A stretch of DNA of 64,000 nucleotides, taken from assembly GCF_006345805.1 (NCBI RefSeq), contig NC_043016.1, positions 11,098,001 through 11,162,000 of the forward strand, in the 5' to 3' direction. The DNA is from Octopus sinensis (lineage: Eukaryota). The notes beneath the pieces are model-generated. The model saw only the letters and a list, made by a program, of their open reading frames with translations. It searched no databases and was not told the origin of the DNA. A program made the position numbers and the translations under genes. Positions within the stretch are counted from its first letter, which is position 1; each line of letters opens with the position of its first letter. Below, in pieces: positions 1 to 64,000 of the stretch.

Positions 1-100
1 GCTTCAAAAATAAGTCTACAGATCGATTTGGTTGACTAAAATCTCTTCAGGGTAGTGCTGCAGCATGGCCACAGTCAAATAACTGAAACCAGTAAAAGAA
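1..100 (+). mobile_element. 3' tail of tRNA-derived SINE family A (OK-like octopod SINE)
   Basis: GATCGATTTGGTTGACTAAA...GCAGCATGGCCACAGTCAAATAACTGAAACCAGTAAAAGA matches the tail of full copies at 35753, 51919 and 53722. Confidence 0.7.
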
Positions 101-281
101 AAAAAAAGGAAAGAATATACACCGGAAGACCATGGAAACATTCAGGATTGAACTCAATGACTGAAAATATTACCCGAGATGGAGAACGGTGGGATTGAAC
201 CAGCAAACATAGTCACTGAAACAAACTTCTCCAGTGCACAGCCTACACCTGAAGCTATATATCGTATGTCACGATAGACAA

Positions 282-503
282 AGGGTGGCAAGCTGGCAGA
301 AACATTAGCACGCCGGGCGAAATGCTTAGGGGTGTGTCGTCTGCCGTTACGTTCTGAGTTCAAATTCCATCAAGGTTGACTTTACCTTTCATCCTTTCAT
401 CATACCAGTTATGCTGTGGGGTTGTGTAATCGACTTAATCCCTTTGTCTGTCCTTGTTTGTTCCTTCTATGTTTATCCCCACCGTGGGCAATAAAGATAT
501 GAA
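282..503 (+). mobile_element. SINE family B (OR-like) with 17-bp TSD
   Basis: Head GGTGGCAAGCTGGCAGAAAC, B-box-like GAGTTCAAATTCC; TSD TATGTCACGATAGACAA at 265-281 and 504-520. Confidence 0.85.
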
Positions 504-1084
504 TATGTCACGATAGACAAGAATCTTGCGAAGATTTGATGACAGCTATCTTGCATTTATTAAGTACCATAGAAAGAAAATGCGAACGTTGGTACTTAAA
601 TTTCTCTCGAGTAAGAAGATGTAAGAAAGGAATTGTTGAACCGATTTAGTTTATGAAAGGGGGATTAAAAGAACAAGGTAGAAACAAAAGAATATAAAAA
701 TTACTTTTTTTTTGTCATAGAATCCAAATGTGACCATTTTGCTCAGGAAAACAAAAAGACTTAAAAAGAAAAGGAAAAGAAAAGAAACGTGTTTTTAAAC
801 CACAAAAGCTCCTTAATTCTTTTATTATTCTTTTCATGATGTAAAACTAATTGTCTTCAGTTAAATTCTTGAACATAATTCTTCGAAACTGATAACCAAA
901 ATGAGAACCCTACAATTGTATCTTAAAATAGAAAAGAACGGGATTTTCTTTTCGGGGGAGTGGAACGTTTTCTCATTAATCTTCTTCGTCGTGGAGCCGT
1001 GAAGAATTTTGGTATTATTACATGCCATATAAAACTTCCACTCCCTACAATTGCTCCAAGTACTGCTACAATTAACCACATAAT

Positions 1085-2345
1085 GTGAAGTGACGGTTAC
1101 TTGATGCTCCTTAAGTTGTAATAGTTTTTATAAACTTTTCAGCATTCTAAAGCCCTGTTGTTTTCACTTTTATTCTTACCACCGTATTCTGGACATTGTC
1201 CGGACTGTGCCGAAAGTATTTTGTTTAGAAACACCCTTTGTTTTGCAGGAGGTGTGCATAAAAGAATATTGATTTTCAACAACTTGCGAAAAAAGCAAAT
1301 ATTTTGCCACTTTCCTTATTTATTTAAAGATGGCTGTTAAAGAAGTCCTCATAATGTTCTACAACGACGCGTTCTTTGTCGGAGAAAAGACAGCATAAAA
1401 ACGTAGCAGGGAAATACACTTGGTGACGTCACCGAGGCGAAAACAGTTTGGTCTTTAAGCAGCGTCCAAGTGATTCGGTGATTATGACGACGACAATGAC
1501 AACGGCAGCGGCCACACTAAGCAGCAGTGACCAATAACAACAACAGCAAAAACAACCATATCAACAACGACAACAACAATGATACAACCACCTGCGCTGC
1601 AGTGAAGTTTTCCTTTGCGATTACTGCGAGAAATTTGGGAGATTTCCGATGAAGAAGATCTGAAAATGGCCAGGAAAAATTGTTGAAAGGAATGGGAGAA
1701 AAGTAGCCCTAAACCCTCCATCTGATGTGAACGAGAATCTTATGATGTATGAGCATATACCGCTGCACCGGAGTTAAATTACGCCGGGTTGAAAATGCTT
1801 CTGAAAATGCTTCCGGAGCCAAATACAAAAATGTGTTGGTGCGTGTTTGAACTGTTGGAACAGAAGATCCACATCACTCGATAAAAGAAATTTGAAACTA
1901 TTGAGGTGAGATTTAAGACCGAAGAAGAAGTCAGGTGTCATTCCGCGACCACTTTGAGGAATTTTCATTCTTCTTAATCCCCAGCTATTGTGGTCAACGC
2001 CTTGCTAAGATTAGGATGTTGAACATGCCACCGGAAATATCCATCACTTGGTTAGTGGCGGCCGTTGTGGCAGGCTTAGAAGACGATGTGACAATGTTGG
2101 AGGTCAAGAAAATAACTAAACAAAACCGGTCAAGAATAAATATGGAGCTGACCTTTTAATGTCAATAAGCTTATATCGACCAGCCGCCCGATCTAAACGA
2201 TCTCCAGGTTAGTACTTCATTTGTCAGTAGAGGGTAGAAAACCAAGATGTCACGTATGTGGGTTTGTGACTCGCTTAAAGGCTTTCTGCCCTGAAACTAG
2301 AAAACACTGAACTCCACTGTTGTCAACACTACAAACATCACAAAC
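1085..2345 (+). mobile_element. 5' part of Tx1/L1-like LINE (5' region plus decayed ORF1)
   Basis: Colinear with 23470-24610; ATG at 1330 (MAVKEVLIMF); gag-type knuckle remnant VEGRKPR-CHVCGFVTRLKAFC at ~2227-2290. Confidence 0.75.
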
Positions 2346-2349
2346 GCAA

Positions 2350-2490
2350 AACCGACTTTGCCTTTCATCCTTTCGAAACCGATAAATTAAGTACCAGTGG
2401 AACACTAGGGTCGTTGTAATCGACTAGCCCACTCTCCCAAAATTTCAAACCTTGTGCCTACAGCAGAAAGGATTATTGTTGTTGTTGTTA

Positions 2491-2532
<42 letters not shown>
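2350..2532 (+). mobile_element. SINE family B 3' half followed by (GTT/ATT)n
   Basis: CGACTTTGCCTTTCATCCTTTCG...GATAAATTAAGTACCAGT...CTTGTGCCTACAGCAGAAAGGATTATT. Confidence 0.7.
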
Positions 2533-2533
<1 letters not shown>

Positions 2534-2664
2534 TAAAGTCGGTGAGCAGTTGATGTCGAAGTTGATAATCTAAGTACCAGTGAAACACTGGTGTCGATGT
2601 TATTCTCTCCACCAAATTTCAGGCCTTGTGCCTTCATTTGATAGAACTTTTTTTTTTATCATTG

Positions 2665-2748
2665 CATTATAGGTAACCCTCCCCTCCACACTTTATGTCT
2701 GTCTTTTTATTGTCCCCCTCATCCTTCGCCCTGGTGGCAAATAAAAGG
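2665..2748 (+). mobile_element. Isolated 3' end of the Tx1-like LINE
   Basis: Matches 28175-28250 (GTAACCC...CCACAC...TTGTCCC...TCCTTCGCCCTGGTGG...A-rich end). Confidence 0.65.
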
Positions 2749-2960
2749 TTTCTTTTAAATGCATTCAATGTTTCTCACCTTCAAAGATTTGGCTACTATT
2801 TCTAGCACGCCATGTCACCACGTAACAGCTATTTGCGATAAAGAACCCGAAATACCTGGTACGTGGTAGTAGGACGTGCAAGAAATAGTGGCCAAATCTT
2901 TCCTTTTATGGCGAAAGGAGCGGCTTATGCGAGATTTCAGAGTCACATTCGTCCGTTGAC

Positions 2961-3025
2961 GCCCGCGTTTGCCCGCCTTCGCCCGCCTTCGCCCGCCTTC
3001 GCCCGCCTTCGCCCGCCTTCGCCCG
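2961..3025. repeat. GC-rich decamer tandem (GCCCGCCTTC)x5 with flanking partial units
   Basis: Read directly: five exact units at 2971-3020. Confidence 0.95.
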
Positions 3026-3175
3026 AAGCATGCGAAATAATATGGAAAAGAAGAAAAAAAAAGAAAACAGCACGGAAAAAACTCCGTTACTGAGAAACTC
3101 AATCTTCCCTGCTGATCCAACGGGTCACGAGCAGTGTAGTTATTATTATTATTATTGTTGTTGTTGTTGTTGTTG

Positions 3176-4046
3176 AAAGTGGATGGCTTAGGGCAAATAA
3201 GAATGGCTAGAAAAACCGATGCATGGCCGATACCCATGTAGAGTGAACAAACCAGACGTAGAGAAACGAGACACTCATGTATGGACGAAGAGCTCAGAAC
3301 TGAAGGCTGAAACCGAAGGTTTTATCATAGCAGCGCAAGATCAAAGCTTGGCAACCAGGGCTTACCACAACAAGATAATGAACGATGGCACTGACCCGAA
3401 ATGCAGAATGTGCCGTAAGCAGGATGAAACAGTGAACCACATCTTAACTGGATGCACAGCACTTGCAAAAACCGAATATATTCATAGACACGATAGAGTA
3501 GCGCAATATTGCTATCTCCATTGGAATATATGTAAACACTACCAGCTTCCAACTTCAGAAAGATGGTACCAGCATAAACCTGAAACTGTGACCGGAAAAG
3601 ATGATGTAACGGTACTCTGGGACATGCCAATCAACACCGATAAAGAGATCAAGGCAAACATGCCGGACATAATCATCAAAGATAGGAAGAACAAGAAATG
3701 CTTAATGATAGATGTGAGAGCACCATCAGAGAGAAATGTGTCCATTGAAGAAGTTGAGAAGTTATTTAAGTACAAAGACCTAGAAATAGAAGTGACCAAG
3801 ATGTGGGGAGTGAAAAGCAGCACAGCACCAGTGATGATTGGAGCGTGAGTGCTAATTAAAAAGGGCCTTGATAAGCAGCCCAACAAACTCCCTTGCAGTG
3901 TTAACGTGGGAGAGCTTTCAGAAAATAGTGTTGCAAGTTTCCGCACACTTTTTACGCCGTGTACTCTCCATGAGATGAGGACCTGCTGTGACCCTAAGGT
4001 CAAGGGATGACCCCGGTTTAGCAGAAAACAACGGGCCATATTTTAA
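3176..4046 (+). mobile_element. 5'-truncated Dong/R4-like non-LTR element (CCHC finger plus restriction-like endonuclease)
   Basis: ORF 3219-3848: LKAETEGFIIAAQDQ, CRMC..ETVNHILTGC, HRHDRV, PDIIIKD..CLMIDV..P; flanked by (TTA/GTT)n and (AAT/GAT)n. Confidence 0.9.
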
Positions 4047-4156
4047 AATAATAATAATAATAATGATAATAATAACGACGACAATGATGATGATGATGAT
4101 GATAATAATAATAATGATAATAATAATGATAATAATAATAATGATAATAATAATAA
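4047..4156. repeat. (AAT)n/(GAT)n compound microsatellite
   Basis: Read directly. Confidence 0.95.
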
Positions 4157-6739
4157 TTTTTAAAGGGATTGACTAACTCTTCACAAAGGTAAACAGTCAA
4201 GACGAAGAGCACAATTCGATTCAAAGATATTTTATTAGTTGAATGATATTTCAGCAGTACGTCTGTCTTTGTCAAGTCCAAAATAAGAAGTGATAAAAAT
4301 TCAAAATTACAGAAATTTAAATGTAAAGTATGAACGAGAGCAACCAGCGTCCACACGTTGATGGAATGACATCATCAGTTTTTAAGTTACAGTTTTATAA
4401 CAGGCGAAAAGAAAAAGATAGAAAAAAAAGAAAAAAAGAAGACGACAAGAAAAAAAGAAAAGAAAAGAGAGAAAGAAGAATATTTAATCAAACAGTTTTG
4501 TATAAATTTGATGATATTCTCCTGTAATTTTATTTATTCCTCCAGTGCGTGATGTTAATAACCCACAAACATATTTCTCCTCTTGCATTTTGAGTATGGA
4601 AAGTGAAGCAGATTCAGAATATTTTCTGAGAATATGCACTTTCAAGTCTTCTTCAAAATTGCAGCCGCTTGAAACGAAATGCTCGGCAAGTTCTGTCGAA
4701 CTACTGTTATTGTGCCTGACGTCATATCTGTAGCTATTAAACCTTTTGTTTAATTGTTCCGTTGTACAACCAACATAAATTAAGTTGTGTTTTGTGCATT
4801 GTGCAGCGTACACCAAATGGGAATCTCTACATGTCCCACCTTCTGTATAAATCATAACATTTCTGTTATGGTTTCTGATGGAATTCACTTCACTCATATG
4901 TTGTTGCACAATGAACAGGGCTTATCTCTCTTGCGGCTGCTTTTTCAAAATACAGCGTACAGATACTCCAATGTTCGTTTTCTTGGAGTCAGAAATAGAG
5001 GTCAATAATTCTCTTATATTCTTATTCCGTCTAAGGGCTACAATAGGCGGCTGACGAAATATCTGTTTGAAACGAGGATATTTCTTCAACACATGCTGGT
5101 AACTTTCATGTAACACTTTCGAAATGCCAGCGAAATGTCGGTGCCAGTTAATCACTAAAGGAATTCTGTCATCTATTGTATTGTGTTTGCTAAAATTATG
5201 CGTGATGGTTTGACTATCTTTGCTAATCTTAGCTATTTCATTTGCTATTTCCTTTAATCGGGATTCACTGTAACCGCGTTTGACATAATGACGTACAAAT
5301 GCATTTGAGTGTTTCCAGTAATCCCCTATGAAGTACAAATCCGTTTTATCCTCAAGAATCGGGATTTCGGATTTGACCGAATAAGATTATGTGGATGATC
5401 GGAGCGGCGATGAAGATAAATGTGGGATGATGTGGGCTTGTAAAATAATCCTGTCACTATTCTGCCTCCAGAAAACTTGACTTTTGTGTCCAAAAATTCA
5501 ACGCTAGTTTTTGAGAAAAAACTAGACGTAAATTTTATGTTTGACTTAAGCCATAGTTTCTAGCATAACAGTCACAGAAATGCAAGAAGTCCATTAAACT
5601 ATCCTGAGATCCTTCCCAGACAAAAAATACGTCGTCAATGAACCGTAACCAGAGTATTGGTTCATGACCATGAAGGAATTTGAATGTCTTCAGTAACTGT
5701 GTCTCGAATTTCATCTTGAAGATATTAACGAAATTAACTGCCATAGGGGCTACCCATGGTGCAACCCTTCGTCTGGTGGTAAAATCTTTGTCTAGACTTC
5801 ATTGTGTTACTTTCTAACACAAACCTCAATAAACTACAGAGAAAATTTGATGGAATACTTTTGTTTTACCGCTTTTCGAAGGCATCCATGCATGCTTCTA
5901 CCCCTTCATTATGGTCAATATTGGGATATAAGGAAGAAACATCCATGTTTACCAAAAAACAGTTCTCGATACGGCTTCAGTGCTTAAAAAAAGTTGTTGA
6001 TTTTAGATATAAAATCAAAGGTATCCCGAATATAGGAACTTGATCGTTTTGCGACGGGGAGTAGAAAGCCATCCAGCCATTTCGAAATTTTGGCCGTGCA
6101 TCTTTCATATTCGCTGCAAATTGGGTGCATTGGAGGAAATCTTTCTAACGTTTTGTGTATTTTAAGGAGACCATAAAATACCGATGTTCTTCTTTCTGAC
6201 CATAAAGTTCTGAATTCGGCCTCATTAACGAAATTGTTTTCCTCCATTTCCAGAATTATTTTGTCAAGTTCTCTGTAATTGGGGATTTGAATCGAAGTTT
6301 TGTCACTTAAACTTCTTCACAAGCCGAAATATACTCACTGTTATCCATAATTACGACAGTGTCTCCCTTATCTGCCATCTTAATAACAATAGAATCGTTA
6401 TTAGCTAGACGTCGGGAATTTGCGAGATTATTCTAGGACTTCATTCCATTTGTTTTAAGGCTTTCTCTAATGCCTGCCTGGCAAGATTCAAGAAATTCCA
6501 GAAGTGCTTGTGAACGTCCATCCCGAACTTTATCTGGATACCATTTGGGATTCTTTTCGATCTAATTATGCCGGATTCGATCATCATCATTTTTATTTTT
6601 GTAAACATAGAGTTTTCTGACTCCTCGTTACCATTTTTTTCAAAAATATATTTTTTCAGCTTGTGACGGCGGACAAACTGAAATAGCCCTTGAGCTAGTT
6701 TATTCTTGCCGAAATTCTTAGTGCTTGGGCAAAAACTCA

Positions 6740-7101
6740 GGATCTTTTCGGTTTGAACAGCAGTTTTTTCTATTGGTGTCATATGAAATTATCACCCATA
6801 ATTATGACCCTAGTATCGATCTATTGTATTTCAAACTGTTTTAGGATTTGGGTTAGGGGTGGGGTGGGGGTGGGGGTATCTTTTTTTTTCTTCAGAAATG
6901 TAAATAAACCCAATCTGTTTCTTAAACGAGGGACATATTCATACGGCACAGAATGTTTTCACCTTCAATAGACGTCATTGATTGGTTGAAATTGCAGAAA
7001 TTGAAGAAAAAAACAACAAATATCTTACAAACTATAGAATTTTCTCAATAAAGCCACGTGGAAATTATTTTAAAAAACTGCCGTTCAAACCGAAAAGATC
7101 C
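6740..7101. mobile_element. MITE with ~30-bp TIRs and 8-bp TSD, inserted in the PLE ORF
   Basis: TIR GGATCTTTTCGGTTTGAAC(A/G)GCAGTTTTTT at both ends; TSD AAAACTCA at 6732-6739 and 7102-7109. Confidence 0.9.
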
Positions 7102-7419
7102 AAAACTCAATCCAAGCTCTAAAACTGAGATACCATTAGGCGAAAGTTTTAGTTTACATAAATTTATGACCGACTTATTATCTAGTGTGATGGTTTTTCT
7201 CGGGCAAGTGGTTTTCAGAATCTTTTTCTCATTAGATTCCTGACTACTTTTTGCTCGAAATCTTCACTTAAAACACGGAACCTATTGGGTGATAAAATTT
7301 GTTCTGAATGTTCATATGAGAAGTTGCAATTTTTAGTCGTCTTTCTAGGGGTAATCCATTTCTGGGTGGATGATAGAAAGTGAGTGACTTCTGTGGTTTT
7401 TGTAGACATTTGAAAAACC

Positions 7420-7650
7420 TTTACTTTCGGGAAAGGAACAAATTTATTATTTTCGAAGCAAAATCTCGCATTTTTGACTAATCAAATAGAAACTTCTCTG
7501 GAGCCTTTCCAATGACCAGTTCAAATGCATACGCCAGGGCAAAAGGGCCACAATCATATGCGCCAACTTGGGGATTAATTATATGAACTTGTTGAATTGC
7601 AGGAATAATGTTTGTTTGTGGTGAATACAACGTTGTTATTTGTGTCATTA
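7420..7650 (-). pseudogene. C-terminal half of a Ulp1/C48-like cysteine protease domain
   Basis: QVHIINPQVGAYDCGPFALAYAFELVIGKAPEKFLFD*SKMR..CFENNKFVPFP; Q-x4-DCG spacing of the catalytic Cys motif; the His/Asp part is not present. Confidence 0.75.
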
Positions 7651-7741
7651 GTTACTGCGGAATTTATTGTTTTCTAGGCAAAATCTTAAATGTGCTCGCA
7701 TTTTTGACTGATCAAATAGAAACTTCTCTGAAAGTTCTTGA

Positions 7742-7865
7742 GAAAGATCAGGTTAGACAAGAGAACAGGTCGATAAAAGTATGCGGAGTTTTAGAGACTG
7801 GCTATGCTATCCGCTCTTACCGGAGAGGGCCTAGAGACGACAGCACGACTGGCCTTCGTAAACAG
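7742..7865 (+). mobile_element. Detached Gypsy gag fragment
   Basis: Near-identical to 10518-10637 (GATCAGGT..GACAAGAGAACAGG...GAGACGACAGCACGACTGGC). Confidence 0.8.
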
Positions 7866-7904
7866 CTTTGTGTAATTATAAATAAATAAATTAATTAATT
7901 AATG

Positions 7905-7922
7905 ATAATAATAATGATGATG

Positions 7923-7993
<71 letters not shown>

Positions 7994-8115
7994 CCTTTCT
8001 GCTGTAGGCACAATGCCTGAAATTTTAGGGGAGTGGACCATTCGATTACAACGACCCCAGTGTTCCACTGGGACTTAATTTATCGGCCTCGAAAAGATGA
8101 AAGACAAAGTCGATT
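7905..8115 (-). mobile_element. (AAT)n plus SINE family B 3' half; inverted counterpart of 2350-2532
   Basis: Reverse-complement match to 2350-2532. Confidence 0.75.
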
Positions 8116-9555
8116 TTGCGTTTGTGATGTTAGCAAGGCCTTGACCACAATAGCTGGGGATTAAGAAGAATGAAAATTCCTCAAAGTGGTCGCAGAATGA
8201 CACCTAACTCCTTCTTTGGTCTTAAATCTCAATAGTTTCAAATTTCTTTCATCTGGTGATGTGGATCTTCTGTTCCAACAGTTCAAACACGCACCAACAC
8301 ATTTTTGTATTTGGCTCTGAGAAGCATTTTCAACCCGGCGTATTTTAACTCCGGTGCAGCGGTATAAGCTCATACATCATAGGATTCTCGTTTACATCAG
8401 ATGGAGGGTTTAGAGCTACTCCTTTCCCATTCCTTTTAACAATTTTCCTGGCCATTTTCAGATCTTCTTCATTGGAAATCTTCCAAATTTCTTGTAGCAA
8501 TCGCAAAAGAAACTGTAGCGGCACAAGCAGCCAGCGCCATATTGGATGAGATCTCGTGGCAGCCATTGCCATCTCCGAAACTGGAGTGAGACCTCACCTG
8601 CATCCATTTGCCATGCGCGGGATCACAACCAGGCTCTCGATGGAAACTATATAAAGGGAAAACCCTATTTAGATGTCTCTCTTTTTGGCGCCACCTCACA
8701 GCGGCACTGGCTAAACACCACCACTGGCTGTGGCTTTCTGCCTGTCTATCTCCAGCGGCAATGCGCCCGCACAAACGGAGATACTACACAACGCACACAG
8801 CTAAATATGGTTGCTGAGAGCAGCACACTTCACCTATCCTGTGAATCCTGTAAATAAACCAGTTGTAAATAGCATTTGTACTTGCAGTTTTCTCTCTTCG
8901 CCTGCCGGCAGCTTGAACTATGTATGCTACACGAAGAACAAAAAAATGATGGAAGGAGACGATGTTCTTCCGATTCGTAAACCTTGGCTTCCATTATTAA
9001 AAAAACGCAGGTGTTTGTGGTGGCGGTGACCGTGATGATATTCGCGTTTTAAATTTTCCCTTTGTCTGTATCGTCGTCGTTGTTGTTGTTGATATGGTTG
9101 CTGTTGCTGTTGTTGTTATTGGTCACTGCTGCTTAGTGTGGCCGCTGCCGTTGTCATTGTCGTCGTCATAATCACCGAATCACTTGGACGCTGCTTAAAG
9201 ACCAAACTGTTTTCGCCTCGGTGACGTCACCAAGTGTATTTCCCTGCTACGTTTTTATGCTGTCTTTTCTCCGACAAAGAACGCGCCGTTGTAGAACATT
9301 ATGAGGACTCCTTTATCAGCCATCTTTAAATAAATAAGGAAAGTGGCAAAATATTTGCTTTTTTCGCAAGTTGTTGAAAATCAATATTCTTTTATGCACA
9401 CCTCCTGCAAAACAAAGGGTGTTTCTAAACAAAATACTTTCGGCACAGTCCGGACAATGTCCAGAATACGGTGGTAAGAATAAAAGTGAAAACAACAGGG
9501 CTTTAGAATGCCGAAAAGTTTAAAGAGGGTCAAGTAACGGTCACTTCACATAATG
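8116..9555 (-). mobile_element. Inverted 5' part of the Tx1-like LINE, interrupted at 8514-~9005
   Basis: 8128-8513 is the reverse complement of ~1604-2030; 9068-9555 is a high-identity reverse complement of ~1080-1585. Confidence 0.8.
8514..8931 (+). mobile_element. LTR (418 bp)
   Basis: TGTAGC...GCTACA inverted termini; TATATAAA at 8648; AATAAA at 8853; no clean TSD. Confidence 0.7.
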
Positions 9556-10369
9556 TTGTCAAATCTAGCTGTAGTAGCAATTTTATCGATACTACTTGGA
9601 ATTATAATATGGAAAGTATTAATACCAGCATTTTACTTCAAGTTCATATATCGAGAAACTAAAATAAGAAGATTTCGCGTTTCTCTTTAATGTAAGGTTA
9701 CAACTGTTGGGTTCTTATCTCGGTTATCTGTTTGAAAGAATTATGTTCAAGAATTTAACAGAAGACAATTAGCTTTACATCATGAAAAGAATAATAAAAG
9801 AATTAAGGAGCTTTTGTGGTTTAAACAACACATTATTTATTTTTTTTTAGTCTTTTTGTTTTCTGAGCAAAATGGTTACATTTGGATTCTATGTTCAGTG
9901 TAGCAATATCGTTCTCTCATTGCTATCCTCACTGTTTGAGAAGAGTATTAAGAATACTCTCGTTCGAGATTACAAACATCTTTGGCTAGTTCAACATTGT
10001 TGTAAACACTAATTCGATTGGCTGACACGTGGTCTCTACTACGTTCGCACCGCTGGTTATCACGTGACGCGATTTGCCTCCGCTTATTTTCGTGCCATAG
10101 TTCCAAGCAGCCAATCACAGCTTCCCATTTCTGAAGTTCATTGGGAGCCACATAAACCTTATAAAACAAGGGTTCACATTTGGATTCTATGTTCAGCATG
10201 TGAAGACAAAAGAAAAAAAAAAAAGAAAGATGAGAAGTAACTTTTATATTCTTTTGTTTCTACCTTGTTCTCTTAATCCCCCTTTCATAAGCTAAATCGG
10301 TTCAACAATTCCTTTCTTACATCATCTTACTCGAGAGAAATTTAAGTACCAACGCTCGCATTTTTTTTC

Positions 10370-12743
10370 TGTGGGGATAAGATGAGTTGTCACGTCAACG
10401 GTCAAGGGACCTGCCTCCGTAAGATCAAAGTAGTCGCCAGGCCACAAGGCATCAACGATGTAACAAGTCTCATGGCCCTGTACCTGGAGGGACGTTTGCT
10501 GGCGCTGTACCTCGAGAACGATCAGGTAGACAAGAGAACAGGTTGATGAGTATGCCGCGGAGTTTAGGAGACTGGCTATGCTATCCGCTCTTACCAGAGA
10601 GGGCCTAGAGACGACAGCACGACTGGCATTCGTAAATGGCTACATCAGTGCAACAGCAAGAACTACCAGGCAATGAAAAAATTGGCAATACGCTCTCTCA
10701 TTGCTGAAGCACGCATGTCGACACAAAACACCAGGCGGAAGTCAGTGGTGGTGGTGGGAGCTGCAGAAGACCACGACGTAATGCAACAACCTATAAAGAA
10801 CGGGGAGAAGAAAACTGCTGTGGAGCGACAGATACCGTTCATGAGCCGGTGTTTCAAGTGCCAGGGACCGCACACGTCAATGGACTGTGCAGAGATGAAA
10901 CCCGGACTCGTTTTCTAGCAGTGCAGACAGACTGGGCATATTGCTCGAAACTGCAGCCAGGGAAAAGGCTACGAGGAAGTTGCTGCCTCTCGAATTTCAT
11001 CTGCGATCGAACAGGCATTCGTACCAGCAGTTTAAATCTTTTGTAGGGGGAAAGGTTTTCAAAGCCAGGGACGGACGGACGGAGTATTAAGGGCCGTCGG
11101 GTATAACTGTTTACCAGGCCCCTTAGCATTGATATCAAAGAGCTAACATAGAATGCGGGCCCTTCAGTGCTCCGAGCCTTCGGGCTATACTTGGTTGACC
11201 GACTGTTTTGTCCTCCTCTGTTCAAAGTCCTCGTGGATACGGGCTGTGCGATGTCTCTCGTAACCCCGAGGGTAGCAAAAAAACGGACGGGGACAAGTAG
11301 TGTTCGGGCGGTCAACGGCAGCGGAATTGGTTGTAACGATAGCATGGAGATAACTGTGCGGGTTACAACAATGAGGTAGCTGGCAATTGTCATTGACCGT
11401 ATGGTAGACGGAATTGCCGTGGTGATGCGGATGGACGCGATCAACCGCCTCGATGTCAGTGTTGCTGGGGACGTGGTTTCATTTTGGTGCTGCAGGGGTA
11501 TCGTGCACTGTGTGTCTACAACGTGGGAAGGAGCAGAGATCTGTGAGGGACTGTACTGCTTACACCGTTGGGGACAAATGTGGAGTTCGACGATCAGTGG
11601 TGGATAATAAGAGTGATACGGAAAGAGAAGCCTCCGATGCTGAAGAACAGACTACGCTGCTACCAGCATACCTTGAAAGGACATGCCAGGAGTGAGTTTG
11701 AAAGAGAGGTAGAGAGGTGGATTATGGAGGGTGTCCTTATCCTGTAAAAGGAGGAAGTGATGAGTGGAGTGCTACCACTAATGGCAGTAGTGGAGCAAAC
11801 AAAGAGCAAAATCAGGCCGGTACTGGACTTTCGGGAGAAGAATGGCCATGTATCATGCCACACGGGTAGCGAGGTAGCTGACATATGCAGTGAGTTGCTG
11901 CGCAAATGGAGACAGATGACAAGGATGGCAACGATGTGTCGACTTCAAGTCAACATATTTACAGCTCCATGTGAGCGAAAAACTGTGGCAGTATCAGCTG
12001 GTGCGATATAAGGGCCAGACATACTGTTTGACTAGGCTGGGTTTCAGGCTAAATTCTGTGACAAAGATCATGACGACAGTGCTCAGGTCTGTCCTGGGAA
12101 AGGTGGACGAGATAAGAAGGGTCACCAATTCCTATATGGACGACATCTTGGTAGACACGAGGCTGTAGTATCTGCTACCGAGGTTGTAAATCATCTCAAG
12201 AAGTTCGAGTTGATTACGATGCCAGTGGAACCAATTGCTGGCGGAACAGCACTTGGGCTCAAGCTTTAAAGAAATAAAACTGGCTCGTTTCGGAGGGGGA
12301 AATGAGATCCCGGAACTAGGTACCAGCATCAGCAGGAGAGCACTATTCTTGATGCGTGGGAGACTTAGTGGGTCGCTATCCAAACGCAGGGTGGCTACGA
12401 ACAGCATGCACAGCAACATCAAGAGACAAGCAGAAAGGGGCAAACTGGGTGGTGGGAGAGGGGATGGTGACGATGATGCAGGAGAACGTGGAGAGGACAA
12501 GAACAGAAGACCCAGTAAACGGGAACTGGTACGTGCCGAAATTGGAGAATGGAACTTTATGTAGCAATGCTAGCAGCATAGCAATAGGGGTTGTACTGGA
12601 AATCGGAAACGTTGAAGTGGGGGGACGTAGCCTGGCTTCAAAAATGAAACGATTACAATCACATCAACATGGGTGAGTTGGATGAAGTGCTGTAAGGGGT
12701 CAATTTGGCACTGAAATGGGGGCTGCAATTCATCAAAGAAGTT
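10370..12743 (+). mobile_element. Ty3/Gypsy internal region (gag, protease, RT, start of RNase H), frameshifted, integrase absent
   Basis: gag SLMALYLEG..ALYLE, YAAEFRRLA, knuckles CFKCQGPHTSMDC and CRQTGHIARNC; protease LVDTG at ~11230; IRPVLDFR; TRLGF; YMDD at 12133-12144. Confidence 0.9.
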
Positions 12744-12955
12744 TTACAGTTCTTCTGCGATTCCTCCTGACAATAACTTCCACATTAACGGGAGGCAGGA
12801 AATCGGTCTGTAATTGTCAACAAAATTTCCCTTTGATGCACCCTTCAGGCACAACACCATTCGTCCTTTTGTCAACCATCCCGGGATTTCATCTTCTTCA
12901 CTGATCAATGCATTAAATTGCTCTGCGATCAATTCATGGAAACTACTGAACTTTT
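12744..12955 (-). mobile_element. Dong/R4-like RT fragment
   Basis: [31 protein letters not shown]; paralogous to 16020-16190. Confidence 0.8.
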
Positions 12956-12989
12956 TTTCTTATTATTGTAGTTGTTGTGGTTGTTGTTG

Positions 12990-13240
12990 AAAGTGCATGG
13001 CTTAGTGGTTAGGGTGTTGCACTCACGATCCCTAGATTGTGATTTCAATTCCTAGGCCAGGTGCTACATTGTGTTCTTGAACAAAGCAATTCGTCTCACA
13101 TTGGTCTGTGATCACTTCAACACCCTTGATGTATGGTACACCTGTGTGCACCTGTTCAAACAACATCGATTTGATGAAGCGAGGTTAGCTAATGTACAGA
13201 ACATACATTTGATCACTATAAATAAATCATTTGTGTGGGT
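12990..13240 (+). mobile_element. tRNA-headed SINE (family D)
   Basis: A-box-like TGGCTTAGTGG, degenerate B-box ATTTCAATTCC, then GTGTTCTTGAACAAAGC core. Confidence 0.6.
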
Positions 13241-13244
13241 CCTG

Positions 13245-13713
13245 TATGTATGTATGTATGTATGTATGTATGTATGTATGTATGTATGTATGTATGTGTG
13301 TGTGTATGTATGTATGTATGTATGTATGTATGTATGTATGTATGTATGTATGTATGTATGTATGTATGTATGTATATATGTATGTCATCATGATCATCAT
13401 CGTTTAACGTTCGCCTTCCATACTAGTATGGGTTGGATGATTTGACTGAGGTCTGGCGAACCAGATGGCTGCATCAGGCCCCAATCTGATCTGGCAGAGT
13501 TTCTACAGCTGGATGCCCTTCCTAACGCCAACCACTCCGAGAGTGTAGTGGGTGCTTTTACGTGCCACCGGCACGGGAGCCAGTCAGACAGTACTGGCAA
13601 CGGCTATGCTCAAATGGTGCTTTTTATGTGCCACCTGCACAGGAGCCAGTCCAGCGGCACTGGAAATGACCTCGCTCATTGTATGTATGTACGTACGTAT
13701 GTATGTACGTATG

Positions 13714-13747
<34 letters not shown>

Positions 13748-13975
13748 TGTATGTATGTATGTATGTATGTATGTATGTATGTATGTATGTACGTATGTAT
13801 GTATGTATGTATGTATGTATGTATGTACGTACGTACCTATGTATGTATGTTTGTATGTATGTATGTTTGTATGTATGTATGTATGTACGTATGTATGTAC
13901 GTATGTATGTATGTATGTATGTATGTATGTATGTATGTATGTATGTATGTATGTGTGTATGTATGTATGTATTCT
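13245..13975. repeat. Two (TATG)n tracts flanking a SINE
   Basis: Tracts at 13245-13385 and 13680-13975. Confidence 0.95.
13388..13678 (-). mobile_element. Interspersed repeat family C (SINE/RTE-tail-like, ends in GATGATG on its own strand)
   Basis: CATCATCGTTTAACG...GGGTTGGA...CTACAGCTGGATGCCCTTCCTAACGCCAACCAC; copies at 36640, 42950, 57810. Confidence 0.75.
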
Positions 13976-14089
13976 CATGCATATTTACATATCTAGACAT
14001 GCTCATATATATTTAAATGATAAACTTTTGGAAAGTTTTACAGATTTTTACAGTTCCAGTGATGGATTGGGTCTGTAGTCTTCGAATTA

Positions 14090-15900
14090 ACTTTCTCCTT
14101 TTTTGGTTTTGAGAAGCTTCATGTAAGCAAACTTGGTCAAGGGATGCACTTCAACGATTGGTGGTTTAAAGATTTTGCTGAAGGGATATAATACAGCGCT
14201 CAAAGGCGTTTTGGATCAATGTTAAGCTTCAGCTACCTTTTTTTTTTGTTTTAGGTAAAGGAGGTCTACGTCACTGTTTATGTGGAAACTATGCGTGCTT
14301 GTTAGTAATTTTGGGGTTGGTTTTCACATCAATGGCTCAGATCTCATCAAGTGTCCAATCAAGCAGCCCAAATGTTGGTATGAGTACTGGCACTGCAAAC
14401 ACATTGTGGGCCACTGTTTTATTGAATACAGAGGGTTCCATGGTCCAAATTTACTTTATTTGGCTGTAATACTCTTTAGTGACACATGTTTTGCTACAGG
14501 TGCCATTGTAAGGTATATTCCCCCCCACCCACTAGATACTCGTCATTGTCTGGTTTATAGTTTGTCCCCTTTTCACAACCATATAACAACATTTATCCTG
14601 ACCAAACTTCAACTCTACATCCTTCGAGAATGTTGTAACTAGGATCAAGGCTCTTTTTCATCTCATGCATATTCTTTGCATAAAGTTTTAAGAAACAGTG
14701 TGTAATTTTGGTATTTCTGTTTCCTTGTGAACCAGTGAGAAACCCTTCAGTCTTCCTTAACATGAATGACAAGGGGTTTACAGAAAGTATAAACATCACA
14801 GAAAGGCTATCCCCTTGGAATATGCCTTTGTGATACTGTATTCTACCAGTGATAATACAGTCACTCTGTGTTTAATTTCAAGTTGGTGAACCAGGTCAGT
14901 TATGGCTTTGATTATGCTCACTGAAACTTTAGCAAGATAAAGGGCTTCTAGTACCTACAAGTGGGGAACAGTCAAAGGCTTTCTTGTAGTCTAGCCACAT
15001 TGGAACTAGGTTGCACTTATGCTCTGACATAACAGTTTTGCTGATTAATAATTGCTCAGCACATCCCCAGACTCCCTTCTTCCCAACTGCTTGTTCTGCT
15101 GTGATAATGTTATTGGTTTCACAATGGTCTAGAAGGAAGCGGTTTAAACATGCTGTTATATCTTACACATTAAGTTCTGGCATGCAATTGGGTGGTAGTT
15201 TTTTTGCCATGTGGATGGTTTTGCATTTGGGGATCAATTTTGTCTCTGCCAGAGCTAACGAATGTGGTATGCTACTTTCCCAATGAGAGCTTGCTGGTGC
15301 AGATTGATAAGATATGGTCGGTAGAATGTTAGCTTCTTGTAATAATATCCAACAATCAAGTGTCTTCCAGGTGCTTTTCCATCCTGTAGTTTTGGGATCA
15401 CAGTTGCAAGAGTTTCACCATCAATGTTGTATGTCTTGGATGTAACGCAGGAGCAATAACTTTTTCAGATTTCTTCCTGCCACTGAGCATCTTTGTTAAA
15501 TTCCTTCTCTTCACTCCAGATTTTCTTCCAGAAGGAGTCTATGTCTTCTTGCGAAGTAGCTTCCGTGATGTCCACTGCTCCTCCTTTCATGTCTCTGTTT
15601 AATGCTGCCTGGTTCCAGTTAAATTATTTGTTTATTGTTCTTCTCTCGGTTATTCTCTTCTGATGTCAGAGTTTTTCACTGACACCTTTTAGCTCCAGAT
15701 TGAGGGTAATCAGTTTTTAAGTGAGTGTCCTCCTTTTGCTGTCTTCAAACATCATTTCTATCTCCTTCTTTGCTTTTGTTGGTGAGACGTACAGTGATTT
15801 GCTTGTTCGCAATAAGCAACATTACAGGACTGATGGTCTTCCGTAAACCACTCATCTTTTTCTCTGTCTTCAAAACCCATCATGGTTGTTTGTTTCCGTT
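14090..15900 (-). mobile_element. Decayed Dong/R4-like LINE, RT region
   Basis: DSFWKKIWSEE..NKDAQW, KAPG, NYHPIAC, EQLLISK, WLDYKKAFD, GIFQGDSLS, LKLYAK, FAVPVLIPTFG. Confidence 0.85.
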
Positions 15901-16009
15901 TACTTTCTGAATGTCATTCATTTACTGCTTTGTAGTAGTAGCCAGAGCACATAGACAGGCATTAATCTGCCAGAATGTGGGTTCATCACACTGCTGTAAA
16001 TACTCATCA

Positions 16010-17570
16010 CCAATTTCGTTAACAATGGAAAAGAAGAAATCCCGAGCAGGTTGACAAAAGGACGAACGGTGTTGTGCCTGAAGGATGCATAAAAGGGAAA
16101 TGCTGCTGACAATTACAAACCGATTTCCTGCCTCCCATTAATATGGAAGTTATTGTAAGGAGGAATTGCAGAAGAACTAAATAAGTTTCTTGATGAGAAC
16201 GATATAGTAATGACTGGACAAAAAGTCTGTAGAAGAAGATGCAGAGGTACTAAAGATCAATTATTGATAGACAAAATGGTAATGCAAGATTGTAAACAAA
16301 GGAGAACAAATCTGGGAATGGCCTGGATTGACTATCACAGAGTTTATGATATGATTCCACATTCGTGGATCATCAAGTGCTTAGACTTGCTTGGAATTGC
16401 AAGGAATGTAACGTGTTTCCTGAAGATAAGTATGGTGAGATGGAAAACTGAACTGTATGGCAAAGATGAGACTCAAGTGAATTACTTGGTGAACACAGTC
16501 CACTGTTTTGCTATTGATATTAGAATGGAATTTGGACTCAAGAAGTGCAGAATAATCTACCTAAAAAGAGGCAAGGTACAGTTCCTAGCAGGAATGAGTC
16601 TTTGTTTGTCTCCTCTGTGTTTAGCCCCTTGTGGGCAATAAAGAAATAAGAATTACCGAACAGAGATTTGATTAAGCTAATTGAAACAGAAGTATACGAA
16701 TACTTTGGTATACTAGAGTTCAATGAGATAATAGAAAAGAAAATGAAAGAGCAACTGAGGATGGAGTATTTCCGAAGACTGAGGTTGGTGCTGCGCTCAA
16801 AATTGGCTGGATGGAATAAAATCCAAGCAGTTAATATGTGGGCGATAGCATCACTTCGGTATGGAGTGGGAATTATTAAATGGCAAAAGAGAGAAATGAA
16901 GAAAATGGACACCAAGACCAGAAAAATGTTAATGGCACACGGAGTCTTTCACTCAAAGTGTGACACCAATAGGCTGTACTTGTCCAGAAAAATGAATGGG
17001 AGAGGTTTGATCAGTTGCCAGGACTGTCTCGAAACAGAGGAAAACAACCCAGGGTGGTATATAAAAAATTCCATGGAGTCACTAGAGAAACACACAGAGA
17101 AGACCATCATCAAAACTGAAAATTGTGTAACTAAAGAAAAATTTAAACAAGAAATAAACAAAAAGGTGCGGGAGTGGCTGTGTGGTAAGTAGCTTGCTAA
17201 CCAACCACATGGTTCCGGGTTCAGTCCCACTGCGTGACATCTTGGGCAAGTGTCTTCTGCTATAGCCCCGGGCCGACCAGTGCCTTGTGAGTGGATTTGA
17301 TAGATGGAAACTGAAAGAAGCATGTCGTATATATGTATATATGTGTGTGTTTGTGTGTCTGTGTTTGTCCCCCTAGCATTGCTTGACAACCGATGCTGGT
17401 GTGTTTACATCCCCGTCACTTAGCGGTTCGGCAAAAGAGACCGATAGAATAAGTACTGGGCTTACAAAGAATAAGTGACCTGAAGATAGAGACACAGAAG
17501 CACTCATATGTGCAGCTCAGGAACAAGCATTAAGGACCAATTATATGAAGTGCAGAATTGACAACACTAC
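16010..17570 (+). mobile_element. Decayed Dong/R4-like LINE with internal deletions and SINE interruptions
   Basis: [69 protein letters not shown]; SINE tail at ~16595-16652. Confidence 0.85.
17166..17476 (+). mobile_element. SINE family A lacking its 3' tail
   Basis: GGAGTGGCTGTGTGGTAAG (A box), GGTTCAGTCCC (B box), CTTGGGCAAGTGTC core. Confidence 0.9.
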
Positions 17571-18015
17571 CAATAGTGACAATAGTGGTGAGAGGGGTGA
17601 AACGGTATGAGAGTGGCACCATTCACTCTTGCCATTTTACTTTAGAATTCTTACTATCCGATAACTAATTTACATGTCATTACATAAATAACTTTACGAT
17701 TTGTGTATTCACAACTTATTAGGATTTCCTAAAAACAAGATCAAGATTCTATCTAAGACAGTTTAGAATACTCTGTAAATGCACAAATTCCGTTTTTAAG
17801 GGCTACATACTTTGCATTCTTGTTATTGAAGTAGTGAAACAATTATGAGAACAAAACCAAGGAATAAGCTCCACTTTTCCAGGAATTAATTGGTACATCA
17901 GCTGGTATATGTATATATATATATATATATATATAATAAATATTAGGGAATAAATCCAAATTTACAGGGAAAAAAATCAGATTTAGGATTAAATCCAATT
18001 TTATAGTAAAATATT

Positions 18016-18272
18016 ATAAAATATTATTAGAGACAAAACCACTATTTTGCAAAACAAACAAGGAAAGACTTAATCAATACATAAAATTTTAATAAATAGT
18101 CAAAAAAACCGCCACTACAATCGTTTCTTGTCTTGATCGACAATCTTCAGGTGGACTTCCAATAAGTCAGTTTCACGGTTTTTTGCTACTATTTATTAAA
18201 ATTTTATGTATTGATTAAGTCTTTCCTTGTTTGTTTTGCAAAATAGTGGTTTTGTCTCTAATAATATTTTAT
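18016..18272. repeat. ~95-bp near-perfect inverted repeat within a (TA)n-embedded element (~17935-18272)
   Basis: Arms at 18016-18110 and 18177-18272; 66-bp loop. Confidence 0.95.
18112..18154 (-). ncRNA. Minimal type I hammerhead ribozyme
   Basis: CCAC-CUGAAGA-UUGUC(GAUCAA)GACAA-GAAA-CGAUUG-UA-GUGG: all core nucleotides present, helix I 4 bp, helix II 5 bp, self-complementary helix III, GUA cleavage triplet. Confidence 0.85.
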
Positions 18273-18399
18273 ATATATATATATATATATAGTACAAGTA
18301 AGATAGGGGTTATGAGGGTAACCCAAATAAATAATATGAAATGGTAATATCTGTAAGTTGATGATTGAAATGAATTTGTTCTCCATTTTTCTTATATAT

Positions 18400-18409
18400 A
18401 TATATATAA

Positions 18410-18462
<53 letters not shown>

Positions 18463-18521
18463 TAATACGTTTATATATTTGCTAAACTGGCAAAATGACC
18501 ATTCCGAAATATAACAATATA

Positions 18522-18564
<43 letters not shown>

Positions 18565-18664
18565 ATAATATATGTGTGTGTGTGGTTGTGTGTGGTATGT
18601 ATATGTGTATATATATATATATTATATATATTATATGTGTGTGGTGTGTGTAAAGTATATGTGC

Positions 18665-18741
<77 letters not shown>

Positions 18742-18800
18742 TACATACATACATACATACATACATTAATACATATATAGATACATACATATATTATATA
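18400..18800. repeat. (TA)n/(TG)n/(TACA)n compound microsatellite
   Basis: Read directly. Confidence 0.9.
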
Positions 18801-19383
18801 TATCGTTGTTAAAAACATAAATCAGGAGAAGAACCACACCCTATTTGTCCAATTTTTATGAAAATTGATGAATGAGTGAGGCTCATGGCAGTGAATTGAT
18901 GTCAATATAAGGCATTGACAAAAAAGTCGATAATTGCACCTGACCAGTGGTTTTATAAAATCAATAGGCATTTTTCGTGCAAATACCGATATGGATTTTA
19001 TTTTTGGCTGTGACTTTTATATTTTTATGTAAATGGTCACATGGATTCTATTTTATGACAGAACCTTAACATTTTTCTTCGGATTTTGCTGATATTGGAC
19101 AAGTTGATCAATTTTGTAGAGAGGGTGGCATTTAGGTGAGAGAAATAAACAAACATGACTCTTAACGGGTCGAGGTACACCCAAAAATTTGGCTGCGATT
19201 TAAGACGGTTCAGTTTGTAGGAGTATGTCGAAGGCATTAACCAGGTAAAATCCCTACCGAACCAAATATAACATCTTAATGGATAACAGTTAGCATGGGG
19301 AATGTAGAAGATTTCAATACAAGGTCAGAGGTGGGCTTAACTTCAACATAGAAAATATGAGCAACGCTGGGTCCAACAGCTAG
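18801..19383 (+). mobile_element. Probable non-autonomous Helitron-like element
   Basis: 3' end GAGCAACGCTGGGTCCAACAGCTAG|T resembles the Helitron ends at 34643 and 51739; 5' end uncertain. Confidence 0.45.
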
Positions 19384-19574
19384 TATATATATGTATGTGT
19401 ATATATGTGTGTGTATATATATATATATATATATTAAAAATGGTGAAGGCCGGTTTATCAGATTATCCTGGATTTCCTGCCCATAAAGTGTTTAGCTTTA
19501 TATATATATATAATAAAGGCAGCTACTGGGTGCACCACATATTAGAAGTATATATATATATATATATAATATAC

Positions 19575-20510
19575 ATGTTTGTGTGTTTACATCTCAGTAA
19601 CTTAGCAGTTCAGCAAAAGAGGATTGATAAGGTAAGTACTTGGCTTAAAAAAATAAGTCTCAAAATCGATTTGGTTGACTAAAATCCCTTCAAGGCAGTG
19701 CTGCAGCATGGCCACAACCAAATAACCTAAACCAGTAAAAGAAAAAAAAGAGGAAAGAATATACACCGGAAGACCATGGAAACATTCAGGATTGAACTCA
19801 ATGACTGAAAATATTACCCGAGATGGAGAACAGTAGGATTGAACCAGCAAACATACCAGTCACTGAAACAAACTTCCTCAGTGCACAGCCTACACCTGAA
19901 GCTATATGTCGTATGTCACGATAGACAAAGGGTGGCAAGCTGGCAGAAACTTTGGCACGCCGGGCGAAATGCTTAGAGGTATGTCGTCTGCCGTTACGTT
20001 CTGAGTTCAAATTCCATCGAGGTTGACTTTGCCTTTCATCCTTTCATACCAGTTATGCTGTGGGGTTATGTAATCGACTTAATCCCATTGTCTGTCCTTG
20101 TTTGTCCCTTCTATGTTTATCCCCCCATGGGCAATAAAGAAATGAATGTCACGATAGACAAGAATCTTGGGAAGATTTGATGACAGCTATCTTGCATTTA
20201 TTAAGAACCATAGAAAGAAAAGGCGAGCGTTGGTACTTAAATTTCTCTCGAGTAAGAAGATGTAAGAAAGGAATTGTTGAACCGATTTAGCTAATGAAAG
20301 GGGGATTAAGAGAACAAGGTAGAAACAAAAGATTATAAAAGTTACTTCTTTTATAACATAGAATCCAAATGCGACCATTTTGCCCAGGAAAACAAAAAGA
20401 CTAAAAAAATATATCACAACAAAACAAAACAAAACAAACGTATTTTTAAAACCACATAAGCTTCTTAATTCTTTTTTTTATTACTTTCATGATGTTAAAG
20501 ATAATTAGTG
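19575..20510 (+). repeat. Dispersed duplicate of 1-~860 (SINE A tail, spacer, SINE B with the same TSD, flank)
   Basis: Colinear with 1-860 from ~19640; same SINE B insertion and GTCACGATAGACAA TSD. Confidence 0.9.
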
Positions 20511-20868
20511 TCTTGTCTTTTCCATTCACAAAACCATCCCCCTTTAATTTTGCTCAGATTGTCTTCAATTTTGGTGTATCGATGCAGTTCTGAATTTTGA
20601 TTTTGCTCAACTAATTACGTTATCTTGTGAATTAAGAATCTGATGTTATTTGGAATTAAAGTTGGGAAAATTTGGGTAATTTTAGCCAATCAACACATAG
20701 CATGGCATTAGCAGCTTGTTACCATGACAACCATATGTGTTGTGTTTTGCTTTGCCAGCATGTTTTTTTTTAATAAAAATTTATATTTATCAATTAGAAT
20801 TTCCTTGTCGCTATTTTTCCTCAATAATAAATCTCTGAACGAGGTATAAACAGTAACTGCACGACATC

Positions 20869-21012
20869 GTGAGGTGTATTTGCCATCTGAATATGGCTAA
20901 CCACTAAGGGTGGGTGTTACTGTAGCTTGTAGCCCCAGGAGAACATCGTCTCCCTCCTGGGGCTACAAGCTACAGTAACACCACCCATATTGAGATGGCA
21001 AATACACCTCAC
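20869..21012. repeat. GC-balanced hairpin (arms ~60-70 bp, 12-nt loop)
   Basis: GTGAGGTGTATTTGCCATCT..GGTGTTACTGTAGCTTGTAGCCCCAGGAG and its reverse complement. Confidence 0.9.
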
Positions 21013-21109
21013 AATATTTTTCCTCAATTGTCTTGATATTTTACATATTTTTCATATTATTTTTTTCTGTTTTTATTTTTTCTGTGTTTTTGTTTTTATC
21101 CTCTTTCAA

Positions 21110-21210
21110 GCCATTTAATCGTACTACTCTGAAGGAGATTTTGGAAACAGAGGTGGGAGCAGTAAATTATTTACAAGAAAAGGGTGTTATCCCTAAAAAT
21201 TAAAAAAAAC
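21110..21210 (+). pseudogene. Possible Merlin/IS1016-like transposase N-terminus remnant
   Basis: FNRTTLKEILETEVGAVNYLQEKGVIPKN*; motif resemblance only, no DDE domain seen. Confidence 0.3.
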
Positions 21211-21429
21211 ACTGGTGCAGTCAGTAAATCTAAGCACAGCATGGGTAAGAAAGTGGTTTGTGGGAATTTGTACTGGAGTACACTCACAATAGTTGCAACG
21301 AATGCCTGTCAGGCCAGAATGAGCCATTACACTTTACTCTCTCTTTACTCTTTTACTATGCTCAGTCTTTCCTCCTCAAAATGGCTTCCCTCGGGAAATC
21401 CCTCTCTGCTCATATCTTTGCCACAAATG

Positions 21430-21950
21430 TTGGTTTACAAAGGTTCACAAGGAACATCGGTACAGACCATTCTTAGTTATAACATAGTCCAGCATGTACC
21501 AGTGATCAGATCAGGGGTGCTTCCATGTGCTTTTGTATTTATCTGCCTGCCTAAACACTGTAGTTGTTGCAGTTCCAGTCCCATTCATCTAGAGGCCATA
21601 TAATGGTAGAAGAAGCCTCACTGTCTGGCAGAAGTAAAATGCCACTCAAGGAGAAGATTATCGGTCGGTACCAGTTCATCTCATATGACTGGGGCAGATC
21701 ACTGGTTCAGTGACCAAGTGTATAGAGCTGAAGATTATGCAGAGCTATCACAAGCCTTACTACCCTACAAGACTCCTTTGAAATGTTTGACACAGGAGCC
21801 CACAAAACTAACATCAGCAGAAGAAATGAATGCTGTAAGCAAGCAATTAAGGTCATGCAAGAACTACATGCCACATACAAGAACAAAGCCAACCTGCCAT
21901 TGTGTTCCATTCTTTCTATTAGACTTGCTGCAACTTGACTATTGTCTAAT
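21430..21950. mobile_element. RTE/BovB-like endonuclease-region fragments in opposite orientations
   Basis: Minus: TTVFRQADKYKSTWKHP*SDHWYMLDYVITK; plus: MTGADHW. Confidence 0.55.
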
Positions 21951-22249
21951 TTAACTTTATATGACTTAGTCTTTTTGTTGTTCTGAAATGAAGAATACAG
22001 TTCTTTTAACAGTTATGGATTATAAGTTTTGGATCTTTTTTCCCTTTATTGTTTATTATTCTATCAGGGTTCTAGTTTTTGGAAATCCACTCAAATGTAA
22101 CTGTAAAAATTTCATAGTTAGTCATGGGTGAACTTTTTTGATCAAATACAAAAAAAAAGAAAAAAGAAAAAAGCCCATTGATTTTCATTGTCTTCCAGCA
22201 AAAACTCATCAGAATATGATACAGGATTATGGAGTTACAAAAAAGTTGT

Positions 22250-22420
22250 ATCCCTAGTGCACACAGCATGGTGAGATTCTGTGACCAGGTTTTGCGTAGA
22301 TGTTCTGCTTGCTATGGGCAATCCTTCTGATCCATTGTCATCTCCTCTGTAAGGCTCAGTATCTCGAGGTCAGATTTCACAACCTCATCCCATAGTGATT
22401 GGTAAAGATCTCTAAACATT
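22250..22420 (-). mobile_element. RTE LINE 3' end fragment
   Basis: WDEVVKSDLEILSLTEEMTMD motif. Confidence 0.55.
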
Positions 22421-22745
22421 TACTAAGACATTTGAAGATGATGCAATTCTATTTAGTGCATCCTTCTTTATGAAACAAACAATTAGTATTGCATATTCCT
22501 TTGAAGAACACAATTGAAAGAATACAAGAACTCCATCCTACAATGTTTTACATCAACAGCTTGGACCTTGCCATTTTGCAAGTAGATCTTGTGATTCAAC
22601 TCTTTCATCATTTATATTGTTCATGATGCCAAATCTCCTGGACACAAGTCTAAATAAATATAGACAAATGCCCAAGGAACTCAGATCTATAAAGATAAGT
22701 AGATAGAAATAGATTCTGCTGAATTTAGAAAGTTTATTGGATCGA

Positions 22746-22797
<52 letters not shown>

Positions 22798-23469
22798 ATG
22801 CATAAATGTACATATAAACTTATATATGAATACATACATCCACATGCACGTATTAATGATGTATAGAAATACATGACAGGTATACATAATATTGAAATAC
22901 GCAACCCATATTGATTCTTGTGTGAAGGAATCAATGGCTTCATAAAGTAAACGCACGCAGACAAATACATTAACGAATCAAATTTTAAAAAAATAACTTA
23001 CAAAACGCTATAGAAATAATGAAGAGACGAAAGAAACAGTTAGATGATACATGTTGACTTTATTAAGTAACAGATCATTTTACAGACGCTAAACTATAAA
23101 TTTCACAGGATACAACTTAAAGTTGACACCACGTAAATACAGAAAATTTCTGTCTCAATATTGGCTAAAATATAGTTTTTTGGTGGGATGGATTTTTTCG
23201 ATTTTTAAACGCCTGTAACTTTTTCGACAAATGTTTTCTCCACAAGATCATGACTTCACAGGAATAAGCGTGGAAAGCTGCATCAACATAACCGATTTTC
23301 AGATTTTCACTTCCTTTCAAAAAATACAGGTTTTGTGAATGAATGCACTTTTAACGACATGTGCAACGGTCACGTTTTTTACCGTCTATACATTTTAATA
23401 GAACTCCCGTCGTTACAATAACTGTTGTTATTATTGTTCCTATTACTAAACAGAACATTGTTCCTGAAT

Positions 23470-26400
23470 CCATACTGTGAAGTTACGGTTACTTGACACT
23501 CCTTAAGTTGTAATAGTGTTTATAATCCTTTTGGCATTCTAAGGCCCCGTGTTTTCACTTTTATGTTACCACCGTGTCCCGGATTGCGCCGATAATATTT
23601 TGTTTAGAAACACCCCTTGTTTTGCAGGAGATGCGCAGCAAAATATATTGATTTTTAACAACTTAGGGAAAAAATACAAATATTTTGCCACTTGCCTTAT
23701 TTATTTAAAGATGGCTGATAAAGAAGTCATCATAATGTTCCTTAATGACGCGTTCCTTGTTGGAGAAAAGACAAAATGAAGGCGTAGCGTGGAACAAACA
23801 TGATGACGTCACTGAGGCGAATACAGTTTCGTCTTTGAAATGCGTCAAAACATTAGGCGATTATGACGACAACAACAGCAGAAGCAACACTAGTATAAGT
23901 GGCAAATAACAACAACAACAACAGCAACAACAACGATACTAACGAAGTGAAACTTAGAAACGCTATTAACATCACTGCTACCGCCACCACAACTTCCTCC
24001 GCTTCAGTGGAGGTTTCTTTTGCGATTGCTACGAGAAATTTGGAAGATTTCCGATGAAGAAGATCTGAAAATGGCCAGAAAAATTGTTAAAGAGAATGAG
24101 AGAAGAGTATCCCTAAACCCTCCATCCGACGTGGTCGAGAATATCTTAAGATGTATGGGCACATACCGCTGCATCGGACTGAAGAAGAAGCCAAGTGTCA
24201 TTCTGCTACCACTTTGAGGAATGAAAACTTCTTAATCCCCAGCTATCGTGGTCAACGCCTTGCTAAGATTAGGATGTTGATCATGTCACCAGAAATATCC
24301 ATCACTTGGTTAGTGGCGGCCGTCGTGGCAGGTTTAGAAGGCGATGTAACAATGTTGGCGGTCAAGAAAATGTCTAAGCAAAACTGGTCAGGTATAGGTA
24401 TGGAATGACCTTACAATGCAAGCAAGCCTATATCGACCAACTGCCCGATCTAATCGATCCCCCACATGGTACTCACCTGTCAGTGTTAGTGGAAGATAGA
24501 AGGCTATGATATCACATATGTGGGTCTGTGACTCGCTTAAAGGCTTTCTGCCCAGAAAGAAGAAAAACCAAACTCCACTGCTGCTGACACGACGGACACC
24601 ACAAACGAAAAATCATGCAAAACGTGCCAAAGACTCTTACACCCACACCCATACCAAGACAAAGGGGGAGTCTACCCCCGGTTGCCACGGAAAAACAAGC
24701 TACTCCTAAACTCTCTGCCTCCTAAACCAACATCAGCTGCAATGACATGGAGAAAGAAGAGCTGACCAAACAAAGGATCACTTGTGATAAAAGGTGGTAG
24801 GCAAATAAGGGGTAGAGTACATAGCCCTGCTCCAAGAACTCAGCAATCCAATTCACAACCACAACAAAAACAAGAACAGCAACTTTAAAAACAGCAACAT
24901 CATCAACAATACTATGAAACCACAGAAACACAGAAACAACCAATTACAGAACATCAGAAACAAGAATATTCATCAGATTGCAGACGAAATGTTTCCACCA
25001 ATTTCACTGTTGTAAACAAGCGCAACAGTGAATTGATGAATTTTGTAAATCAAAATATAAACAAAATATAGACAGAGGGAATGGAATTAGAGAATTTTAT
25101 CCTCAAAACACCGAAAGACAGATTATTATTTAAAAGGTCGTCAGACGTTTATAAAACAATACGAGGAAAATTCCCCATGTAGTGTAGAGATTTTTAATAA
25201 TTCAGTTGATAAAAGGCTTTCGGAAGAGCCTTAAAAAAAAATTCAGTTGATAAAAGGCTTTCGGAAGAGCCTTTAAAAAAAATCGACAGTAGAGAGGCTC
25301 GGAAATTCTGAGCTTCTCGAAAATCAGGGTGAGTAACTTCCTCTTTTTCTTTCTCCGACTAGCATGATTGTGCTGAGAATGGGGTGTGCGAATCTACGTG
25401 GCCTGAGATCAGATTGGAAGCAAGGTCACTTTGCTCAACGATCTTAGGTCGTTTGATTTAAATGTAACTGCAATTAGTGAAACAAGGATCTCCGGAAAAC
25501 ACGCTCTTGCATCCATTTCGAGGACTACGAGTTGTTCTCATCAGGGGCGGGTGGCAATGTAGCAGTGCTACTCCGGAAATTCTTAGATCTCCAAGTACGG
25601 TCTATCTTCTTTGACCCTGTAATGGTCCTGGACGAGAATGGCAGCGAAGGTGATGCCTTTTGACCTGTGATGGTTTATACTCCAACAGGGGCTAGAAGGC
25701 CAGATTTCTCCAAGCGTCTAGAAACATTCTTGGGAACGTCTCGCACTTTAGGACTAGTGAGGGACTGGAATAGTATTTTGGACCCACAGAAGGATTGTGC
25801 AGGTTTAGTACATAGCAGAATGGGGTGTAACAGCCTCAGAAACCTGCTTTCCGGCTTCCTGACAGGTACCGACTGGATTTCGCTGATGTGTGGACATGGA
25901 GCAACCACAGCGGGTCATTTAGATTGTATTTGGATAGCGTATTTATTAGGGCAGAGGATATGGATATCATAGGCTGTCCACAATCTAAATTAACCAATTA
26001 CACAGATCACAAATTTTGTGACGTGCACAGTCGATTTAGATAGGACCCGTAGTCAGGGACCCGGTTATTAGTAGTTGAATGCGTCCTTACCGGCACACAG
26101 AGTACGCGTAGGGACTAAAGCCGCCCGATGTGCCCGAACGGTAGTGACGCGATGTTGAAACAAAACCACGATCATGTCTTTGACAGATCAGGACGGTTCT
26201 GAACAGATGTGTGCGGCTTTCCAGCAGCACTTTGTGCGGCTTTTTGGGGAAGGTGATGGGTCCTCGACGGTAGCGGACTTTACTTCGAACCTAGACAGCC
26301 TACCACAGCTCTCGTAATGGACGTGAGATTCTGCGAAAAGCCGATTACAGCTTCTGGAATACGGTAGGCGATGAGCGATTGCACAAGTCGCAAATCGCCC

Positions 26401-28252
26401 GGTTTGGGTGGTCTGCCCTACGAATTCTATGTACTCATGCCAGATTTGTTTGGCAGCCTTTTGGCAGATGACTACATTAACTGGCGACAGAACGGAAAAA
26501 ATCCTAATGCTGTTAGCCGGAGTTTGGTAACACTGCCGAGAAAGGACACTGACGATGGGGACGTGCTTGGGAATTTTCGGCTCATAACTCTGCTAAACGG
26601 ATAGTTTAAGATTTTGGCCAAAATGTTAGCTAAAAAGTTGGCGCTTGCTGATAATCCTGTCGGAGAGGCCCAAACGTGCTCAATCCCGAGCAGGTCTATC
26701 CACGACAACCGCCACCTTGTGTGACACACCATTGAGAAGGTTGGGACTAAAGCTGATTTTGGTGGGACGCTGTTCAATTTAGATCAGTCGAAAGCTTTCG
26801 ATAAGGTCGACCATCGCAATTTGGAAGCCACCCTTAAAGCGGCCGGTTGTTTCGGACCCGTTTTCAGAGGTTGCATTGCTGTAACGCACAGCGACACCTA
26901 TCGGTGGTCAAAGTAGATGACCACCTATCGTAACCGTTTAGTATCGCACATTCAGTCCGTCAGAGCTGCCCGCTCTCACCTCTTCTACATGTGATGGCTC
27001 TCGAGCTACTGCTGCGGAAGTTGGGACAATTAAGGGGCATCCCTTTTGAAACTGTTTACTTTCTTGTGGAAGGGACGCGTTCCCATGGTAAGGCGGTCAA
27101 TTTGCTGCCAACTCCCTCTGCCTGGCGGCTTAGGCATGCCATGGCTTTTGATGCACAAACACGCACTCAGGTTGCACCACCAGGAACGATTTGTAGAAGG
27201 TAAAAGTGTGGGGGCTCCATTTGTAAGACACGCTTTTCTATGGCTCCTCTCTTCGACGGTGCTGCAGTCCTGGATAAAAGGTAGGCCGAGACTGGGCGCC
27301 TGGCCCCTAGAATGCCATCAAGTACTCACTATCCTCTACAAGTCGGAGAATAGCATCAATTGATGTTTCACTTTAAGCTATATACAGAGGATTAGTAGCG
27401 AGGAAGTGAGATGAGGTCCTGGGGGAAACCCTAGGGGTCGACGAAGACGAACTGGCTGGTCTATTCCGGAGGACTTTCTGGTCGGGGACTACTATGGATA
27501 ATTTTCAGATGCCTTTAGCTTGGCAGTGCTGCCGGTTCGAGATAAACTCTACAGGTGCTGTCCGACTGGCATCTCCGAGGTGCTCGCAGAGTGACGAAAC
27601 CGTTCTGCATGCACTCGTTCAGTGTCCGGGCATTGCTGACTCGTGGGGTTATGTCGAACAGCTGCTGTCGCGTGTAGGACGGATCCGTCTGTTGTCCGAA
27701 TTCATAACGATGATTGTCCCGCCTCCCTCCTTTAATCGGGTAGATAAAGCAGTTTTCCTTTGCTTGGTTGCTGTGGCGAAAGAGATTGTCTGGTGGACGA
27801 GGCTGAAAGGAATGAGGACAGGGACATTCCTCTTTGGTAAAGTCCTCATCGACTTTTTCCAGTTTCAACTGAAGAGGAAAGTGGAGGTGGAGAGGGAGGT
27901 GCTGTCTTCAAAGTGAATTTATCAAAAGGTTGGTGTGGAAGTTGCGAAAATGGCAAGAGTGGACCGTACCACTCTCAGAGTAGACCTGCAAGTCGGAAGA
28001 AAGAAGTTGGAGAGGGCTCTCGCCCTTGGTATTCAGGGTGATCTTGGATGGTGGGGGTTCCTCCTGAATCAGGGGACTCCCATCACGATCCTTTCCCTCC
28101 TCTTTTTCTACTGTCATATACTATATATATTTCCCTTCTTCTAATGTATACCGTGTATGTTTTATCATTTCATTATAAGTAACCCCCCACACTTCATGAC
28201 TGCTTTTGTATTGTCCCTCTCGTCCTTCGCCCTGGTGGAAAATTAAAAAAAA
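23470..28252 (+). mobile_element. Near-full-length decayed Tx1/L1-like LINE (ORF1 from 23711; ORF2 25364-~27980)
   Basis: ORF1 knuckle remnant HICGSVTRLKAFC; APE region (VYTPTG, DWNSILDPQKD); RT KSPGLGGLPYEFY, FRLITLLN, DQSKAFDKVDH, CPLSPLL; FLWKG..GGLGMP; C-terminal C..ETVLHALVQCP; A-rich end; YADD segment deleted. Confidence 0.88.
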
Positions 28253-28271
28253 TATTATTATTATTATTATT

Positions 28272-29810
28272 GACTTTTAATCTGCGTAGTTGTTACAATC
28301 ACTTGCCGAGACACACCCAGTGTCCTGGGGTGAGTGAAGAATAAGACATGTTACAGTATGACTGGAAGTTTGGGGAGGGACGGTGGTGAAATATCTTCGT
28401 ATAATACAACACAGACATTTAAATGGATAGGGTTTTTCTAAGGATGTGGACAGTACTTGTCAGCACAATCTTTTGGATTTCTGTGAGACACGGTTCTCCT
28501 GGGATCTTATCTAGATGTTTCTGACATCCCTTTTTTATCATACCTAGAGCACCTACAATAACAGGAACAATTCTCGCTTTAAGATGCCACATCTTTTGTA
28601 TTTCAATTTCCAGGTCCTTATATTTACTCAATTTGTCAAATACCTTTACAGATATATTTCCATCAGTGGGAACGCTTATATCTATTAGTGTGCAAGTATT
28701 TTCTTCTCTGTCTTTAATAATTATGTCTGGTCAATTAGTCTGGATCATTCTATCGGTGTTGACTGGAAAATCCCAGAGGAAAGTGACATTTTTACCTTCA
28801 ACGACTGGCTCAGGGTGATGTTCATACCAGTAAGGAAGAGTGCTGATTTTGTAGTGTTTACATATTTTCCATTGTAAATACTGTCCGACCCTATCGTGGA
28901 GATTTTTATATTCATTTGGTGTCAGCATAAGACATCCCGAGATGAGATAATCTATTGTTTCATCAAATGTGTCACAGAATCTGCATTCAGGGTCAGAACC
29001 GTTTTGAAGAACATTAGCCTAGTAGTTTTTTGTGAGTAAGCTTTGATCTTGTGTCGCCAATATGAAATCTTCAGATTCTGCTTTCAGTCCTGAACTTCTC
29101 AGCCACGGATGGGTTATGGTTTGATCTACATCAGTATTTTGATTTTGAAGTATATATACTGTCCATGAAGAGGCTTCTAGCTCCTTCGCTCCTTAATTTG
29201 TTTCTATCCATTCTTTTTCGCAGTCTGCTCAATCCATTTGGTTTGTTTTGTGGCAGTGGTTTCGGGTTCTTCAACTATTTCAGGATTAATATCAAGTTCT
29301 CTTGTGGATTTGCAAGCTTCTATGACAATCAAATGTAACATTTTGCTGCTTTCGTGTTTGCACACAAGTCGCAGCACTCAGCCTTCTGTACATGATAAGT
29401 ATCTGTTTGCTATTGTGGATGTCTTATAGGACATTTCTACCTGCATCATTCCCCTTCCCCATTACTTCTAGGTAAGTACAGATGATCAACATCTGCTTTT
29501 GGGTGGTGCATGTTCTTAGATGTTAGTAGTCTCCTAGCCAGATGTTGGAGCTCTATAAGATTCCAGTTAATGATGTTAAAATTGTATTAGACTACTCGAA
29601 GTGCCAGGGTGTTAATGGCTTCGATGCAATTTTTAGAGTTGAGTTCAGTTTTTAGTATGAGCTCCTGTAATATTCTTTTCTTATTTTTTCTTCATGGTAG
29701 CATATTGTATACCGAGTTCTTCGTTTATCCCCAGGTATTTATAACTTTTTTGTGGGCCAAGCTCTTTGATGGTAGTGTTGGTATTTAATTTAATGGTAGC
29801 TGTTTGCCTG
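28272..29810 (-). mobile_element. 5'-truncated Dong/R4-like LINE with 3' UTR ending in (AAT)n
   Basis: YKYLGI, LYLPRS, LKAESE..ATQDQ, CRFC..ETIDYLISGC, HDRV, PDIIIKD..LIDISVP, KYKDL, VPVIVGALG. Confidence 0.9.
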
Positions 29811-29827
29811 AGCTTGCTTCTTACAGA

Positions 29828-30360
29828 AGTTACTGTATTACTTCTAAAAGTTACTGTATCACAAGTTACTGTATTACTTCTAAAAGTTACTGTATCACAA
29901 GTTACTGTATTACTCCGTAAGTTGAAAAAAGATTTGTAATCTTTTCGGCCTTCTAAGGCCTCGTCTTTTCATTTCTGCTGTTATCATTACATTTCGGAGA
30001 TTGTCTGGATTGTACAGTAAGTATTTTTGTGTAGGAAAATACTATCTGCAAAACAGTGAGTGCGTATAAATAATTTTTGAATTAAAACAAATATTTCGCA
30101 ATTTTCTGCAATTTTTTAAAAGTTAGCTGATGAAGAAGTCTTTATAGTGTTCGATAAAGGAACACAATCCTCAGAAAATTTTGAGAACAAGGAAATAAAA
30201 GAGAATATCAACATAGAATGGTCTAAACTGAATGACGTCACCGGGGTGAGAATTTTTCGTCTCCAGGAAACGTCAAAACTTTAGACCTTACGTGTCGACA
30301 AAGAGAACAACAATAACAGCAGCAGCAGTGACAACAACAACAATAATAGCTAGACCCGTG
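29828..30360 (+). mobile_element. Diverged Tx1-like 5' region headed by a 36-bp tandem repeat
   Basis: CTTTTCGGCCTTCTAAGGCC, GCTGATGAAGAAGTC and TGACGTCACCG align with 1135-1440 and 23530-23815. Confidence 0.55.
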
Positions 30361-30689
30361 AAAAATTCACGGAAAACACTAAAAATGTAAGCATCTGTAA
30401 ACAGTATACTGGTGCCATGAGAAATGTTTGTATATTATGACTGTCTGTCTTTGTGTTCTGAGTTCAAATTCTGCCGAAATCGACCTTTTTGGTTTAGTGG
30501 AGCGGAACGTTTTGCTGGTATTCTTTTATTCTTTTACTTGTTTCAGTCATTTGACGGTGACCATGCTACAGCCTGGTGTTTATTCTATCAGTCTTTTCTA
30601 CTGAACAACTAAATAACAGACGCGAACGCACCAACATCGGTGTGAAGCAATGGTGGGATAAACACAGACACAAATACACGCTCACACAC

Positions 30690-31093
30690 ACACAAACATA
30701 CATACATAAATACATACATACATACATACATACATACATACATACATACATACACACACATACATACATACATACATACATACATACATACATACATTCA
30801 TACATACATACATATACATACATACATCATACATACATACATACATACATACATTCATACATACATACATACATACCACACATACATACATACATTCATA
30901 CATACATACATACATACATACATACATACTACATACATACATACTACATACATACTACATACATACATACATACATACATACATACATACATACATACAT
31001 ACATACATACACACATACATACATACATACATACATATATACATACACACTACATACATACATACGTACATACATACATACATACATTCATAT

Positions 31094-31124
<31 letters not shown>

Positions 31125-31692
31125 CATACATACATACATACATACATACATACATGCATACACGCATACATATATACATACATACATACATACATACATA
31201 CATACATACATACACACATACATACATACATACATACATACATACATACATACATACATTCATACATACATACATACATACATTCATACATACATACATA
31301 CATACATACATACATTCATACATACATACATACATACATACATACATACATACACACATACATATATACATACATACATTCATACATACATACAGTCATA
31401 CATACATACATACATACATACATACATACATACACACATACATATATACATACATACATACACACATACATACATACATACATACATACATACATACATA
31501 CATGCATACATACATACATGCATACATACATACATATATACATACATACATATATACATACATACATACATACATACATACATACATACATACACACACA
31601 CATACTACATACATACATACTACATACATACATACATACATACATAAATACATACATACATACATACATATACATACATACATACACACACA

Positions 31693-31726
<34 letters not shown>

Positions 31727-32145
31727 CATACACACATACATACATACATACGTACATACATACATACATACATTCATATATACATACATACATACATACA
31801 TACATACATACATACATACATACATACATGCATTCATACATACATACATACATATATACATACATACACACATACATACATACACACATACATACATACA
31901 TACATACATGCATGCATGCATGCATGCATACATACATACATACATACATACATACATGCATGCATGCATGCATAGATTCATACATACATACATACATATA
32001 TACATACATACAGACAGGCATACATACATACATACATACAGACATACATACATACATACATACATACATGCATACATACATACATACATACATACATAAA
32101 TACATACATACATACATATATACATATATACATACATACATACAT
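30690..32145. repeat. ~1.45-kb (TACA)n microsatellite
   Basis: Read directly; source of the 507-aa YIHT pseudo-ORF. Confidence 0.97.
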
Positions 32146-32797
32146 GATGATGGCTGCCCCCTCGTTATCGAGTATGGCCATTGCATGAAGCTTAACTGTT
32201 GTTGGTGCTGTGATCGAATGTGACTTTTATTTGCTTTTTAAGGCTACAGCCAGCCATTCAGTTGAGACTCACAGCACCATCAACAATCATGAACAATGTT
32301 GTTATCATGCAATGCCTGTGCAAGAAGATTTTTTTTTAAGTGAGGAAAGGCTGTGCACTGAGTCAATCCCACTCACTATGCAACAGCAGCCATAATCCGA
32401 AAAAAAAGAACAAGTCAACATCATCGGTAACCACTGAGCCGCAGGTTTTATGTTGGAGTTATCCCAGTTACCTGAGTTACCTTCTCCTTGAAGGATGCCC
32501 TAACAAAGGCTAGGAGTCCTTCACTCCCAATGGTTTAACCGCACGATCGGGTATTCAGTCCGATTATTTCTATGTCCCCGCGCATGATACAGCCTTAAGA
32601 CATTTATTGGATGGCCGTTGACTCTCAGGAGTTCCTCCGCCCTTTGACGGGTTTTGTTTTTCATCCCGCAGGGTGACCAATAAACGCCCTCTTCACCAAG
32701 CAAGCTTGGTGGGTTTGCCGGTTTAGTCGCCGACGACCCGACCATGCAACAGGTTGTACTGGGTTACATGTTACCAGTAGCACTCGAAAGTAACCTG

Positions 32798-32828
<31 letters not shown>

Positions 32829-32924
32829 TACATGCACATACATACACAAACACATACCTAGAGAGAGAGGCAGACAGACAGACAGACAGTAAGTGTCAGT
32901 CCACAACGAAGTTTTCACCTCTCA

Positions 32925-33430
32925 CTCTCACTCTCTCTCTCTCTCTCTCTTTCTCTTTCACTTCCTTTGCGTCCCTCCTCTCTCCCGCTTTTCATTTAAC
33001 AATATGTATATCCATCTATGTATCTACTTCTCTTGCAATGAACGCCGTCATCACTCACTGTCTCTTTCACTCTCTCTCTCTATTTCTCACTCACTTTCTC
33101 TCTCTGCCTTTCTCTCACACTCTTTCTTTCTCTCTTAGTTCTTCTCTGGAACATTTAAAACACAAAACGAACACCGTCACCACTCACTCTCTCACTCTCT
33201 CTTTCATTCACTCTCTCTCATTCTCTCTCACTCTCTCTTTCCTTCACTCTCACTCATTCTCTCTCATTCTCTCTTTCCTTCACTCTCTCTCATTCTCTCT
33301 CACTCTCTCTTTCCTTCACTCTCTCTCACTCTCTCTTTCCTTCACTCTCTCTCGCTCTCTCTTTCCTTCACTCTCTCTCGCTCTCTCTCTTTTTCTTTCT
33401 CTCTTACTTCCTCTCTGCCCTCCTCTCTTT
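32925..33430. repeat. (CT)n-rich tract with ~36-bp internal periodicity
   Basis: Repeating CTCTCTTTCCTTCACTCTCTCTCATTCT units. Confidence 0.85.
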
Positions 33431-33549
33431 CGCTTTACCACTTCTTCGAAGTGTGACACCACACAGGTTCGTACAAAAATAAAAAAAAAACGCATTAATA
33501 TTATTGATAATAACAGGAACAACAAATACGAAAGAAATAAAACATAAAA

Positions 33550-33835
33550 ATGCAAATATCAACCCCCGTTTCTTTTGCGTGAGCGACGGGAAATATGGAG
33601 TGCTTCCACACAGACGAAGAAGAATTAAAATTTGCTAGAAAAATGGTTAAAAGAGATGGAAGAAGTCTGGCTCCAAACCCTCCAACGGACGCGATAGAAA
33701 ATATCGCAATATGCAAACAGGTCACATACTGTTGCGTCGGAGTTAAATCTCGGCAGATGGAAAATGCTCTCGTGAGCGAAAAGTTCCTTGGGTGTCTACG
33801 GGAACAAAAGTCCCAAACTTACAATCGCAAACCAA
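33550..33835 (+). mobile_element. Diverged Tx1-like ORF1 fragment
   Basis: VSFA..DEEELKFARKMVKRDGRSLAPNPPTD is homologous to DEEDLKMARKIVKENERRVSLNPPSD (24050-24130). Confidence 0.65.
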
Positions 33836-33842
33836 ATATATA

Positions 33843-34137
33843 GGATCTTTTCCTTTTGATAGCCAGCTTTCAACGCAATTTCTAGTTAACTAAACACTTT
33901 AAAAACTTCGTATACTGGTAGAATGTGTCAAAAGAAAACGTTATTTTCACTTGGCTTTCTTGAGAAAATTGTAATTTGTTCGTTTAACGTAGTTTAATTC
34001 TTCGAATTTTAACCAATCCTATGCTCTTTTCCTATGCTATGTTTTTTTTTTGATACATTCTACCATTATACGAAGTTTAAAAGTGTTTAGTTAACTAGAA
34101 ATTGTGTAGAAATCTGGCTATCAAAAGGAAAGGATCC
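33843..34137. mobile_element. MITE with ~90-bp TIRs, GGATC termini and 8-bp TSD
   Basis: GGATCTTTTCCTTTTGATAGCCAG...CTGGCTATCAAAAGGAAAGGATCC; TSD AATATATA/AATATCTA. Confidence 0.88.
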
Positions 34138-34141
34138 AATA

Positions 34142-35030
34142 TCTATATATATAAAACTCTAGTTGTGTGAGTGTCTGTCCCCTTCGATTTAGATTCCTAA
34201 CTCCTCCCACATTTTGCGGTGCAGTTTAACCAAATTCGGGTTACTTATAGTCGTGATTCATATCGAGCCCGTCTGACTATTACGCGCGTCAACGATGAGT
34301 CTACGATTTAAAAATAATTTAACATCATTTTTTTTCCATTTTAATGCATAAAATGCATCGTGTGTCGATGGCGGCGGAGTTGGCGTCCACGCTCACAGCT
34401 GCACCTGTTTGCTTCTCCCCCTTCCCTCCCTCGTGAAGCTGTGGGGAAGGGAGTGTAAAGAAATCAACGTCGTAATGCGTTGTGAAGGAAACCAGCGTTC
34501 TTTTAGAACAACGACTTCATGGCTTGAAGACACCAAAACAAAAATGGCTAAGAAAGCCCGAATTTATAAGGGAAGTAACTCTCTAAAAATGCTTATATAG
34601 TTATTTCCTTACAAACCCGAGCAACGCCGGGCGATACTGCTAGTCTTTATATATAAAAGTGAGGTTGTGTGTCTGTCTCCTACGATTTAGATTCCTAACT
34701 ACTCCCACATTTTGCGGTGCAGTTTAACCAAAACCGGGTATCTTATAGTCGTGATTCATATCGAGCCCTTCTGGGTATTAGCATGAGTCTACGATTTAAA
34801 AAAAAATTTACCATCATTTTTTTCCATTTTAATGCATTTTTTCGCTATTATATAAGGGAAGTAACTCTCTAAAAATGCCTACGATGAGTCAACAATTTAA
34901 AAAAAAATTTACCATCATTTTTTTTCCATTTTTAATGCATTTTTTTGCTATTTTTTGGCTATAACTCTCTAAAAATGCTTATATAGTTATTTCCCTTACA
35001 AACCCGAGCAACGCCGGGTGATACTACTAG
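34142..35030 (+). mobile_element. Two head-to-tail non-autonomous Helitrons (34142-34643 and 34644-35030)
   Basis: 5' TC, 3' CTAG, subterminal CCCGAGCAACGCCGGG hairpin, inserted between A and T. Confidence 0.88.
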
Positions 35031-35389
35031 TATATGTATATAAATGTATGTGTGCGTGTCTGTGTGTGTGTATACATAAACACACACAGACACAGACCCC
35101 CCCCCATACACACACACACACACATGATGAGCTTTGTGCAGTTTACATCAAACAAATCCACTCAGAAGGCATTGGTCAGGCCTGGGACTACAAGTCCCAG
35201 GCTGACACTTGCCCAGGGTGTCGTGCAGTGGGAATGAACTTGAAACTCCAAAGTCACAAAGTGTATTTCTAAAGCACTCGGCTTCACCTCAAGGTGATCC
35301 GACATCTCTTTCTAAACAACTCAACAATTTCTATACATTCTATACATGATTTTATTTTACTTCCCCCTCTCTCTCTCTCTCTTACTATG

Positions 35390-35735
35390 AACCCTTTGAT
35401 ACCAACCCACCTGAGACCACCTCCATTTTAAAGTGATCTAAATTAAGGCCTTCCATCAAAATTTCACACTAATTCATTTTCAAACTACAAATAGTTGAAT
35501 GTGGCAATTCAATGCTTTTGATATCAAACCCACCAGAGACTGCTGCTGGTTCTTTGTTACATATTTTCCGCTTTAAAGTCATCCGAAAACTTTTCATCAA
35601 AATTCACTGTTAATTTATGTTCTAAACATCGGTTTAATAAACACCATTATTTTTACTAAATTCTTCCATATTTTCAAAATTGTTTGAAACAAAGCCAGTG
35701 TATTTCAACAGAAAAATGGTAACAAAAGTGTTAAA
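35390..35735. mobile_element. Degenerate piggyBac-like MITE pieces (another at ~36150-36307)
   Basis: AACCCTTTGATACC start and GGTAACAAAAGTGTTAA end. Confidence 0.5.
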
Positions 35736-35752
35736 ATGATCTAAATGCAGTG

Positions 35753-36148
35753 GGCGCAGGAGTGGCTGTGTGGTAAGTAGCTTGCTTACCAATCACATGG
35801 TTCTGGGTTCGGTCTCACTGCATGGCACCTGAGGCAAGTGTCTTCTACTATAGCCTTGGGCCGACCAAAGCCTTGTGAGTGGATTGGTAGACAGAAACTG
35901 AAAGAAGCCTGTCATATATATGATATGTATGTGTATGTGTATGTTTGCGTGTCTGTGTTTGTCCCCCTAGCATTGCTTGACAACCGATGCTGGTGTGTTT
36001 ATGTCCCCATCACTTAGCAGGTTGGCAAAAGAGACTGATAGAATAAGTACTGGGCTTACAAAGAATAAGTTCCGGGGTCAATTTGCTCAACTAAAGGCGA
36101 TGCTCCAGCATGGCCACAGTCAAATGACTGAAACAAGTAAAAGAGATA
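35753..36148 (+). mobile_element. Full-length SINE family A
   Basis: A/B boxes, core, TG spacer, AAACAAGTAAAAGAG tail. Confidence 0.92.
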
Positions 36149-36639
36149 AACCTTACATTAAAATGTTGTGTTGTATTCCAAACACCAGCTTAATAATGAC
36201 AAAATTATCTTAAATTCTTCCTTATTTTCAAAACTGATTACAAAACTGATTTCAAAATTGAATACAAACCCAGTGTATTTCAACAAAAATGGTAACAAAA
36301 GTGTTAAATTGGTGTATAAGACACACACTCACATTAGACAAACCCTACGTTTCAGTGGGGAAATAAAAAAAGCATATTTTGCATAAAAACCATATTTAAC
36401 ATGTTTCACCACACACTTATACACTCAGTGTTCCTTCATAACATTGTTGTATTAGACAAGGGGTTCTCAACCAGGGTTCATGCAAGATCTTTTATCAGCA
36501 GTAAATTTATTGTATTTCTATAATACATAAAACAGCCATGCGGTGCCACATAAAAGTGTCTGTGCAGCGCCATGTAAAAGATCTTTAATGCTGGGGGAGG
36601 AGGTAAATATACAGTCTTGGTCAGTTTGGTGATGAAAAA

Positions 36640-36912
36640 CCTAACCATTTTTGGTGCTGGTGCCACATAAGAAGCATTGGAGTTGGTGCCAGGTGAAAAG
36701 CACCAATACTGCTGTCATGTAAAAGCACCCATGCTGGTGCTGTGTAGAAGCACCCAGTACACTTTGTAAAGTGGTTGGCATTAGGAAGGGCACCCAGCCA
36801 TAGAAACCATGCCAAAAACAGACATGGGAGTCTGCTGCAGCTCCCCAGCTTGCCAGTTCTGGTCAAACTGACCAACCCATGCCAGCATGGAAAATGAATG
36901 TTAAATGATGAT
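36640..36912 (+). mobile_element. Family C repeat inside a degenerate hAT-like MITE (~36455-37050)
   Basis: TTGGCATTAGGAAGGGCACCCAGC..CCAACCCATGCCAGCATGG..GATGATG; flanking GGGGTTCTCAACC. Confidence 0.6.
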
Positions 36913-37619
36913 GAATATTTTAACAATATTCTTAAACAATTCCTAAGATTTTTTTTTTATATATACATCAAATGACTGTGGGGTTCCATTAGAGTAAAAC
37001 AGTTACCAAAGGGTTCTGGAGGCAAAAAAATGGGTGATGAACACTGCATTAAATACAGACAATTTCTTTTACATTTCAAAATAAAAATAAACATATTATT
37101 AGCATTATCCTGCGTTTGAGAATAAAATTCTTTCCTTGTCTTTCATTACATCTCAACACTTCGAAAGCAGACTTTGTTGATTTTCATCGTAAGTTTAATC
37201 TAATGTATGATAGAGTTTTATAAAGCTAGATTCATATATCTTAAATTTGTAGAAGAATTTGTTGTTGGGACAGTTTAGCTTAAAGGTAAAGCACTGCGAC
37301 GCATAATCACAGGGATTTGAGTTTGAGTCTCAGCTGACATACTTTCCTGCAAAATATGGATAGTTTATCCTGTTCATGCTATATTATTACCATTATTCTG
37401 CATTTGGGAATAAAATTATTTCCTTATCTTTCAATACATCTCAGCATTTTTCAAGCAAACTTTATTTGTTTACTTTCATCTTAATTTGAATTTATATACA
37501 CCAGTATATATACACCATTGTATACATGGTAACAATTATTTTGACTGCTGCTGATATCATGCCCAATTACCATGTTTAATTGGTACAGAGTTCCTACACA
37601 CTTCTTTTCGTTATGTATT

Positions 37620-38070
37620 GAGAAGGTGGATGTAGGAAGTCTGTACTGTGAACTGGACATGGGATTTTGGCATTTTTGATATCTGAGTGGATCTTCAGGA
37701 CGCTGGTCATCACTGTCTTGCTCTATGGTTGTGAGACTTGGACACTGTCCAGGACCTTTAGGTACTACCTGAAACTCCTTTGGTGCCAGGGTGCCTCACA
37801 TGATTATGGGCTACCATTGGTCAGATTTTGTTTCCAACCAATGACTTTACTCAGAAACTGAGATGTGTCCTGTTACTTTTATAATTCAGCAGCACCAGGT
37901 CAGACTGTTTGGCCTTGTAGCTCAGTTCTCCAAGTTTGACCCTGCTTATCATGTTCACTTCACTGAGGATCCAGCTGGAGTGATAGCTCATGTTGGTCTG
38001 TCACATGTGACATGGTTAAAGGCAGGTGAGGAAGTGTCTCATGGAGATGAAGACTGGCTGGAACTCTGCT
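37620..38070 (+). mobile_element. RTE LINE C-terminal fragment
   Basis: IFRTLVITVLLYGCETWTL, IMGYHWSDFVSN, RLFGLVA. Confidence 0.75.
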
Positions 38071-38081
38071 TGACAGGTTAA

Positions 38082-38303
38082 CCCTTTAGCATTTAAACCA
38101 GCCATATCCGGCCAAAAGTATTCTGCCTGTTTTATGTTCAAACTGGCCAGACCTGGTCTCTCACACCAACCCTACAATATTGTTTAAAAAAATTAACAGC
38201 TACCTCATCAAAATCTCATAGCTACAAAATAATGCATGATTAGTTCAAAACAACGTGGATGAAGAAGCAATAATTTGGGCAGAATAATGTGAACACTAAA
38301 GGG
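38082..38303. mobile_element. piggyBac-like MITE (a related decayed copy lies at ~48455-48680)
   Basis: TTAA|CCCTTTAG...CTAAAGGG|TTAG. Confidence 0.75.
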
Positions 38304-38659
38304 TTAGCCAAGATGACCTGAGCACATACCAACAAATAATGGATGCAGTGACACCTTGAAATGACACATGCCCACCATATTTGACCTGACCTGACCTGAC
38401 CTGATGCACAAAAGGTGCAATGGGATCACAGACTGGTTTGAGATGGAAAATAGATTTCAAAATTTGGTAGAAATACAAAAGAGGAGTTAGCAGCAAGTGT
38501 ATACATGGAATAAATTCTGTTAACAAGGTTAAACTTCCTAATAGACTCCCACTTCCTGAGACTTCTTGTGAAAACCGAAAAGAGAATGGGCAAATAGTTA
38601 TCTTCCATGTGAGCTTCCATGCTGACAAATCATCAGCATGGAAGACAAACATTAAATAA

Positions 38660-39117
38660 TGATGGTGGTGGTGGTGGTGGCGGCGGCGGTGGCAGTGGTG
38701 GTGGGTGTTGGTGGTTCTGGCAGTGCTGGTGCTGGTGATGGTGATGATGATGATGATGATGACAGCAATGACAACAGCAATCGTGATGACAACGAGGATG
38801 AGGGAGAGGGGATTGTATAAATGTATATAATGAGTGTATGAATGTGTTTATGTATGTATGTATATGTGTATGTGTGTATGTATGTGTGTATGTATGTATG
38901 TATGTATGCATGTGTGTTTGTATGTGTATGTATTATGTATGTATTTATGTACTTGTGTATGTATGCATGCATGTGTGTGTGTATATGTATGTGTGTGTGC
39001 GTGTGTGTGTATGTACATAAGTATGTATATGTGTGTGTATGTGAATGTATGTGTGTATGTATGTATGTGTGTATGCATGTGTGTATGTATGTGTATGTAT
39101 GCATGTTTGTATGTGTG

Positions 39118-39149
<32 letters not shown>

Positions 39150-39170
39150 AGTAAGTATGTATGTATTTGT
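38660..39170. repeat. (GGT/GAT)n then (TATG/TG)n compound microsatellite
   Basis: Read directly. Confidence 0.9.
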
Positions 39171-39189
39171 GTGTGTCCATCCATGTACA

Positions 39190-39500
39190 TATATATTCTT
39201 TTATTTGTTTCAGTCGGTTGGCTGCGGCCATGCTGGTGCACCACCTTTTAGTTGAACAAATCGACCCCACACACAAATATATCCACACTTACTTACACAC
39301 ACACACATATATATGTATGTTTGTATCAGGCTTCTTTCAGTTTCTGTTGATCAAATCCACTGACATAGTGAGTGATTCCACTCACTCTGGTCGGCCCAGA
39401 GTTAAAGCAGACAACAACTTAACCAAGGTATCACACAGTAGGACTTGAACCTGAAACAATGTGGTTCAAAAGCAAACTTCTTACCACACAGACACACTGA
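39190..39500 (-). mobile_element. Decayed SINE family A
   Basis: Reverse-complement tail and head (CTTACCACACAG). Confidence 0.7.
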
Positions 39501-39556
39501 TGTCTGTATGAAGATATGTATAGTTAATTTAAACTGTTAGAATATTGGGTCCAGGT

Positions 39557-39770
39557 AAGGCGGTGAGCTGGCAGAAATGTTAGCACGCTGGGTGAAATGC
39601 TTAGCAGTATTTCGTCTGTCTTTACGTTCTGAGTTCAAATTCTGCTGAGGTCGACTTTGTCTTTCATCCTTTCAGGGGGTCGATAAATTAAGTACCAGTT
39701 GCGTACTAGGGTCGATCTAATCAACTGGCCCTCTCCTGCAAAATTTCGGGCTTTGTGCCTAGAGTAGAAA
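39557..39770 (+). mobile_element. SINE family B with 18-bp TSD
   Basis: TSD AGAATATTGGGTCCAGGT at 39539-39556 and 39771-39788. Confidence 0.9.
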
Positions 39771-39984
39771 AGAATATTGGGTCCAGGTGAAACACCAGTA
39801 CATCACCAGTAAAATGAGGGAAACATTACAAATCAGTTTTCAAGAAAGTTCTGGAAATTTTCTGGTTTTTAAAATTTTTTTTTATTTCACCAATTCCACT
39901 GTTGGACAGTGTTGACCATCTAATCTGTTCATGGATTATTTTTCTCCAAAACAAAAGACAAATAATCCATGATTGTTAAGATAG

Positions 39985-40140
39985 TGGTTTTAATTCCTGG
40001 ACCGAGCAATTCACTGTGTTCTTGAGCAAGACACTTCATTTCACACTGCTCCACTCCACTCAGCTGGCAAAAATGAGTAATCCTGCGACAGACTGGTGTC
40101 CAGTCCAGGGAGGAATATACATGCCAGAGAAACCAAGGAA
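39985..40140 (+). mobile_element. SINE fragment with GTGTTCTTGAGCAAGACACTT core
   Basis: Core shared with families D/E, followed by GCGACAGACTGGTGTCCAGTCCAGGG. Confidence 0.55.
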
Positions 40141-40232
40141 AGTGGCCCTGTGCCACTTATGCAGTAATGTTGGCAAACCAAGACCGAGAGCAATGGTCAG
40201 TTTATATTTTGTAATTTTTTTTTATGTAAGAT

Positions 40233-40612
40233 TGGAGTGGCTGTGTGGTAATAAGCTTGCTTACCAACCACATGGTTCCGGGTTCAGTCCCACTGTGTAG
40301 CCTTGGGCTGACCAAAGCCTTGTGAGTGGATTTGGTAGACAGAAACTGAAAGAAGCCCATCGTATATATGTATATGTGTATATGTATGTGTGTGTATATG
40401 TTTGTGTGTCTGTGTTTGTCCCCCCAACATCGCTTGACAACCGATGTTGGTGTGTTTACGTCCCCGTAACTTAGTGGTTCGGCAAAAGAGATCGATAGAA
40501 TAAGTACTAGGCTTCCAAAGAATAAATCCTGGGGTCGAATTGCTCGACTAAAGGTGGTGCTCCAGCATGGCCGCAGTCAAATGACTGAAACAAGTAAAAG
40601 AGTAAAAGAGAG
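40233..40612 (+). mobile_element. SINE family A
   Basis: A/B boxes and tail; short internal deletion. Confidence 0.9.
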
Positions 40613-40979
40613 TAATCAAAAATCCTCAAAAAAATGTTCCTCTCCCTACCATCTTTATTGTCCAAGGGTATGGCAAGAACTGCTATAGTTTGGAACCATT
40701 GTCATCTAAAATACCTCACGACATTTTCTGTCTAATGCTTTTAACTTTCCTGCCAGTCTGGTGTCATCGTATTGCAGACCAGAAATGTTAAGGAATAAAT
40801 AACATATTTGGGTTAAAGATGACATTGATCAGGATGCAATATTTTCTTATACCATATTCTTATACCATTCTGCTTCTATTCTTGTAGAAAATGTAATCCA
40901 TTTATTCATATAATTTTAATTATCAGAAGTGTTCAAATTCTTGCTTTTTTCACTAATCAGCTGTGTAGCATTCTCTACA

Positions 40980-41111
40980 AGTGTATGAATGTGTGTGTGT
41001 GTGTGTGTGCATGTGTGTGTGTATGTGTGCATGCGTGCATGTGAGTATGCGTGAGAGTGTGTCTGTGTGTGTGTCTGTGTGTGTGTTTGTGTGTGTGTTT
41101 GTGTGTGTGTT

Positions 41112-41160
<49 letters not shown>

Positions 41161-41515
41161 ACGCATATGATGTGCATGTATGTGTGTGTACATGTGTGTG
41201 TGTGTGTGTGCTTGTCCACATTTTGGGGAGGCCTGTCATTTCTAAAATATAACATAGAAGATTATTTCTGGAAAAATCTTGAGAATTAATTTTCTGAAAA
41301 AAGAAAAAGTATAAATATATAAATAGATGATGGTGGTGGTGGTGGTGGTGGTGTGTGTAGTGGTGGTTGTAGTGGTGGTGGTGGTGATGGTGGTGGTGGT
41401 TATGGTGGTGATGGTGGTGGTGGTGGTGGTGGTGGTGGTGGAGGTGATGGTGGTGGTGGTGGTGGTGGTGGTGGTGCCAGCAGTGGTTGAAGCAATGTCA
41501 ACGACGATGATGATG
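40980..41515. repeat. (TG)n tract (40980-41215) and (GGT)n/(GAT)n tract (41325-41515)
   Basis: Read directly. Confidence 0.9.
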
Positions 41516-41664
41516 ATTGAATTCATGAGAAATAATGCTAGCAGAGAAGCATGGCACATAATTCAATAATTGTTCTTTAGTTCTTCCACCAAGAATTACA
41601 TTACCAATATTTCTTTTGGTTTTGATTTTTTAAGTCATTAAAACCAAATTACCAGGTATATTAT

Positions 41665-42455
41665 ATATCATCATCATCATCACCATCATCATTGTCATCA
41701 TCGTCATCATCGTCATCATCATCATCTTCATTGTCATTATCAACATCATCGTCATTATCATCATCATCATCATCGTCATCATCATCATCTTCATTGCCAT
41801 TATCAACATCATCGTCATTATCATCATCATCATTATCATTGTCATCATCACAATCTTCATCATCATCGTCATCATCATCATCTTCATTGTCATTACCAAC
41901 ATCATCGTCATTATCATCATCATCATCATTGTCATCATCACCATCTTCATCATCATCGTCATCATCATCATCTTCATTGTCATTATCAACATCATCGTCA
42001 TTATCATCATCATCATTATCATTGTCATCATCACCATCTTCATCATCATCGTCATCATCATCATCTTCATTGTCATTATCAACATCATCGTCATTATCAT
42101 CATCATCATTATCATTGTCATCATCACAATCTTCATCATCATCGTCATCATCATCATCTTCATTGTCATTACCAACATCATCGTCATTATCATCATCATC
42201 ATCATTGTCATCATCACAATCTTCATCATCATCGTCATCATCATCATCTTCATTGTCATTATCAACATCATCGTCATTATCAACATCATCATCATCATCA
42301 TCATCATCATCAACAGCATCATCAGTATCATCATCATCATCATTGTCATCATCATTACTGTCGTTGTCATCATCATCATCAACAGCATCATCATCGACGT
42401 CATCATCATCATCATCATCATCATCATTATCATCATCATCATCATCATCATTATT
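41665..42455. repeat. (CAT)n-derived minisatellite with 90-93-bp higher-order period
   Basis: CTTCATTG marker at 41789, 41882, 41972, 42065, 42158, 42248. Confidence 0.9.
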
Positions 42456-42660
42456 GTGTCATCTCTTGTCAAAGGTAGAAGAGTCCATTTTGCTGGACAT
42501 TGTTGTAGAGCTGAAAAAGAAGTAATTTCTACTCTTCTCTGGAAGCCATCTACTCGCAATACCAGAGGGCACACACTCTCCTACCCTGATGTGATCTCCA
42601 GGGATACAGGCATCCAGCAACAGGATCTCCGTAATGCGATGATGGACCGTGATAAATAGT
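42456..42660 (+). mobile_element. RTE LINE 3' end
   Basis: RRVHFAGHCCR..LLWKP..SYPDVISRDTG..LRNAMMDR. Confidence 0.7.
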
Positions 42661-43154
42661 TTACAGTACAAAAGAAATCACTTTAAAAGTGCGAGAACAA
42701 TATTTGAGATGCTTTATCTCTAGTTAGTATAGAAATGTGTTATATGAGATTAATTTTGAAGGTCTGACCAAAGACTATGTAATTAAAACAAAAAGGTAGG
42801 AGGAAACTTTTCAAATATAAATAAAGTGGAAGTTTACAAAAACAAACATTATTTTCCATCTTATTGTTAGTTTTATTTCATTTCGAAAAATAAAATTTAT
42901 TCTAGGGTTTATCATTGTCTGTATTTTGAACTACATATATCATGCTGGTGTCATGTTAAAAGCACCCACTACACTCTATGGTGTGGTAAGTATTGGGAAA
43001 GACAAGTAGCCAAAGATACCAAGCCAGAATAGACACAGGCCTTGTGTGGCTTTACTAGCTCCGGTCAAACCATCTAACCCATGCCAGCATAGAAAAGAGA
43101 TGTTAAATGATGATAAATGATGACGATGACAATGACAACGATGATGATGACAAC

Positions 43155-44610
43155 ATACATACATTTCCAGCTGATATAGGCATTGAATTTGGTCAAAAGA
43201 AATGTTCATATTTGGTTATAGAGCGAGGTAAGTCAGTCCCCCAAACCCAAAGCCTGTGCATCAACGGTCTCTCTATCTCCTCCATTCCACACAAAGAATG
43301 TTACAAGTACCTAGGCATAGACGAAAATGTATCATATGAAGGCACTGTGAATAATGATGGAGTGACCCGAGAAAATTACACCAGACTTAGGAAAATATGG
43401 CAGTCAGAACTCTCTTCTTACAACAAAACAACATCCCACAATGCATTTGCAGTCCCAGTCCTGATCCCCACATTTGGGATACTTGATTGGCCTGTAGAGG
43501 AGATCCGCTCCATAGATATCAAAACCCACAAAATCCTGACAACAACTGGGAACTTCCATAGAAACAGTGATATTGACAGGGGCTACCTTAGAGTAGAATG
43601 AAGGTGGTAGAGGCCTGAGATTAATGCAGACGGCCTTCGAATGCCATATGGGATCACTCAGGCAGCACCTGATAAACAACAGCAGCAAAAATAAATTTAT
43701 AAACGCAGTGCTGTAAAGTGAAGTGAGCAACATTGTACGAGTTGGCAACGAGCACCTCAAGAAGCACTCTTTCCCTGATGATCTCTTACGCAGCCCCAAA
43801 ACAGCTGGGCTCTCTTACCTCAGAGAAGACCTGGATGGAAAACACTCAGCACTCAAAGAAAGACTATGCATGGGTATGTCGCCTGGAAGCTTGAAGAAGA
43901 CAGTAGAATTGACACAAAGAGCAGCCTCTCTTGGACACAAAACCACTACATCACATCACACTTCGAAAGCTATGCGTTCGCGATCCAGGAACAGGAGATT
44001 GCCACAAAGTACCTGGTTCACAAGAGATACAGTGACGCTCTTGTAATCCCAAAGTGCACCCCTATGTGTAAGCTATGTCTTGTTTCTGTGGAAAACATCA
44101 CGCATGTAATTAGCAGCTGTCCTAAAATGTCATCACGGTACCACCTCCCTATGTGACACAATTTACAATGCCATCTGCAAGAAAGACTGTCCTGAAATAA
44201 ACTTAGAAAATCCCTCTGTTATAGAATACATTCATAAACACCAACTCAAGGAATACTGGAGGAGTATTTCCATCAAAACTTCTGTCAAATGTAAACATTA
44301 CAGGCCGGATATTGTTATTTGGGACAGAGGGCAAAGGTATGTACCGTGATAGAGATCGGCTGCCCTGCAGACATAAATGTTTCTTTGAAAACTGCTTTGA
44401 AACCTCCAGCTTCTATATCCAAACTATGAATTCATATTTATACCAATAATAATTGGAGCACTAGGTTTTGTTAGTAAATGCTTATAGGAGAATCTGGATA
44501 AACTGGGATTTTCAGGAAGAGAAATCAACTAGCTAATTCATACATTACAAATGCAATCTGTGAGTGGAACGGTAAAAATATGTAAGACTTTCCTCGAGTT
44601 CTAAATGTGA
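43155..44610 (+). mobile_element. 5'-truncated Dong/R4-like LINE, preceded by a family C fragment and (GAT/GAC)n
   Basis: IEFGQKKC, YKYLGIDE, FAVPVLIPTFG, AIQEQEIATKY, CKLC..ENITHVISSC, RPDIVIWD, PIIIGALG; followed by (TACA)n. Confidence 0.88.
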
Positions 44611-44714
44611 ATTTCTCTGTGTTAACTACATCCCAAAGATGGAACCTTAGACCTTTGTTGGAAACCAACTCCCTCCTCAATGAAAGGTTTATAATAATTA
44701 AAAAATAGAAGAGA

Positions 44715-44744
44715 CATACATACATACATACATACATACACACA

Positions 44745-44778
<34 letters not shown>

Positions 44779-45125
44779 CAGACATACATACATACATACA
44801 TACATACATACATACATACATACATACATACATACATACATACATACATAAATACATACATACATACATACATACATACATACATACATACATACATACA
44901 TAAATACATACATACATACATACATACATACATACATACATACATAAATACATACATACATACATACATATATACATACATACAGACAGACATACATACA
45001 TACATACATACATGCAGACATACATACATACATACATACATACATACAGACATACATACATACATACATACATACATACATACATACAGACATACATACA
45101 TACATACATGCACACACACACATAC
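44715..45125. repeat. (TACA)n microsatellite
   Basis: Read directly. Confidence 0.95.
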
Positions 45126-45559
45126 ATATTACAAAAGTCACAAGGCTTTGGAGTGTATTTGATACAAAGATACTTGCTCAAAGTGCTGTGCAGTGGAACA
45201 GAACCAAAAACCATGTGGTTGGGGTACAACCCTATTACCACAGAGTCGTGTGTAGAATATTAGTGTTGAAAATTTTAGACACTATGAAAATTTTGCATTA
45301 GATTTGGACGCCTTAAAAACATTTATTGTTAGCATTTTGCTCATTAGAAAAAATTCTTCTCATTAAAACTTTACAGACAATTGAAGGTACCAAGATGAAA
45401 AGATTAATATGTAAAGATTTGTTGCCTAATTAATCCCATATGCTTATAAACTTTAATTATTTTCTTTGAAGGTTCTTATTCTTCTTCTTTCTCTTCCTCT
45501 ATTCTAGCTTATATACACATGCATACATACATACACATATATATATATATATATATATA

Positions 45560-45880
45560 CAAATTGAGATAGGGGTTGTAAATGCAACCCTACATGGGAT
45601 AACATATATCCAATATACTGCTAGTGAAGTACCCAACAAAGTTAATACATAAATGTTAAGGATTGCGATGCAATCAATTCATTTACTGTATTAGGTGGGC
45701 AAAGGTAAAATGATTTACCACAAATTACTAATACAAGATAAGAAAATGGAGAAATACATCTAAATCAAATATCAATTACCAGATAATACTCAATCACATA
45801 CTTTATTAAACCACCACATAAGAGACTGTAGGGTTAAACATAAAAATGCAGAACAAATCAGATTTGTTCTGCATTTATAT
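45560..45880. mobile_element. Unclassified element embedded in (TA)n with a terminal palindrome
   Basis: Starts CAAATTGAGATAGGGGTT like 18291; ends AAATGCAGAACAAATC-A-GATTTGTTCTGCATTT. Confidence 0.5.
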
Positions 45881-46084
45881 ATATATATATACATCACACA
45901 CATATATATATATATACATACATATACACACACACATATATATATATATACATACAAAAATACATATGTATATAAAGAGAGAGAGAGAGGTAGACAAACA
46001 GATATATGCATATATACAAACATGCATGTACATATACATTCATAGATATACATCTGTACATATATGCACACAAACACACAGATA

Positions 46085-46470
46085 TATTCTTTCACTCTTT
46101 TACTTGTTTTGGTCACTTGGCTGTGGCCATGCTGGAGCACTGCCTTTAGTCGAGCAAATCGACCCCAGGACTTATTCTTTGTAAGCCTAGTATTTATTCT
46201 ATTGGTCTCTTTTGCCAAACTGCTAAGTTACAGGGACGTAAATACACCAGCATCGGTTGTCAAGCGATGTTAGGGGGAGAAACACACACACACACACGTA
46301 TACATATATACGACAGGCTTCGTTCAGTTTCTGTCTACCAAATCCACTCACAAGGCTTTGGTCGGCCCAAAGCTATAGCAGAAGACACTTGCCCAAGATG
46401 CCACGCAGTGGGACTGAACCCAGAACCATATGGTTCATAAGCAAGCTACTTACCACACAGCCACTCCTAT
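46085..46470 (-). mobile_element. Full-length SINE family A
   Basis: Reverse-complement match, head CTTACCACACAGCCACTCCT. Confidence 0.9.
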
Positions 46471-46654
46471 ATATATTACCTTGCCAATCTACCTGGAAAC
46501 AGGTGAGGGTTGACAATATTGTCACAACAAAATTCTGCTGACTAAAGCAAGCATGGATCAGTGGATATTAAACTAGTGATGGTTATGATGATGACTATGG
46601 TGGTGCTGGTGGTGGTCACCATGGTCATAGTGATGATGATGATGCATACATATT

Positions 46655-46966
46655 TATATGTATGTATATGTATGTATGTATGTCTGCATATATGTATGTA
46701 TGTATGTGTGTATGTATGTATGTATGTATGTATGTATGTATGTATGTATGTATGTATGTATGTATGTATGTGTGTGTGTATGTATGTGTGTGTGTATGTA
46801 TGTATGTATGTGTGTGTGTATGTATGTGTGTATGTATGTATGTATGTATGTATGTATGTATGTATGTATGTATGTATGTATGTGTGTATGTATGTATGTA
46901 TGTATGTGTGTATGTATGTATGTGTGTGTGTGTGTATGTATGTGTGTATGTATGTATGTATGTATG

Positions 46967-46997
<31 letters not shown>

Positions 46998-47694
46998 GTA
47001 TGTATGTATGTCTGTATGTATGTATGTATGTATGTGTGTATGTATGTATGTATGTATGTGTGTATGTATGTATGTAAGTATGTATGTATGTATGTATGTG
47101 TGTATGTATGTACGTATGTATGTATGTATGTATGTATGTATGTATGTATGTATGTATGTATGTATGTGTGTATGTATGTATGTAAGTATGTGTGTATGTA
47201 TGTATGTAAGTATGTATGTATGTCTGTATGTATGTATGTATGTATGTGTGTATGTATGTGTGTATGTATGTATGTAAGTATGTATGTATGTCTGTATGTA
47301 TGTATGTATGTATGTGTGTATGTATGTGTGTATGTATGTATGTAAGTATGTATGTATGTCGTATGTATGTGTATGTATGTGGTATGTATGTGTGTATGTA
47401 TGTATGTAAGTATGTATGTATGTCTGTATGTATGTATGTATGTATGTGTGTATGTATGTGTGTATGTATGTATGTAAGTATGTATGTATGTCTGTATGTA
47501 TGTATGTATGTATGTGTGTATGTATGTGTGTATGTATGTATGTAAGTATGTATGTCTGTATGTATGTATGTATGTGTGTATGTATGTGTGTATGTATGTA
47601 TGTAAGTATGTATGTATGTATGTATGTATGTATGTATGTGTGTATGTACGTATGTATGTATATATGTATGTCTGTCTCCATGTATGTATGTATG

Positions 47695-47728
<34 letters not shown>

Positions 47729-47795
47729 TGTATGTATGCATGTATGTATGTATGTATGTATGTATGCATGCATGCATGCATGTATGTATGTATTT
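46655..47795. repeat. ~1.1-kb (TATG)n with an internal 68-bp period
   Basis: GTAAG marker at 47206, 47274, 47342, 47406, 47474, 47542. Confidence 0.95.
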
Positions 47796-48829
47796 GTGCA
47801 AGTGGTTTACAGTTGAACACCCTTATACACATCCAATCAATGACAAGATAAGAGTTGGTGAGCATGTTTTTTTATAGCTGAATGAACAAAGCCTCCACTC
47901 ATGCATGACATTAGATCACTATCTCCTGCTGCTACTGCTGCTACTACTGCTCTACTGCTACTGCTCTGTTGTTGTTGTTACTGTTGCCGAGGCCTTTTGC
48001 TAAAGATAACAACATTTTCGTATTAACGTGAAGATGCTGTGAGCAACTAAATGATTCTATCTTTCTACAGCAGCAAACTTTCTATTTTTAATGAATTAAA
48101 ATATTAGGTTTATCTGTCCTGCCTTACTTGATCAGAATTAATCATTAAGTTAATGACTTTTTTTTTTCTTTTTATTCATTTCATTAATTGCAATTTTTAA
48201 TTTATTACAAATTTTTGCCCCACGACATTAAATATATTAGCACAGACTGAGCTAGTCTTTTACATTTACTCTGAATTCTTCTATTGCTATTACATTTTAC
48301 AAGTACAGTGAAATCTAGGCTTTCTTGATGAGATCATAAAAATGACCAAAACATGCTTTGAGTTGTGTCCCTTATCTACTGAAATAATTAAAATAATTTC
48401 AACTTTTTTTCTTTGCGACATAATTATTTCGAGTTAGTCTTTAAAGTACTCCCTGCATTTAGCATTTAAATCATCCATATTCAGCCCAAATATTCACCAT
48501 ATTTTATATTCTAGCTGACTAAATCAGGCCTTTCACACTTACCTGATAATGTCATTCTGAAAATTAGAAGTCACATGATCAAAATTCTGATGGTACAAGA
48601 TAATCCATGATTAATTAAAAAAAACAATATGGATAAATAAGTATTACATTTGACAGAGTAATCCGAATGTTGAAGGACTAAACCTGTCAATATTAACTTA
48701 GCTATTGTTTTTCCTGCAGATGGCATTTCTGAGTTTTTCATTCTCCAAATAATTCTGTTCTTCTACACCTACCATTGTACTTTCTTGTGCGTTTCCCATC
48801 AGTATTTCCACAAGTACAGTGAAATTTAT

Positions 48830-49595
48830 GTCTAGCTAATGAGCTATAATAGATTTTAATTGTAGTCGACTGGTACTTTATTTTTATCAACATTACATGG
48901 ATGAAAGGCAAAATTGACCTCAGTGTACTTTGCTTGGACTTTATTTTATCACCTTCAGATGGATGAAATGAAAGAATGAACTCAACAAGATTTGAAATCA
49001 GATTGTAAAGTGCCAGTCGTGGCACTCCGTCGGTTATGTCAATGAGGGTTCCAGTTGATCTGATCAACGGAATAGCCTGCTCGTGAAATTAACGTGCAAG
49101 TGGCTGAGCACTCCACAGACACAATGTAGTTCTCGGGGAGATTCAGCATGACACAGAGTGTGACAAGACTGGCCCTTTGAAATACAGGTACAACAGAAAC
49201 AAGAAGAAAGAGTGAGAGAAAGTTGTGGTGAAAGTGCACAGCTAGGTTCGCCACCACCCCTGCTGGAGATTCATAGAGCTTTAGGTGTTTTCACTCAATA
49301 CACACTCACAACAGCTGGTCTGGGAATCGAACTGCAATCCCACAAGTGCGAGTCCACAACTCTAACCACTGGGCCATTGCGCCTCCACAAAGTGTCAGCA
49401 GATAAAACAACAAAGCATTTTCTTTGACATTTTCACGATTCAGAGTAGTCTCCCTTTTGAAATGTTATTCATTTCTCCTTTAGGTACAAGGCTCGAAATT
49501 TTGGGGGAGGGGACCAGTCGATTAGATCGACCCCAGTACACAACTGGCATTTAATTTATCGACCCCGAAAGGATGAAAGGCGAAGTTGACCATTT
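48830..49595. mobile_element. Cluster of SINE fragments (B-type pieces, internal-domain piece 49010-49195, tRNA head on minus at 49320-49385)
   Basis: GGAATCGAAC..CTCTAACCACTGGGCCATTGCGCCT is a reverse-complement tRNA-like head; GACCCCAG..TTTATCGACCCCGAAAGGATGAAAGG. Confidence 0.6.
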
Positions 49596-49711
49596 ACTCA
49601 TATTTTTTTTTTACCTCAATTCATTATCATATCTAGTTAGTTTAGTGGGAGATTTTAAGCTTGTTACCCATAGAGAAAGAGCTGGTTTCTAACTTAGATT
49701 CAAGGCCCTTT

Positions 49712-50107
49712 CTATGTATGTATGTCCGTACGTACGTATGTATGCATGTATGTATGTATGTAGTTATGTATGTATGTATGTATGAATGTATGTATGTATG
49801 TATGTATGTGTATGTATGTATGTATTATGTATGTATGTATGTATGAATGTATGTATGTATGTATGTATGTATGTGTGTGTGTGTGTATGTATGTATGTGT
49901 ATGTATGTATGTATGTATGTGTGTGTGTATGTATACGTGTATGTATGTACGTATGTATGCATGTATGTGAGTATGTATGTATGTATGTATGATGTGGTAT
50001 GTATGTATGTATGTATGTATGTATGTATGTATGTATTTATGTATGTATGTATGTATGTATGTATGATGTGGTATGTATGTATGTATATATGTATGTATGT
50101 ATGTATT

Positions 50108-50138
<31 letters not shown>

Positions 50139-50233
50139 GTATGTATGTATGTATGTATGTATGTATGGATGGATGTATGTATGTATGTATGTATGTATGT
50201 GGGTATGTATGTATGATGTGATATGTATGTATG

Positions 50234-50265
<32 letters not shown>

Positions 50266-51011
50266 TGTATGTACGTATATGTATGTATGTAGGTTTTGTA
50301 TGTATGGATGTATGTATGGATGGATGTATGTCTGTATGGATGGATGTATGTATGTATGTATGTATGTATGTACGTATGTATGTATGTATGTATGTATGTA
50401 TGTATGTATGTATGTATGTACGTATGTATGTACGTATGTATGTATTATGTATGTATGTATGTATGTATGTATGTATGTATGTGTGTATGTATGTGGGTAT
50501 GTATGTATGTTTGTATGTATGTATTACGTATGTATGTGTGTGGGTATGTATGTATGTACGTATGTATGTATGTATGTATGTACGTATGTATGTATGTATT
50601 ATGTATGTATGTATGTATGTATGTATGTATGTATGTACGTATGTATGTATTATGTATGTATGTATGTATGTATGTATGTATGTATGTATGTGAGTATGTA
50701 TGTATGTATGTGGGTATGTATGTATGTATGTATTAAGTATGTATATATGTATGTATGTATGTGGGTATGTATGTATGTTTGTATGTATGTATGTGTATGT
50801 ATGTATGTATGTTTGTATGTATGTATGTGTATGTATGTATGTATGTACGTATGTATGTGTGTGGATGTATGTATGTATGTATGTATTTATGTATGTATGC
50901 ATGTATGTATGTATGTATGTATGTATGTACGTACATATGTATGCATGTATGTATGTATGTAGTTATGTATGTATGTATGTATGTATGTATGTATGCATGT
51001 ATATATTTATG

Positions 51012-51045
<34 letters not shown>

Positions 51046-51095
51046 TGTATGTATGTATGTATGTATTAGTATGTCTGTATGTGTGTATGTATGTA
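49712..51095. repeat. ~1.4-kb (TATG)n microsatellite
   Basis: Read directly. Confidence 0.97.
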
Positions 51096-51097
51096 TA

Positions 51098-51250
51098 GGT
51101 GCAGGCATGGCTGTGTGGTAAGAAGTTTGCTTCCCAACCAAGTGATCTTGTGTTCAGTCCCACTGTGTAGTACCTTGAATAAGTGTCTTCCACTTTAGCC
51201 CCAGGCCAACCAAAGCCTTGAGAGTGGATCTGGTAGTCGGGAACTGAAAC
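51098..51250 (+). mobile_element. SINE family A, 5' part
   Basis: GGTGCAGGCATGGCTGTGTGGTAAG..GTTCAGTCCCAC. Confidence 0.75.
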
Positions 51251-51343
51251 TTCTTGTGTGTCACAGTGTATTACCAAACCAACTATCTGACAAACCGGGG
51301 ACTGGAAGTGTTCCAAATTTCTGGAGAAAGCCTAAATATAAAA

Positions 51344-51739
51344 TCTTTATATATAAAAGTGAGGTTGTGTGCTGTCTGTCTCCTATGATTTAGATTCCTA
51401 ACTACTCCCACATTTTGCGTTGCAGTTTAACCAAAACCGGGTATCTTATAGTCGTGATTCATATCGAGCCCTTCTGGGTATTAGTGCGCGTCTACGATGA
51501 GTCTACGATTTTAAAAATAATTTACCATAATTTTTTTTCCATTTTAATGCATTTTTTCGCTATTATATAAGGGAAGTAACTCTCTAAAAAGTCTACGATG
51601 AGTCAACGATTTAAAAAAAAATTTACCATAAATGCATTTTTTTTGCTATTTTTTTTGCTATTTTTTGCTATAACTCTCTAAAAATGCTTATATAGTTATT
51701 TCCCTTACAAACCCGAGCAACGCTGGGCGATACTGCTAG
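51344..51739 (+). mobile_element. Non-autonomous Helitron, same family as 34644-35030
   Basis: A|TCTTTATATATAAAAGTGAGG...GCGATACTGCTAG|T. Confidence 0.88.
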
Positions 51740-51918
51740 TATAAAATAAACTATAAAAGATAAACAAATTGTATTTAACATTGAAATCAACACACTTTTG
51801 AAAAGCAGTTTGATATTCATTAATTCACTTCAAATTTAAAAATGTATTCTACTGCTCTGTGTATATACAGTATAATGTTTTTAGGATGAAAATTGAATGA
51901 AGAAAAATAAAGAACATA

Positions 51919-52332
51919 GGCGCAGGAGTGGCTGTGTGGTAAGTAGCTTGCTAACCAACCACATGGTTCCAGGTTCAGTCCCACTGCATGGCATCTTGGG
52001 CAAGTTTCTTCTGCTATATAGCCCCCGGGGCCGACCAAAGCTTGTGAGTGGATTTGGTAGACGGAAACTGAAAGAAGCCCGTCGTATATATGTATTATAT
52101 ATATAATATGTGTGTGTGTGTATGTTTGTGTGTCTGTGTTTGTCCCCCTAGCATTGCTTGACAAACCGATGCTGGTGTGTTTTTATGTCCCCGTCACTTA
52201 GCGGTTCGGCAAAAAGAGACCGATAGAATAAGTACTGGGCTTACAAAAAATAGTCCCGGGGTCGAATTGCTTGACTAAAGGCGGTGCTGCAGCATGGCCT
52301 CAGTCAAATGACTGAAACAAGGAAAAGAGAGT
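51919..52332 (+). mobile_element. Full-length SINE family A
   Basis: Complete head to tail; AACAT on both flanks. Confidence 0.92.
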
Positions 52333-52570
52333 AACATGATTTTATTTAACAGATACAGGTACAAATTAATACACTTCTAGAGCAGGATCTGTTTGATATC
52401 TAATAAAATTCTTCAAATTTATCATATTTTATCATGATTGCAATATAATGTTTATAGAATGAAAATTAAATGAAGAAAAGTAACAGATACAGGTACAAAT
52501 TAACACATTTCTAAAATAGAGTTATTTTTGATATTTATCAATCCACTTAAAATTCTAAAAATATATCATA

Positions 52571-52962
52571 CTAACAGTATCGCCTGGCGTTGCTCAGGTT
52601 TGTGTATTGACCCTTTAGAATTGGAATTTTTGAAAAGTAAAAATTTTGCATTATGTAGCTTGTTATTCTCTTTAAGTGAACATTTTTCTGGTTGAAATAC
52701 ACCGAAAAATGGTGACAGGGCAGTCAAAAAATTGTAAAAAATAGGGATTTTCATAGAAAAAAAGCACCTTTTTGATGTAAATAATTTTTGGTGTTAACAT
52801 AGTCCGATTTGAATTTTTTCTTCTATGGAAGGAAGAGCAAGCCTTCTTCTATCATACTCTCAATTTTGGTCAACTTGCACAGCAGAGTCTCGGAAGAGAT
52901 AGTGTTAGTTGAAGGCTACCAAACCTGCCATACACAGACAACTTCAGCTTTATATAGAGAGA
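52571..52962 (-). mobile_element. Non-autonomous Helitron (different internal sequence)
   Basis: Minus strand A|TCTCTCTATATAAAGCTGAAGTTG...CCTGAGCAACGCCAGGCGATACTGTTAG|T. Confidence 0.8.
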
Positions 52963-53044
52963 TTGTACTATTTATAGATTATAATGTTTATAGGATGAAA
53001 ATTAAACAAAAATGTAAAGAACATGATTTTATTTAAACAGATAC

Positions 53045-53222
53045 TCTTTACTCTCTTTTACTCTTTTACTTGTTTCAGTCATTTGACTGCAGCCATGCTG
53101 TAGCATCACCTTTAGTCGAGGACTTATTCTTTGGAAGCCTAGTACTTCTTCTATCAGACTCTTTTGCCAAGCCACTAAGTTACGGGGATGTAAACACACC
53201 ACCATCAGTTGTCAAGCGATGT
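53045..53222 (-). mobile_element. SINE family A 3' part, followed by (GAT/GGT)n to ~53500
   Basis: TACTCTTTTACTTGTTTCAGTCATTTGACTGC. Confidence 0.8.
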
Positions 53223-53721
53223 TGGAGATGTGCTAGTGGTGGTGGTGCTTGTTACTGTGATGATGACGATGATGATGATGATGATGATGGTGATGATGAT
53301 TGATGATGATGGTGATGGTGGTGGTGGTGGTGGTGATGGTGGTGGTGGCAGGAGTGGCGATGACAATGACAATCATGATGATGGGGGGGAGGAGGAAGAC
53401 GACGATGACAATGACAATGATGATGATGATGAAGATGATGGTAGTGGTGGTAGTGGTGGTGGTGGTGGTGGTGGTGGTGGTGGTGATGATGATGATGACT
53501 ACCTTAAAGTGGCAGTGTCATTCTGAAATCTTTAATCTCACTTTGAAGTAAATTTCACTCACTTAGAATTACAAAATGCTGTGAACAGTGGTTGTCTTAA
53601 TTATAACAAAACAAAACAAAAAATTGTATGCGACTGAAACTACAGACCGTTTTTAGATTGAGCATTGAGCATTCCTAACCACTATTGCACTTGATGTCAA
53701 AACAATTATACAAAAAAAATT

Positions 53722-54138
53722 AGCAGGAGTGGCTGTGTGGTAAGTAGTTTGCTAACCAACCACATGGTTCCGGGTTCAGTCCCACTGCGTGGCATCTTAG
53801 GCAAGTGTCTTCTGCTATAGCCCCGGGCTGACCAATGCCTTGTGAGTGGATTTGGTAGACAGAAACTGAAAGAAGCCTGTCGTATATATGTATATGTATA
53901 TATATGTATGTGTGTATATATGTTTGTGTGTCTGTGTTTGTCCCCCTAGCATTGCTTGACATCCGATGCTGGTGTGTTTACGTCCCCGTCACTTAGCGGT
54001 TCGGCAAAAAGAGACCGATAGAATAAGTACTGGGCTTACAAAGAATAAGTCCCGGGGTCGATTTGCTCGACTAAAAGGCGGTGCTCCAGCATGGCCACAG
54101 TCAAATGACTGAAACAAGTAAAAGAGTAAAAGAGTAAA
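53722..54138 (+). mobile_element. Full-length SINE family A
   Basis: Complete head to tail with (AAAAGAGT) end. Confidence 0.92.
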
Positions 54139-54270
54139 CCAAAACAATGAATGATTCAAGGGATGTCTTATAAAAAATCAAGAATATGATCTTACTGTGA
54201 GAGTTTTGTTTATTTTTGTAAATTTCTATGTTTTTTATAAAGTTTTGCATACATACATCTAATCGATTTG

Positions 54271-54780
54271 GGTAAAGACCCCTTTCAGTCATGAATGACC
54301 ATGGGATTGCACCTAAAAGGTTTCCCTCCAAGGAACAAGTCCAGGCAAGGTTTTTTATGGAAGACCAGCAGTCGCCCATGCATACCTATTTCTTTATTAC
54401 CCACAAGGGGCTAAACACAGAGAGGACAAACAAGGACAGACATAGGTATTAAGTCGATTACATCGACCCCAGTGCGCGCATAACTGGTACTTTATTTATT
54501 GACCCCGAAAGGATGAAAGGCAAAGTCGACCTCGGCGGAATTTGAACTCAGAACATAACGGCAGACGAAATACCACTAAGCATTTTGCCCCACATGCTAA
54601 CGTTTCTGCCAGCTCGCTGCCATACATACCGGCCTCCCCTCTCCATGCCACTGATGTTATCCAAGGGAAAGGCAAAGGGGCTGATACAGCTTGGTTCCAA
54701 TGACATTGTGACTCATTTCTACAGCTGAGTGAACTGGACCTCAGGAACACAACACACAGCCCAGTTCAGAAATATATATA

Positions 54781-54849
<69 letters not shown>

Positions 54850-55215
54850 GTGTATGTATGTATACAGGGTAAAGGGTAAAGACCTCATTCAGTCATGAAT
54901 GACCATGGGATTGCACCTAGAAAGTTACCCTCTGAGACACAAGTCCGGGCAAGGTTGTTTTATAGAAGACCAGCAGTCACCCATGCATACCAGCCCTCTC
55001 TTCTCCACACCACCGATGTTATCCAAGGGAAAGGCAAAGACTGATACAGCTTGGCACCAGTGATGTCACAACTCATTTCTACAACTGAGTGAACTGGAAC
55101 AACATGAAATAAAGTGTCTTGCTCAAGAGCACAACACACAATTTTGTCCGAGGTTCCAACTCACTTTCTCATGATTGTGAACCTGACACTCTTACCACTG
55201 AGTCATGCACCTTCA
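54271..55215 (-). mobile_element. Two copies of SINE family E separated by (TG)n; the first carries a nested SINE B (54387-54620)
   Basis: GTAAAGACC..GTCATGAATGACCATGGGATTGCACCTA at 54272 and 54875; nested SINE flanked by CATGCATACC/CATACATACC. Confidence 0.8.
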
Positions 55216-57343
55216 CTACTTTTTCACCTCTCATTATTAAGAGCCCCTTCATTCCTTTGGAGTAGATTTTAACTTTCATCCTTTCAGAGTCTATGAAATA
55301 AGAACCATTCAAGTACTGGGCTTAATGTAATTGACAAACCCCAACCCCTCAAAAAACAAAACAAAAACAAGAAAAAGAACTGCTGGCCCTGTGCCAAAAT
55401 TTGAAATTAAATTAAAGAGTCCCTCCCTTCAGCAAGATACAGCAGTATTAATAATATAACATCAACACTTAGTCACAAAATCTTTCAGAGTCTCCATATG
55501 AGCACTTGATTAGCTAGAAATAGCAACCAAATCCTCTTTCAGTCATCACAGACTACTATCATTAAAAATAAAAAAAAAAGGACACATTAGATGATGTAGT
55601 CCGAGATAAACTATGTCAGAAAAGATTAATTAGTCAATGGTTGGCGTGTCTTTGATCATAGGTCAACTTGACCACTGCTAACTTTGAGAATTAAAACAAC
55701 AGCAGAAACAATGTTTGTAGGCAGACATTAATAAAAATAACTATAAAACAGAGTTTGTTTATGCCCCACCCTTGGCTTACATTTGCAATTTAAAACTTAA
55801 GAGTGAAATATAAAAAAAAAATATTTGTTCAAAGGAATTTTTCTGTAAACAAAATGTTAATTGCAAATATCGTTATGATTTAAAAGTTCTCATAAACTGC
55901 AGCTACTTTCTTCTTTTTGTTTTCCTTATTTAATTTTGTGGTTTTTCTGTCTTTCAAGTTTTCCGAGTTTTGAAGAACATTAAACATTTTCAAATTAACA
56001 ACTGATGCCAAGCAAATTCAGTTTTGAATCACTACTCAAAAATGCGACACACGACATCAATCATATTTTTTAAAAATTATTTTTTTAAATAACAAAAAAT
56101 ATCCATGAAGATTTTCCTTTAAATTTTAATGTAAAGCAGACTCATAGCATTTTTCTGTGAGAATTTTACAATGAAAACAAAATTTAAAATGATAAATTTT
56201 TAAACTAAAAGCTCTAAATGCAATTGTGGACATCCTTTTGAACAAATTCTTGTAAAAAAAAAAAAATAAAAGATAAATAAAAAATACTTCCGGTATTTAT
56301 TTTCCATATTTTCTGGTAAATTGTTTGATTTTTTTAAAATTTAATTTTTTAAAAAATGTTTAGTCTTGAGAATATTATAAAATAAAATTAAATGTCAGAT
56401 GTTAATATCATCATTAGTAACATTGAAAAAAAAAATCATTGAAAAAAAATATTTTTAAGAAACCAGAAGAGTAAAAATACTTGGTAGGAGTCTAGATAAC
56501 TGTTTGGTTGGGTTCAGTTTTATTGTTACCATGTGTCTTACGATTATTGTAGTTTAAGCCCCAGGACAATTGTTTAATCCCAAGGTAGCGATAAAGAAGA
56601 CCTAATGATCAAAAATGATTCTGGTTTTCTTTGTTACATGTTGTTGTTATTTAGATTAAGGTTATGCTTAAATGAGTATTTACTGCTTTACATCGTTTTT
56701 GTAGAAGCTTTTTTTCTTTTTTTTTTTCTTTTTTTGTACTCATGAGAGATTTAGGGATTAGGAGAGAACGACACTTTCAGATGCTTTCTGTTCATTGTGT
56801 CTGGTGTCTGTTCCATTCTGAGTTGCTGTCATTGACTTTATTTCTTGGTCTATATATATAAGCCACATTGTCATTCCTCTCTTGAGACTTTCTCTGTCAT
56901 AACAATAAATGTTCTATCTATGACCATCCATTCTAATTTTGAGGCATAATGTAGTGTTTAAGATTTAATTTTCCTATACATTGTTTTCTTTGTTAATTCA
57001 CAAGGGAAAAAAATAGTTCGATGGAGATTTAGCTACTAATTCTAGCTGGCCAAACAACTGTGCAAATGGACAAATCTTTTTTTTTTTTTTCTGGTTCAAT
57101 GTTTTCCAGAGTGAGGAGAGACAAGAAATCATAGGATTCTATGTAAAACAAAATCTGGGATTTTATGATATCAGGTATTTTAATAAAATTTAATAAAAAA
57201 TATATACATTTTCAAAATATGCTTGCTGTTACACACACACACACACACACACACACACCACAACTATATATATGTATGCATATATGTAAGTATACATATA
57301 TTTATATATACACATATGCACTCACATGTGTGTGTGTGCTTGT

Positions 57344-57379
<36 letters not shown>

Positions 57380-57809
57380 AAATTATATCTGGAAGCCAAG
57401 CTACTGGAATGTTTTATGTATTTTCAGAATTCAATTAATAGTTTTTAATTACATTTCCCTAATTAACCTAAATCCTTTTGATGTTTAGCTCTTTTTTTTT
57501 TATGAAGCTCAGCTTTTAAAGATTGGTGCTCAAGAAGTTAATTACATATCTATTTCCCCAACAATTATACAGGTCTAAATATGAATTTTTAGTCAGGTAC
57601 AAAGTTACCTGTAGATTTCACTTTAACTTGGTAAAGATTTTTTTTTTGTTTGTGGCGGTGGGGAGGGTTATTTTTAACAGTAAATGAAGGTGTGCCTGTG
57701 TGGTTAAGAAGCTTGTTTTACATCTATGTGGTTTTAGGTTCAGGTTCCATTATACAGCATCTTGGGCAGGTGTCCTCTGGGAACTGTTAGGAAGCCTGTC
57801 ATATATATA

Positions 57810-58445
57810 TATCATCATCATCATCATCATCATTTAACGTCTGTTTTCCATGTGAGCATGGGTTGGACAGTTTTGACTGAGGGCTGGCAACCAGATGGCT
57901 GCACCAGGCTCCAGTCTTGATCTGGCAGAGTTTCTACAGCTGGATGCCCTTCCTAATGCCAACCACTCCAAGAGTGTAGTGGGTGCTTTTTACATGCCAC
58001 CGGCACATATATATATATATATAGGTGGAGTGCCACCTGCACGCATATATATATAGGCAGAGTGGCTGTGTGGTAAGTAGTTTGCTTACCAATCACGGGG
58101 TTCTGGGTTCAGTCCCACTGCGTGGCACTTTGGGCAAGTGTCTTCTACCACAGCCTAGGGCCGACCAAAGCCTTGCGAGTGGATTTGGTAGATGGAAACT
58201 GAAAGAAGCCTGTCGTATATATGTATATGTGTGTGTATGTCTGTGTTTGATCCTCCAGCATCGCTTGACAACTGATGATGGTGTGTTTACATCCCCGTAA
58301 CTTAGCAGTTTGGCAAAAGTGACTGATAGAATAAGTACTAGGCTTACAAAGAATAAGTCCCGGGGTCGATTTGTTCGACTAAAGGTGGTGCTCCAGCATG
58401 GCCACAGTCAAATGACTGAAGCAAAAAAAAGAAAAGAGTAAAAGA
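57810..58445. mobile_element. Family C repeat (minus, 57810-58005) and full SINE family A (plus, 58056-58445)
   Basis: Matches 13388-13570 and 53722-54138 respectively. Confidence 0.85.
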
Positions 58446-59112
58446 ATATATATGCACACACACACACATACACACATATATATACATATATATAACCACA
58501 CATATATATATATTCACATATTCTCACATATATAAAGTATCCTTTTTTAAAACCTTCATATTCTTCTCAACCTCTCAGTTCCCATTCTCTTTATCTGCAT
58601 AAATTAACTTTTCCCCTCAATTTATTATCACAACCTTTTTTCCAATAACATTCTCTTTTATATCCTCTTTAGAATCCCCTTCTCTCCATTCTACAATAAT
58701 CACAACTTCCATATATCATTTCTTAATCATTTCATTCTCCTCCTCTCTTCCTTTTTACTTATTCTCTCCTGCTCAACTGCTTTTTCTAACTTTTCCTCAA
58801 CCGACACCAGTTCCAATTTTTTTGGTCTCATTCACTACACACACTTTCTCCCCCATTTCTCCCCATTTTTTTCTGCTTCCACACCTCCCTTTCAACTTTA
58901 CCACATTCACATTCCACTCCACTCACCCCCAGCCAGACACATGTACCCCCACGTGACTCACCACCCCTATGATCAAATATTTATACTGATACTTACGTTT
59001 ATATGCACACAACTTTCCATCATTTCATGGTTTCTTAACACCTCCTGTAGAACTACGTTTCCACAAGACGCCAAACTTTTCCCCCATTTTCACCACAGTT
59101 TTCTTTCTTCTT

Positions 59113-59152
59113 TTTTTTTTGATGAGGAACTCCATGTCCAAAACGTCAAAGA
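59113..59152 (+). other. Degenerate hammerhead-like motif
   Basis: TTT-TTGATGA-GGA(ACTCCATG)TCC-AAAAC-GTC-AAAG; two core substitutions (C3, G12). Confidence 0.4.
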
Positions 59153-59358
59153 ACCAATTCCTTTTACATTTTTCTTTTCAAGAATGAAATGTGTAACATC
59201 TTCGTAAAAACTTGTTCTCATGTTGTGGGTTTCTTATTTTTATTTATTCATCATGTATGTTGGTGCCCTTGCATGGCATCAACCTAAAGTTTGAACATAT
59301 AAAAGATTAGAATACATGTGTGCGTGTGTGTCTTCGTACATCACCATAACTTGACAAC

Positions 59359-62300
59359 TGGCCACAGTCCAATGACTGAAACAAGTAAAAGATAAAAGAT
59401 ATACTGGGATTCATTTGTTCAACTAAAACCCTTCAAGGTGGTGCCCCAGCATGGCCACAGTCCAATGACTGAAACAAGTAAAAGATAAAAGATATACTGG
59501 GATTCATTTGTTCAACTAAAACCCTTCAAGGTGGTGCCCCAGCATGGCCACAGTCCAATGACTGAATCAAGTAAAAGATAAAAGATATACTGGGGTTGAT
59601 TTGTTCAACTAAAACCCTTCAAGGTGGTGCCCCAGCATGGCCACAGTCCAATGACTGAAACAAGTAAAAGATAAAAGATATACTGGGATTGATTTGTTCA
59701 ACTAAAACCCTTCAAGGTGGTGCCCCAACATGGCCACAGTCCAATGACTGAAACAAGTAAAAGATAAAAGATATACTGGGATTGATTTGTTCAACTAAAA
59801 TCCTTCAAGGTGGTGCCCCAGCATGGCCACAGTCCAATGACTGAAACAAGTAAAAGATAAAAGATATACTGAGATTGATTTGTTCAACTAAAACCCTTCA
59901 AGGTGGTGCCCCAGCATGGCCACAGTCCAATGACTGAAACAAGTAAAAGATAAAAGATATACTGAGATTGATTGTTCAACTAAAACCTTCAAGGTGGTGC
60001 CCCAGCATGGCCACAGTCCAATGACTGAAACAAGTAAAAGATAAAAGATATACTGGGATTCATTTGTTCAACTAAAACCCTTCAAGGTGGTGCCCCAGCA
60101 TGGCCACAGTCCAATGACTGAAACAAGTAAAAGATAAAAGATATACTGGGATTGATTTGTTCAACTAAAACCCTTCAAGGTGGTGCCCCAGCATGGCCAC
60201 AGTCCAATGACTGAACAAGTAAAAGATAAAAGATATACTGGGATGATTTGTTCAACTAAAACCCTTCAAGGTGGTGCCCCAGCATGGCCACAGTCCAATG
60301 ACTGAAACAAGAAAAAGATAAAAGATATACTGGGATTGATTGTTCAACTAAAACCCTTCAAGGTGGTGCCCCAGCATGGCCACAGTCCAATGACTGAAAC
60401 AAGTAAAAGATAAAAGATATACTGGATTGATTGTGTTCAACTAAAACCCTTCAAGGTGGTGCCCCAGCATGGCCACAGTCCAATGACTGAAACAAGTAAA
60501 AGATAAAAGATATACTGAGATTGATTTGTTCAACTAAAACCCTTCAAGGTGGTGCCCCAGCATGCCACAGTCCAATGACTGAAACAAGTAAAAGATAAAA
60601 GATATACTGGGATTGATTTGTTCAATAAAACCCTTCAAGGTGGTGCCCCAGCATGGCCACAGTCCAATGACTGAAACAAGTAAAAGATAAAAGATATACT
60701 GGGATTCATTTGTTCAACTAAAACCCTTCAAGGTGGTTGCCCCAGCATGGCCACAGTCCAATGACTGAAACAAGTAAAAGATAAAAGATATACTGGGATT
60801 GATTTGTTCAACTAAAACCCTTCAAGGTGGTGCCCCAGCATGGCCACAGTCCAATGACTGAAACAAGTAAAAGATAAAAGATATACTGGGATTGATTTGT
60901 TCAAATAAAACCCTTCAAGGTGGTGCCCCAGCACATGGCCACAGTCCAATGACTGAAACAAGTAAAAGATAAAAGATATACTGGGATTGATTTGTTCAAC
61001 TAAAACCCTTCAAGGTGGTGCCCCAGCATGGCCACAGTCCAATGACTGAAACAAGTAAAAGATAAAAGATATACTGGGATTGATGTTCAACTAAAACCCT
61101 TCAAGGTGGTGCCCCAGCATGGCCACAGTCCAATGACTGAAACAAGTAAAAGATAAAAGATATACTGGGATTGATTTGTTCAACTAAAACCCTACAAGGT
61201 GGTGCCCCAGCATGGCCACAGTCCAATGACTGAAACAAGTAAAAGATAAAAGATATACTGAGATTGATTTGTTCAACTAAAACCCTTCAAGGTGGTGCCC
61301 CAGCATGGCCACAGTCCAATGACTGAAACAAGTAAAAGATAAAAGATATACTGAGATTGATTTGTTCAACTAAAACCCTTCAAGGTGGTGCCCCAGCATG
61401 GCCACAGTCCAATGACTGAAACAAGTAAAAGATAAAAGATATACTGGGATTGATTTGTTCAACTAAAACCCTTCAAGGTGGTGCCCCAGCATGGCCACAG
61501 TCCAATGACTGAAACAAGTAAAAGATAAAAGATATACTGAGATTGATTTGTTCAACTAAAACCCTTCAAGGTGGTGCCCCAGCATGGCCACAGTCCAATG
61601 ACTGAAACAAGTAAAAGATAAAAGATATACTGGGATTGATTTGTTCAACTAAAACCCTTCAAGGTGGTGCCCCAGCATGGCCACAGTCCAATGACTGAAA
61701 CAAGTAAAGATAAAAGATATACTGAGATTGATTTGTTCAACTAAAACCCTTCAAGGTGGTGCCCCAGCATGGCCACAGTCCAATGACTGAAACAAGTAAA
61801 AGATAAAAGATATACTGAGATTGATTTGTTCAACTAAAACCCTTCAAGGTGGTGCCCCAGCATGGCCACAGTCCAATGACTGAAACAAGTAAAAGATAAA
61901 GATATACTGGGATTGATTTGTTCAACTAAAACCCTACAAGGTGGTGCCCCAGCATGGCCACAGTCCAATGACTAAAACAAGTAAAAGATAAAAGATATAC
62001 TGCGGTTGATTTGTTCAACTAAAAAACCTTCATGGTGGTGCCCCAGCATGGCCACAGTCCAATGACTAAAACAAGTAAAAGATAAAAGATATACTGCGGT
62101 TGATTTGTTCAACTAAAAACCTTCAAGGTGGTGCCCCAGCATGGCCACAGTCCAATGACTAAAACAAGTAAAAGATAAAAGATATACTGCGGTTGATTTG
62201 TTCAACTAAAAAACCTTCATGGTGGTGCCCCAGCATGGCCACAGTCCAATGACTAAAACAAGTAAAAGATAAAAGATATACTGCGGTTGATTTGTTCAAC

Positions 62301-64000
62301 TAAAACCCTTCAAGGTGGTGCCCCAGCATGGCCACAGTCCAATGACTGAAACAAGTAAAAGATAAAAGATATACTGGGATTGATTTGTTCAACTAAAACC
62401 CTTCAAGGTGGTGCCCCAGCATGGCCACAGTCCAATGACTGAAAAAGTAAAAGATAAAAGATATACTGAGATTGATTTGTTCAACTAAAACCCTTCAAGG
62501 TGGTGCCCCAGCATGGCCACAGTCCAATGACTGAAACAAGTAAAAGATAAAAGATATACTGGGATTGATTTGTTCAACTAAAACCCTTCAAGGTGGTGCC
62601 CCAGCATGGCCAGAGTCCAATGACTGAAACAAGTAAATGATAAAAGATATACTGGGATTGATTTGTCCAACTAAAACCTTCAAGGTGGTGCCCCAGCATG
62701 GCCACAGTCCAATGACTGAAACAAGTAAAAGAAAAAGATATACTGGGATTGATTTGTTCAACTAAAACCCTACAAGGTGGTGCCCCAGCAGCATGGCCAC
62801 AGTCCAATGACTGAAACAAGTAAAAGAAAAGATATACTGAGATTGATTTGTTCAACTAAAACCCTTCAAGGTGGGCCCCAGCATGGCCACAGTCCAATGA
62901 CTGAAACAAGTAAAAGATAAAAGATATACTGGGATTGATTTGTTCAACTAAAACCCTTCAAGGTGGTGCCCCAGCATGGCCACAGTCCAATGACTGAAAC
63001 AAGTAAAAGATAAAAGATATACTGAGATTGATTTGTTCAACTAAAACCCTTCAAGGTGGTGCCCCAGCATGGCCACAGTCCAATGACTGAAACAAGTAAA
63101 AGATAAAAGATATACTGGGATTGATTTGTTCAACTAAAACCCTTCAAGGTGGTGCCCCAGCATGGCCACAGTCCAATGACTGAAACAAGTAAAAGATAAA
63201 AGATATACTGAGATTGATTTGTTGAACTAAAACCCTTCAAGGTGGTGCCCCAGCATGGCCACAGTCCAATGACTGAAACAAGTAAAAGATATAGGATATA
63301 CTGGGATTGATTTGTTCAACAAAAAACCCTTCAAGGTGGTGCCCCAGCATGGCCACAGTCCAATGACTGAAACAAGTAAAAGATAATAGATATACTGGGA
63401 TTGATTTGTTCAACTAAAACCCTTCAAGGTGGTGCCCCAGCATGGCCACAGTCCAATGACTGAAACAAGTAAAAGATAAAAGATATACTGAGATTGATTT
63501 GTTGAACTAAAACCCTTCAAGGTGGTGCCCCAGCATGGCCACACAGTCCAATGACTGAAACAAGTAAAAGATATAGGATATACTGGGATTGATTTGTTCA
63601 ACTAAAACCCTTCAAGGTGGTGCCCCAGCATGGCCACAGTCCAAAGACTGAAACAAGTAAAAGATAAAAGATATACTGGGATTGATTTGTTCAACTAAAA
63701 CCCTTCAAGGTGGTGCCCCAGCATGGCCACAGTCCAATGACTGAAACAAGTAAAAGATAAAAGATATACTGAGATTGATTTGTTGAACTAAAACCCTTCA
63801 AGGTGGTGCCCCAGCATGGCCACAGTCCAATGACTGAAACAAGTAAAAGATATAGGATATACTGGGATTGATTTGTTCAACTAAAACCCTTCAAGGTGGT
63901 GCCCCAGCATGGCCACAGTCCAATGACTGAAACAAGTAAAAGATAAAAGATATACTGAGATTGATTTGTTCAACTAAAACCCTTCAAGGTGGTGCCCCAG
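59359..64000. repeat. 93-bp tandem satellite (~50 monomers, runs off the window) derived from the SINE family A 3' tail
   Basis: Monomer TGGCCACAGTCCAATGACTGAAACAAGTAAAAGATAAAAGATATACTGGGATTGATTTGTTCAACTAAAACCCTTCAAGGTGGTGCCCCAGCA; starts at 59359 and 59452. Confidence 0.97.

Follow-up and report, generated by a model that had tools for sequence, protein, structure and literature searches.

Minus-strand positions 4484 to 7735 of the window, the 64,000-nucleotide stretch of Octopus sinensis DNA analyzed here (contig NC_043016.1, positions 11,098,001 to 11,162,000), are one decayed, 5′-truncated Penelope-like element (PLE). Upstream of its reverse transcriptase (RT), and as part of the element itself, it carries the C-terminal third of a cysteine protease of Ulp1/SENP-like type (clan CE). 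We are confident in the explanation that best accounts for this arrangement, that of a PLE encoding a protease-RT-endonuclease (EN) polyprotein, which in intact members of the family is about 1,190 to 1,460 residues long. All features listed in an earlier note, made from the letters of this DNA alone, were recovered in the sequence.

Results

A decayed PLE copy in the window

The earlier note had recognized a PLE with RT and GIY-YIG domains, and both assignments exceeded the curated Pfam cut-offs: the stitched window translation matched RVT_1 (E value of 9.7e-9; 35.7 bits against a cut-off of 29.6), and the stitched window pieces matched GIY-YIG (6.1e-5; 23.7 bits against 22.6). This is the single copy of the PLE within the 64-kb window. 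From about residue 320 to their C termini, the full-length fused proteins P0005, P0024, and P0007 align colinearly with it. The coding sequence of the copy is interrupted by eight or more frameshifts and by several in-frame stops, and the 3′ untranslated region probably extends toward about position 4200. At the 5′ junction the element adjoins an unrelated repeat at 7737 to 7862; when an empty site or the other half of this flanking repeat was sought to define the target, the 126-bp repeat fragment was the sole match. The parts of the copy are collected in Table 1.

TABLE 1 Parts of the PLE copy, in the 5′-to-3′ order of the element (window coordinates)
Feature	Position	Strand	Basis or remark
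Whole PLE copy, coding remnants	4484..7735	-	Stop codon 4484-4486
Partial tandem duplicate of protease C-terminal segment (P0001 residues 219-242)	7660..7735	-	Repeats D3/D4, tblastn
C-terminal third of Ulp1/SENP-like (clan CE) protease	7425..7672	-	Family alignment, tblastn, fold of P0001
Linker between protease and PLE body, motifs KW..P[KR]K and NRF..L	7171..7424	-	Frameshift near 7251
Start of PLE N-terminal conserved region, VINLCKLKLSPNGISVLELGLSF, GxKF/Y-type motif	7102..7170	-	tblastn; motif defined in PMC8557442
MITE, 362 bp, secondary insertion	6740..7101		30-nt terminal inverted repeats and 8-bp target duplication
PLE N-terminal region, continued, CPSTKNFGKNKLAQGLFQFVRRHKLKKY...	6441..6739	-	tblastn, colinearity
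Reverse transcriptase region	5332..6440	-	RVT_1; ADKG 6375-6364, catalytic FIDD 5642-5631
RT C-terminal region and linker to EN	4830..5331	-	C-x12-C-x2-C motif, CSLC 4917-4906; motif defined in PMC8557442
GIY-YIG endonuclease domain, LVYAAQCTKHNLIYVG..., to stop codon	4484..4829	-	Pfam; inside ORF 4484-4909

The protease remnant keeps the oxyanion Gln and the catalytic Cys (Q-x4-DCG; Cys codon at 7552 to 7550) and carries an in-frame TAG and a 10-bp deletion. Minus-strand frame 1, which contains the Cys codon, reads ...QQVHIINPQVGAYDCGPFALAYAFELVIGKAPEKFLFD*SKMR; frame 0 then gives CFENNKFVPFPK...NRFRVLSEDFEQ, followed by KSVINLCKLKLSPNGISVLELGLSF in frame 2. The His/Asp half was lost by 5′ truncation, as previously proposed, and of the catalytic set the window retains Gln and Cys alone. 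A frameshift that had been placed near 7260 is present, and the boundaries of the tblastn high-scoring pairs move it to about 7251. The linker that it interrupts is likely to be disordered, as judged from its low pLDDT in the AF2 model.

A local duplicate had been proposed to preserve the ancestral reading of the protease segment, and repeats D3 and D4, together with tblastn, bear this out. Bases 7731 to 7660 of the duplicate encode an undamaged EKFLFDQSKMRAHLRFCLENNKF, which has 95.8% identity to P0001 residues 219 to 242 (tblastn) and matches P0001 exactly over the stretch read in both sequences. The main copy has TAG where the duplicate has CAG, and the spacing of D3 and D4, 230 versus 220 bases, shows the 10-bp deletion. 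In tblastn, the window is homologous to the protease from about position 7672 onward, which corresponds to a point near P0001 residue 161.

The secondary MITE insertion described in the earlier note has inverted ends at 6740 to 6769 and 7072 to 7101 that are 97% complementary over 30 nucleotides, and the target duplication TGAGTTTT (minus strand) lies at 7109 to 7102 and 6739 to 6732. Its excision rejoins the element and restores colinearity with P0001 residues 355 to 370 (tblastn). The GxKF/Y site of the window reads LELGLSF (G-L-S-F); its position and context fit the motif, but throughout the family Ser or Thr takes the place of the Lys. The RT region, which contains several of the frameshifts and in-frame stops, has 72 to 85% identity to O. 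sinensis LOC115222486 (P0004) by tblastn. Upstream of the RT core lies KMADKGDTVVIMD in frame 2, containing the DKG motif, a PLE feature (Arkhipova 2006, cited in PMC8557442) that appears in relatives as ADKG, SDKC, or ADKS. Between GIY and YIG, where the CCHH motif of PLEs has two Cys, the window has VYAAQCTKHNLIYVG, a C-x2-H arrangement found in most other members, with C-x2-C in P0008 and P0030.

Protease and RT are fused in relatives

Taken alone, the window copy is too damaged to establish that there was one continuous ORF. The ancestral protease-linker-RT-EN protein postulated in the earlier note is supported directly by uninterrupted ORFs in relatives, most of which come from ENA and Logan contigs. 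The 370-residue protein P0001, 83% identical to the window, reads unbroken from the protease through the linker to the PLE N-terminal motif, as does P0003, which is 34% identical. RVT_1 and GIY-YIG lie downstream of the protease domain within one ORF in P0007, P0013, P0030, and P0053, and pattern matching places RT and GIY motifs in the protease ORF of P0154. In fifteen clusters, defined at no more than 50% mutual identity, a single ORF of 839 to 1,461 residues contains both the Cys motif of the protease and the catalytic RT motif R[YF][ILV]DD. The same gene order is found at genomic loci L002, L003, and L004, and motif order and spacing are conserved across family members. Other copies of the element carry the protease segment, and the His, Asp, and Cys of the triad are invariant in the 22 PLE-type domains.

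Intact members share one order of parts: a leader with a 2A-like motif, a coiled-coil N-terminal region, the clan-CE protease, a variable and probably disordered linker, and then the PLE body. In a neighbor-joining tree of 158 protease domains, those linked to PLEs all group together. One cluster comprises 13 sequences at 90% identity or above, including ORFs of 1,217 and 1,244 residues on contigs of about 4.5 to 4.7 kb; such near-identical copies suggest recent activity elsewhere, outside the window. UniRef100_A0A0L8FR10, an Octopus "ubiquitin-like protease domain-containing protein," and similar models are probably transposon fragments and not host SUMO proteases.

The protease domain resembles SENP5 and Ulp1

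Across 22 diverged protease domains, whose alignment has a mean column identity of 55%, residues H47, H53, D68, Q104, G106, and D109-C110-G111 are invariant. The catalytic order H-D-Q-C is kept, with H53 in GHF, D68 in YDSLN, and Q104 and C110 in Q.G..DCG, within a domain of roughly 160 to 190 residues. The Q-x-G-x2-DCG signature and oxyanion Gln are typical of Ulp1/SENP. An AF2 model of P0001 has a pLDDT of 80 to 89 over the domain, and its top Foldseek matches in the PDB were SENP5 (E value of 4e-5) and Ulp1 (5e-4 to 2e-3), with a probability of 1.0 and a target TM-score of 0.5 to 0.56 over about 180 columns. The clan-CE effectors SnCE1 and XopD came next, and a viral fold library added nothing decisive.

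At the sequence level the link to solved Ulp/SENP structures is marginal (E values of 0.009 to 0.2). The best PDB sequence match to the domain-only profile was a Ulp1-like SUMO protease (0.009), and the whole N-terminal profile (A4) gave a marginal Ulp1-like match to PDB sequences (0.58). In Pfam, P0036 matched Peptidase_C48 with 28.9 bits against a cut-off of 20.7, in the same ORF as VVNLS..VLERGLNF and ADKGG, and P0032 fell just under that cut-off with 19.6 bits. Peptidase_C48 was unmatched in the 60-residue window remnant, in P0001 to P0003, and in seven full-length proteins, where weak YopJ-family matches appeared. The profile search thus gave a hit above threshold in a family member and none for the window fragment. 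The PF02902 cut-off was passed by the related non-PLE proteins P0144, P0057, and P0119; many matches of the protease-domain search carry a precomputed PF02902 annotation, and in UniProt the label given to P0002, a fragment from Octopus bimaculoides, is that of a ubiquitin-like protease profile domain. The Ulp1/C48 assignment made in the earlier note is upheld by the SENP5 and Ulp1 fold matches, the conserved His, Asp, Gln, and Cys, and the Pfam hit of P0036.

Intact members open with a 2A-like leader

Intact members open with a conserved leader (M.DL..YR..IG.F and a putative hydrophobic helix) that ends in the 2A-like motif [IV]ExNPGP. NPGP was found in 18 of 20 leaders, at residues 56 to 139, and is directly preceded by hydrophobic stretches such as LTFFLFVSLAADLYAN and VCFLITISLATAAQIS, at the place where 2A peptides have a hydrophobic or Leu-rich helix. 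The 2A core motif has been defined as (G)DxExNPGP or GxExNPGP (PMC13405545). Position -7 is mostly Ser, which fits neither the canonical Asp nor the noncanonical Gly form; P0013, P0019, and P0028 have Gly there, other members have Cys, Asn, or Arg, and an Asp stands two residues further upstream (DPSIExNPGP). The window copy lost this leader by truncation, and therefore it was invisible to the earlier note.

Discussion

A possible role for the protease and its alternatives

These observations can be joined in a mechanism in which the ribosome, going by the motif, would skip at NPG|P and free the leader, the remainder being made as the protease-RT-EN protein. The protease may then act as an isopeptidase for ubiquitin-like modifiers (Ubl), with SUMO as the best guess from the fold matches. 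It would work on the ribonucleoprotein of the element itself or on host factors present at the target site, and SUMO- or ubiquitin-dependent silencing, restriction, or degradation would be blunted. Such a role is a tentative proposal to which we give slightly less than an even chance. Integration would follow the established PLE route, in which the GIY-YIG endonuclease makes a nick in the target that then primes reverse transcription; a round of copying that stopped short would explain why the window copy begins inside the protease domain. After insertion, this copy acquired the 230-bp 5′ tandem duplication and the MITE, and it was further broken by eight or more frameshifts and several stops.

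The protease might instead be a cis-acting processing enzyme that cuts the element's own polyprotein and not host modifiers, in the manner of adenain and ASFV pS273R, both of which belong to clan CE. It does lie within a long polyprotein beside a linker that is probably disordered, and pS273R is among the weaker fold matches. Ten of the 11 full-length members with a recognizable GIY motif, and also the window, have a Gly-Gly that precedes this motif by exactly 9 residues, but it may be an ordinary feature of PLE endonucleases. In the linker between protease and RT, a Gly-Gly was looked for in 13 proteins and was absent from all of them. The Ubl-specific SENP5 and Ulp1 also rank above viral processing enzymes as fold matches, and canonical PLEs function as an unprocessed single RT-EN protein (PMC8557442). 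We consider self-processing unlikely on this evidence. Less probable again is a reading of the domain as an acetyltransferase of the YopJ type or as a catalytically silent module that binds SUMO or ubiquitin. YopJ enzymes share the clan-CE fold and triad, and weak or faint Acetyltransf_14 matches occur in P0003, P0160, and P0119; however, these Pfam matches are under threshold, the fold match to PopP2 is poor (TM-score of about 0.2, against 0.5 to 0.56 for SENP5 and Ulp1), and the oxyanion Gln and Q-x-G-x2-DCG are invariant. The invariant triad likewise argues against a silent module, and both versions strike us as quite improbable.

The state of the window copy, and the occurrence of related Ulp-like domains elsewhere (in P0153, a pogo-like DDE_1 transposase with a PHD finger; in the YqaJ protein P0122; and in polycystin gene models), would also suit an accidental fusion in which a fragment of an unrelated protease-bearing transposon or host gene came to lie beside a PLE. 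However, many diverged members have unbroken ORFs that run across the junction, and the family conserves the order and spacing of its motifs; the window aligns colinearly with its relatives over the same junction, and PLE-linked domains separate from those of other contexts in the tree. We regard an accident of this kind as highly improbable. Chance juxtaposition of two elements was rejected on the diverged uninterrupted ORFs and the colinearity across the junction.

Implications

A broader proposal is one that we judge as likely to be right as wrong: a widespread PLE lineage, recently active in some animals, would have gained a 2A-like StopGo leader and a SENP/Ulp1-like isopeptidase with which the element clears SUMO, or a different Ubl, off itself or off silencing factors of the host, making PLEs the third independent group of retroelements with a Ubl-directed protease, the first two being NeSL/Utopia and Dualen-type non-LTRs. 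The usual description of PLEs is of minimal elements in which one ORF encodes RT and GIY-YIG. If the proposal is true, this view would have to be broadened to a wide PLE lineage that carries both a conserved SENP-like domain, catalytically intact by its looks, and a 2A-like leader. It would also add a third independent retroelement case in which a ubiquitin-like-modifier protease is paired with a polymerase, and strengthen the idea that retrotransposons have repeatedly needed to escape control by the SUMO or ubiquitin systems of their hosts. The family is also a source of compact, testable proteins, the protease domain for Ubl specificity and the short leader for ribosome skipping. The earlier note knew of no description of this architecture, and in the papers that could be searched we likewise found no PLE described with a Ulp1/C48 domain or a 2A peptide.

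Comparison with known systems

The present family shares its 5′-truncated copies with the canonical C-terminal-endonuclease PLEs (Neptune, Nematis, and Penelope/Poseidon; Craig et al. 2021, PMC8557442), and the Cys-rich linker that precedes EN in those elements is also present in the window and in some family members. It differs from them in its 2A-like leader and in the Ulp1/SENP-like protease inserted after the coiled-coil region and ahead of the GxKF/Y-type motif, in the Ser or Thr that replaces the Lys of that motif, and in the C-x2-H that many members and the window have between GIY and YIG where canonical PLEs have C-x2-C. In the same survey, a text search for protease, peptidase, or Ulp found as sole mention a Josephin-like motif in one charophyte Chlamys family. 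No hammerhead ribozyme, which in PLEs lies in the pLTR, was found in the window, L001, L002, or L004 with Rfam at the gathering threshold or, where the scan was relaxed, at an E value of 1 or less, and no pLTR was seen in these sequences, of which the window copy is 5′-truncated; Naiad PLEs are without canonical hammerheads, so the feature is not universal (PMC8557442).

For how the octopus element may work, the closest analogues are NeSL and Utopia-1_TSP, non-LTR elements of nematodes with an N-terminal Ulp1-like protease (Kojima and Jurka 2015, PMC4640811). These are target-specific, with zinc fingers and a restriction-like endonuclease, whereas the octopus element has GIY-YIG, and a 2A-like leader is unreported for them. 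The likeness is functional and is not one of class membership. Non-LTR ORF2 proteins with 2A-like peptides are reportedly treated by Odon et al. 2013. Dualen/RandI and other non-LTR ORF2 proteins (PMC13405545, a 2026 preprint) have, as here, an N-terminal 2A-like peptide and a Ubl- or ubiquitin-directed cysteine protease upstream of RT, but the elements are non-LTRs with an APE-type endonuclease and their proteases have Josephin and OTU folds, not clan CE; the text of that preprint mentions neither GIY-YIG nor Ulp1 nor peptidases. A transposon-borne Ulp1-family protease is also found in DNA transposons, namely CryptonF/CryptonS in oomycetes (PMC3212892) and the pogo-like P0153. These lack RT, and the protease in them often forms a protein of its own or has a PHD finger after it. 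Outside PLEs, the closest relatives of the PLE-type domain are Ulp(+PHD) proteins, including one that is joined to a DDE_1 transposase, and the tree places the Ulp1 domains of DNA transposons apart from the PLE-linked domains.

Organization and decay of the element copy

Translation of the window showed that the minus strand from 7735 to 4484 is a single broken coding region, which is the only copy of the element in the 64 kb. In the pieces stitched together, Pfam recognized RVT_1 (9.7e-9) and GIY-YIG (6.1e-5), both exceeding the cut-offs. The copy is an ordinary dead insertion whose coding sequence shifts frame at least eight times and contains several in-frame stops. The earlier note had read the motif order, the stop, the 10-bp deletion, the MITE, and the local duplicate directly from the DNA, and translation and repeat analysis bore this out; the frameshift that it described in the linker is present, at about 7251 and not at 7260. 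The 5' end lies at about residue 161 of P0001, a 370-aa relative used as the reference for residue numbers. Therefore, as had been claimed, the His/Asp half was lost by 5' truncation and only the Gln-Cys part of the protease is left. The truncation could be the outcome of incomplete reverse transcription.

Features of the element copy and its flanks (window positions)
Feature	Position	Strand	Description
(ATT)n/(ATC)n microsatellites	4040-4155 and 7903-7995		similar, on both sides of the element
Repeat fragment, 126 bp	7737-7862		adjoins the PLE 5' end; 89% identical to 10511-10636
Fragment encoding EKFLFDQSKMRAHLRFCLENNKF	7731-7660	minus	72 nt, 5'-most piece
Cysteine-protease-like domain, C-terminal third		minus	reads ...QQVHIINPQVGAYDCGPFALAYAFELVIGKAPEKFLFD*SKMR / CFENNKFVPFPK; Cys codon 7552-7550
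Linker 3' of protease remnant		minus	motifs KW..PRK and NRFRVL
KSVINLCKLKLSPNGISVLELGLSF		minus	after linker, ahead of MITE
MITE, 362 bp	6740-7101		30-nt terminal inverted repeats, 97% complementary
MITE target-site duplication	6732-6739 and 7102-7109		8 bp, TGAGTTTT
CPSTKNF...FVRRHKLKKY, then ADKG, then RT motifs including FIDD, then C-x12-C-x2-C		minus	3' of MITE
GIY-YIG ORF	ends 4484	minus	last coding piece of element

A partial tandem duplication lies at the 5' end of the element (7660-7735 versus 7441-7500), with a unit of 230 bp (P0001 residues ~161 to 242) and a first copy cut off at residue 219 in P0001 numbering. The 7660-7735 duplicate has kept the undamaged sequence, and the main copy has gained the in-frame TAG and the 10-bp deletion found in the protease remnant. 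The MITE was inserted inside the PLE N-terminal motif; the size of its target-site duplication is typical of hAT-type elements, and no second copy of it was found within the window.

The 126-bp repeat next to the element resembles part of a retrotransposon gag. The flanking microsatellites may have been a single target tract that the insertion divided, or they may belong to two separate copies of some other repeat. Strong swings in GC skew, measured in 2-kb windows, occur within 30001-34000 and 46001-52000, reaching -0.50 at 30-32 kb and +0.44 at 50-52 kb, with strand-biased repeats or microsatellites as a possible cause.

The protease-like segment as part of the element

Comparison with related proteins shows that the protease-like piece belongs to the PLE. 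A search with the protease-linker-N-terminal translation of the window recovered P0001 (83% identical), in which an uninterrupted reading runs from a 2A-like DPSVEPNPGP past an N-terminal motif and the whole protease-like domain to the linker and VINLSKLKLSRDDVSVLELGLSFCPSTK. The same order was present in P0003, from a sequencing-run assembly, at an identity of only 34%. Two further relatives came from octopuses: P0002, which UniRef lists for Octopus bimaculoides under the name [quoted passage not shown] and P0004, an Octopus sinensis protein that covers the RT; these place the host among the octopods. An HMMER profile of P0003 and P0001, scanned against 1.84 billion representative proteins, gave 5,732 matches; the profile was matched over its full length by proteins of 1,109 to 1,461 aa, with RVT_1 and/or GIY-YIG downstream according to Pfam. 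Q.G..DCG and R[YF][ILV]DD occurred in one ORF in fifteen clusters (at most 50% identity between clusters). Colinearity of the window copy with the fused proteins begins at about their residue 320 and extends as far as the C-terminus, and the gene order is the same in decayed genomic loci from other assemblies. The uninterrupted ORFs of the relatives, the fifteen clusters, and this colinearity support the single protease-linker-RT-EN protein put forward in the earlier note. Thirteen sequences fall in one 90%-identity cluster, among them two ORFs (1,217 and 1,244 aa) from contigs of ~4.5-4.7 kb, which suggests that the family has recently been active in some host.

In P0003, P0006, P0021, and other relatives, a coiled-coil segment separates the N-terminal motif from the protease. 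P0001, from the octopus lineage, is without ~110 aa of this segment, including the conserved W[IL]P[DE]L.L (columns ~145-257 of A4, the alignment of family N-terminal regions).

Identity of the protease domain

Alignment of 22 PLE-linked domains (mean column identity, 55%) revealed an invariant His (GHF), Asp (YDSLN), and Q-x-G-x2-D-C-G, giving the order His, Asp, Gln, Cys, which defines Ulp1/SENP active sites. An AlphaFold2 model of P0001 from a 10-sequence alignment had a pLDDT of 80-89 across the protease domain. Its top Foldseek matches among solved structures were human SENP5 (E 4e-5) and yeast Ulp1 (E 5e-4 to 2e-3), with a probability of 1.0 and target TM-scores of 0.5-0.56 over ~180 columns, followed by the clan-CE effectors SnCE1 and XopD. 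When the 22 domains were searched against the PDB as a sequence profile, the best match was a Ulp1-like SUMO protease (E 0.009), then SENP5 and SENP1. The short remnant in the window had no Pfam match and Peptidase_C48 missed most family members; the relative P0036 scored above its threshold (28.9 versus 20.7 bits), as did related domains outside PLEs. In P0036 the single ORF extends past the protease to the PLE N-terminal motifs VVNLSQTKLTEAEKKVLERGLNF and ADKGG. Taken together, the invariant catalytic residues, the predicted fold, and the profile matches identify the PLE-linked domain as a putative divergent Ulp1/SENP-family (clan CE) protease, in agreement with the original assignment.

Transposons have acquired Ubl proteases several times. 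In a neighbour-joining tree of 158 domains, computed without support values, the PLE-linked domains form one group, separate from Ulp(+PHD) proteins in which the domain accompanies a pogo-like DDE_1 transposase, a YqaJ domain, or a polycystin gene model; this topology would fit one capture event, with another transposon-borne Ulp1-type gene as the source. Among the related non-PLE proteins (P0153, P0122, P0132, P0135, P0116, and P0144), one has the Ulp-like domain C-terminally in a pogo-like transposase (HTH_psq + DDE_1 + Ulp + PHD) and one has it ahead of a YqaJ recombinase domain. In others it ends polycystin-like models, where it is probably a transposon fragment merged into the gene prediction.

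A 2A-like leader in intact members

Twenty family proteins begin with M.DL..YR..IG.F and then a hydrophobic stretch, after which [IV]ExNPGP follows in 18 of the 20 leaders (residues 56-139); among aligned full-length members, its position reaches residue 153 (P0013). The leader (N-terminal 56-153 aa) was found in relatives P0005-P0030, P0154, P0157, and P0158 and not in the window. Position -7 of the 2A core is Asp in the canonical and Gly in the non-canonical form (2026 preprint PMC13405545). In the family it is mostly Ser, an exact fit to neither, and because of this ribosome skipping at [IV]ExNPGP is plausible but unproven.

Proposed role of the protease

PLEs in general use GIY-YIG nicking and target-primed reverse transcription (PMC8557442). 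The analysis itself shows the order of the domains, the conservation of the catalytic residues, the predicted fold, and that the window copy is colinear with the fused proteins; the steps that follow are a proposal. The leader would be released between NPG and P. We suggest, tentatively, that the protease might then strip SUMO or another Ubl from the element ribonucleoprotein or from host factors, allowing escape from silencing, restriction, or degradation. The main alternative, that the protease processes the polyprotein in cis, appears less likely; against it stands the absence of Gly-Gly from the protease-RT linker in all 13 proteins searched. In the window (EGGTCRDSHLVY, ~4838-4833) and in 10 of 11 full-length members, Gly-Gly does occur exactly 9 residues ahead of the GIY motif, the relatives listed being P0007, P0008, P0013, P0015, P0018, P0030, P0154, P0159, P0053, and P0024; this may be a cleavage site or simply a general feature of PLE endonucleases.

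Comparison with known elements

Relative to described PLE motifs, the Lys of GxKF/Y is replaced by Ser or Thr in the family, and the CCHH motif has C-x2-H in many members. Rfam scans of the window and of three other genomic loci (L001, L002, and L004) found no hammerhead ribozyme. A text search of the 2021 PLE diversity survey (PMC8557442) for proteases gave a single item, a Josephin-like motif from one Chlamys family of charophytes. Searchable full text, a scope that leaves Repbase, Dfam, and subscription journals outside, yielded nothing relevant on a PLE with a Ulp1/C48-type protease or a 2A-like sequence, and as far as that text goes a PLE family predicted to carry a SENP/Ulp1-like protease and a 2A-like leader appears to be new.

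The 2026 preprint reports non-LTR ORF2 proteins in which a 2A-like peptide is combined with a Josephin or OTU deubiquitinase domain. It suggests a possible link between 2A-like-induced stalling and the deubiquitinase domains fused to these ORF2 proteins, in a text that mentions neither GIY-YIG nor Ulp1 (PMC13405545). The closest functional analogues of the family are NeSL and Utopia-1_TSP, non-LTR elements whose N-terminal protease is Ulp1-like (PMC4640811). Next come Dualen-type elements, which combine Josephin or OTU domains with 2A (PMC13405545), and some Crypton DNA transposons are known to carry Ulp1 domains as well (PMC3212892).
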